64,000 nucleotides of DNA, taken from NCBI RefSeq assembly GCF_009914755.1, contig NC_060946.1; one strand, 5' to 3'. Under the pieces are notes generated by a model. The model was not told where the DNA came from and did not search any database. It saw only the letters and a list, made by a program, of their open reading frames with translations. Positions 1 to 64,000 of this stretch are shown one piece after another; the stretch's first letter is position 1; each line of letters opens with the position of its first letter. Made by a program: the position numbers and the translations under genes. Origin of the DNA: the human T2T-CHM13v2.0 reference genome, Homo sapiens.

Positions 1-1865
1 CTCAATGCAGACAGACTCAGGGTTTCTGGTGGTCAAAGCACTAAGCCCCTCGTGCCCCACCTGCCTCTGCCTGCACCTGCCACCCCCTGGCCCCGTGCAG
101 CCATTCCTGGCGACGCCCTCCTCCTGGGTCTTCGTCCGTCTACCTGGTGTCTGCTCTCTGAGGTGCCCCCCAACTTTTCATCAAGTCCCTGCTCCAATTT
201 CAGGAGCTGCCGGTCCCCACCTCTCCGGGTTAGAGACCCCCAACCCCTCCACACACGCACACACAAAGTCCGTTGCCCTGCACTGTCTCCTGCCTAGAGG
301 GTGGGTGCAGAGCTGGGGCCTTTCTGCTGGATGTTCTGAGGCACCGGGGAGTTTGGGGCACTTGAAGGACACTCGTTCCATGTTAATGAAATGAATGAAT
401 CAGTGAACAGAAAGCTGCGCAGCAGAGGCTGCATCTTCCCCCGGCGGGATGCCCTCCCTCAGCCCCCGCCTCCTCAGAGCTCCAGCCCTTGGTGCCTGCA
501 GCCCTGGCAGGGGCCTCCTCAGCACCTTCTCGCTCACTCTTGGTTCTCTCTGAACACACACCACTCCTCCAACGCGTTCACGTCCATCCTGTGCCTCCCC
601 ACAGACAGAAGCTTCCCTATATCCCAGACTCCTGAGACCCAAGTCAGCGCAGAGCAGGTGCTCAGTGGATACCTGCTGCATGCGTGGAATGGGAAGGCCT
701 GTCCTCAAGCCTGCACGGAACGTGATGCAGGCCTGGCTCCTCCACCCTCTGTAGGAACAGGGCAGTGCAATAGTGGGACCAGGGCACCCAGAGCATTTGA
801 CATGGGATGCAGAGACCAGGTGTGTGTCTGGTCTCCTAGAGCTAGGTGGGAATGGGGGATGACTGGGGAAACTGAGGCCCACCCTAGGCTCGCCTCACCC
901 CCTGCTTATAGAGGAGCAAATCTGGCTCAAAGTGCTATCCTCTTACACCCAGTCCAGCCCTCTGTCCTGTTTCTGAAGCAGGTGAACGACCTTCAGGCTG
1001 CAGAGACCCCACTGCACCCACCCCAGCCCCGGCCACAACGATGGGATACAGGGAAGCCCCCTGCAGGCATCTGGGCTCTGACCCAACCAGAGACCAGGCC
1101 ACGGCAGTCAAGGGTAAAGACGGCCCCACCGAGGCCCCGGAGCAGCGTGGACAGGACTCGTCACTTTTTTTCTTGTGCCTCGCCCTGGGGCCAGAGTGGC
1201 CAGCATTGTTTGGTGTGATTTAACTTTATCAGGGGCACCTGGCAGGGAACCCCTGGGAGGGTGATAAAGAGGCAGTTTCCACCCTCAGAGAGCTTGCCCG
1301 CTAACAAAGCCCCAGCAGCCAGGCCACCAGCAGCCCAGTCCTCTGCGGGACTTCAGACTTTTGTCACCCTGGGCTCTGTGCCCCAAACACACCTGGACAA
1401 AGCCCACCCACTGTCCGGGTCGTGGCTACCTAGCAGCAGGGGAGCACGCGTACTAAACGCCAGCAGAGCCACATGCCAGTCCCCTGAACGGACTTTGCTC
1501 AGCACCTCCACCACCCTGGAACCCTTTAGGGAAAGAACAGAGGGTGCTCCCTGGAGGTTGTGGTTCTGCGGGCCACTGTGATCCTAATCAATGCGACCAG
1601 TCCTGTGGGGAAGTCTCATTTAAAATCTTAGCGCCTATTTTGGAGGAATGGCAGAGAGTGACCTAGGAGCGTCACATCCTATCTGGATCCTAAGACACTC
1701 ACAGATGGGGAGGACTGAAGTGCCCGAGGGGCCGGGGGCGCTGCTTACAGAGGGGTCTTAGATTCATCCTGAACCTGTTCCTCACAGCAGAGGATCGGCC
1801 AGTGGAGGAAGAAGCTCTGAAATCACAGTAAACGAAGTTAGCCACCTGCAAAATGGACTCCCCAA

Positions 1866-1914
1866 ACACACATGTGCGCGCGCGCGTGCACACACACACA
1901 CACACACACACACA
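1866..1914. repeat. Compound (CA)n/(CG)n microsatellite, perfectly alternating purine-pyrimidine
   Basis: acacacatgtgcgcgcgcgcgtgca(ca)n, 49 bp of strict R/Y alternation. Confidence 0.95.
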
Positions 1915-2208
1915 ACGTGGAGCACCTCAACATGTGATAGAGATGGGAGGGACCTCAGTAGCCCCAGGCCGACCCCAGAACCTTCTCGGCGCCTACTGTC
2001 TGGTCTTGGCATGCCCATCTGAGGGTGGGCTCCCAGCCCGAGCAGCCTGGGCTTCCCGCTGCACCCCTCGGCTACTCTGGGTTGCTGGTGAACCTCAGCC
2101 CCCGCGTGCAACCCTGCCTGTGAGTGTTTGGCGAGCCTGGCTCAGGAGCATGGCTGTGGCTCATCCCAGGTGCCAGGCTCTGAGTTACAAACCATGGAAC
2201 ATGGAGTC

Positions 2209-2358
2209 AGGTCTGAGAGGGCAGGGGTCTCCCTGACCAGCCCCTGCCCCGTAGCCCAGGGACTGTCATTTCTCAGGAGGAAGGTCTGAGAGGGCAGGGG
2301 TCTCCCTGACCAGCCCCTGCCCTGCAGCCCAGGGACTGTCATCTCTCGGGAGGAAGGT
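2209..2358. repeat. 73-bp tandem duplication (2 copies)
   Basis: aggtctgagagggcaggggtctcc... starts at 2209 and 2282, with a third aggt at 2355; few mismatches. Confidence 0.95.
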
Positions 2359-3403
2359 GTGCATGGCCCCTGAGCTCATCAAGGAAAATCTTTTTCTTTC
2401 AGCATCTTTGCCTTTTTTCCCGTTGGGGTACCCAGCCACCGGCAGGGTCCATCCGCAGGGAAGCAGCTGAGGCTCCTCGCGCCAGATGTAGAACCAAGAT
2501 GACAGAAAGGCCAGACACCGAAAACCCATTTGCATAGTAATTGAAATGTTTTTCCAATTTTTTTTTGAGTTGTTAGAGTTCTGATTCCAGGCTGCAGAAA
2601 GGAAAGGCAGATTCTCATTTTCACTTGGCTTATTCCTGATTTGTACCACTGGGGGTTTTAATTTACAAGTCAAAGTTAATAAATTGAGTATGCACTCGAT
2701 GATTCCAAGCTCCTTCCGACCTCCTTCCCAGCCTGTGAGACCCCGTGGCTCATCTCCTGGGGTTGAGGGGGAATCTCAGTGGACTTTGAAGCTTAGTCTG
2801 CAAGGACCTCTCTCCCAAACCCGAGGGCAGCATCCCTGCCCCCGGGAGCCCCTTCAGGGAGCCCGTGGCCTCTGCCTGCCTTCTCACAGATGGGTTTGGG
2901 TAAAATAAATAAAACATGGATGGATTAGTTCAGAATAAAAAAGGAGGAATCTGGCTCAAGATGTTATCAACAGTAACAACCACCAGGGCTCTGAGCGCCG
3001 TTCATCACTAAGCATGTCCAGTGCTCTATGGCCATTAAAGGAGCCCCCTGGGAGGGAAGGCACCTCGGTTCCAGTCTAGCGAGGGCACTGTGGCCACAGA
3101 GCTGCACGAGGCTGAAGCCCATGTCTGCCCAGAGCCAGCCTCCGTTTCCCAGACCCTGAGGACCACTTTCCCAAAAGGCTCCACTGCTGGTGTGTGTGGG
3201 GGCAGCCTGAGTCAGTGAGCCTGGAAAGTTCTAGGGACATCTGGAGTCCACCTGTCTCCCAAGAGAGGAGTTCCTCATCCCTCTCCAGTGGCTGCTTGAT
3301 AAGTCACTCTCTCTTCCTACACGCTGGGTGAATGTGCTGCTTCTGAAAAGAGAATATTTATTTTTTGAGATAGGGTCTCACGCCCTCCTATGTTGCATCA
3401 TTC

Positions 3404-3476
3404 CTCAGTGCCCAAAACGGTGCCTGGAACAGAGAGGTGCTCCACAGTTATGGAGGAATTGAATGAATGAATGAAA
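3404..3476 (+). mobile_element. L2 3' end fragment
   Basis: cagtgcccaaaacggtgcctggaacagagaggtgctc...tgaatgaatgaatgaa resembles the L2 terminus. Confidence 0.6.
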
Positions 3477-3594
3477 ATTTAAAGAAGAAGGTAGGAGAGG
3501 ATCCATGCAAGGGGCTGGTGGCTTCTCTGCTTCCTGATTCTGTTTCTTCATCCCCTCCTGGACACCTGGGCTCTTACAGAATTGGTTTGTGCAG

Positions 3595-4128
3595 TGTGAA
3601 AGGAAAATCAATCTTGGGACCCTAAAATCACTAAGGTCCACAAAGGGAAAAGTCAAGCTGGGAACTGCTTAGAGCAAACCTGCCTCCCATTGTAGTCCTA
3701 AAAAAGATGGCTACTAAGATAAAAAAGCCACATACCTCCCTCACAAGAAATTTCCTTGTGGACCAAGGACAGACAGAACTCAAAGTCATCCCTCTGTTCA
3801 CTGAGATGAATGCATATCTGCCTCCTTTGGAGAGGCTCATCAGAAACGGAAAAGAATGCAACCATTTGTGTCTTATCTACCTATGACCTGGAAGCCCCTC
3901 CCCGGTTCCAGTTGTCCCACCTTTCTGGACAGAAGCAATGTACATTTTACATATATTGATTGATGTCTCATGTCTCCCTAAAATACATAAAACCAAGCTG
4001 TGCCCCAACCACACTGGGCACATGTGGTCAGGACCTCCTGAGGCTGTGTCATGGGCAGGCACCCTTATCTTTGGCAAAATAAACTTTCTAAATTGACTGA
4101 GACCTATCTCAAATGTTTGGGATTCACA
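3595..4128 (+). mobile_element. ERV1 solo LTR, MER4A-like
   Basis: TG...CA termini; starts tgtgaaaggaaaatcaatcttgggacc as in the recalled MER4A consensus; AATAAA at 4078; exact 4-bp TSD GCAG at 3591-3594 and 4129-4132. Confidence 0.85.
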
Positions 4129-4369
4129 GCAGGGAATGATGGAGGATTGGAAAGTGCCTCGAGGGGAGGAGGGCTGCTCTTTGCTGTGAGGCTCTGTTCG
4201 GGTGCACATTTTGGGAGCTGGCCTGGGGCTTTCCTTTCCTTTGTTTCCGTGGCAGCCAGAGCAAGGTGTGGCCCCTCCCCGTGGAGCTCATGGTGCTGTG
4301 GATAAAGGATATGTAGACAGGCAGTCACAGCCTCCCCACTCTGTGATGGGCAGGGCAGGAAAGTTAGAG

Positions 4370-4550
4370 GGCATGAGGTAGGGTAAGCCCAGGAAGGCTT
4401 CCTGGAGGAGGTGGCACTTTGACCTGAGTGGAGACCAGAGTGAGATTCTGAGAGTTTATCAGGTGGACCCAGGGAGGGGGAGGGAGTGGAAGAGCATCCC
4501 TGATGGGGACTGGCACATACCAAGACTTGGGGCGAGAGCTGCAGGCTAGA
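4370..4550 (-). mobile_element. L2 fragment
   Basis: aggaaggcttcctggaggaggtggcactttgacctgag is a typical antisense L2 segment. Confidence 0.55.
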
Positions 4551-4599
4551 ATCTGGGGGCATCATCTTAGACAGAGTCTTTATACGTCCACACAGAGTT

Positions 4600-4867
4600 C
4601 AAGAAAACTGAGAATAGACTCACATAATCCTGAACATAGGTCAATTTTGAATTCCAGATGGCAAGAATAAAGAGAATGAGGCAGACAGTAATGGCTAAGT
4701 GATTTCCAGAATTGAAGAAAGGCCCAAGTTCTCCAGCTGAAGATGTTCACTGAGTCCTAAATAGGATCATTAAATAGAAATGCACACCTGGGCCCAATGT
4801 TGGACAACAAAAAGGCAAACAAAGCATTTTTAAAGCAAACACAGAGGAAATACAAATTACTACAATA
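4600..4867 (+). mobile_element. Ancient L1 (L1M-type) ORF1 fragment, left of the trinucleotide array
   Basis: aatggctaagtgatttccagaattgaagaaag...gcacacctg...tttaaagcaaacacagaggaaatacaaattac follows L1 ORF1 in order; similar to the L1 ORF1 segments at ~39.7 kb and ~55.0 kb. Confidence 0.6.
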
Positions 4868-5350
4868 AAGAGAGAGGGGAGGAAGGAAGAATAGGAAGAG
4901 AAAGAAGAAGAAATTTAAGAGGAGGAGGAAGAAGAGAAGAAGGAAGAGGAGGAGGAGGAAGAAAAGGAAGAGGAGGAGGAAAAAGAGGAGGAGGCAGAGG
5001 AGGAGAAGGCGGAGGAGGAAGAGGAGGAGGAAGAGGGAGCAGAGGAAGAGGCAGAGGAAGAGGAGGAGGACCCGGCGGAGGAGGCGGAGACGGAGGCGGC
5101 AGAGGAGGAAAAGGAAGCAGAAGAGGAAGAGGAGGAGGACGCGGCGGAGGAGGCAGAGGAGGCGGAGGCGGAGGAGGCGGCGGCGGAGGAGGCGGCGGAG
5201 GAGGAGGCGGAGGAGGCGGAGGCGGAGGAGGCGGAGGCGGAGGCGGCGGCGGAGGAGGCGGCGGCGGAGGAGGCGGCGGCGGAGGAGGCGGCGGCGGCGG
5301 AGGCGGCGGCGGCGGAGGCGGCGGCGGCGGAGGCGGCGGCGGCGGAGGCG

Positions 5351-5383
<33 letters not shown>

Positions 5384-5388
5384 GCGGA

Positions 5389-5420
<32 letters not shown>

Positions 5421-5535
5421 AGGCGGCGGCGGCGGCGGCGGCGGCGGAGGCGGCGGCGGCGGAGGCGGCGGCGGCGGAGGAGGCGGCGGCGGAGGAGGCG
5501 GCGGCGGCGGAGGAGGCGGCGGCGGAGGCGGCGGA

Positions 5536-5576
<41 letters not shown>

Positions 5577-6816
5577 AGGAGGAGGAGGAGGAGGAGGCGG
5601 AGGAGGAGGAGGAGGCGGAGGAGGAGGAGGAGGCGGAGGAGGAGGAGGAGGCGGAGGAGGAGGAGGAGGCGGAGGAGGAGGAGGAGGCGGAGGAGGAGGA
5701 GGCAGAGGAGGCGGAGGAGGAGGAGGAGGCGGCAGAGGAGGAGGCGGAGGAGGCGGAGATGGAGGAGGCAGAGGAGGAAGAGGAAGCAGAAGAAGAGGAA
5801 GAGGAGGAGGACGTGGCGGAGGAGGCGGAGGAGGAGGCGGCGGAGGAGGAGGAGGCGGAGGAGGAGGAGGCGGAGGAGGAGGAGGCGGCGGAGGAGGCGG
5901 CGGAGGAGGCGGCGGAGGAGGCGGCGGAGGAGGCGGCGGAGGAGGAGGAGGCGGCGGAGGAGGAGGAGGCGGCGGAGGAGGCGGAGGAGGCGGCGGAGGA
6001 GGCGGCGGAGGAGGTGGAGGAGGAGGAGGAGGCGGCGGAGGAGGAGGAGGCGGCGGAGGAGGCGGCGGAGGAGGCGGTGGCAGAGGAGGCGGCGGAGGAG
6101 GAGGCGGAGGAGGCAGAGGAGGAAGAGGAAGCAGAATAAGAGGAAGAGGAGGAGGACGAGGCAGAGGAGGCGGAGGCGAAGGAGGCGGCGGCGGAGGAGG
6201 CGGAGGCGGCGGAGGAGGAGGAGGCGGCGGAGGAGGAGGCGGCGGAGGAGGAGGCGGCGGAGGAGGAGGCGGCGGAGGAGGCGGCGGAGGAGGCGGCGGC
6301 GGCGGAGGAGGCGGCGGCGGCGGAGGAGGCGGCGGCGGAGGCGGCGGAGGAGGCGGCGGCGGCGGAGGAGGCGGCGGAGGAGGAGGAGGCGGCGGAGGAG
6401 GAGGAGGCGGCGGAGGAGGAGGAGTCGGCGGAGGAGGAGTCGGCGGAGGAGGAGGAGGCGGAGGAGGAGGAGGCGGAGGAGGAGGAGGCGGAGGAGGAGG
6501 AGGCGGAGGAGGAGGCGGCGGAGGAGGCGGCGGCGGAGGCGGAGGCGGCGGAGGCGGAGGAGGCGGAGGCGGAGGCGGAGGAGGAGGAGGCGGAGGAGGA
6601 GGAGGCGGAGGAGGCGGAGGCGGAGGCGGCGGAGGCGGAGGCGGAGGCGGCGGAGGCGGAGGAGGAGGCGGAGGCGGAGGAGGAGGCGGAGGCGGCAGAG
6701 GAGGAGGAGGAGGAGGCGGCGGCGGAGGCGGCGGCGGAGGAGGCGGAGGAGGAGGAGGAGGCGGAGGAGGAGGCGGAGGAGGAGGAGGCGGCGGCGGCGG
6801 AGGAGGCGGAGGAGGA
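4868..6816 (+). repeat. ~1.95 kb mixed (GGA/GGC)n trinucleotide array with a degenerate GAA/GGA 5' end
   Basis: Read directly; register GG[A/C] kept from 4921 to 6816; longest pure GGC run is 13 units (5536-5574); almost no T on the + strand. Confidence 0.99.
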
Positions 6817-6930
6817 CTGACAATAGCAACAATAACTGGCTGAAAGCCAGCTTTGTAATATCCTCAAACTTCTGAAGGAAAATAATGAAGGCTAGAATCC
6901 TCTACCAAACTAAAACCAATGAACACCCTT
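6817..6930 (+). mobile_element. Continuation of the same L1 ORF1 fragment, right of the array
   Basis: ctgacaatagcaacaata...aagccag...aatatcctcaaacttctgaaggaaaataat...ctagaatcctctaccaaactaaaac matches the L1 ORF1 segment that normally follows the left piece. Confidence 0.6.
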
Positions 6931-6938
6931 TAAGTCTA

Positions 6939-7326
<388 letters not shown>

Positions 7327-7916
7327 CTAATACATCTGTGAGTCCAGGAGCAGCTTTTCTCCTAGCACTCGAACCATGAAAGCAAAATGGCTCCCTCTAT
7401 TTTAGCAGCTGCCATTACTAACAATAAAGTGCTGAATAGAAGTCTGTATAAAAAGAATATTTATAGCACATGTCCTCAAACATGTATCGGGAAATACCAA
7501 TTTATAATAAAAAGTAAATAAGGGTACTATGGTGAAATGTATTATTTAACCCCGGAGCAGCGCACGTCTTCTGCAAGTTAGATTTTGGAGGTGGGGCACG
7601 GTGGCTCATACCTGCAATTCCAGCATTTTAGGAGGTTATTGCCTTTGGAGCTAACACCCCGGTTACTAAGGACTCGGCAGACCCTTCCCTCCTACTGTTC
7701 CCTGGGTCAAGATCATTTTCCCCAGGGTTTTAGGATCATTTTCTAAGAGGCCCAGGAGACTGGATTGAAAATGTAAAAAAAAAAATATTTAAGCACATGT
7801 CTTCAAACATGTATCAGGAAATATTAATTTATAACAAAATTAAACAAGGTTACTATGATGAAATTTACTGTTTAATCCCTGAGCAGCACGTGGTCTTTTA
7901 CAAGTTAAACTTTGGA

Positions 7917-8254
<338 letters not shown>

Positions 8255-8578
8255 TCATAACTGCCTAGAGGAATAGAACACTGCTGTCAAGAGTGGACGG
8301 AAAGGGAGAGAAGCCCTGCCTTGCTCCAGGTCAGCATCCTGGACAGTTCTGCAGCAGCTCTGCGGATGGGAGATGCAGCGGTGACTTGCCAGGGCCGCCA
8401 TGTGTTGCTGTCCGGTGGAAGACAAGCCTGGACTTTGAAATTGTTTTCCCAACAGAAAAGGTCACTGGAAATAAGTGGTGTGTTGTCTCTACTCTGTGAA
8501 ACATACACTCTGATGGGGAAGCGAAGCGCAGAGATGCTCATCTAGTGTATGTGAATTCAATTCTGTTTGCTGCAGAGA

Positions 8579-8772
8579 GGGAGTCAGGGAGACAGGGCGA
8601 GCCAGGGAGAGGGGGGGAGCCGGGGAGAGGTGGGGAGCCAGGGAGAGGTGGGGAGCCGGGGAGAGGTGGGGAGCCGGGGAGAGGTGGGGAGCCGGGGAGA
8701 GGTGGGGAGCCGGGGAGAGAGGGGGAGCCGGGGAGAGGTGGGGAGCCGGGGAGAGGTGGGGAGCCAGGGAGA
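8579..8772 (+). repeat. G-rich 18-bp VNTR, ~10.5 copies
   Basis: Unit gagccggggagaggtggg with ccag and agaggg variants. Confidence 0.95.
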
Positions 8773-9269
8773 GAGAAGCCCCATCCGCCATGCACATGAG
8801 GAGTGCGTGCCACAGAACATGGCACAGGCAAGCCTGAGATGGCCGAGGCCACCAGCAAGACCCCTGGGCTCTCCAGTGTCCCCTGACCAGTGACCCAGCA
8901 GGGGGACAAATGCCTTCGTGGAGGAGGCACGCCGTAGCTTCCTCAACATCCACAAGGAGACAGAAAAATATTCTAGGGTCTTAGCAAACAACTCACCAAC
9001 CCAGGTCAGAGCGACTGTTGAACCGTCCACAGAGTTATTGACATAAAGCCTCATGTACCGCTCTTTATGGGGAATTTAAGGGAATTTCAGGGGTAATTTT
9101 GATTGCTAGCAATTTTCACCTCCTAGATGACTTTAGAACCAGACTCTATACAAGATACAACTCCACTGTAAACAAGTAATTACTGACCAGGATGACACAT
9201 TGGTGACAACAGGATGTTGGAGGCAGAGAAGAAATATAAAGAGGGGTGATTATCTCTGTTTGGGGCTTT

Positions 9270-9770
9270 CAGGGGAAACTTCAGACAGAAGATGAGGTCT
9301 GAATAGAGTTTTAAAACTGAAAAGAAGCTTTTTAGGTAATGAAATGGAGGAGAACGCATTGCAGGCCAAGGACAGAGTTTTGAAAGCACCAACAGGAAGC
9401 TGCGAGGGGTGGCCAGGACCAGAGGTGGCTCGGTATTTATGGAACATTAAGTGTGCGCAGAGCCGTGGGAGAGGAGGGCAGGCAGAACCCCATGCAGCCA
9501 CACCAAGGAGTTCAGACAGCCCCCTCCAGAGGCACACGGAGAAACAGAAGGCTTCTGAGGGAGCAAGGGGGTGACCAGATTTGCATTCCGTAAACATTTT
9601 TATGGCCGCCTGGTAAAGAAAATTATTGAAAGGGCAAGACTTGAAGCAGAGATACACATTAGCAGCTTTGATGGTCTAGGGAGACATGCTGGGCTCCAAA
9701 GCGCAGTCATGGTGGTAGGGATGGTCAGGGAGAGGCGAAGCACATGCACCAGTGACCTTGGGGAGTGGCC
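9270..9770 (-). mobile_element. L2 fragments
   Basis: Purine-rich antisense L2 segments such as cagatttgcattccgtaaacatttt...gcaagacttgaagcagag. Confidence 0.5.
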
Positions 9771-10461
9771 AGACTCCGGTGCACAGGAAGGAGGACCTGG
9801 GGCCAAGGCCTTACATCCTAGGGGCAGAGGGGGCCACTCACCAGCTTGGGCAGCCTGCACTCTCCACCTCCTTAGCTATCACAAAAACAAAGCTGTGCTT
9901 TTTTTTTTAATTGTCTTTTTTTCTAGCTCCTCCAGGGCTGGGACCACACCTTTGACACCCCCCTCTCTATGCTGAGCATTAAGAAGACAAGCTCATGATC
10001 CTGGCAGTGGCCAACATGCCCCTGCTGAATGAGTGCAGAAGCAGATGTGCAAGGAAGGACATGGAGGGATGCTCTGGATTTCTTGACTGGGAAGTGCACC
10101 CTCACCAGGTGTCCCTGGCAGCAGGCTGGCGGACAGTGCCAGTCCAGCCCACATTGGCTCTGAGCCCGCACCTCACAAGACCAGGGAATACTTTGGGAGT
10201 ATGGCCGGCCCCCTCCAAGGCAGCACCAAAGGAAGTAGGAAATGAAAACCCCAAATGGGCAGAGCTCAGGGCAGCACAGCTCATGGTCCCCTTGCTGTTT
10301 AAAAAGGCCTGAGCAGATCCTCCATTGCATGCAACAAGACCCCTGACTAACCCAGGGGTTTACAGGATACCCAGAAGGTAATGTGATTACTGAATAAAGT
10401 GAAAGTTACAAGAGAAGTCGAAGCTAGAGATGTGTAAGCCATCTGCAGGAGAGCTGAGTAA

Positions 10462-10815
10462 TGATGTGGCTGTGTCCCCACCCAAACCTCATCTTGAATT
10501 ATAGTTCCCATAGTCCCCGCATGTCATGGGAGGGATCCAGTGGAAGGTCACTGAATCATGGGAGTGGTTTCCCCCATGCTGTTCTCGTGATAATAAGTCT
10601 CATGAGATCTGATGATTTTATAAACACCTGGCATTTCCGCTGCTGGCACTCATTCTCTCTTGCCGCCCTGTGAAGAGGTGCCTTCTGCCATGATTATAAG
10701 TTTCCTGGGGCCTCCCCAGCCATGTGGAATTGTGAGTCAATTAAACCTCTTTTCTTTACAAATTGCCCAGTCTTGGGTATTTTTCTTCATAGTAGCATGA
10801 GAACAGACTAATACA
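10462..10815 (+). mobile_element. THE1 (C/D-like) MaLR solo LTR
   Basis: tggctgtgtccccacccaaacctcatcttgaatt...gtgagtcaattaaacctcttttc...gaacagactaataca. Confidence 0.9.
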
Positions 10816-12029
10816 CCAAGGCTATGGGAACAGCTGAAATCTTTCAGGGTGGGGAACTCATGTGCTACCTGGAGAAGGCGGCCAAGAATGGATTGTGCCT
10901 ACCAAGCTGTTCCAAGAAGCCCACAAAGTGATACTAGTGGAAGGATATGGCAGAAGGTCAGGAACTGGTCCTTTGGAGAGAATGTTTCTGTCTGCCCTTG
11001 GCCATCTGAGCCACACAAGAGGTAGATAAGATTTTCAGCACTCAAATGAAAAAAAAGTTGGGGGACAAATATGGTTAAAAGAAAAAAATGTTTTGATCAG
11101 TCATTCAGATGAATATATTATGTGGCATGTGGTTCCTGAGCCTCCCTGTACAAGGTTTGTGTTAGGCAAGAACATGAAATGTACAGCACCGCATCCTTGT
11201 CCTTGAAGGACTCACACACAGCTGGAGAAGACAGACACCAGCTACCCGGCCATCCAGGCAGAAACCTCAGGCATTATTGGCTCCAGCCTCCCTGGACCTC
11301 CCACATTTGCCAAAGATGAATAAACGTGGTCCCTGCCTTAGAGGAGTCACAGACAGCTGATTTAGAAACATGCAGAAATCTCCATGTTTTACGAAGGAAG
11401 CAGGAGGCTGACTCCATGTGGACATCCAGACGCCTTCCAGGAGGAGGTAGCAACCTAACTAGGGCTGGAAAGACGAGTGGTAAGAAGAGAATTCCAGGCA
11501 GAGGAATGGTTTATGCATGTATGGACCCAGAAGACTCGAGGGCAGCCAAATAATGCTGAGAGGTTAATTGTGGTTCAAGCAGGGCGTGACCTGAGAGTAG
11601 AGAGCAGCATGGAGAGTTAGTCCACTCAGGTAAGGAAGCCGAATGTATGGGAAAACATCAAACATGGTCAACTGTAGACATACGAGACAGGAGGGGGTCT
11701 CGGTGTTTGGGGAAGATTGCAACATCCCCATAAGAGCAAGGAATGCATGGGGCACGTTAAAGACAGTGGGATGGAGGAAGGAGGAGGCGGCTTATTATTT
11801 GCCATGTCTCCTGAACATTTTCCATCTGTCAGTCTGCCTGTTAGGGAAAGTGTCCCATTCTTCTCTATATCCGCAGCACCTAGCACATTCTGGGAGTATG
11901 CTTGATGCTCAATAAATGCAAAAGGTCAGTGAACGGAAACAGGGGCAGACTCAACAGAGCATTGTGAAGAGAAGGAGCCAGGAATGATGACCATCGGCAG
12001 GCATATGACCACCTCTGGTGCTTTCCAAA

Positions 12030-12190
12030 TGAAACTTTCATTGAATCTACAAAATAATGCTCTTTAATGTATGCATTATGATTCCTCTTTTACAGATGAG
12101 GAAGCCAAGACAAAGAAAATGTCCAAAATGACACACACATCTACCGTGTGTGTCTTCCTCTGGGACTCAGACCCAGGTCTACTTGGTTCT
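12030..12190 (-). mobile_element. MIR fragment
   Basis: MIR core ttttacagatgaggaagccaagac and gggactcagacccaggtct. Confidence 0.55.
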
Positions 12191-13689
12191 AGATCGTGGT
12201 GGTCACCCCTGAGGACCAGGCAGTCCAGGCATGGATTCCCACATGGGTGTCTAGGACACAGCAAGTTCACCATCCCCTACCTGAGTGAATCAATGTTCCC
12301 CTCAGCCTACCTGTCCTGTATTCTTGTCATGCCAGACAATGGCAACACTTCCACTGCAAAAGCTACAGCCTCCAAAGAAATGAATCAAATTGTCATGAGA
12401 TGTGGCTATCACCATGGGGCGTGTACAAGAGAAGCAGCCCCAGGGGACTAAGAAGGAGGCGAGGACATGCCATCACAGAAGCCAAGGGTGGAGAAGAAGC
12501 AAGGGTGTGGGCAGCTCCGAATGCCGCAGACCCTTCTTTAAGGTCATGTGCTATCATCAGCTCACCCACGGCACTTGCCATTTGCAAAATGGCCTTCCCT
12601 CTTCATGACTCTGCATGGAGGAGCTGGGTCAGCCTCTCCAGACAAGGTCAGGTGGTGGGGACTGTTTCGTTGGTCGGTTGGCTGGTTGGTTAGTGGGTCA
12701 GTTGATTGGTTGGTGGGTGGATGGGTGAGTTGGTTCATCGGCCTTCTCCCTAAATGATAAAATGTTGCTCCTTGCAGCCAACAGAAAACTTTTTCTGTAC
12801 CAATTAGATCTAAATTGAGCACTGCTGATGGAATCCTATCCTAGATGAATTTCATATCAATTCAACTCTATTTTCTAGTACAAAAGAGAAAAAAAATAAT
12901 TTAAGCGGTGTAGTTTATTTTTCCTGCCTTTCCACTCAACCGGTGAGCAAGACACAGAGGACAAAAATGGCCTTTTTCCCCACTCACTTCCAGTCCTTAC
13001 AGTGCAAGCACCTTGCCAGCCACGTGTGAGTCCAATGTTTTAAAACCGTGTTTTAACACAAAACGGCTCCTCAATGCAAGCCGATGTCTTTATCTAGTTT
13101 TCAACCAAAGAAATATCCACCCGTTCCAATGCTGTGAACCCTCTGAGAGATCACACCGCAAAGATGTTTATAGGCGCTTTGAGGAATTATCAAAGGAAAA
13201 GTGGCTTTTTCAGGACTTCTGTCATCATAAAGAATTTAAACCCCGCCTGAGAAGCACCTTGACTACAGCGTATGATTGATCTTCTCTCTGCCAGTGTTTA
13301 TTGAGTGTGTGTGGCACAGAGTGAGGGTGCTGATGAAATCACGGTACCTGGGTGTAGAGCGTGCTCTCACCCTCCAAGATCTCACTGCCTTCCCCAGAGA
13401 AATACATCCTCAAGCTGGAGAGTGGTATGACCCAGAGATGACTCCCTTCCTCCTTCCTTCATTTATTCATCCAGTAAACACCTATTGGACACTGTATACC
13501 GTGTCCTGTTCTAAGCCTGGAGATGCAGAGATAAACAAGATGCATGCTGGCAGCAGGAGAGGCTGGCTGACCAACCTCATAATCAGCGCCACACAGATGT
13601 ACATTTCTGGGCTTGGCTTTGCAGCACTCATGGGGGGCTATGGTCTGGCGTGTTTGGGGTCCATGGTGTACTCCAGTGGAGTACATGGG

Positions 13690-13877
13690 GGCCAGTAGGA
13701 TGTACTCCAAAGGAGGGGCTGCTCAAGGCATCCTCGCCAGCCAGTAGGGACGGAGCCCCGTTTTGGGCTGGGATGTGGCGTGGGGACCAGAAGGAAGGGG
13801 GTGGAGATTTGTCCCCACCCAGGGCTGACAATCTATCAGGATAAACTATAATCAGGACTCTGATCCACTTTCTGGGA
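13690..13877 (+). repeat. 188-bp dispersed direct duplication, copy 1 (copy 2 at 14948-15135)
   Basis: Identical except ccaaag/ccgaag; offset 1258 bp. Confidence 0.97.
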
Positions 13878-14947
13878 TTTTTGACATGTTTGACAAACAC
13901 CATCCCCACGTCTCAAAAGCCATGCAAGATTCTTCTAGGAGACGCAGCCTGGTTCTGAAATGACTTTTGATCCCACATGGCAGAGAGATACTGAGGCTGC
14001 GGTGTGTCCTGGGCAGCACCGGCCCCGGAGGCATCTACTGGGGCCTGTGCTGTGGCTCCCAGGCAGCCTCTGACTGCTGCTAACCCTGCTCGTTCAGTGG
14101 GTGTGAAGAAGTGGCACCCGTCCCTCCTTATTCACACTCTCTACTCAATTAGCTCAGAAGCAGCTAGAGACCCAGCTTCAGAAGTAAAACGCAGCCCAGT
14201 AGTCTTTTAAAAAAAATCCCTCTCCCAGTGGGAGTTTTTCTGGAAACAAAAGAAAACCCATTTAGCTTATTATTAAAATTGATTCTCCATTCTGCAAGAC
14301 TCTCTGTTGCGGTTTGCCTGGAAAGAAGGCAGCATATGACCGCAGATGCCAGAAGAAAAACGGGACAGAGCCAGGCAAGGGACTCTGCCGGGCGGGAGGC
14401 CTCCCCCAGGGACTCACAGCCACTCTCTCTCATTGAACTGAAGCCCAGGGAGTCAGGATATGTGTGACTCAAAACAGCCCTCCCTGCGGGCACAGCCACC
14501 CCACAAACACTGAGCTCCCAGGCCACGCTGGAAATAGCAACACTGTGTTGCCAGCAGGAGTCCAGTGCCCCCAGCATCTTCCACGGACAGGGCTGAAAAT
14601 GTGGGTTCCAGGCATCCTGCTCAATCAAAAGCCAGGGGCATCTCCGGCTGGTGCATTTGGTGGTTTTAATAAGCTCCCAGGTCACTGCACCGGAAGGGGA
14701 GGTGACGTTGAAGGGAGATCCTCGTGGAGCCCCCGTCTCAGGGACCTGGGTGGGGACAGCCACGACCACTCGATCCCATGGGCCCTCGAGGCTACAGAAG
14801 AAACTTGGGAACCACCGGGCTCCACTCAGTGCTTCTGCCCAGAGGGCTCGAACTGGGGGATGAGATTTCCTCAATACATTGTAAGCGCCTCACACAATGC
14901 TCCTTGTGCTCCAAAATTCAGGCAATAAGCAGCGATTGCCATGCCCC

Positions 14948-15135
14948 GGCCAGTAGGATGTACTCCGAAGGAGGGGCTGCTCAAGGCATCCTCGCCAGCC
15001 AGTAGGGACGGAGCCCCGTTTTGGGCTGGGATGTGGCGTGGGGACCAGAAGGAAGGGGGTGGAGATTTGTCCCCACCCAGGGCTGACAATCTATCAGGAT
15101 AAACTATAATCAGGACTCTGATCCACTTTCTGGGA
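14948..15135 (+). repeat. 188-bp dispersed direct duplication, copy 2
   Basis: Matches 13690-13877. Confidence 0.97.
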
Positions 15136-17347
15136 GAACCAGAATAGAGAGACATTAATTCTAACTTGGAAGTGGGCACTAATTCATCCACCTGTTGTCG
15201 TCTATTCTAATGGAGCAGCCCTGTTCTCTGCGGGGCCCTGACATGCACATGTGCACAGCCGCTTACGTGATAGAAGTGCTGTGTCCCTCTGTGTCCTGTA
15301 GTGGAGGTTGGAAGAGCATTGCGGCTGGGCCCTGGGGCTTGCAGAAAAACGTTTCCAATCTCTACCTCTCCTCTTACTTGAGCCTCCTATCTCATCTATA
15401 AAGTAGGAGTGACGATGGTGCCACCTTGTCACATTGCAGGAAGGGAGGATGGAGAGCCGAAGCCCTCAGCTCTCTGCTGAGCCTCAGGTGTGGGCTCAAA
15501 AGCTGGAAAGGGTATTCCCTGGGCCTTGTTGTCAGCCTCTTTCCTGTCTCCAAAGGCCAGCAACGGTCCCTTGCCTCTGCATCCTGGGTGCATGGCAGAG
15601 GGTGCGGTGCCCTGTGTGTTGAACAACCCAAGAAAGGTTGCCTTCCACGAGTGAGCAGCCTGCTGGGGGTTTCTTTCCAGCGCAGAGAAATCAGGGAGGT
15701 GGAAATGTCAGCCTCACAGATGGAACCAGCCGCTGACCCAGGGCTTCACATCAGCTGAGCATCCCCACAGCCTGTGGCTGGTAGAAAGAAGACGAAGGCG
15801 CCCAGGACCTGCCCACCCTCCCCACAAGGTCTCTCGTGATTTTGGAAGGCAGACTTGTAATACTTGGCACTAACACCACTTGGAGAGAGTTTAATTTGAC
15901 CCCATGTGAAGAAGCAGCTGTTGCCTGCTCAGCATGGATGAGCTCCCTGTGTATGGGACTCCTGCATGCAGACAGGGTGGGCGCTGAGAGGGGAGTAGGG
16001 GAGGTAGCCTCAGGGTTCCCATCTACCCCTAAGAGCCTGCTGTTCTGGGTGAAAGGAGAAAATGTGTTGGAAATCTCGGGAGGAGAGGGATTCAGGAGGT
16101 CAGAAGGTCAACAGCGTGGCATTCGGCCAAGGGGTCCATGGTGAATACCCCCCAGAAACCCTCCCAGATGCTGCTGCTCCCAGATACTGACCCACAGGCC
16201 AGCAATTGTCCTGATGATTTTATAGCTTTAAGGTAATAAGACAGTGGGCTTAATGACTCCAATGCCAAGTTAGAGAATGGTTTCATTCCAATGATCCCAT
16301 CTAGGGCAGGGCCAGTGCACCCAGGGTTGACACTGAGGCCAGGTGGTGAGCCCCCAGGGCAGCAGGCCCGGGGCTCAAGGACCCCCACTGAGGGATGGGC
16401 CCTGGGGAGGCTCACGGTGTGGCATCCGCCAGTGGCTTGGGAGTCCTGGGAAGGCTGGGTGTGGATGGGTGTGGGAAAAACACTTTCTGCAGGAGCAGCA
16501 TCCAAAACCAGGCCAGGACAGAAGGGCTGGTGAGCAGAATGGAAGAGAGACGATGTCCTTTTAGTAATTAAACGCACCAAATTAATCATGATGCCACTTT
16601 GGGAAAATCAGTTTGCCAGCAGGAACCAGATTTTCACTCAGAGGCTGAGCCGGAGAATTAATGAAGGCTATTTCCAGCATCAAGGGCAGGGCGGAGGAAC
16701 ACCCTGGAGACAGGACCACCGTGCTAGCAGCAGCCACAGCCACCCCCGGAGAGTAGGGGCAAGTAGGGGAGACCCTAGGAGCCCCAGGAGCTCGAGGGAG
16801 GGATACACAAGAACCGGTGCCCACGGAAGGGCAAGAAGGCCAGCCACGTTCTGCTCCTGCCTCCATCTCCTGCCAGAAGTTTCCATGGGCTGCACCAACT
16901 GGGGGATGCTGCCCACGGGGCCCAGGCTTCTGGGGCTCAGAGCAGGGCAGGAATGGATCTGGGGATGGGGAGTCACCAGCTCACCTGGAGAAACGTCAGA
17001 GATGCCAGGGCAACCAAGGGGATGCTGACGCCCCAAACAGAGACACCAGCAGTCCCCACTCCCATCCCCAGACCCTTGGAGCTCAGGGGGCAGCAACGGG
17101 CCTGCGTGCCTCCTTCTCTGTCCCTTCCTGAGACCGTTCCCCCCTCCCCTCCCCCACCCAGGACAAGGCCTGTGGAAGGAAGACCCCAGAGTTGCCACTG
17201 GGGAAGGGAAGTGTGACTGTCCCAGCCCAAGCCTGGCAGGAGGGGTAGGGAAGGGAAGAGCAGAGGCTGGGCTGATCCCACAGAACCCTCCCAGCAGCTC
17301 CGGGAGGGACGGGCTTTGTTTCCCCAGGTTTACAGCTGGCCCGTGAT

Positions 17348-17477
17348 TGCAGCTGTCAATCAAATATTCTTCACCCCGCTGACCTCCATCTTCCTGCACC
17401 GGGCATCCTGTGCACCAAGATGAGTAAAGTACAGCCACCTCCCCCAGGAGGACCCAGCTCCACGCACACCCACTGAC
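17348..17477 (+). repeat. 130-bp dispersed direct duplication, copy 1 (copy 2 at 18651-18780)
   Basis: tgcagctgtcaatcaaatat...cccactgac, ~7 mismatches, offset 1303 bp; weaker homology runs on to agccagtccca. Confidence 0.95.
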
Positions 17478-18650
17478 TGCCCGGGGAGGGGGGCAGGCAG
17501 CCAGTCCCAAGGCAGAAGACAGCGTCCTGGAGAAGAGGACGATGCAGGCCTAAGGCTTCACCGTGAGTCCTAAATTCAGCAGGCAGGCCCTTCCCCTCAC
17601 CGAGCCTCGGCCTTCTCATCTGGAAAATGGGGCAGTAAAGGCCCCAGGGAGCAGGGGAGCCTCCAATGCGTGGGCCTGGCCCTTAGTGGAGGCGGGCTCC
17701 TCTTCACTCTCGGCGGGGAGGCAGGCAAGTCTTGGGCTGAGGTTCAAGGACACCGCTGAGGGATGGGCCGTAAGCCAGGCCGTACCGCGTGGTCCAGCCT
17801 GCATGCCTTGGGCGATGGACCAGGGGGCTGCCTCCACCTCTGCCATACATGTGAGGCCAAGCAAAGAATAGTTCAAAGCTCAATAGCCTGGACGGCATCC
17901 CCGCCTCCAAATGGTGTAATGAAGGCCCAGAGGGACCTGCAGAGGACGCTGCGGGCGGATGTGCCTCTCCACACGCCGTTCCGTCGTTTCTCAGGGGCAG
18001 TGGTTTATTAAAAATGCAACTCGCCTGCCCTGATGATTTTTGTTTTCCTCCTTTCCTGAACATCCACCTGGTCTTAAACTCGCCGCGTCCTCCTCCAGAT
18101 TCTTCAATGCCGGCTTGCTCCTGGGTGGCTTCTCCCTGCTCCTTCTCTGCGCCCCGCTCTGCGCCGCATTCCCTCCACCTGCTGCTCAGCAGGTCAACGC
18201 AGTGGCCATGAGATGGAACCAAACTGAACGAAAGCAGCGGGAGGCGGGAGGAGGCAGGTCACGCTCCGGGCCAGAGTTAGAAATCCAGGTGTGCAGACGC
18301 CCTTGGGACACTCCCATGGCCCGGGGCAGCCAATTCACCACGTGGCCTGGGACAGAGTTGGGGTGACAAGGTCAGAAGACTTCATTAAGGCATCCCCTAT
18401 CCATCCTATCTCTGGGAAACAGCATGGAAACCTCATCAGGTGTTTTGTGGGAACGATTCTTCATATACTGAGTATTTACTAGAAATTCTTTACTATGCCT
18501 GACAATAATGGAGAATGCTGTTAATTACAGCCCAAAGTAAGTGAATTTGTAAGCACCCAAGTAAATGAATTTGTAAGCTCCAGATAAAAAAATCTCAAAC
18601 ACGATACAACATCCAGAGATGAGAAACATCTGGAAGATAAGGTGGACACA

Positions 18651-18780
18651 TGCAGCTGTCAATCAAATATGCTTCACCACGCTGACCTCCATCTTCCTGC
18701 ACGGGGCGTCCTGTGCACCAAGATGAGTAAAGTGCAGCCACCTCCCCCCGGAGGACCCAGCTCCACACACACCCACTGAC
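18651..18780 (+). repeat. 130-bp dispersed direct duplication, copy 2
   Basis: Matches 17348-17477. Confidence 0.95.
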
Positions 18781-19639
18781 CACCAGGCGGGCAGTGAGCC
18801 AGTCCCAGTCCATCCGCGTGGCTTTCTGGCATGGACACACGCTCGTCACAAACCCATCTCACAAGGGCTGGCTTAAGATCACGAAACCCCAGCCTGCCTG
18901 GGACTCTCAGCTGCATCCACCCCTGCAGGACGGAGGACCATGTGTGAGGCTGAGAGCTAGGGAAGCCCAGGTTCTGGCCCACCTCTGCCCACACCGACTG
19001 TGGGATTTAGGGGAGGGCCCTTCCTCTCTTGAAGCCTCAAGTCCCCACCTGTACACTGCCAGGTGCTCCCACCCTGAATGGTACTGTGGGCTGGGGTGCT
19101 GGGGACACCTGGGTTTCTGCGCCATGACCCAGGCAAAGCTGCCTTGGGCTGTGCTGACAGATCCCCTGTGGCCCTGTTGGCGATGGGGACACTGTGCCAT
19201 GGCGACCTTCCCAAACACCGGAGCAACAAACAGGTCGGCTTTGTTAGTCAGCTCCTCCATCTCACAGTGGCCAAAATGTGGCGCCCGGATACAGGGCTGC
19301 CTGCATGGGTGACCTGTGACCCTCAGCACTGCCCAGGGCTTGTCAGGGGTGGGTGGGGCAATGTGGGTGGGTGGGGCAGCTCTGCCCAACTGGGGCAGGA
19401 GCAGCGGGCAGCCTGCTGGTGTAGACGGCACAGCCACAGGCTTCTCAGGGGCGGCCAACAAGCAGGAGAGCAGGAGAGCAGGAGAGCTCTCCTCCTTTCG
19501 GAGAAGGCCCACCTCATTCCCAGGCCTGACCTCCCCAACTCCATTAACCCCGACACCTCCTTCATCAATACCCGACATACCTTCCTCTCTCCTCCCTGCC
19601 CTGCAGCACAAGTGCAGGCCTGCCTGCAAATCCGCCAAA

Positions 19640-20115
19640 CACACATATGCACTCCACACCATGCACACACGCCACACCACGCACGCACGCGCTCCACACC
19701 ACGCATGCACGCACTCCACACCACACATGCACACACACAAACACATCATCTTCTACATACCACACAACACACACTGCACACACATGAATGGGGGCTTTGA
19801 CACACACCCACTGCACACAGCACAGACCACACATGCACAAACAGGCACTGCACACATATGCACACACACGTGTACACACTATTCACATACACAATCACAC
19901 ACATCATACACCACACACAGGATACACAGGTACCCCACACACGTGTACACACCACTCATACACAATCACACACAAACACATCATATACCACACAGGATAC
20001 ACAGGTACCCCACACACGTGTGTATACACCACTCATACACAATCACACACAAACACATCATACACCCACACACACACACACACGCGATACACAGGTATCA
20101 CACACACCACACACT
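19640..20115. repeat. Degenerate CA-rich low-complexity tract with an internal ~77-bp repeat
   Basis: cacacaggatacacaggtaccccacacacgtg...catacacaatcacacacaaacacatcata repeated at ~19914 and ~19991, partial third copy. Confidence 0.9.
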
Positions 20116-20619
20116 CCCTTTGTGCATGTGCTCTGTAGGCCCCCGAGGCAGCACCTCCAGAGAGGGACTCAGGTTAGGGACATCAGTGAGGGTCATGGTA
20201 CTGGCTCCCTCCTGGGACAGACCCCGGGAGGGAAACTGTCCACTGGGAGTCAGCGTCAGGTCAGGATGCAGCGCTCAAGCTCTGCAATGGGCTACATGGA
20301 GCCCGTGACCGGGCAGCCCCCAGCCTCCTCTGTAAGTGGGAGGAGTGTGTGCCTGTACCCGGGCTGTGGGGAGACTGGTGGGCTCCTGGGTGTCCGGTGC
20401 CCTCTGTGGCCTGGCCCCAGGACTCTCACACACACCTGCTGGCATTGCTGCTGCTGCCGTTGCAGCTGTGGGCTGTTGCATGCCAGCCAGGACAGTAGCT
20501 CACATGAGCACAAGCCATGCTGACTGAGAGTGAGCCAGGACCACAGGTGACAGGCAGAAAAGCAGGGGGATCACACTCAGTCCTGAGCCAGAGACCTGCA
20601 AACACCTTCCCCTTGGCTC

Positions 20620-21080
20620 TGGGTACCCATTGCTGTGAAATAAACCACACCAACTCAGTAGCACAAAGCAAACCTGTTTAATTGCTCATCACCCTGTGCA
20701 CCAGGGGCTGGAGCAGGGCCCAGCACTCTGCGGCCTCAGCCAAGGGGTAAGAACAGCTGGAGGTGGAAGGCATGGGGGCATCATGGTCTCTTGCCCTGGG
20801 GCTGGGGCTGCATTCCACCATCAGCGGGGCGCCTCTGTTCCACAGCAGCCTCTGCGTGTAGCCACCCTGGGCTCCTCACAGCACGGCAGTCTCAGGCAGC
20901 TTCAGCTCGCAAGGCTCCAAGAGACCAAGGCCGAGCCACCAGTCCACTCACAGACGAGGTGCAGGACCTGCTCAGAATCTCATCTGCCATCCCCACTGCA
21001 CAGAGTGGCCGAGGCCAGCCCAGACTCACGCACCAGGAGGAATGAGCCCCTCTCCACGGGAGACGTGTCAGGGACCTGTG
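20620..21080 (-). mobile_element. Old MLT1-type MaLR LTR
   Basis: cattgctgtgaaataaaccacaccaactcagtagcacaaagcaa... and gggctcctcacagcacggcagtctcagg resemble antisense MLT1. Confidence 0.55.
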
Positions 21081-21879
21081 GCATCTTCCATCCACCAATC
21101 CGCTGTCAATCCATACCCCTTCCCAAGGTCAGAGCAGCCCCTCCAAGGATGGAATTGCCCCTAACCCCCACCCCTCCTCTGTCCAAGGAGACAGGTGGCA
21201 CCTCTCAGGCACCTGCCATATATGTTCTAGGCTCCCCCTAGGCACAGTTCTCCAACTCATGCCTCTCCACCAGGCTCTGGCAGGAGCAAGTAGAGGCCAT
21301 GATTCTCACTTAATAGATGTGGAAATCACATCCAAATCACAAAGCCTCGACAGGTCAATGACAGTCACCAAGAGGCCAGGCTGGGTGTGCAGCTCTATCT
21401 GGTCCTGAAAGCCCAGCTGGGCAGCTTCTCTAAGACCCGTGTTTGTTTCTCTAGACCCCAACATGCTGCCACACAGCCACACTCTCTCCAGGCTGTCCCT
21501 GGCATCCTTCCTCTGTTGAGACTGGGGAGAAGCAAGGGGCTTCATTTCATGTAAGGGTCAAGCAAATCAGGCTGGGAAGCTGCCCATGGTGGAGCCCCTG
21601 GCATTGGGGCAGCAAAGAGCCACATCTGTAATTGCCGGCTTCATCCTCTCTCCCTCCCTCGGGCATGGGGGGGACAGACACTGCCAGCTGTGGTTGTGGA
21701 AGTCCTAGAAAGCTCCTCATAAATGTTCATTGCTTGAATAGATGGCAATTGAATGGATACAGATCAGGTCATGGGCCTCCTGAAAGCCTCACCGAAAGGA
21801 CCACCTGCTGCCATGACACCTGGACTCAACTCTCCAGCAGGGAAGGACACAGGGCGTCAACCTGCCTTCCCCACCTGGA

Positions 21880-22322
21880 GCAGGTTGGATGGTGACCCCA
21901 AAAAAGCTATGTCCGTGCCCCAGAACCTGTGGATGTAACCTTATTTGGAAAATGGGCCTTTGCAGATGTAATGAAGTTAAGGATCTTGAGATGAGATCAT
22001 TCTGTATTCTCCAGGTGGGCCTAAAGCCAATGGTAAGTGTCCTCATAACAGACAGAGGAGGAGAAGACAGGCTCCGAGGAGGCGGCCAGGTGACCACAGG
22101 AGTAGAGATGCAGCCAAGCCACAAGCCAAGGAATGCAGGGAGAGGCGAGGAGATGGGAGAGGCAGGAAGAAATCCCCCCTAGAGCCTGCAGAGAGCGTGA
22201 GCTTCTGATGATACCTTAAGTTAGGACTTCCAGCCTCAAGAACTGGTGGAGAATGAATCTCAGCTGTTGAAAGCCACCCAATTTGTGGTAAGTTATTATG
22301 GCAGTTGTGGGGAGCTGATATA
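21880..22322 (+). mobile_element. MLT1 (B/C-like) MaLR LTR
   Basis: ccagaacctgtggatgtaaccttatttggaaaatgggcctttgcagatgtaat...aagccacccaatttgtggtaagttattatggcag. Confidence 0.85.
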
Positions 22323-22739
22323 GCATCTCAAACGTCCCAGGGCCACTGGGATGCTTGAAGTCATCCCCAGCTAGAAACTGGCTGGGCTGGGCCTTCCCAG
22401 AAGCCATTGCAAGAACATCAGCCCTTCCCAATGTCTTGAGTGCTGGGGGCTCTGCAGAAAAGCAGCTGGGGACAGGGCCTGGTTCCTGCCTTGCCAGGTT
22501 CTTTGACCTTGAGCAAGTCCTTTGACCTCTCTAACCCAGAACACAGGCTTTGTGAGGCCTAAACATGATTAGGAGTTGAAAGTGCTAACACTGCTCCTAA
22601 CAGGCAGTAGATGCTCAATGTACAGCCTGTGTCATTGCCAGAGATTTAAAACAGAAACAAGGGAGAGGGGAAGGGAGCCCAGGGCCACGGCGAGGATGGC
22701 TGAGAGCAGAGGACCGCTCGATATGCTGGAAAACATCTG

Positions 22740-22900
22740 AGCTGTAAACAAAGCCAACGCCAATCAAGGGATCGAAGGAGGCAGCTGGCCCGTTTAGTAT
22801 TGATAAATGGCTCATTAATATGAAACTGTGCTCCATTTACCATTTCTTATTGCCAATTAGCAGTAATGTCTCCACCACACTTGAGACGACTGCAAATTGA
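22740..22900. promoter_or_regulatory. Candidate developmental enhancer block A
   Basis: Repeat-free AT-rich island: TGTAAACA 22743, GCCAATCA 22759, TGATAAAT 22801, CATTAAT, CCAATTAG, CACTTGA 22878; motif content only. Confidence 0.4.
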
Positions 22901-23179
22901 TGGTCTCTAGTTTTCTAGGACAAGCATGGCAAAGGTTAGAGTTAGCCACTGGGTAGCTCTGAGCTGACCGTCGGAAGTTTGCAGAACACTCCTCATGGGC
23001 TGGAGAGACCTGGAAAACCGCCAAGCCTGGGGTAGAAAGGCAACAGACACAGGAAATCCCCCAAGTCCTCAAACTCTCCACAAAGCAAGATGCAGCTGCA
23101 GGAACGTCACCCTGCCCAGGCCCCAAGTGAGTTCCCAGCCCGCTTTTCAAGCCAGCCAGAGACTCCCATCCCTCTCCCC

Positions 23180-23440
23180 TGGTGATTAATGACGGCCCAT
23201 TGTGTCACAAAGTAAACAATGGAATTGTGCTATCAAGACTTATGGGGGAAATACAGCCATCTCTCTCCTGGCCCAAACAAATAGCGCGAGTTATGGCAGG
23301 GCATTAAGCATTCTTTGCGGGGCAGAAGTACATTGATTTTTGTTTAATGCATTAGTCTGTTTACGTGGTTGGTTATTGGAAAATCTGACCCCAAAAAATG
23401 GAGCATTCATTTGTGCAGCTTGTCTCTAAACGGCATTTCT
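23180..23440. promoter_or_regulatory. Candidate developmental enhancer block B
   Basis: TGATTAAT 23183, CATTGTG 23198, TGTCA 23203, GTAAACA 23212, AACAATGG 23215, AAACAAATA 23275, TGTTTAC 23358; motif content only. Confidence 0.45.
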
Positions 23441-24374
23441 GGGAATGTTTCCTGGATGGTAGGAGAGGACTGTGGCGCCTGGACATGCCATCAGACAGAC
23501 CTGGGTTCCAGCTCCCGACTCCAGCCCCGAGAGACGAACCACCACAGCCAAAGCTGTGTCACCTCTCTGAGCCTCAGTTTCCCCATCTCTATAATGGGGT
23601 TCTAGCTGATGTAAAGTCCTCCAGTAAGATGAAAGCAGTTCTTCATCGCAGGAGGGGCTGGTAGACCAGTGGGAGGCCCTTCACCAAGGCCCCCGACACT
23701 CAGCTTGCACCTGTGCATGTCCAGCCAGAGCCTGCAGTCGCGCTCGTGCACTCAAGCGTGTGCTTGCAGGAGGACGGGTATGCGCGCAGAGGTGTAGACA
23801 GATTCTGACGCCCTTGACCTTCAGTTTCCACAGCATAGGACTCATGATCCCAAGGGTCTCCCTGTTAGTCGACCTCACCCCAGGGACCCTGAACCATTGG
23901 AAGCGAGGGTGTCCCAGGGCTCATCTCTGAGCCCAGCTCCAGCCCAGGGCCTGGGCAAAACACACACTTGCTAGGTGAATAGACAAACCCTCAAGTACAT
24001 GCCTCACACTCAGCTTCCAGGGCCGTGCCCATACACGCATGCACACATGTACAGCCTGGCCTTTCTCCAGCCCGGTCAGTGGCTCCGAGAGCCTCACTCT
24101 CCCTGCCCCAGCCCACCTCTGGCCCGTGCCTCCTCTGTGACTGTCCCCATTTCCACCCTCCTGGCTTCCTGATCACACACTGGGAGGCTGAGCATCTCCC
24201 ACCACCTCGTGCAGACTCCCCGGGTGACCCCGCAGCCCACACACCCTTCCCGTCCGCTCCTCCGCAGAATTGTCTGTCTCAGCATCAGGCCATTCTCCTA
24301 CGGGCAGAGCAAGAATTAGGATCCCAAATCCACCAGGATGGCTCCGCTCCACCCCGCTGCCCCAAGCAATGGGG

Positions 24375-24871
24375 TCTATGTGAGCTTCCTGTGGCCGCTG
24401 TCACAAAGGATAAGCCTAGTGGCTTTAGTGAGTCTCATTTATTCTCTTCCTGATTTTGGAGGTCAGAAGCCAGAATTGGTCTCACCAGGCTGAAGTCATG
24501 GTGCTTGCAGCCCTGGCTCCTTCTGGAGGCTCCCAGGGAGCACCCGTCTCCTGCCTTCAGCTCCCAGAGGCACCCGCGCTCTCACACTCTTTGGCTCCCA
24601 GCCCCATCCCCATCTCAAAGCCCACCACGTGCGTCTCCATGTTTCTCCCCGCTTCCAATGTCAAGTGGCCTTCTTCTCTTCTAAAGCCTGAGCTCCCTCT
24701 GACCCTCTTATAAGGCCCCTTTGATGACACTGGGCACCCCCCTTCATCTGAGGGTCTCCCCATCTCTAGATCTGTAAGTGAACCACATCCAAAGTCTGTT
24801 TAGCCATGTGAGGCCACAGGTTCTGTGATTAGGACGTGGACATCTTTGGAGACCAAAGTTCTACAAAAACA
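24375..24871 (-). mobile_element. MLT1 (D-like) MaLR LTR
   Basis: cttcctgtggccgctgtcacaaa...tggaggtcagaagccagaa...ctccttctggaggctcc...ttaggacgtggacatctttgg. Confidence 0.8.
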
Positions 24872-25282
24872 GAGAGGGAGTCCTCAGATCTGGGAAGCCA
24901 GAGCCCATTCTGCCAGTGAGGTTTGGAAGGGGGCTGGGGTTTCAGGGCCTCCAGATCCTAGCTGTGAAGTAGGAGGATGCCTGTAGGAACCTCCGGTGCA
25001 GACGCACTTTTGCACAGCTATGTGTCAAGCAGGGAATGCTTGAGCCTCCTTGTGGTCCCCTGCTCTCCCTCACCTGGCCACCAGGCCTTCACACTCTGGC
25101 CTCTGCGGGCTCCCAGCCTCAACTCCCACCTTCTGCTGGCTGCACACACCCACGTGGCATCCAAGTGTGCCCACTCTAGCTCCAGTGCAGTGCAGACAAA
25201 CACCCTCGAGGCCTAGCCCCAGGGCTGCCTTCCAGGCCCAGGCTAATGATTTCCTCCCCTGGCTGGGCCTCAGCTGCTCTAA

Positions 25283-25758
<476 letters not shown>

Positions 25759-25771
25759 GAGGTCAGAATTT

Positions 25772-26292
25772 CTAAAACACATCCCCAAAGATGTCTTGCT
25801 CAAATCCCCAGAACCTGTGAAAATAGTGTCATCTCTCCCTTACAACAACATCCATGGTGCCTTTAAGACAGAGGGATTATTTGGGTGATCCTGACCCGAA
25901 TAATCCTCTGGCTGAGGCCGAAGGCAGAGAGGTGTTGAAAGCCTGAGAAAGACTCAGCACTCACCTCTGGCTCGGAGGTGGCAGGGACCACGTGAGAAGG
26001 AAAGCGGGTGGCCTCTAACAACTCTGAGTGGCCAAACGAGACTTCCCACTACAGCCACAAGGAACTTGATTTGACCAACAACCTAAACGACATTGGGAGC
26101 AAATCCTTTCCTTAAGCCTCGGATAAGAGCTTTCCCCAGCTGGCGCCGTGATCTCAGCCTTGTGAGACCCTAAGCAGAAAGCCCAGTTGAGCTTTGCCAA
26201 GTATCTAAGCCACAGAGCTCAGAGCTCATGAATCTGTGCCACCCTAAGCCACCGCCTGCATCCATTTGTGACAACAATAAAAACCGACAGCA
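25772..26292 (+). mobile_element. MLT1 (E/F-like) MaLR LTR
   Basis: ccccaaagatgtc...aatccccagaacctgtgaa...cagccacaaggaact...cagccttgtgagaccctaagcaga. Confidence 0.7.
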
Positions 26293-26335
26293 TACGCTTG
26301 TGCACCCTGAAGGCACCTGCATCCATGCACATTCT

Positions 26336-26579
26336 AAGTCTGTACACAGAGAAAGCTATGTACCCCCAGCTTGAGCCGTGTACACACACACGCCCCAGGT
26401 CCGTACAGAGAAAGCCACGTACCCCCAGGTTGAGCCATATACATACACACACCCCAAGTCTGCACACAGAAAATCATGTACCCCCAGACCAAGCCGTGTG
26501 CACACACACACCCCAAGTCTGCACACACGGAAAGCCGTGTACCCCCAGGCCAAGCCATGTAAACACACATGCCCCAGGG
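26336..26579. repeat. ~60-bp minisatellite, 4 diverged copies
   Basis: aagtctgcacacagaaa...gtacccccag...agccgtgt...acacacacccc. Confidence 0.9.
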
Positions 26580-27095
26580 CCTTCACAGACCTGACACTGT
26601 GGGGACCATGGCAACCAGACTTGGGAGCAGCCAGGCCACAGTGACAGCCTAGGCCAAGCCCAGTATCCCTACTGGGAGCCTCCATCTCTGCCCACCAAGG
26701 GGAGAAGTGTGGCCTTTGGAGCCTGTCATGTGTCCTAAGGACAGCCTGAGACAGAGCCCCCTGGAGAATCCCATGGCCACCAAGAGCCCACCTGGCCAGC
26801 AGGGTCACCAGACGTTGCCTCCACTCCGTCCAGGGCCCCAGAAGTCTGAAAGGCCCTGCCCGTCCCACTGAGGTCAGAAGGTAGCACCCACACCACATCA
26901 GGGCATGCGTCCTTCCACTGCCCCCTCCACTGGCCCCACCGCCTGAATAGGGCAAGCACATGGGAAGGACGTTTTTGGGGGGATTGGAATCAGGAATCCA
27001 GGCAAAGTCCCGTGTTAGCTCTTGCTGGCCCAGGGCCTCGGGCGGGGCTGCGGCTCTTTTCCTGTGTGTTACTGTGGGGGCCAACAAGACAGCCC

Positions 27096-27802
27096 TGTGT
27101 GGGTCCGTTCTCACACTGCTATGAAAAAAATACCCGAGACTGGGTAATTTATAAAGGAACAGGCTTTGACTCACAGTTCTGCATGGCTGGAGAGACCTTA
27201 GGAAACTAACAGTCATGGCGGAAGGCGAAGGAGAAGCAGGCATCTTCTTCACAGGGTGGCAGGACGGAGTGAGTGCCAGCAGGGGAAATGCCAGATGCTT
27301 ATAAAACCATCGGACAGTGAGACTCACTCACTATCATGAGCACAGCATGGGGGAAACCGCCCCCATGACCCAACCACCTCCACCTGGTCCCACGGAAAAT
27401 GCCCCCGTGATCCAACCACCTCCACCTGGTCCCACAGAAAATGCCCCCGTGATCCAACCACCTCCACCTGGTCCCACGGAAACCACCCCCGTGATCCAAC
27501 CACCTCCACCTGGTCCCACGGAAAATGCCCCCGTGATCCAACCACCTCCACCTGGTCCCACAGAAACCACCCCCGTGATCCAACCACCTCCACCTGGTCC
27601 CACGGAAAATGCCCCCGTGATCCAACCACCTCCACCTGGTCCCACAGAAACCACCCCCGTGATCCAACCACCTCCACCTGGTCCCACGGAAAATGCCCCC
27701 GTGATCCAACCACCTCCACCTGGTCCCACCCTTGACATGTGGGGATTATGGGGATTACAGTTCGAGGTGGGATTTCGATGGGGACACCTAGAAACCATAT
27801 CA
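27096..27802 (-). mobile_element. THE1 (D-like) MaLR solo LTR containing a VNTR
   Basis: gtccgttctcacactgctatgaa...actgggtaatttataaagga...aaaccatatca; near-TSD agccc/agtcc. Confidence 0.9.
27352..27729. repeat. 42-bp VNTR, 9 copies, derived from THE1 sequence
   Basis: Unit ggaaaatgcccccgtgatccaaccacctccacctggtcccac; variant gaaaccacccccg. Confidence 0.97.
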
Positions 27803-28054
27803 AGTCCCCACAGAGCCCTGGCCTGGGCCTGACACCAGACACACAGCTCATGCTCAGTGCACACTGGCGTCGTGATCATAGCAGCTTCAGACTTGAGGAT
27901 CCTGGGCCCTGACTTTGCTCACCAGGTCCCAGAATCAGGGCCACTTAGCAATGCACATCTGCCCCAAGATTCAGTCACATCCACAAGGAAGACCCATGTC
28001 TGTAATCAGTGAAGCCTCTGGGTGACCTGTGAGGTAGGGGAGGAGCCACCCACA

Positions 28055-28240
28055 CTCCCAATTTACAGATGAGGAAACTGAGGCCCAAAAATGTCTCAGC
28101 AACATCTCAGAATCATAGCCTGTCCTGAGTTGGTGGAGTCCGCCCAGGACGTGGGTGTAGATGGTGTGGATTCAAATCTACATCCAGGATGTGGGTGTAG
28201 ATGGTGTGAATTCAAATCCACGTCCTGCCTTTACAGCTGC
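28055..28240 (-). mobile_element. MIR with an internal 40-bp tandem duplication
   Basis: tttacagatgaggaaactgaggccca; ccaggaYgtgggtgtagatggtgtgRattcaaatc twice (28144-28224). Confidence 0.7.
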
Positions 28241-30571
28241 CTGCCCTCCCTGGGCTCTGCCTCCTGCCTGGCCGACCCCTCCCGACCTCCACAGCCTGGA
28301 GTGCATGGGCACAGGCCGCAGGTTCGGGTGGGTACCACCACGAGCTCCCTGAACCCCAGATTCTCTCACATTTCAACACCGGTCACATCCACTGCTGGGC
28401 GGTGCCTGTGTCCCCCTCGCCGAGGGCCATACCCTTCCGCCTCTCACCTCGATTCCTAGTGCATGGCGCAGCAGCTTCTCGGTCGGTGTGCCAGGTGGAT
28501 GATGTCTCAGATGCAGACACTGCATTTTACCAGGAGAATTCACTATCTGCTGAGCGTGGCTGGAATCACAGGTGCCTTCACGGTGGCTTTAGAGGGACTT
28601 TCCTCCCAGAGCTGCAGGGCAGCCACCAACAAGGCCAAGGGGCAGCCATGCCCAGCACCTACAGCAGAGCCCTGCGGGTTAGCTCCCCAAGGCCAGCATG
28701 GCCCCGTGGAAGGCACACATGGTGGGTGAGGGCGGAGGGGGCCACCTCACTGAGGAGCCCGCCCACTGGTGACGGCTGTCACCTCCCCTGGGTGGCCCTA
28801 TTCCAGGCCCTGCAGAATGGCCTCTGAGCAGGGTAACTGGAAGCAAGAGGATGTGGCCAAACCCAGGCCCACCATGACCTCGAGGGCCCATGGCATGGAG
28901 CAGGCATTGAGGGCTCAGGGCCCGGGGAAGCACAGGATTTGCTCACAGGGAGGTCTTCACCCTCTGCGGTCTGGAGGGTGGAGCTTTGACGCCTGCACTT
29001 GCCAAGTTAGTGGCCCAGCTCAGCAAGGCACAACAGGATGAAGAAGGCCTCCGGTACTGCAGGTGTCACCGGGCACCTTGGCCGGCAGCCCAGACCCATC
29101 CTCCCGTCTGAGACGGAAACCAGGATCTTCCATCACCCACACTCCTGACCCTGCTCCCTCTACAGCCCCTCAAGTCCAGGTGAGTGAAGCCGCCTGGGGC
29201 AGGGCAGGGGACAGACGGGCCAGGATGAGATGAAGCGGCTTCCGAAATCAGGTTCGACATCGCACCCACCAGTTTCATTGCAGGCCCGGCTAAAAGCTGC
29301 CCCCTAGATATTCCGTCCAATTATTTAAATCCCAGCCTCTCCACTCACTATAAAGATTGGACAGGATTGGACATTTATTAGCTAACTGAATGGCTGTAAT
29401 AAGATAGGAAATCCAAAGGAGCAGAAAATTAAATGTTCCTGAGTTATCTTATTGAAATTTCCCTTCCATGGCTTTTATTGGAGGCGACAGTGCCAGAATT
29501 TCAAAGACGCATTTTAAGAGACTCCTTTATGGGGTTCCCCAGCAAACGCTGAAGCCATCAACGTGAAACCAGCCAGTGAGTGTCGGGATGGACGGCCCGG
29601 GGCCGGGCAGAAACTCCAGCTCAGCTGTGTGGCTCTGCAGGCAGCAGATCGGCCCCCACTGCACCGTCTCCAGAGAACCAGAGCAAACGCCCATGTGCCC
29701 CGTTGACAGTACCGCGGATGAAGACACTGCATTGTACCAGGAGAGTTCACTGTTTTATTCATTGAATTTTGATTACGTGTTATCCTAAGGAGATACACTG
29801 ATTTCATAAGCAAGGCAGGAAGAATAAACCGCAGGAGGAAGCTGCTGTCATTTCTCAGGCCCGGCTTCGTTTCAGGAAACAAGGGTTCTGCTCAAGCACA
29901 AGCACCGTTCCTGAAGTAGATGCATGGAAGTCATTAGGGGAGATGTCTGCAGCCCCTGAGATGGAAGAAGCCTGTCGGGAGCGGCCGCCGGGCTGAGGAG
30001 GGGCCTGGCCGCAGGCTGTGGGACTGTTTGAGGCCCTATGCAAAGGCAATGCTCCCCCTTGGAACAGGGCTTCTCGTGGGTGGGCGGGTGGTCCCTGCCA
30101 GGCTCCTGCGCCCCCCACCCACCCTTTCCAGGAAACTTGGCCCTATCCGTCATGACTGTTCCACATCCCCCGCAGACCATGTGCTATGAAAGATTTGAGC
30201 CCAGGTGTTCATTTATAAAGGTGACTGTGGAGAGAGAGGAAGGGTCAATGCTGTGGAGAGAGAAGGCCTTGTTACTCACAGATCCTCTAGAAACAATGGG
30301 CACAGCCCTCCCCACAGGGCCTCGGGGGAGGCACAGGGTCTGCAGGAGGCAGGAAGGAAGAGGAGAAGGCCCTGGCCACAGCCTTCAGTGGGGTTTTCTC
30401 AGGAGGCAGCTTATCTTTGGCTAGTTTGAATAATTGCGGCAGACCCTCAGGCATGGGGGCTGTCCCTAGTTGTCTGGTACCTGGTTCTGGAGAATGCGGG
30501 CTTGGTGTGTGACAGAGGAGGCAGGAGGGGTGCGGGCTCGGGAATGGTTGGTGTGCGTGTGAAAGGCAGAC

Positions 30572-31550
<979 letters not shown>

Positions 31551-31668
31551 GGCCGCACTGCAGTAAGGGCTGGGGCTGGAGAAATGTTTCAGAGAACAAG
31601 GCCCCTGAACAGCCTGTTTGAGGAAGGTCCAGGTGCTGGATACATGTGGAAGGGACCTAGAAACCCGT

Positions 31669-31761
31669 GTCTGTGTGTCTGCATTTAGGAAACTGTCCCA
31701 GCCAGCCCAGCAACTGTCTGTGTGTCTGCATTTAGGAAGACTGTCCCGGCCAGCCCAGCAA
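31669..31761. repeat. ~47-bp tandem duplication
   Basis: gtctgtgtgtctgcatttaggaa(g)actgtcccRgccagcccagcaa twice. Confidence 0.9.
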
Positions 31762-32295
31762 GAGAGAGAAAGTGAAATCCACAGAGGGTCGGAGCCTCAG
31801 GGGCCCACCCAGGGCCTGAGTACCCACTGCAGGAAGGTCTTCCCAGCTCTGCTGCCTCAGCCCTCAATGCCTTCTCCCCACCTGAACCCCCCAGAGCCCC
31901 TTAGTACATGACCTCACCTGACCACTTGTCCCTGAGGGAGGGGCCAGCCACATTGCATTCATTCTACCCCCAGTTCCCGGCACAGAGGAGCAGCCCGAGA
32001 CATGTGTGTTCATTTGTGAGATGACTGACAGCCAAGTTTATTGTGGTCCAATTAGGTAAGACTCTGAATGCCGAGCTAAAGATTCAGGGATCTGTTTTGC
32101 GTGCAGTGCAGGGGCCACAGATGCTGTGTCAGCAGGAAAGCAACATGGCTTTCCAAAGCGAATTGGGAAACATGGATGCAGTCGGCTCCAAAGATGTGTG
32201 TAGTGTGTATGTGATAAGCATGGGATGTAGCCAGGGACAGACCCACGATCACAAGCAGTAACCAATTGTAACTGAGCACAAAGTTTCTGAGGCCA

Positions 32296-33165
<870 letters not shown>

Positions 33166-33340
33166 TGGTGTCTTATGAGGCCTCCCCACTCTGTCCCTGC
33201 ATGGCCTCCTCCCTCTGCTTCTTGGTGTCTTCTCTTCTTCTTAGCAGGACATCAGTCATTGGATTTACAGTCCACCCTAAATCTGGGATGATTTCATCTC
33301 AAGATCTTGAACTAAACTAATTATATCTCAAATATTTCCA
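33166..33340 (-). mobile_element. MLT1 fragment
   Basis: aggacatcagtcattggattta...ccaccctaaatctgggatgatttcatctcaagatctt. Confidence 0.7.
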
Positions 33341-33406
33341 AGCGCAAATCCCGAGATTTCTGATGGTTTCTGATGCTATTTTGTACAACACTATTCCGCC
33401 TGGCTA

Positions 33407-34112
33407 TGTGACAAATAATAAGTCTAAGACCCTCCCCTCACTGACTGCACAGACCCCCCTCTTGACCAAGGGGACCCCAGAGGAACCTCAGCAGCCAAGC
33501 TCTTGGCCATGATGGGAGAGGTGGGACACACCCTGTTTTAACCTCTCCTTTGCTGACTGCCACTAGACTTCCTTCACTAAGGGCCAAGCAGAAGCCAGCC
33601 CCTTTGAAAGACTCCACCCCTGATATGAACCAACCTCCTGACGCTGCCCCAAAACAACCAGCCAGCGTTCCTTTCAAAGAGACTGACAACCACGGGGTGG
33701 CTCTGGCTGGTCTATGGAGGGTGTGCAGTGCGGGTTTCCGTGTCCTCTGCTTCCCTTTTACGTGTCAGTGGCCGAAAACTCCACCCTCGGATCACGCTAA
33801 CATCATCACTTTGTGCACATGTGACTTGCGATGGGGCATGAAGTGCAATTGCACATATGCGTGTTTCTATTCTCATCAATATTCATGACTCCTCCTGTAG
33901 CTCATTGAATATGTATATTTGACCACCTTGGTCAACATAAATCCCTGTCTTATTCTTTTAATCCTCAAAGTGCCTGTTTCCAGCTTCTGGACAGAGGCTA
34001 TGCTTCCCAGCCTTTCAGAATGGCTGCCTGCAGGCTGCAAGCCCTTAGAAGAGATACAATTCTCCTTGCCAAATGTATGAACCTCGTCATTCTTCAGTCA
34101 TTAAACAGCTGA
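33407..34112 (+). mobile_element. ERV1 solo LTR (MER39/MER34-group-like)
   Basis: gacccccctcttgaccaaggggaccccagag...tggccatgatggga...cagaatggctgcctgcaggctgcaa; subfamily uncertain. Confidence 0.6.
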
Positions 34113-34218
34113 CACTTACTGCTGCACCAAACAGCACTAAGAGTATGGTGTATCCAGGCAAGGAGAGGCCATTCGGTGCCCCCAGGTTACTCCGGAAAGG
34201 GTGAGAACTCCTTGTTCT

Positions 34219-34386
34219 CAACCCTCACACCCTGGCCACCATCACACCCTGGCCACTGTCACACCCTGGCCACCGTCACACTCTGGCCACCGCCACGCCC
34301 TGGCCACTGTTATACCCTGGCCACCGTCACACCCTGGCCACCGTCACACCCTGGCCACTGTTATACCCTGGCCACCCTCGTGCCCT
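34219..34386 (-). repeat. Inverted copy of the 17-bp minisatellite, ~10 units
   Basis: Ygtcacaccctggccac units are the reverse complement of the units at 32640-33165. Confidence 0.95.
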
Positions 34387-35499
34387 GTAAGGGAAGGAGG
34401 AGGATGCAGTGCCCCGAATTCAATGCAACAGCCGCTAACTGCATGAGTTCTACCGAGAACTTTTATGAAGAAGTTGCCTCCATCTGACACCCACTCCAGC
34501 ATTCTGTTGACGCCTGCTAAACCTGTCCACACTCTGGGCCAGGAAGAGTCATTCTTGCTTCGTGCACTACACAAGACATCTGTAAACCGGATACTCTTTT
34601 CCTCCCTTTAAAAAATAATTTCCCTCAACCGCCATACACAGACAATTTTACATTGAGGAGTGCCGGCCGTGAGGCAAGAAATGCTGAGTGTGAGTAGAAA
34701 AGGCAGATGTGAAATGATCCCCCAGCCACTGAGGTGCTTTCTGGAAAATGCAATCAAATACTTGATAACTTGCTAATAGTATGCTTATTAAACAAGCTGC
34801 CTTCATGTTTCTCAGAGAGCAAGAAAATGTACAAGAATTTGCAACACAATGGAAAATGGGAGATTATGAAAGCAGGCTGCTTGTTGTTAATATTTACAGC
34901 GCTTTACATTTCTAAAGGGTTCATGATCCTCTTTGAGCTCCTGCCCGCCCCTCCAGTGGCTGCAAAGCTTCCACTCTGAGGGTTTGAGTACTGATTATCC
35001 TCTTGCAGGAGCTCAGTTCTTACTCGCCCCGTCCCTGCCCAATCAGGACAATCCTGGGAGCCCAGGATCCCTGCCCTTGACTCTGACACTTGCCAGCAAG
35101 TTAGCCTCTGTGTACCTCAGTTTCCCTGTCCTAGAATTGGGAATGAAAATGGTGCTACTTCCTAAAGCTGTAAGGATGAGGCAGTGAGATCCTAAAAATG
35201 GGGAGAGCTCAGAAGAGCCTCTGACATGCAGTGAGCCTCCTCCATCAATGGTAGCAGGGAACTTTGCAGCTATGATGCACTGGGAAGAGGGCAGGCCATC
35301 GCCATTGGGCTGGGGTGCTCCCTGCAGTGTGGACAGCTGTGCTGTCCATCTGAGTGGGGGGTTACTGGCAGGAATCAGGTGCTGGGAATTGGCAAAGGGA
35401 GGGGCCAGTGCAACCAAAGGGATGATTGGCTGGGATCAGGGCCTCCAGGCTCTATCATTCACTCACTCATTTATTCACTCATTCATTTATTCACTCTTT

Positions 35500-35987
35500 C
35501 TGTTGTCTGAAAAAATGAGGGTTTTTTCACCTGCTGAGTAACAAATGACTCCACAAGGATGCAGGTTTTAATCAACAGGCACTTTGTTAACTCATAGCAA
35601 GGAAGGAGAGCCCTAGGTGTGTTCTCCACAGCAGTGTCTCCTGGAGGGACAGTGACAGGAGGGTTTTATGGGGCGATGGAGGGGACAGAGTGTGGTACGG
35701 CATTCAGAGGAGGGGTCCCAGTGGCACAGATGCAGCCAGTCCTCCTGCCAGCACACAGGTCCTATGTGGTGGTTATGATGCTGCAGCCCCCGCCAGGTGG
35801 AGACGTTGGCATGGCCATGAGCAAGGTTCCCTCGAGTTTGTCTGCAAGTTGCCTACATCTCTCAGGAGCTGCTTCCAACTGAGTAGGTGACCGCATTCCA
35901 TGCAGGGTCTGGGAAGAAATGGGCTGCAAAGCAGAAGGCTGTAGAGCAGGCAGATTGCTCCAGTGGATTAAATTCCTATGGTGCCGG
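35500..35987 (-). mobile_element. Old LTR fragment (family unassigned), host of the MER41 insertion
   Basis: LTR-like antisense content (cagcagtgtctcc...agggttttatgggg); appears to resume after 36534. Confidence 0.4.
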
Positions 35988-36534
35988 TGTCAGAGGCATG
36001 TGAACCAGAGCAACTCTATCTTAACAGGAGCTGGATAAAATGAGGCTGAAACCTCCTGGGCTGCATTCCCAGGTGGTGAAGGCATTCTAAGTCACAGGAT
36101 GAGATAGGAGGTCAGCACAAAATACAGGTCATAAAGACCTTGCTGATAAAACAGTTTGCAGTAAAGGAGCCAGCTAAAACCCACCAAAACCAAAATGGCC
36201 ACAAAAGTGACCTGTCATTGTCCTCACTGCTACACTCCCACCAGCACCATGACAGTTTACACATGCCATGGCAACATCTGGAAGTTACCCCATATGGTCT
36301 AAAAAGGGGAGGTATGAATGATTCACCTGTTGTTTAGCATATCATCAAAAAATAACCATAAAAATGGGCAACCAGCAGCCCTTGGGTCTGCTCTATGGAG
36401 TAGCCATTATTTATTCCTCTACTTTCTTAATCAACTTGCTTTCACTTTGCACTTCAGACTCGCCCTGAATTCTTTCTTATGTGAGATCCAAGAACCCTCC
36501 CTTGGGGTCTGGATCAGGACCTTTTCCTGAAACA
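35988..36534 (+). mobile_element. MER41A-type ERV1 solo LTR
   Basis: tgtcagaggcatgtgaaccagagcaactc...tcacaggatgagataggaggtcagcacaa...ggggtctggatcaggacc...aaca; lacks the GAS-bearing segment after aaaaaggggagg. Confidence 0.85.
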
Positions 36535-37599
36535 CCTGCAGACCCTCCCTGTCTGCTTATAATTCATCAGATATGCCAGGCACTCTACTAGACACACAAT
36601 GTTAGAGGCGGAAAGCACTCCATAGCCCAGCGGGTCCAGCCTCCCTCCCCTGAGCTGAGCCTTCCCCTCCCCCAAATTGCCAGCATTTTATAGATAGTAA
36701 ATTGAGACTCACAGAAGCAGGTGACTGTCCCATGGCCAGATGTGGCAAGGTCAGCATGGGCCGAATCTTTACTGCTCTCTCCACCCACTGCCACCCCAAA
36801 TGCAAGCCCCTGGTTATTCCATCCCACCAACGGAGGCTTTCTTTCAGAACCTATGTAAGCAAAGCTCCCTGGAACCTTTCCACCCTGCAACCTGCCCGTC
36901 ACTGCCACCCCAACACGCATGCCCCACCCCCTAGACAGGAAGCCTCCATGATGAGCAGGGTCATGTCCTCAGGACCAGCACAGGGCCTGGAGCAGAGTGG
37001 ACAGGCAAGGGGTGCCTATAAGATAAACACACAGAGGAACCAGTGCTCCTTATCTGCGTCTTCCTCCTCCCTGGGATTATTCTGAGCCAGGGTGTCACTG
37101 AGCTCTTAATAGGAGATTATCCCCCCTCCATTCTCATGTTTGACCCCCCTGAGTTGTGATGCCCCAAGCTGTGGCCCTCACTCAAGGTCATCCTCCCCGC
37201 TGACAGCAGCAACAGCAGCCGCCCACACCAGCCCTTTCAAGCTTCACAGCTGCCCGCTGCCCTCACAGGGGCGCCCTGATGCAATCAGAACTACTGTTGT
37301 TATCTCTGCTTTGTGGATGAGGAAACTGACACTCAGCCAGTCGCCTGTCCTAGGTTCACGCAGCAGCAGCCTCGACTCCAGCCTGGACCCACTGCCTCTG
37401 AATGCCCCCCTCCCTGCAGCCAATGGCTGCCTTTCCTACCTGATGCAAGGTCAGGACACACACCAGATCTAGCCGAAGGATTCAAATACCACGGCAGGTA
37501 ATTTGATGTCCGCTGCCCTGTTTTAAGGCAATGCTATAAATTTCACACGGAAGCACAGACAGGAAGTGCAAATACGGAAAGAGGAAAGTTGCACCTGGT

Positions 37600-37941
37600 C
37601 TCAGGTGTTGGGTAGGAGTTGCAGGTAATGATGTGAGCTCATAGTTTTCAATCTACAGACATGCAAACAAATACACAGGTAAATGTGTGTGTGTCCATGC
37701 ATACAGGTATCTCCAAACTTTTCTCACCAAGAAGTTCTGACAACAGTGACATCTCAGCAAAAATAAGCACACACATTGCCCACATTGTATCCGATTGCCA
37801 TTTTCCACTAGCAATACCAGGGCTCCTTGGAGAAATAGTTAATTCCGGGGCTGAGGCAGGGAAAGAACAAGATGAGGCTGGATGGGTCAGAAAGCAATTA
37901 CTCAGTGAATGATGGGAACATGTCAGAAAGACACATAAAAG
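37600..37941 (+). mobile_element. L1MC4-like 3' region, left piece
   Basis: ccagggctccttggagaaatag...ttccggggctgaggcagggaaagaacaagatgag...gatgggaacatgtcagaaagacac. Confidence 0.7.
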
Positions 37942-39394
37942 AACTCTGTCTCCAGGGACTGAATTTATACATGGAGGCTTCCTGTCTAGGGGATGGGGTG
38001 TGCATGTTGGGGTGGCAGTGATGGGCAGCTTGAAGGGTGGGAAGGTGCCAGGGAAGTTTGCTTACATAGTCTCTGAAAGAAAGCCTCCATCTATGGGATG
38101 GAGTAACCGGGGGTTTGCATTAGAGGTGGGTGGCATAAAACAATTTTTTAAATGACAAAATATGTGAAACAATGCTTTGTAGAACGCTTGACATTGGCCA
38201 ACAAGAGAGTGATCCCGAGCAATGGGAAACAGATGAGGAGGCCCTGGGATTGCTCCAGCTTACAGGTCAGAGAGTTGCCAGGCCACAGTTCAGGGAGGAG
38301 GAGCCCAGTCACAGCCCAGTGGGCTCCTGAATTGAGGAGACAGCGCAGAGTCTGGGGAACCAAGGGTGGCTGGTGTTCACTGGAAGAGCGACAGAGAGGA
38401 GAGAGCTGCCCAGAGAGCATTGCAGATACCTGCAGGGGCCCCGGACTACCTGGTTGGATCAGCATCGGCCTGTGAATAGGAGGACACAGTCAGAGGCCAG
38501 GGAAAGAGGCACCAAGGGGATTAAAGGTGACCATGACCTGTGCACACGCAGAACCATGAAGAGTGCCCGTCCCACCAGCCCAGCTGGGAAAACTCGTTTT
38601 TCACCACACATGGGGTTAATACGCAGAAGGCTCTTAGCTCACTAGTGGAGGATAATTAGCTCTGGACCAAGCACTATTCTGATTCCCAGCTAACAAATCT
38701 TAAAAGCAAGACTTGAAAGGTTCAGGCTGTTTCAAGTAACTTAACTGCATCCCAGAAAAAAAAAAAAAAAGAAAGCGCAAGAACATTTCTAGGAATACAA
38801 AATATTCAGCATCAAACAAGGTAAAATCCACAATGCTTGGCATTCAACCAAAAATTACCAGGTGTGCAAAGAACTGGGAAAATATGACCCAGGATGAGGA
38901 GGTAAACAGCCAAAACTAACACTCAAAACGACACAGATATTAGAATTAGAGAGAAAAACATTGAAAGAGTTACTGTAACTGCATTCCATATGTTCAAGAA
39001 GATAATTACATATGTTCATGGAAGATGAAAAACATAAAGTTCCCAAATTGAACATCTAGAGATGAAAACTACATCACTTGAGAGGAAACAATAGTGGGTG
39101 AGATTAAAGGTAGAAGGAAAAGTGAGTAAGCATGAAGACATGGCAATGGAAGCTATCCAAAATAAAACACAGAGGAAAAAATAATTTAAAAATGAACAGA
39201 GCATCAGTGAGCTATGAAACAGCTTCAAGCAACCTCATATAGGCATAATTTGAGTCCCTGAAGGAGAAGAGGATTATGTGGGACAAAGAGAAAGAAAAGA
39301 TGTTTGATGAAATCTTCCAAATGTGATGGCAACTGTAAACCCACAGATCCAAGAAGCTCGGTGAACCCTAAGCACAAGAGAGATGAAGAAAACT

Positions 39395-39685
39395 GCCCAG
39401 GCACAGTGGCTCCTATCTGTAATCCCAGGGCTTTGGGAGGCCGAGGCAGGAGGATTGCTTGAGTCCAGGGGCTTGAGACCAGCCTGGACAACATAGCAAG
39501 ACCCCATCTCTATAAAAAGTTAAAAAATTAGGCTGGGGTGGTGGTGTGCACCCGTAGTCCCAGCTACTCAGGAGGCAGAGGCAGGAGGATCCCTCAAGCA
39601 CAGGAACTCGAGGCTATAGTGAGTTTTAATCGTGCTACTTCACTCTAGCTTGGATGGCAGAACAAGACCCTGTCTCTAAAATAAA
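39395..39685 (+). mobile_element. AluJ
   Basis: ggaggattgcttgagtccagg and aacatagcaagacccc are J diagnostics. Confidence 0.9.
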
Positions 39686-41189
39686 TTTTTTTTTAAATAA
39701 CACCAAGGCACACCATAATCAATTTTCTCAAAGTCAGTAATAAAGAAAAAACCTTAAGAGCAGGCAGAGGAAAAAAAGACATGTTTTACACAAAGGACCA
39801 AAAAGTAATATAAAGCAAATTTCTTATCCCAAATGATGCAAGCTGGCAATTTCTCATCAGAAATAATCTAAACAAGAAGCTATGTCCTCAAAGTACTGAA
39901 AGAAAAATGGCCAGTCCAGAATTTTATACCCATTAAGTATACCATTAGTACCAATATTTCTGCTCTTACCTCTTCTATTCAACTTTTTACTAGCTAATGA
40001 AATAAGCCAATGAAAAGAAACAAATAGTACCCCAGGTTGAATAGGAAGATATAACACTGTCTTCACACACAGACAACATGATTGTCTTCTGTAGAAAATC
40101 CAGTGAAATCTCCAAAAATGACCCTACTAGAATTAGAGAGTGTAGCAAGGTTTCAAGACGATTGTAGGTATGCACATTAGTAACAATCAAATTTTGAAAT
40201 AAAAAAATGCTGTTTACAATAGTATAAAAAGTATCAGAAACTTCGAGGTAAATCTGACAAAAGATGTGAAATACCTACAAACTGAAAACTACAAAACATT
40301 GCTGAAAGAAATTAAAGGAGACATAAATAAATGGAGAGATAAAGCATGATCATTTATTGAAAGACTCAATATTGTTCAGATGTCAATTCTTCCCAAATTG
40401 ACACATAGATTATATACAATACCAATCAAATATTCCAGCAGATTTTTTGTAGACATTGACAAACTACTTTTAAAATTCCTATGGAAATGCAAGAGACTAG
40501 AACAACTCAACAACTTCACAAAAGAATCACATGGCAGGACAACTAGCATCTTCTGATTGCAAGAATTAGGATAAAGCTATGGTAAATAAGACAATGTGGT
40601 ATTGGCATAAAGTTGGACAAATCTATCATGAAACAGAATGGAGAACCTAGAAGAGACACACAAATATGTGAACAATTGGTTTTTTACGAAGATGTAAAAG
40701 CAATTCAATGCAAAGGGATAATCTTCTTCACAAATGGTGCTGGAAAAACTGGATATGCATTGCAAAGAAATGTACTTCAATCCATACCTCTCATGATAGA
40801 AAAGGTTAATTCAATACACAGCTGTAAATTGAAAAACTTCTAGAAGAAAACAAAGAAGACGTTTGTGACCCCGAGTTAGGCTAAATGTTCTTAGACATGA
40901 AGCCAAAAGCATAATCTAAAAAAAGTTAAACTAAAATGTCTGATTTTGTGAATCCACTATTAAGAGAATGAAAAGGCAAGCCACGAACTGGGAGAAAATA
41001 TTTGCAAATCATATATCAGACAAAAGACATGTCTCCGGAATCCACGAAGAACTATCAAAAATCAAGAAAATGAACTAATTTTTTTAGAGGCCAAAAACTT
41101 CAACCACAAATACTTCACAAAGAAGCTATACAGAAGAAAAGTACGTACAAATGTGCTCAGCACCACTGTCATTAGGGAAATGCAAATTA

Positions 41190-41547
<358 letters not shown>

Positions 41548-42215
41548 ACTAACCTTACCAAATGCTGAGGATGATGTGGAAAAACTGGAACTGATGGAAA
41601 CTAGAACTAGAAACTCTTGGAAACAGTTTTGTTGGTTTTTTAAATGGTAAACTCACACCTTCCGTACTGTCACTGAATGACAAAGGATCCTGTCATTCCA
41701 CTCCGAGGTACTTATTTGCCAAAAAATAATGTAGCCTATCTCCTTCAGAGACTTGTACATGGATATTCACAGTAGCTTTATTTCATAATACTCGGTCCTA
41801 CTTCAATCAAGCTGGGGTTTTTTAAATCATTTTTAAGAGATGAGGTCTCACTGTGCTGCCCAGGCTGGTCTTGAACTCAGGCAAGCTGTTATTTTTGCAG
41901 AAAGACACAAAAGTCAGCTTGAGGGATCTCCCACCAGCCAGATTTGGGACAATATGAGCATCAAAGTAAATTGTGATAGTGGTTTATTAGAGTCCTTTGA
42001 ATAACACCTCAAACCCTGAGCCCATACTGATATAAATAAATAAATAAATAGCAGAGAATTTTATTTATATAAATAGCAGATAAATTTATATAAATAGATA
42101 AATTTATATAAATAAATAGCAGAGAAACTTATTTATATAAATAAATAAATAGCTGAGAAATTTATTCCTTATAGAAAGATGTCAAATAATAAATATAAAA
42201 GAAATGATAAAATTA

Positions 42216-42527
<312 letters not shown>

Positions 42528-42579
<52 letters not shown>

Positions 42580-42592
42580 GTATATATATACA
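42528..42592. repeat. (TA)n microsatellite in the Alu tail
   Basis: ~16 pure TA units, then interrupted TA. Confidence 0.97.
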
Positions 42593-42844
42593 TTAAAAAA
42601 TTAAAATAAAATCACTATTTATTAACCTATATAGCAACAAGCAACTCAAGCAAGAATTATCACAGGATGGCAAAACGAATGGGTGAAAGAGAGATAGGAA
42701 ATAGCATTCCCTGTGCTCTCATGGTTATCTCCCCCCAGAATACTTATAATTTGCCAAACAAACAAACAAAACACCCAATAACCTTATAGGAGAGAAACCT
42801 GGCAGACATTATCAAGATTAAATAATGCAACAGATTACCCATTC

Positions 42845-43281
42845 AGTGGTGAGATATTCACCCTCCCTTTGAACATGGATTGGTCTGTGTGACTACCTGG
42901 ACCAATAGAGTGTGGTGCAAGGAACACCAGAGGGTAGGCCATAAAAATGTCTGGCACTTCCCCTTCATTTTCCTAGGACATGCACTCCAGGGAAGCCAGC
43001 TGCCAGGCAAGGAGGCCAGCAAACCTGAAGATGTTTTCCCACATGCTACAAGAAAGCCCAAACTGATCTACATGGGAGAGATCCTAAGACTAAGAAGAGA
43101 AAACCATCTAGCCACCAGTTCCAGTCTCTATCTCACTGTAACCATGCGTGTGATCCTGCATCTGAACTCACAGCCATTACTGAATTCTTGACACATTGAA
43201 ACCATCATGATCATAAAATGGTTGTTTTATGCTGTTAAGTGTTGAAATGGTTTTGTTGAACAGCAATAGCTAACTGGAACA
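42845..43281 (+). mobile_element. Old MLT1 (G/H-like) LTR
   Basis: tgtgactacctggaccaatagagtgtgg...cagcaatagctaactggaaca. Confidence 0.65.
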
Positions 43282-43676
43282 GTGACAAAAGTTAACATAA
43301 CTAATAATAGGAAAAATCAACCTCTCATGACACCTGATGGGATGCAATGACAACCATATATCACAGAATACTGAGTATTCTGTCCAAAGATACATAACCT
43401 GGGCCCACTCAGGAGGAAGTATCAGACAATCCCAAATGAACCTTCAAAAATACCAAAGACATGAAAGTCAAGGAAAAACTGAGAAACTGAGAAAGATACT
43501 AAAGAAGACAAGAAACTCAGTGCATCATCCTGAATTAGATCCTTTTGCCATAAGGAACATCATTGGGACAACTGGTGAGGCATGAATAGGGTCTCCGAGT
43601 GAAGGGTACTATTTTTTGCAGCTTTTTCTCTAAGTTTGAAGTTGTTTCAAAATAGAAAAAAAAATACATGGCCATA

Positions 43677-45984
43677 TGCTATGCTTTAAACATGTCCCAT
43701 CCAAAACTTAGATGTTGCCCATATGATATTTTCACAGGGTGGGGCCCCTAAGAGGTGATGAGGCTGTGAGGGCTTCTCCTTTGTGATGAGTGAGATTAAG
43801 GCCTTTATAAAAAATGGCTCATACAGCATTCAGACATTTTCTCTTCCACTTTCTGCCATGTGAGGAACACAGAGTTATTTCCCTCCAGAAGATGCAGCTC
43901 TCACCAGACAACCTACTAGCACCTTGATCATGGACTTCTCAGCCTCTGGAATGGTGAGAAACAAATTTTTCTTATAAAATGCCTAGTCTCAGGTATTCTG
44001 TTATAGCAGCACAAACAACCTGAGACAGAAATTGTTACCAAGAGTGGGGTGTTCCTATAACAAATAACTAAAACTGTGGAATGGCTTTGGAACTTGGTAA
44101 TGGGTAGAGGCTGGAACAGTTTTGAAGCCATTGCTGAAAAAGTCTATATTACTGTGAACAGAACATTAAGGGCAATTCTGATGAGGGCTCAGAAGAATAG
44201 GAGAGCTATAAGGAAAGCTTCATTCTTCTTAGAGACCACTTAAATAGTAGTGAACAGAATATTGGTAGTAATCATGACAGTAAAGGTCATTCTGATGAGG
44301 TCCTAGGTGGAAATGAGGACTAGCTTATTGGAAATGGGAAGAAAGGGCATTCTTATTATAAAGTGACAAAGAACTTGGCTGAATTATGTTCATGTTTTAG
44401 GACTCTGCGGAAGGCAAAACTTAAAAGCAACAAACTAGGATATTTGATGGAAGAAATCTCTAAGCAGCAAAGTGTTCAGGAATCTGCATGGCTTCTCTTA
44501 ACTTCTTATAGTAAAATGTGAGAAGATAAATCATTTAAAAATTGAATTTATGGTTAAAAGGGAAGCAGAATGCAAAAATTTGGAAAATTCTCAGCCTGCC
44601 CATGTAAAGAATAAAAAGTGTGTTTAGGAGAGAAAATCAAGGGTGTGGCCTAGCAACTGTTTGATAAGGAGATTAGGAAAAGGAAGCCAAGTGCTGCTAT
44701 TCATCAAGGCAATGGGAGAATGACCCTGAAGGCATTTCAGAGAGCTTCAAGGCTACCATGCCCGTCAGGCTGCCATGCCATGCCTGAAGGCATTTCAGAG
44801 AGCTTCAAGGCTGCCATACCCTTAATACCAGGGTCTTAAGGGCAGAAGAGTTTCCAGGCAAGGACACCTCATCTGCTCCCTGCTCTTCAGCTGCTCAGCA
44901 ATGGCTCAAGCGGACCTAAGTACACTAGGGCCATGGCTCCAGAAGTTATAAGCTTCTGGTGGCAGTGTCCACATGCTACTAATGCTGTATGTGTGCAGAG
45001 TGCAGGAGCTATGGCAGCATGGCCTCCACAGAGTCCCAACCAGGGCAATGTTCAACCAAACTGTTGAGTCAGGGCTGCTGCAGAGAGCCCCTACTCAAGC
45101 AATGCTTAGTGGAGCCATGGGGCCAGGGTTGCCCACAAGATCCCAGACCTGTGGAGCCACCAGCAGGCAACTAACTCTAGCCTGGGAGTGCTGCCAGCAC
45201 CTGACACCAACCCGTGAGGCCTGCTATATGGGCTTTGCCCAGCAAAGCCATGAGGGTGTGGCTGCCTGAGGCCTTCAGGGTTCAACTCCCACCCCCGTGC
45301 ATCCAAAAAGTGGGACAGGGAGTTAAAGATTATTCTCCAGCCTCAAGATTTAATGTTGTTTGCCTTGTTTGGTTTTGGATTTACTTGAGCCCCATTATTC
45401 CTTACTTCCTGCCTATTTCTTCCTTGTGCGATGGAAATATTTATCCTATGCCTGTCCCTACACCATTGTATTTCAGAAGCACATAACTTGTTTGATTTCA
45501 CAGGTTCACAGCTGGAGAGCAGTTTTCCTTGAGGTGATGTCTAGATGAGACTCTGGGCTTGAGGCTTTAAAGTAGATGCTGGAATAAGTTAAGACTCTGA
45601 GGGCTATTGAGATGGAATGATTATATTTTGCATGTGAGAATATGAATTTGGTGGGGGGAGAGGGATAGAATGCTATTGTTTGAATGTGTTTCTTCCAAAA
45701 TTCAGGTGTTGGCCATGTGATAGTATGAGAAGGCAGGGCTTTTAAGAGGTAATTAGGCCATGAGGGCTGCTCTCTCATGAAACGGATTAAGGCCCTTCTA
45801 AAAAAAGCTTCATGCAGCATTCACTGTCCCTACCACTTTCCGCCACGTGAGGATGCAGTGTTCCTCCTTTCCAGAAGATGCAGCCCTCACCAGATGGCCT
45901 GCCAGCACCTTGACCTTGGACTTCCCAGCCTCCAGAGTTGTGAAATATAAATTTCTGTTGTTTATAGGTTATCCAGCCTCAGGT
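43677..45984 (+). mobile_element. Two-LTR MaLR element (MSTC/D-like): LTR 43677-44027, internal 44028-45670, 3'-truncated LTR 45671-45984
   Basis: Both LTRs start tgctat and share ccagaagatgcagc..tcaccaga..gcaccttga..tggacttc; internal region starts gaaattgttacca and ends in a polypurine tract; internal ORF disrupted. Confidence 0.85.
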
Positions 45985-47739
45985 CTTCCATTACATGAAC
46001 TAGGATGCCTCATTTTGCTAAATTTTGATAGAAGGGCTTGTGTGTGCTCAAGGCTCAGAAAAGAAGGTCATTTCTACCTCACTCAGGGTTCTTTCTCCCA
46101 GCCTTGGGTATTCATCAGGCAACAAGGCTCCATTTAGACACTGGGACAGAAGAAATGCCACAGCTCCATTAGGAAGCTGGCTCGGCCACAAAGGTCACAG
46201 GTGGCTAATCAGGGAAAAAGGCATGTTTGGGGGAAAGGAGCCTTCTGAGGTCATCATTTTGCATATGGTTGTTAATAATGCAAGAGTGAGTCTATTAAAC
46301 TGAGTAAAAGGTAACTTTGGCCCATGGGAAAGGACCATTATGCAAATTCAGGCAGAGAAAAGCTTTTTAAAATGCACATATTTAACTAAAGCATCCAGAG
46401 CTCTGGTCATTAGTTTCTTTTAAAAATGTCCCCAAGAAAGCATTGTTTGCACCAGTTGCCACTGAACAGAAAGCCAGGATTTGGATTCCAACGAACCAGG
46501 GCACTGGCTCTAAATTGTTGGTGTATCCACTGTGGGACATTGAGGATGCTTCTCAAAGTCTCTGAGACACAGTGTTCTCACCAGTGAAACATATTTTTCA
46601 GACTTAATGTTCTTTCGGAATTGTAGTTAGCACAGGCCTCAGGATGGAGCTGTCCACAGATGTGCAGTGCTGAGGCCCTGGCATAAATGGGCCCTCTCGA
46701 AACCTCATCTCTGGTATCCACCTGCACCATCCTAGCTGTGGGTAGCAGGATGTCTGTTCTGCAGCCATGGAAACAGCCCTCAGAAAAGCAATTAGTGCAC
46801 AGGTGTGCACTTTAGATCTGCGATATTATGAAATTATTTATAACTGTAAAAGCAATTAGTCTACATAATGGACTAATCACTTACTGGAATTTGGGATTCT
46901 TTTGGATTTCTATGTAACACGCATGTATCCAGCACAATCTAGTTTTATAAATGCCAATAATTAAATCAACTCCAATTTTATTTCAATTAGATTGAGTACA
47001 ACTATCATAGTAGATTTGGAAATTGCCGTGTGTGTGTGTGGAGTGGGGTGTGTGTTTCTTCCTTCTATCTGCTAGTTCAAAAAAGTGAAGTTAAATGAGA
47101 ATATACTGAGGTAAATAATATTGTTGTTGGTAACTTTTCATAGGACTGGTATTATCTTCATTTTACAAACAAGGGCCTATTTTAGAAAGGTCAAGGCTAA
47201 CCTTAAAAATTGTTGAGTGCCTCCTATGAACCAGAAAATGTGTACTGTATCACCTAATTTATATGACAGCAAAAATACATATTTATATATTTACCGATAA
47301 AGAAACCTGGTCACAGAGAGGAAAATGAGAGCTAACAAAAAATCGTGACTGGTCACTACGTAAAGTGAATATGTTACTTTTTAACATCTGTAACAATTCT
47401 AGGAGAAAAGTTATTTCCCAATGTCAGATGAAAAACCAGAGGGTCAGAGATGTTGAGTAACTCACCCAGATTTATCCACAGTAAGTGAGAGATCCAGGTT
47501 TTAGACCCAAACCTGTCTGGCTTGAAAGCTGAGAATCTTCCTGAGTTGCTACAGCAACTCCAGGCTGCCCCAGGAAGCGGCCTCCCCTGAGCTGTCCTTC
47601 CATGTGGACACCACTCTGTCCACTCAAAGAACTCAGACTCCCCCAGCATTCGGCTCCCATAACATCATGGCTTCCCTAGCCCTTCACGCAGGTAAAATAT
47701 GATAACCTCATAGCCACTGGGCCTGAACAGAGTGCAGGT

Positions 47740-48705
47740 GTCATTCTTGCCTGTCATTCCTGCATCAGCCCACTCTTCCTCCTCCATTAAATACCCCAGT
47801 TTTGAATTCCATGTATCTGACTCCTTCTCCTGCCACCATTCCTTGCAGCTATCTACTACTCCCTCACTCCCTCTCTCGTCTTTCTCAAAGACCTTAGGTC
47901 CTCTCTCACTCCCACTCTCCACAATTACTCCTGCTGTTATTCTTGGTCATATCAATGCCCAGACAAGCGACCTGCCAACACCCTCCTGGGTCCTTGTTCT
48001 CAACCTGTCTGGTCTTCTGCTCTCCTTGGTCCTTCTGAGTCCATGTAATGACAATATCTGCAATACCTCCTTAACAGCCATGTTATAGATCCTGCTCTCA
48101 GAGTACAATCTACAGTTCTGCCTGCTTGTTCCCCTTCACATCTCTAATCTAACAGTCGTCAGTCTCACTGGGACCTTGACTCATGATACCTCTCCTTTTG
48201 TCTTTCCTCTGCCCCCTCAGGTCTTCACTTTCCTCGTTGCACAGCTGATATTTCATGTCAGACAGTGTAACCATTCCCTGGCTGCTTCCCCTGCCTAGAA
48301 GACTGACATCCCCCAATACCCCCACATCTCACTTCCTTCAGGTCTTTGCTCATAGATCATATTTCAGAGAAACCATCCCAGCCACCCCACCCAAAACTCA
48401 GCCCAACAGCTCCTGCTCACCTTCCATACTTTCCATCTCCTGAAATGTACATCCACCTCACACTATATTATATTCTCTTAGCACACAGTGGGCACCCAAT
48501 AATTCTTGAATAAACTCCCTGCACTTTGTGCCCACATCGTTGGCACCTGTTTATAAATTGTTCGGAACATTTCTCTGATTTTATTGAAACTATTAACTCA
48601 CATAGCCAATGACCCATGTCCCATTCATCTCTGTATCCCATGGGCTAGCAGTGACCAGGCAGAGTAAGAACCCAGCCAATATTTGTTAAGTGAATGAATG
48701 AAGGA
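47740..48705 (+). mobile_element. L2 fragments
   Basis: Pyrimidine-rich L2 body, cacttccttcaggtctttgctca, terminus atatttgttaagtgaatgaatgaa. Confidence 0.6.
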
Positions 48706-49716
48706 AGGCTGGCTGAAAGCTGCTATGTTGCTTAGCACAGCACATGAGGTGTCTGAGAAACTGATGTCTTATACTGCTTAGGGACTTTGTGTAGAGCTTG
48801 GGCATGGAGCAATTTGTTTTATTCTAAAATATATGGTCAAAAGCCCACTTGTCTCCTTCTGGTACCACTCTCTACTCTGACACGTCCTTCTCACAGTCTC
48901 AGCATCCCCCACACAAGCTCGTCACCACCCCATAATATCCCCTCTTCTTCCTTAATCACCTCCAAATCTAGCCCACCCTCTCAGGATCATGATGCCTCTC
49001 CTGACATAATAAATGGGAGGGCTGCTAACAAGAATGGAGAACAGTGGAGCTTTGCGTGTTTCTGTTTTATAGATTTCATCTGGAGCCCTTATTCCCTGTG
49101 TGCAGGTAGGTCTCAGCATGCTACGGAGCCCTTAAATTGCTCTGTGTCCCGAGTGGATGATGGTCCTCCGACATCTTGGACCTAAGTTCACTATTCAGGC
49201 CTCCCAGGATTATCATCAGCACATCCAAACAAGACACGCACTCCAGATCCAGAGTCAGCAAAGACCATGAACGCAACCTCTCTCTCCCACCCAGGCTAAG
49301 GGGGATCAAAGAGGGCTATCGCTGGGAGGACGGGAGGGCGGGTGTTATCACCAAAGGCTTCAAAGAGAGAGAACAGGGGAGAAAAGCAGAGAACAGCAAA
49401 CCAGGAAACATGGAAGTTTCCCTGCTTTTAAATCTAGGCATCTGGCGTGCTTGCCCCCAATCCCATCACTCGCCTCTTCCTGAGCCTACTCAACAAGTGT
49501 TACTATTGATAAGGAAAATGATACATTCACACTTTAAATAATAACTGAAATTTGTATTTATTGTCAAGGCAGTTTTACACTCACGATCGCATTGACCTGT
49601 CATAACACACCAGAGGACGGGTACCACCCTCATTCCAATCGCACAAATGAGAAACTGAGGCTTGGATACATCATCCAGTGGTTTGCTCTGTGTCATCCAG
49701 GTGGTAGCTGGAATTA

Positions 49717-50355
<639 letters not shown>

Positions 50356-51914
50356 TTACTACTTCATAATCACCCGCATTGTGCTCCATGCTCACCTTGT
50401 TATTTAAACTCCCATAAAAGGTAAAATTAAAAAAAGTTAATAGCCTAAAACTTGCTTCTTCGAACAACCTAAGAGGACATTTTACTCATAAATGTAAGCA
50501 AGGAAACAGGATTCCATTTCTCTGGTTATGAGACAAATAAATATCTTCCCAAGGCTCCAAAGCCATAGTACCCAGCGACAGCCTGCTCACCGCCTCGTGC
50601 TCAGTGGCTCTGGGGAGAGCCCCCTGCGCCTTGGACTCCAGTGCCCTCACAGCCCCTGGAAACCCTGCTCTTCTGGGAGCGAGGACAGCATAATGGGGAC
50701 AGTGATGGATTCCAGCGTCCCCACCTCCTGCCCTTCTGAGGACACAGCAAGCCTTTCACTCTCCAACCAGAGAGCACAGACTGAGTGCCTGTGATGTGGC
50801 AGACCTAGGAACAGACATGCAGAGCCAGGAATCCCATTCCCATCCTCCCGAACCGCACAGGTGACGAGGCAGGTGAACAGAGAGAAAATACAGCACGTTC
50901 AGTGACTGTGGAGGAAGGAGAGGGTGTTACAGGGCTCAGACAAAGACACTCAACTCAGCTGAGCATTCACAGAAAGCTTCCAGGAGGAGACAGTTCATCC
51001 CGAGAAATGAACAGAATTTTGCCAGGTGAAGAAAAGCAGAGAATCCCAGACCAAAAGAAGAGCGTGGCCAAAACTGGGGAGAAGCAGGAAAGACAGTCGG
51101 TTTGGAGGTGGAGAGCAGTACATGGCTGAAGCAAGAGAGCCAAGAAGCAGCTTGAGGGGGAGTGGACAGCAGGCCTCTTGGATAGCGAAGGTCGGTGATT
51201 CCCCGCCAGGCCTGGAGACTTCTCTGCTCCTCCCATCGCATGCAGGGAGCAGCATGGAGCAGATCTGATCACGGGTGAGACTGTGAACGTCACCTGATGG
51301 GAAACCCAAATGCACCCTCCCTGCTTTTCCCCCACAACGTGGGGATGGATGCAAATGGACAAAAGTGGGTGTCTCCCCCAGGAGTGTGGCTCCTGCCACA
51401 TGGCAAAGCTGGCAGTGCACAGAGGAGGGACAGAGGGGGAGCTGGGGTGTCCAGAGGCAGGGAAGGCATGAAGAGCCACCAGCACAAGCCCCGACCCGCC
51501 CTCATGCTCCCAGCACTGGTGCCATTCAGAGTGTGAGTGAGCCCTCCCCTCCCTTGAGGCCTGACCCAGCATCTTGCACGGACTGTGTGCTCAGCAGATG
51601 TGTGTACAGCAAACAGAGAAGCAGGTCGAGGGCATGGCTAGTAAGCTCTCTTAGCACCTGGAAGGCCGGACAATCTAGCCCAGAAAATCCACATTTAAGT
51701 TTAACAAAATTAGATGGAGCGAGCCCGTGCAGGACCCCCTGGAGGAGTGGTGTACCCTCTCCCCTCCGAGGCTCTTGGTCTGCAGAGCAGAAAGACCAGG
51801 AGCACAGGCAGCCATGAGATGCTCCAATGTGCCCACATGCCCCTCGCTTCCAGGTGTCACCTGCTCATGATAAACATCTCGATTCCCAACCAACCTTTCT
51901 TGGCATCCATGAAT

Positions 51915-52261
51915 ATAATGGCGACCTTTATGGGTCAACTTGGCTGGGCCACGGTGCCCAGATATTTTGTCAAACATTATTCTGGATATTCCTGTGACGG
52001 TGTTTTTGGATAAGATTAACATTTAAATCTGGGGACTTTGAGTAAAGCAGATTGTTCTCTGTAACGTGGGTGGGCCTCATCCAATCAGGTGAAAGCCTTC
52101 AGGAAACAGAGACTGACCCCTCCTCAATAAGAAAGAATCCGGCCAGCACGTGGTCTTCAGGCTTGAACTGCACATCAGCTCTTCCCCGGTCTCCAGCCTG
52201 CTGGCCTAGCCTTGCCAGACTCTATAATTGTGTGAGCCAATTCTTTAAAATCTCAATCTCA

Positions 52262-52307
<46 letters not shown>

Positions 52308-52352
52308 CCCTCCCCCCTTCCCTCTATGTCTTGGGAGATCCCTGAATAATGG
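51915..52352 (+). mobile_element. MLT2 (ERVL) LTR with an internal (CT)n
   Basis: ggtcaacttggctgggccacggtgcccagatattttgtcaaacattattctgga...gggtgggcctcatccaatcag; (CT)n at 52265-52302. Confidence 0.85.
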
Positions 52353-54492
52353 AAGGAACCAGGACAAGCTACCCCTCAAGGCTGTGTTTGGCCCCAAGCC
52401 CCCAACACCTGCCCCCACCGCCTTTCTGAGACAGATCTCCCGTCATGTCCACCTCTGCTGTGATGTCACTGTTGAGCCAACTCTTGGGAAGAAAATCTTT
52501 GCTCTGAGTTAGGTTTCATTGGGAGGATTCCAAGGCAAGGGTGCCTGGGCTCCAAAATGTGACAGGGCCTCTTCAAGTAGCCCTTCCAGCTGACAAAGCC
52601 AGCCCCTTTAGTGAGTCCTCACAATCTCACCTCTGGTGCTTGACATCCCCACCCCCTCACACCCCCACTGGATCCATCAGACATAGCTCTGGATGCCTGG
52701 CAGAGCATCCTCTGAGAACATCTTCAGGTCCAGTGCACATCAACAAGTGCTAGTGGATAAAGAATGGAAGGAGAGGTACCTACGTCCATGCTGGGGCTTC
52801 CCTAGGATGATGGATACAACCACATCATGAAGTTGAGTGCTCAGTGCCCCAGGAGAGAGGTAAATGACAGTCACAGGCATTAGACGAGAAGGAAGCCTTC
52901 ATCAGGGTTGCTGCTCATTCAGCTGGCCCAGAAGCTCAACTGGTAATTAATAAACTTAACAATGAACTGGAGTGAAGCTTCCCTGTTTCCAGGCACTACC
53001 CCATCAAAACCAACCTTCATCCCATCTCGAAAGAACAGCTTTTAAATGCCAATGTAACTTTTTCACCATCCCATCCAAGTGCCCATGCGTAGGGGATGGA
53101 TGGATAACAGGAGGTGGAAGCTCTGAATGAAATCACAGGCAGGAGTAAGAGGGAATGAACCAGGTGAACATCCACCATGGATAGACCCTTCAGACTCAGA
53201 GTCAGGTGGAGGGAGGTGGGAAGAGAAGAACGGCATCTGGTAAAATACTCATGTAAAGTTAGAGAAATACTTCTCCAACACGACACTCAATATTTTGCAG
53301 AGATGTCACCATATGCAAAGAATTACTCCAAATCTATTATAATGGGTGCTTATGAGGCTTTGAGGCAGAATGGAAGTGGGAATAGAGAATAAAGGGAAAA
53401 ATGCAGTAATAAAACAAAAGAAATGGTTACAAAAAATATAGAAAATGAACAACCCTTCTGAAAGCAACTCAACATGCCCAATAAAATATTGTTCTAAATA
53501 TCCCTTTTCAAATGTGTTGTGAGTGGGCCAGAAACAATAAACCCCCAGGACCAATCAACATATGAAAGCAGGATCCTCCATCTGCAAACTCCAGAAGATC
53601 CTGACCTTCTGACTGACAGCTGCATAGACCCAGGGTACACAGGACAAGACGAAGTCAACTCAGTGAAGAGTGTCTCATGAGATGGCCCCCCAGGAAGCAG
53701 GGACCTCCAAGAGCTACCCCTCCGTATAACAGTAACCTAGAAAGACCTCATGAAAAGACAATAAAGACCCTACGTTGGCTCAAACTTATTGCTGAGTAGA
53801 TAGAAAATAAAAAAAAATTATCCTGATAATGTGAAACCCTAAACCAATGCTCATGTGGTTTTGCATTCTGAACTCATATCCACTGTGATAAAAAGGAGAA
53901 AAAAAACAAAACCTCAAGGGAGAAATTATTTTAAAGTTGTCTATCCTGAGCTGGTAGCAACCCAAGAGAATACAGATTCCCTTCAACAGAATACAACTTC
54001 AATACAAGCCTCAAATAATTCCCACATACAAAGTTATAAGGAAAAAATGAGCCATGGTCAAAAACCACAAAATACACAAAAGGCAGGCTACGTGCATGAC
54101 AGCCCGCAGAAACAACCGGCTTCAGGAACAACAGGCTGCAAAGCCAGCAGCCACTGCATTTCTAGAAGCTGGAATATAAAATATATATTTTTATAGATGT
54201 GAAATATGCTTTAAGAAACAAAATTTTTTAACATGTAAAAAAAAAATCCAAGAGACCACAAGAAATGAAGGAGATTTGAAAAATAACTGAGTAGAAGTCT
54301 AGAAATAAAATTAAAAATATAACCAAAATTAAAAACTCAACAGACGTGGTACAGCAGATTATGCACAGCTGACGAAACAATTACTGAAGTGAAAGGTAGG
54401 ATACAGCACAGACACGAACACATGTGACAGATGCAAAAGATGGATGGGCTAAGAGGGAAAGAGGAGCTGGGGTACATTTCATTCGAATTCTA

Positions 54493-54970
<478 letters not shown>

Positions 54971-55981
54971 TTAAACTATCGAATAAGCAAGAAAAGTATC
55001 ATAAAAAAGAGAAATATGAAAAGAAAATATCATAAAAAGAGAAAGAAAACAAATATTGTCCATCAGGGAGCAAAAGTCAGATTGAGGATTGATTGACTTC
55101 TCAACAGCAGTAGAGAATGCGACAAAAAAAAGGCAATAATATCTTCAGTGTGTTTCAGAGAGGATAAAAGAATTGTATACTCAGAAAAACTATCGTTTAA
55201 TGATGGAGGTAAAATATACATATTTTCAGATAAAAATAACTTAATAAGATAATTTGCCATCAACTGACCATACCACAGAAAATTCTAAAGAATCTACTTC
55301 AGACAGAAGTAAAGCCACGCCCAGAAGAAATTGGGGAATACAAGAAGGAGTAGTAAGCAAAGAGAATGGTATTTATTTGGTTAAATCTAAATAAAGGTAA
55401 GCTGAATGGAATCAAAGCAACAACACAATCAACAAGAACAACAACAACAGACCCCAACTTGGGGGGGATTAAGAAACAAAATTTAAAAATTGATAAAATA
55501 TAATAAAATCGGGCAAAATGGCACATAGTAGAGAAGGGGAATTCTGAGAGTTAAATTATCTTAAGATCCTTGTGCTTTGGGGAGGACGATGAATATCTTT
55601 TACTTTGTTGGTTTAAAAGTAAACTTTTCTAAAGTAACAACTAAAATAAAATAAGAGTGCAAAAACCTCCAAAATGGTCGTGGGGAAAAAGTGGAATGAA
55701 TAAATCAAACTCAGTGAATATAGAGAAAGACAACTGGAGGGAACACAGAAAGCATGAAAGATGATAAACATGAATCATAATTTTTCACTAGTTACAATAG
55801 ATATAAATAGTCTAATCTCATTAGTTAAAAGACAAAGATTGCTCAACTAGATTTTAAGAAGATAATTAATCTATACACTATTTATAAGAAACATACAACT
55901 TTAGAGTGCAGGAAGATCAAAGAAAAGGATGAAGAAAGATTAGGCAATATTTATTCAAATATTAATCAAAAGAAAAAACCC

Positions 55982-56001
55982 GAGAGAGAGAGAGAGAGAG
56001 A

Positions 56002-56042
<41 letters not shown>

Positions 56043-56044
56043 AG
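55982..56044. repeat. Compound (GA)n(GT)n(GA)n microsatellite
   Basis: Read directly. Confidence 0.97.
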
Positions 56045-56849
56045 TCAGAATTTAAGGCAAAATACATAGAGAAAAGAAGGTTACTATAAAAACGCCAAAT
56101 AGTTAAATATACCAAGTATAGAATAATTTCAAATCGTAATTAATCTAACAACAGCTTCAAAATATGTAAAACTAAAATTGACTACTATATTCTATCATAG
56201 AAGGAAATCTTGTTGTATTTTGTAATTATTAGTAGATGAAAAGGATAATTTTAAATATTGGGATATTGTAATTAACAAGCTTAGTCCACTCTAAAAATAA
56301 AAATAACTGGAGAATGCATATTATTTCCAAGCACACATGGAACATTTATAAAAATTAGCACATCCTAGGCCATACAGCAGTACTAATACATTTCAAAGCA
56401 TTATGATTATACAGATCAATTTTTCAGACAAAACTTTAATTAAATTAGAAATTAATAAAAATATCATTAGAAAGACTGCATGTATTTGGAAAAATCCTTT
56501 TAAAGCACACTTCTAAATTAATCATTGAGAAGGTTATAATGGAAATTAAAGATTTGTTTAATTTGAAATTTCAAAACTTATAGGATGCAGCCAAATCAGT
56601 TCATAAAAGGAAATTTATAGCCTTAATTGCTTAGGTTAGAAAAGAAGAAAGATTGGAAATCAATGAGACAAGCATATAACATAAGAAGTTGCAAAAAGAC
56701 AGTAAAATACCTCAAAGAAAATAGAAGGAAGAAAATGATTTTCAAACATTAAATACATGAATAAACAACAGACAAATTAAAGCTTTGAACATACCAATTA
56801 ACTTGACAACATTCTAGTAAGAGAATGAGAGAGACTAGCATAAAAGGGT

Positions 56850-56970
56850 AAGAAGGAAACATTTGGGTGGAGTGTTGGAGGAGGTGGGATGGTGGCCATG
56901 AGGCTGTCTAGGAGGAGAGGGGTCCAGGCAGAGGGAGGGGTTGTAGAAAGGCAGGAATCTGGAGCACATG
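56850..56970 (-). mobile_element. L2 fragment, inverted relative to its apparent continuation
   Basis: Reverse complement reads ccctctgcctggacccctctcctcc...catggcc...cccaaatgtttccttct, typical L2 3' region. Confidence 0.55.
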
Positions 56971-57282
56971 CTCTTAACACCCTACCTTCTTAGTCATGAT
57001 AAACATGAATCATATTTTTTCACTGGTTACAATAGATATAAATAGTCTAATCTCATTAGTTAAAAGACAAAGATTGCTCAACTAGATTTTAAGAAGAAAA
57101 TTGATCTATACACTATAAGAAACACATAACTTCAGAATGCAGGAAGATCAAAGAAAAGGATGAAGAAAGATCAGGCAATATTTATTCACATATCAATCAA
57201 AAGAAAAAACTGAAGAGGTGTGTGTTTGTATTGTATGTAGTTCAAAAGCATGCAAAACTAAATGATACATTATTTATGTATT

Positions 57283-57585
57283 CCTGACAGCAGGATTAAA
57301 AACTGCCATGCCAGCACTCCCCTCCACTCCTTCTTCTCAATAACACTTCTAACATAATTAGGGGCATACCAATATGTAATTATAACACTTCTAATAGAAT
57401 TAGTACACTTCATTTTCTAACATATTTTTTGTTTTAATCATTGTTTGCCTCCCTCCATAAGAATTTAAGCTCCATAAGGACCGTGGGTGTTGTCACTTTT
57501 GTTCACTGCTACATCCCCAAGATGTAGAGCAGAATCTGGCACTTAGAAAGTGCTCCATAAAAAAAATTTTTGATGAATCCATCCA
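57283..57585 (+). mobile_element. L2 3' end
   Basis: taagctccataagga...tttgttcactgctacatcccca...tggcacttagaaagtgctccataaa. Confidence 0.75.
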
Positions 57586-57914
57586 AGAAACTAATAGAAA
57601 AATGAGCGACAGACTTGACTGGGCACTCTACAGAAGAGGAAATGTCAATGGCCCATAAACATGACAAGATGCTCAACCTCTTTAGTAATTAGTTGCTATT
57701 TATTAGTCTTGTGCAATCTAGTCCATGCACCTTCCATGAGATGCCATTTCACACCCATTGATATGCAAACCCTAAGAAGTCAGACAGTGCCAGATGCTTG
57801 TGTGGTTAGGGAGCAGCCACAGCTCCTAGATTCTGCTGCTGGGAGCATAAGTTGGTTTAACCACTTTGAGTAATCATTTGACACTACCTAGTACCCTTAA
57901 GTATGTGTGTGCTG

Positions 57915-58180
57915 GCTCCTCTCCACTCCAAGACCCATGTCTATCCATTGCTGCCCTGCTCTGAGCTTCCGGGGACCAACCTCTCCATCATCCAGGGAGC
58001 ATCTCCCAGAGCTCCTTGCCCCTGGACTCCAACTGGGTTCAGCCAATGAGAAGCACTGGAGGAAGTCGGGGGCAGGATGAGAGAACAATCAGGGTATTTC
58101 TTCTTACCAGCCCACTTCCCCTCTGCACTGGCATCACGTGTCCAGCAGGGGCTGCGAACTCTACAGCTCCGCCTGCTGCA
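57915..58180. mobile_element. LTR33-like ERVL LTR fragment
   Basis: gctccttgcccctggactccaactgggttcagccaatgagaagcactggagga...agggtatttc. Confidence 0.65.
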
Positions 58181-58222
58181 ACATGGAGAAAAATGCAAAC
58201 TACTTAGGAATTTAGCAGCATA

Positions 58223-58876
<654 letters not shown>

Positions 58877-59383
58877 TTTAGCAGCAGAGTTCTATAGTTC
58901 AAAAGCATGCAAAACTAAACGATACATTATTTATGTATTAAAGGGCCAACACAGGAATGATTAATACCTAATTCAAGATCATGAATGCACCTGCTAGAAG
59001 GAGAAAGAAAAGGGGAGCACGAAATGACAAGCAGGCGGTTCTCAACTTCCCAGGCATCTCTTCGTAAACTGCATGGTGCATACAGAGCTGCTGCCTTTTA
59101 TTTTATTTTTTATGCTTCCTCATATATTGTGTATGCCTGTTGTATGTATTTGTTATTTAATAAAAACTAATTTTAAAAAGATAATCAAGGTTTTTCCAGA
59201 ACAAAAACTCATTTAAATGGCCATCATGCTAAAATTTTTAAATATGCTATTTTAAATTTTAAATATGTATATTTATGCAGAATTATGATTTTGCAGAACT
59301 TCCGGAAATTAAAAATAGCAAACAGAAGAAGAAAATTAGCCAACATCGAAACATTTTTATGATTATATTTAGTAGAGTAATAT

Positions 59384-59702
<319 letters not shown>

Positions 59703-60213
59703 TAAAAAATAATTAAGCCAATATATTACAAAATTTTAAATAAGATCTCATGAATGAGTATTAAGGACCCAAAAAAAGTATTAATTTTTTTTTCTTTTTT
59801 AGAAAAGTGGAGCCCTATCTTTCATGTTAGAAACTGGAGAATGTGATTAACCCAACTCTCTGCACCTGAAGTCAGAAGGGAAAAAGGAAGAAAAGAGGAA
59901 AGAGAAGAAGGAAAAGGAAGGAGAGGAGGAGGAGGGAGGGGCCCAGGGGGAGGGGGGCAGAGGAGGTTGGGCCAAGGTTGCCTGCAGACGTTGGGCCAAG
60001 GTTGCCTGCAGAGTGTGGGAACACACAGAGGACGAGGGAAGGCTTGAATGGAGACCCAGAGGACCCGCGGTGGACAGGCATAGATGGGGAATTCCAGAAG
60101 AATCAAAAGCAGAAGCAAGACGTGAGCTTGAGAGTGCATCGCCTGTTGCAGGAAGTAGAAATATCTGGAGAAGTGGGTATCTCAGGGACCCATCAGAGAA
60201 GAATAGGAGTTAA

Positions 60214-60617
<404 letters not shown>

Positions 60618-61157
60618 GCAAATATCATTTTCAAGTCACCCAAACTCCCTATGCCTCCATTTCCTCTCCCAGGAAAGCAGCTTGGTAGTCAGGGGGTAGA
60701 TGATCTGCCCAAGGTTGTTGTGGAGTCGAGGAGATGGTGCGTGTACTACACAACACCTGCACACGGTGAAGAGTCCAATAAAATGTTTTCTATTTTTATA
60801 AAACGGGGATGCTGAGCAGAGACAGTGGAAACAGGCTGTGCAGAGCCCCCATGTGTCATTAAAAGGCATTTGGATATTATCCTGCAAGCAATAAGCGCCC
60901 TCTTAAGAATTCTTAGTAGGTTAAACATGGGTTTCTGGCTGGTCACTCTGGCTGGCCAGCAGTGGATGGGGCAGGTTTGGAGATCAGTTATGCGACATGG
61001 GCAGCAGTCAGACAGAGAGGGAGGGTTGGGCCGGGGACACAGGAGAGAGAGCCAGCTGTGCCAAGCGAGCGGGTGTGTGGATTGAGCCTGAGGGTGGTGA
61101 TCCCCCAGTTTCTGACCAGGAAAACTCCTACAGCAGTTGAACTACACCCTGCCCACC

Positions 61158-61585
61158 TGTCCTGGGTTGAATTGTGCTCCCTAAAGAGATATATGAAGTC
61201 ATAATGGCTAATGCCTCCCCATGTGACCTAATTTGAAAATAGGGTGAGTGCAGGTGTAATCCGTTGAGATGAGGTCACTCTGGAATAGGGTGTGCTCTTC
61301 ATCCAATACAATCAGTGTCCTTATGAGACCAGGAGAGAGGCCCACAGGGAGATGGCCGTGTGACAATGACTGCAGAGAATGAAGTGATGCAGCTACAAGC
61401 CAAGGAATCCCATGGAATGCCAGTCAACAGCAGAAGCTGGAAGGGGCCAGGAAGGTCCTTCCCGAGAGACTTCAGAGAAGCGTGGTCCTGCCAACACCCC
61501 TAGTCTCCAGACTGGAAGAGAACCAATGCCTGTTGTCCAAGGCTGCCCGGTGTAAGGCACTTTGTTCCAGCTGCCCCAGAGCACT
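61158..61585 (+). mobile_element. MLT1 (B/C-like) LTR
   Basis: gggttgaattgtgctcc...atgtgacctaatttgaaaatagggt...ctacaagccaaggaa. Confidence 0.8.
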
Positions 61586-62325
61586 CAGCCACCACCCTGG
61601 CCCCAACTCAAAGGCAACCTCTTCTCAGAAGGCCTTCCTCTATCTTCAGAAAACTCAAGTCACGCTGCAAGTGTAGCCTTTCCAAAATGAATTTCAACCA
61701 TGCTTTTTATTTCCCTGACTTTCCCACCAGACAGTGAACCCCATGAGGACAGCCTGAGGTCCCACACATCTCTGAATCCCCAACTCTCAGCCAGAGGGTG
61801 AGTGGGAAGAAATGAAGCCACCCGGCACAGCCTGGCCCCGCTGCGGCCGTCGGTGCAGCCCCTGGATCTCTTGGTACCTCCTGCGTTCCTCCTCTCTTGG
61901 CCCCATGCTCTGTCCCTCCACCTTCAATGGATGGGGTCCTCCAGCTTTGCTCTGGAATTTATCAGGCACTGGATGGTACACAATGAGGAATTCATTAGCT
62001 GGGCTCGTCCTGCTTTCGCCATGTGGACAGCTTCTTCCATGCTTCACTTGCAGACTGAGGACTGCCTATTCCAGCATCGCCAACTAAGGACACCTTGTGT
62101 TCAGATCTCGCTCTGCTGCCCCTGCCACCTAGAGGACCTCCTCGCTCATCGCCGATGCCTGGCTGGGGGACAATCTTCCTAAGACGCTCCATTTCATTCA
62201 TTTTGTAATGCAAACCTCTCCACTCAACTGTTTCTGCTCCTGTTTAAACAGTTTGCACATCTCCTCTGTTCTTATCATAGCAACCAGAAGCTGTTGCAGT
62301 TCCCTGTTTCTGCTTAATTTTGAAA

Positions 62326-62794
62326 TGCAGTTGATGTCAAAGTCTGTGTGTGTATGAATGAATCCATGTTGCTGCAATACGGTGCTGTGGGTGAGGGTGT
62401 AATTTAGCAACATCTGGAAGCAGCTCCCTGAGATTTCTGTTCCCAGATCTCACAGATGCAGGATTTCTCAGTCACAAGGAGGAGACAGAGCCAGGCAGCT
62501 GCTCACGCTTCCTTCTTCCATCTCACTGTTCCACCCTCGGCCATCGGCGAGGACACAAGGAAGCCACCAGGAGTACCTATGACTCACTTCCCTATGATAG
62601 TGTTTCCTGAAGAAATCACAAGCCACCTAATGTGACCTCCTCCCCAAACAAGCATCTCTGCCGTCTGTGGAAGGTCTTTTTTAGGAAGCTCAGGGAGCTG
62701 TTTCCAGACATTGCTAAATGATACCTAACCCATGGTATCATATTGCAACAACATGGATTCATTTCTGTGCACACAGATGTTGACGTCCAGTGCA
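62326..62794. repeat. Long imperfect inverted repeat (fold-back)
   Basis: 62326-62436 pairs with 62683-62794 (aatgaatccatgttgctgcaata / tattgcaacaacatggattcatt; atttagcaacatctggaagcagctccctgag / ctcagggagctgtttccagacattgctaaat). Confidence 0.9.
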
Positions 62795-62839
62795 CGTCCA
62801 CCATATGGCGTTCTACTGGACCTTCTGGGACACTCTAGT

Positions 62840-62980
62840 ACTGCCCAGTGAGGGAAATGTTCTCTCTGGTCTAGCAGCCACTGGCAGATTGAGCACATAA
62901 GGAACTGAATTTAATTTCATGTCATTTTAGTTCATTTACATTTGAATGTGGCTAGCAGCTACTGTATTGGACAGTTCAGT
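62840..62980. mobile_element. MER3-like hAT DNA transposon fragment
   Basis: ggaaatgttct...tagcagccact...aggaactgaattt...atgtggctagcagctactgtattggacag. Confidence 0.65.
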
Positions 62981-63787
62981 CCTCGAGTACTTCTACTAGG
63001 AAATACATGATAAAGTGAGCTAACAGCTTCCTTCCTACTGCAAACATACAGAAATGCAGAAGAAGTCCTAACTACAAAAAATATTTTCTAAAACCAAGCA
63101 AAACTCAAAGCAAGAAAGAAAATCCTTCTGTGCCAGACCACAGGGGAAATGCAGTCAGGGTACGCAGCTGAGGGTTGGGGACCACAGGGGCGGGCACACG
63201 AATTATGGATAAACCTTGGGACTGAGCTTGCAGGAAGGGGAGGAGCCCCAGGAAGCTTGAGAGAGAGCTGGTTGTATGGGATCCCACGCGTCCTTGTTCC
63301 TCCCCTCTGAACTGCATGCACTCTGGGCCTCCCATGTCCATCAGTACCTTCCAAATATATTTCTCTCCATGGAAGCGTAAAGTTTTGCATATAAAATCTC
63401 TATCGGGAGATTTTTAAATTATTGTCCTTTGGCTAGATTTTCCAACTCTATAATTTCAATTAGCTTTTACTTTTAATAAGGTCTTTTGGTTTTTAACAAC
63501 ACCCTTCTCTTTTTATGAATTTCATCTCTTTATCTCTTGGATGATTCTCATTGTGCTTGTGCTAAAGCCTTGTTAGGACACTCCATCATTTCTAGTTCTT
63601 CAGGGCTGAATTCTCTACATGCTGTGCTGGCAGCCCCTCACTATGGTGCCTTTTCCTTGTGCTTTATACATTCTTTTATCGGCTCATTTCCCTTGAAGTT
63701 GTCCTCACTTGTAGTCCTGCCAGTTCCCTAGAATGTGAAGGTGTTTCTATGGGACAGAATTGTAGAAGTGTTTCATGTGTTCATTAG

Positions 63788-64000
63788 TGATATTGCTTGG
63801 ATGTCTGTCCCCTTCAAATCTCATGTTGAAATGTCATCCCCATTGTTGGAGGTGGGCCTGATGGGAGGTGTTTGGGTCCTGGGGGCAGATTCCCTCATGA
63901 ATGGCTTGCTGCCCTCCCCTGGGTGATTAGTGAGTTCTCATTCTATCATTTCACATGAGAACTCATTTTTTAAAGAGCCCGGCACCTCCTCTCTCTCCCT
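63788..64000 (+). mobile_element. MST (B-like) MaLR LTR, runs off the window
   Basis: tgatattgcttggatgtctgtccccttcaaatctcatgttgaaatgt...tggaggtgggcctgatgggaggtgtttgggtc. Confidence 0.85.

What the first reader, a model, noticed from the sequence alone, without database searches (positions are those of the whole stretch)
4868..6816. Very long in-register (GGA/GGC)n array far from any visible gene
Seen: about 630 consecutive triplets of the form GG[A/C] with no net frameshift, a very high CpG count, and pure GGC runs of up to 13. Established: long CGG/GGC tracts underlie folate-sensitive fragile sites and expansion diseases (FMR1, NOTCH2NLC), usually in 5' UTR CpG islands; GGA repeats form G-quadruplexes; strong G skew favours R-loops. 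Inference: this is an orphan, repeat-built CpG island that is probably very length-polymorphic. Its intact CpGs suggest recent expansion or germline hypomethylation, and it could be an unrecognised unstable or epigenetically switchable locus.
Basis: partly seen in the sequence, partly recalled or inferred. Interest (0 to 1): 0.8.

Follow-up and report, generated by a model that had tools for sequence, protein, structure and literature searches.

The report
Giant interrupted GGC/GGA triplet repeat
A 1.9-kb stretch of non-coding human chromosome 22 consists almost entirely of the triplets GGA and GGC; it is a real and unusually large simple repeat that looks like a CpG island on paper, but nothing here shows that it has a function or is unstable.

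Summary
In 4868-6816, 577 of 649 in-frame triplets are GGA (329) or GGC (248). There are no indels over 4919-6816, 245 CpGs (o/e 1.49), and the longest pure GGC run is 13. "630 consecutive" is overstated: the longest uninterrupted GGA/GGC stretch is 182 triplets.

The array is hierarchical. A roughly 60-70-bp AG-rich landmark recurs four times. Behind three copies, GGC/GGA cores grew to 672, 345 and 659 bp through perfect 12-, 15- and 18-bp sub-arrays. I read it as a compound triplet minisatellite that grew in situ in single-copy DNA.

It is the only CpG-island-like block in the 64-kb window. It is also by far the largest GGC-bearing array among the 47 loci of this genome that I compared: 241 in-frame GGC against 29 at most elsewhere.

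It uses the same GGC/GGA pattern as the FMR1 and NOTCH2NLC repeats, but frequent GGA interruptions argue against fragile-site-type instability. Few CpGs have decayed (6 against 226 intact), so the array either expanded recently or is protected from germline methylation.

Polymorphism, methylation, transcription and read support for the assembly could not be tested here.

The parts
4868..5040 (+). Degenerate AG-rich 5' zone (GAA/AGA/GGA with the first scattered GGC). I infer it is the purine-rich seed from which the array grew.
   Evidence: Triplet map; TRF 27-bp row at 4889-5061 with 75% matches and 10% indels.
5041..5140 (+). Landmark copies 0 and 1, whose anchors end at 5071 and 5140, 69 bp apart. 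This is the unexpanded form of the macro-unit.
   Evidence: Four-way alignment with mean column identity 82%; exact 12-nt anchor found 4 times in the window.
5141..5812 (+). Macro-unit 1, 672 bp, the GGC-richest (98 GGA, 114 GGC, 111 CpG). It contains a (GGA GGC4) 15-mer x5.8 at 5284-5370, pure (GGC)10, (GGC)8 and (GGC)13 runs, and a (GGA5 GGC) 18-mer x6.7 at 5581-5700. It ends with landmark copy 2.
5813..6157 (+). Macro-unit 2, 345 bp (67 GGA, 37 GGC, 35 CpG). Its sub-arrays are a 15-mer (GGC GGA4) x3.2, a 12-mer (GGA2 GGC2) x5.5 and an 18-mer x3.0. It ends with landmark copy 3.
6158..6816 (+). Macro-unit 3, 659 bp (124 GGA, 90 GGC, 90 CpG). It uses the same motif set as unit 2 in a different order, carries a duplicated GTC variant at 6425 and 6440, and ends abruptly against unique DNA.
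4560..4867 (+). 5' flank. It is single-copy in this genome at BLAST sensitivity and could serve as an anchor for genotyping.
   Evidence: The own-genome DNA search matched only itself. The protein read-through also matched only itself.
6817..7013 (+). 3' flank, single-copy in this genome. An Alu-like element follows at about 7014 (recognised by eye; the name is recalled).
   Evidence: The own-genome DNA search at E <= 10 matched only itself.

Best explanation
This is a compound, hierarchically built trinucleotide minisatellite that grew in situ in single-copy intergenic DNA. First, a purine-rich stretch gave rise to an AG-rich unit of about 60-70 bp that became four tandem copies. Then, in three of those copies, a short GGC/GGA core directly behind the landmark expanded on its own. 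The expansion happened by replication slippage or unequal sister-chromatid exchange in steps of 12, 15 and 18 bp, reaching 672, 345 and 659 bp. Every step is a multiple of 3 and there are no long homopolymer runs, so the register is kept without any selection. The open reading frames and the CpG-island statistics follow from composition: each GGC followed by G makes a CpG. The most likely biological status is a neutral, probably length-variable repeat. Its CpGs have survived either because the GGC-rich blocks are young or because very CpG- and GC-dense DNA escapes germline methylation. Shown: the anatomy, the register, the nested sub-arrays, the uniqueness of the flanks, and the rarity in this genome. 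Inferred: the order of events, the slippage mechanism, neutrality, and the reason the CpGs are retained.
For: TRF finds one array with 0% indels. 577 of 649 in-frame triplets are GGA or GGC. The landmark occurs four times, with anchors ending at 5071, 5140, 5812 and 6157, and a mean column identity of 82%. Sixteen perfect sub-arrays have periods of 2, 4, 5 or 6 triplets, and units 2 and 3 share motif sets while unit 1 differs. A GTC variant was copied along with its unit at 6425 and 6440, which shows local unit duplication. Both flanks are single-copy. Five of the six stop-to-stop frames are open across the array and the sixth is broken once, as expected with only 11 T. Other kb-scale purine arrays exist in the same genome, 7 of 36 being 1.7 kb or longer, so the general kind is common. 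The window holds at least 10 other minisatellites, so the region is prone to repeats. In the unit bodies 226 CpGs are intact against 6 candidate decay products.
Against: Neutrality is assumed, not tested. None of the 46 comparison loci accumulated GGC in this way (at most 29 in-frame GGC against 241 here), so something particular to this locus may favour or protect GGC. In the core, G-to-A changes are no more frequent after C (9 of 243) than after A (10 of 305). That fits protection from methylation better than plain neutral decay, though the numbers are small and include landmark positions. The order of events (macro-duplication before core expansion) is not proven. My attempt to tie the seed to an old LINE-1 ORF1 failed.
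Confidence: 0.7

Rival explanations
1. It is a functional orphan CpG island. The very CpG- and GC-dense array would stay unmethylated in germline or pluripotent cells, attract CpG-island chromatin (H3K4me3 with Polycomb), and act as an unannotated promoter, a boundary or an R-loop-forming element near the RefSeq enhancer at 1652-2148.
For: It meets the sequence criteria for a CpG island and is the only such block in 64 kb. [quoted passage not shown] CpG decay is low. GC skew is 0.54-0.70.
Against: No gene or start site is annotated in the window (hub table). The CpG statistics follow directly from the repeat unit. No transcription, chromatin or methylation data were available to me. The flanks are CpG-depleted (o/e 0.15 and 0.30), so the island has no shores.
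Confidence: 0.15
2. It is an unstable, expansion-prone or epigenetically switchable locus of the FMR1/NOTCH2NLC type. Long alleles would become hypermethylated, or would give a rare folate-sensitive fragile site or repeat-derived peptides.
For: It uses the same GGC/GGA pattern as the FMR1 repeat in this genome, (GGC)9 GGA (GGC)9 GGA (GGC)10 in L052. NOTCH2NLC alleles are described as (GGC)n followed by [(GGA)n(GGC)n]n (PMC8590777, passages). The G-rich strand of the GGC-rich part folds into a strong hairpin. It is one of only 27 loci in this genome with a pure (GGC) run of 13 or more. One frame would read as almost pure polyglycine.
Against: The longest pure run is 13. From memory, this is well below the pure-run lengths linked to instability at FMR1. 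GGA units were stable across generations and were suggested to lessen instability at NOTCH2NLC. There is no 5'UTR or gene here (hub table). FRA22A is already explained by CSNK1E. There is almost no ATG in the array, which has only 7 T in 4919-6816.
Confidence: 0.1
3. It is an assembly artefact, in whole or in part. The length or internal order would be wrong because the region fell into a HiFi coverage dropout and was filled from a noisier nanopore assembly.
For: The T2T paper states that HiFi coverage was lacking across GA-rich sequences and that those gaps were filled with an earlier ONT-based assembly (PMC9186530, passages). This array is 86% purine on the + strand.
Against: There is no indel in 1.9 kb, the sub-arrays are perfect and the landmarks are ordered. 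Those features are not what an indel-prone consensus would give. I could not see reads or the assembly's issue list for this place.
Confidence: 0.05

Closest known systems
FMR1 5'UTR CGG repeat with AGG interruptions (seen here as locus L052, chrX of the same genome)
   Same: Read in the same phase, the FMR1 allele in this genome is (GGC)9 GGA (GGC)9 GGA (GGC)10. It therefore uses the same two triplets, in register and CpG-dense, and its G-rich strand is prone to hairpins.
   Different: FMR1 has 28 GGC and 2 GGA in a gene's 5'UTR. This array has 248 GGC and 329 GGA, is intergenic, has pure runs of 13 at most, and has a higher-order landmark structure. Calling L052 FMR1 rests on my recognising the downstream translation printed and on its position; no annotation tool confirmed it.
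NOTCH2NLC GGC repeat with GGA interruptions (NIID/OPDM)
   Same: It is a compound (GGC)n[(GGA)n(GGC)n]n structure. Its GGA units are stable and may dampen instability, and very long alleles become hypermethylated (PMC8590777, passages).
   Different: NOTCH2NLC alleles have long pure GGC stretches inside a transcribed 5'UTR or uORF. Here GGA outnumbers GGC, pure runs are short and no transcript is known.
Kb-scale purine-rich (GGA-type) arrays elsewhere in T2T-CHM13, such as L015 on chr9, a 1.9-kb in-register GGA/GAA array
   Same: They are similar in size, in purine strand bias and in intergenic simple-repeat nature. L015 also keeps triplet register, with 427 GGA in its best in-frame segment.
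   Different: None carries GGC. The 36 GGA-type loci have 0-15 GGC and at most 19 CpG, and only 5 of the 36 are mainly triplet-phased.
Synthetic or promoter-less CpG-island-like DNA (Wachter et al. 2014)
   Same: CpG-rich and G+C-rich DNA with no promoter function, reported to adopt CpG-island chromatin by default (abstract).
   Different: Those were non-repetitive inserts in mouse ES cells. Behaviour of a pure triplet array at its native human locus is unknown.

Membership tests
CpG island (sequence definition) | Length at least 500 bp, G+C at least 55%, CpG observed/expected at least 0.65 | tested here: met
   The block at 4801-7100 has GC 0.71, o/e 1.31 and 250 CpG. The array alone has GC 0.76 and o/e 1.48-1.49.
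CpG island (biological definition) | Unmethylated in germline or soma, with CpG-island chromatin, often a transcription start | not testable with these tools
   No methylation, chromatin or CAGE data were available. The hub table lists no gene in the window.
Expansion-prone CGG/GGC repeat (FMR1, NOTCH2NLC, folate-sensitive fragile sites) | CGG/GGC motif tract | tested here: met
   248 in-frame GGC triplets.
Expansion-prone CGG/GGC repeat (FMR1, NOTCH2NLC, folate-sensitive fragile sites) | Long uninterrupted pure run (tens of units in unstable alleles; this threshold is recalled) | tested here: not met
   The longest pure runs are 13, 10 and 8. In the own-genome scan the (GGC)13 pattern matches this place once, so the run is exactly 13.
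Expansion-prone CGG/GGC repeat (FMR1, NOTCH2NLC, folate-sensitive fragile sites) | Lies in a 5'UTR or promoter of a gene | not tested
   The hub's RefSeq table shows no gene in the window, and the nearest lncRNA ends 5.4 kb upstream. I ran no transcript search.
Expansion-prone CGG/GGC repeat (FMR1, NOTCH2NLC, folate-sensitive fragile sites) | Length instability in pedigrees or populations, and methylation of long alleles | not testable with these tools
   Only one haploid genome is held.
Compound minisatellite/VNTR with higher-order structure | Head-to-tail units with nested periodicities and a recurring higher-order unit | tested here: met
   TRF; 16 perfect sub-arrays of 6-18 bp period; four landmark copies.
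Compound minisatellite/VNTR with higher-order structure | Copy number varies between individuals | not testable with these tools
   No second human assembly or ape orthologue is held.
Non-B DNA tract (G-quadruplex, H-DNA, CGG hairpin) | Sequence able to form the structure | tested here: inconclusive
   A hairpin is predicted only for the G-rich strand of the GGC-rich part (-64.4 kcal/mol, z -6.67). The C-rich strand gives -8.8 and the GGA-rich parts 0 kcal/mol. Runs of three G are almost absent (2 GGG triplets), so only two-layer quadruplexes are conceivable. Quadruplex and triplex folding are not modelled by the tool.

The most novel reading that the evidence does not exclude
This may be the largest GGC-bearing triplet array in a complete human genome, and it goes unseen by motif-pure repeat catalogues. 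It could be a length-variable, lineage-specific repeat CpG island that is kept unmethylated in the germline and switches to a methylated state above some length. That would make it a natural methylation-switching VNTR in 22q13.3 that could influence the neighbouring enhancer or lncRNAs, or appear as a rare fragile site.
Probability: 0.1. Interest if true: 0.7.

Novelty: new member of a known kind. Interest (0 to 1): 0.38.

Why it matters
If the assembly is right, this locus is a natural extreme of the FMR1/NOTCH2NLC pattern: about 250 GGC units diluted by about 330 GGA units, with no gene attached. It could show how interruptions, total CpG load and pure-run length each affect stability and methylation, free of selection on a host gene. 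It also exposes a blind spot. Catalogues built by majority motif and purity filters file such arrays under GGA or drop them. In the CGG/CAG/GAA catalogue I could search, the interval between the two flanking lncRNAs holds only one CAG and one GAA entry. The single-copy flanks make it easy to genotype in existing long-read assemblies.

Tried and rejected
(1) Flanks as a decayed LINE-1 ORF1. By eye and from memory the flanks resembled L1 ORF1, which would have placed the seed inside an old retrotransposon. No test supported this.
- Pfam on 6 stop-free pieces gave 0 families.
- Pfam on 3 read-throughs with X at stops gave only DMAP1_like at E 0.11.
- tblastn of a young L1 ORF1p taken from locus L002 had its best hit at E 0.033, on the wrong strand.
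- Nucleotide Smith-Waterman scores were no better than shuffles, z -0.2 upstream and 1.2 downstream.
- One search used the wrong ORF (ORF2) by mistake and is void.
An older L1 family was not available for comparison, so the idea is unproven rather than excluded.

(2) Translating whole flanks for Pfam failed because of stop codons.

The census therefore rests on two BLAST-type searches in which only 40 of 592 and 40 of 393 candidates were scored. "Largest in the genome" is thus a statement about the 47 loci examined, not about all loci.

(5) Literature on this locus.
- Searches for LOC339685 (4 papers) and LINC01644 (21 papers) listed nothing about a repeat, judging from titles and abstract starts only.
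- Supplements of PMC7844047 gave no hit for the gene names or for my estimated coordinate prefixes; I did not inspect their table format.
- PMC11760257 does not mention chr22 in its main text; bioRxiv supplements are closed.
- I found no description of this array in these searches, which is not proof that none exists.

(6) GRCh38 position. Two catalogue entries (a CAG at 47,410,007 and a GAA at 47,427,692) matched short repeats at about window 37,204 and 54,928. That places the array's 3' end near chr22:47.3796 Mb. This is an inference, and it says nothing about the array's length in GRCh38.

(7) A coding reading was rejected. The long open frames follow from the near absence of T.

Full report
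**What is there**

Reading 4500-7300 shows unique, moderately AT-rich DNA running into an AG-rich stretch at about 4868. That stretch turns into an almost pure alternation of GGA and GGC and stops abruptly at 6816.
- TRF calls one array at 4919-6816 with 0% indels.
- In 4868-6816 one frame gives 329 GGA and 248 GGC, which is 577 of 649 triplets. The remainder is mainly AGA (41).
- The base counts are G 1226, A 450, C 262 and T 11. There are 245 CpGs at o/e 1.49.
- GC content reaches 0.85 and GC skew is 0.54-0.70.
- From the background frequency of the two triplets in the rest of the window (2432 of 62047), 25.4 of 649 would be expected by chance.
- Pure GGC runs reach 13 (5536-5574), 10 and 8. 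The longest stretch of nothing but GGA/GGC is 182 triplets.

**Anatomy**

The array is not a homogeneous microsatellite.
- An AG-rich landmark, marked by a GAC triplet found nowhere else in the array, occurs four times. Its 12-nt anchor ends at 5071, 5140, 5812 and 6157. The four copies align with 82% mean column identity.
- The first two anchors are 69 bp apart. The following units are 672, 345 and 659 bp long and hold 98/114, 67/37 and 124/90 GGA/GGC triplets.
- Inside the units there are 16 perfectly periodic sub-arrays. Examples are (GGA GGC4) x5.8 at 5284-5370, (GGA5 GGC) x6.7 at 5581-5700 and (GGA2 GGC2) x5.5 at 5878-5943.
- Units 2 and 3 use the same motif set in a different order. Unit 1 is the GGC-rich one.
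- A rare GTC variant appears twice, 15 bp apart (6425 and 6440). It was therefore copied together with its unit.

I infer this order of events: first a landmark unit of about 60-70 bp in four copies, then independent growth of the GGC/GGA core behind three of them in steps that are multiples of 3.

That explains the register without invoking selection. The stop-to-stop frames (five open across the array, the sixth broken once at 6137-6139) follow from the near absence of T.

**Surroundings**

Both flanks match only themselves in the whole assembly. The array therefore sits in single-copy DNA, or in a repeat too old to detect.

My impression that the flanks are a decayed LINE-1 ORF1 was not borne out by Pfam, tblastn or shuffled-control alignment.

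The flanks are CpG-poor (o/e 0.15 and 0.30). The array is the only block in 64 kb that passes CpG-island thresholds, and it holds 245 of the window's 1271 CpGs. The window contains at least ten other minisatellites, so the region is rich in tandem repeats.

**How unusual it is in this genome**

The window's own assembly could be searched.
- A pure (GGC)13 occurs at 27 distinct places (87 overlapping matches). This locus is one of them and matches exactly once.
- A GGA-rich piece of the array (5740-6130) found many other long purine arrays: 100 matches, with 40 of 592 candidates scored.
- A GGC-rich piece (5200-5580) found mostly short GGC tracts, with 40 of 393 candidates scored.

I fetched three sets of comparison loci:
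- all 36 distinct non-self places, leaving out two Y-chromosome PAR copies of X places;
- 9 places with the longest alignments;
- the longest pure GGC tract.

The results were as follows:
- Seven of the 36 purine arrays are 1.7 kb or longer, so kb-scale purine arrays are common. They hold only 0-15 GGC and at most 19 CpG, and only 5 of the 36 are mainly triplet-phased.
- With a +1/-2 score for in-frame GGA/GGC, this locus scores 475 (292 GGA, 241 GGC).
- The next best scores are 116 for a chr9 GGA/GAA array with 1 GGC, and 58.
- The most GGC in any comparator is 29, in a pure tract on chr17.

Among the 47 loci examined it is therefore by far the largest GGC-bearing array.

**Relation to disease repeats**

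Locus L052 on the X chromosome reads (GGC)9 GGA (GGC)9 GGA (GGC)10 and is followed by a short open frame. I recognise that frame from memory as the start of FMRP, so the classical AGG-interrupted CGG repeat uses the same two triplets in phase.

NOTCH2NLC alleles are described as (GGC)n followed by [(GGA)n(GGC)n]n. Their GGA units were stable across generations and possibly stabilising, and very long alleles were hypermethylated (PMC8590777, passages).

The present array is that pattern taken to an extreme, with more interruptions than repeats. With pure runs of 13 at most, no gene, and FRA22A already assigned to CSNK1E at 22q13.1 (bioRxiv 10.1101/2020.03.25.007864, passages), the fragile-site analogy is weak.

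Predicted single-strand folding gives a strong hairpin only for the G-rich strand of the GGC-rich part: -64.4 kcal/mol, z -6.67. The C-rich strand gives -8.8 and the GGA-rich parts 0 kcal/mol. Quadruplex and triplex formation could not be modelled.

**Why the CpGs are intact**

In 5041-6816 there are 244 CpG, 13 CpA and 4 TpG. Nine of the 13 CpA and two of the 4 TpG lie in the landmark stretches I aligned. At least the CpA recur across the copies, so they are probably ancestral. That leaves 6 candidate decay products against 226 intact CpGs in the unit bodies.

Using a germline transition rate of roughly 1e-7 per methylated CpG site per generation, 2.6% decay corresponds to about 1e5 generations, or a few million years. 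That rate is recalled and comes from no call.

So either the GGC blocks are young or they are not methylated in the germline. Two points bear on the second option:
- In the core, G-to-A changes are as frequent after A (10 of 305) as after C (9 of 243). The numbers are small.

I cannot decide between the two options with the data held here.

**Assembly**

The T2T paper reports missing HiFi coverage across GA-rich sequence, filled from an earlier nanopore assembly (PMC9186530, passages). This array is of that composition, so read-level confirmation is needed. The strict register and the perfect sub-arrays argue against a noisy consensus.

**In print**

I found no description of this array. The searches were, the supplement look-ups were made, and I read main-text passages of PMC11760257.

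In the catalogue of PMC13020279 the interval between LOC339685 and LINC01644 holds one CAG and one GAA entry and no CGG entry. Its method (TRF with period up to 3, sorting by motif, then a purity filter) would file or drop such a compound array. Its absence therefore says nothing about GRCh38.

**Verdict**

This is a real, extreme but ordinary-in-kind compound triplet minisatellite, a CpG island by composition only. Function, instability and epigenetic switching remain untested.

Noticed in passing
window 8579-8773: A GC-rich minisatellite lies 1.8 kb downstream of the array. Its 18-bp unit is present in 9.7 copies at 94% matches, with a 54-bp higher-order period.
   Followed up: no
window 32642-33161 and 34221-34376: A 17-bp minisatellite is present in 30 copies with a 241-bp higher-order period. 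A second array about 1 kb away has a 17-bp unit that looks like the reverse complement of the first, so the two form an inverted pair of the same VNTR (the orientation was judged by eye).
   Followed up: no
window 27352-27729: A 42-bp minisatellite is present in 9 copies at 91% matches. Together with arrays at 2209, 19650-20072, 26336 and others, it makes the window unusually rich in tandem repeats.
   Followed up: no
L015 (G000:C9:15136500-15139300): A 1.9-kb array of GGA and GAA triplets keeps triplet register and is almost free of GGC (446 GGA, 155 GAA, 1 GGC). It is the closest structural analogue found.
   Followed up: partly
L054 (G000:C17:7790642-7790728): This is the longest pure GGC tract met in this genome, 29 units (17 overlapping matches; 29 GGC). 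I did not identify the gene.
   Followed up: no
L052 (G000:C23:146175600-146177800), locus positions 1081-1170: The repeat reads (GGC)9 GGA (GGC)9 GGA (GGC)10 and is followed by a short open frame that I recognise from memory as the start of FMRP. It is apparently the FMR1 allele of this genome.
   Followed up: partly
window 7014-7324: An Alu-like element lies directly after the 197-bp unique 3' flank. I recognised it by eye, and the hub lists the stretch as masked. The family name is recalled, not tested.
   Followed up: no
window 5759-6139: The only ATG inside the array (at 5759-5761) opens the Glu/Ala-type frame, which runs to the only in-array stop (TAA at 6137-6139). This is a mechanical ORF with no evidence of use.
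   Followed up: no
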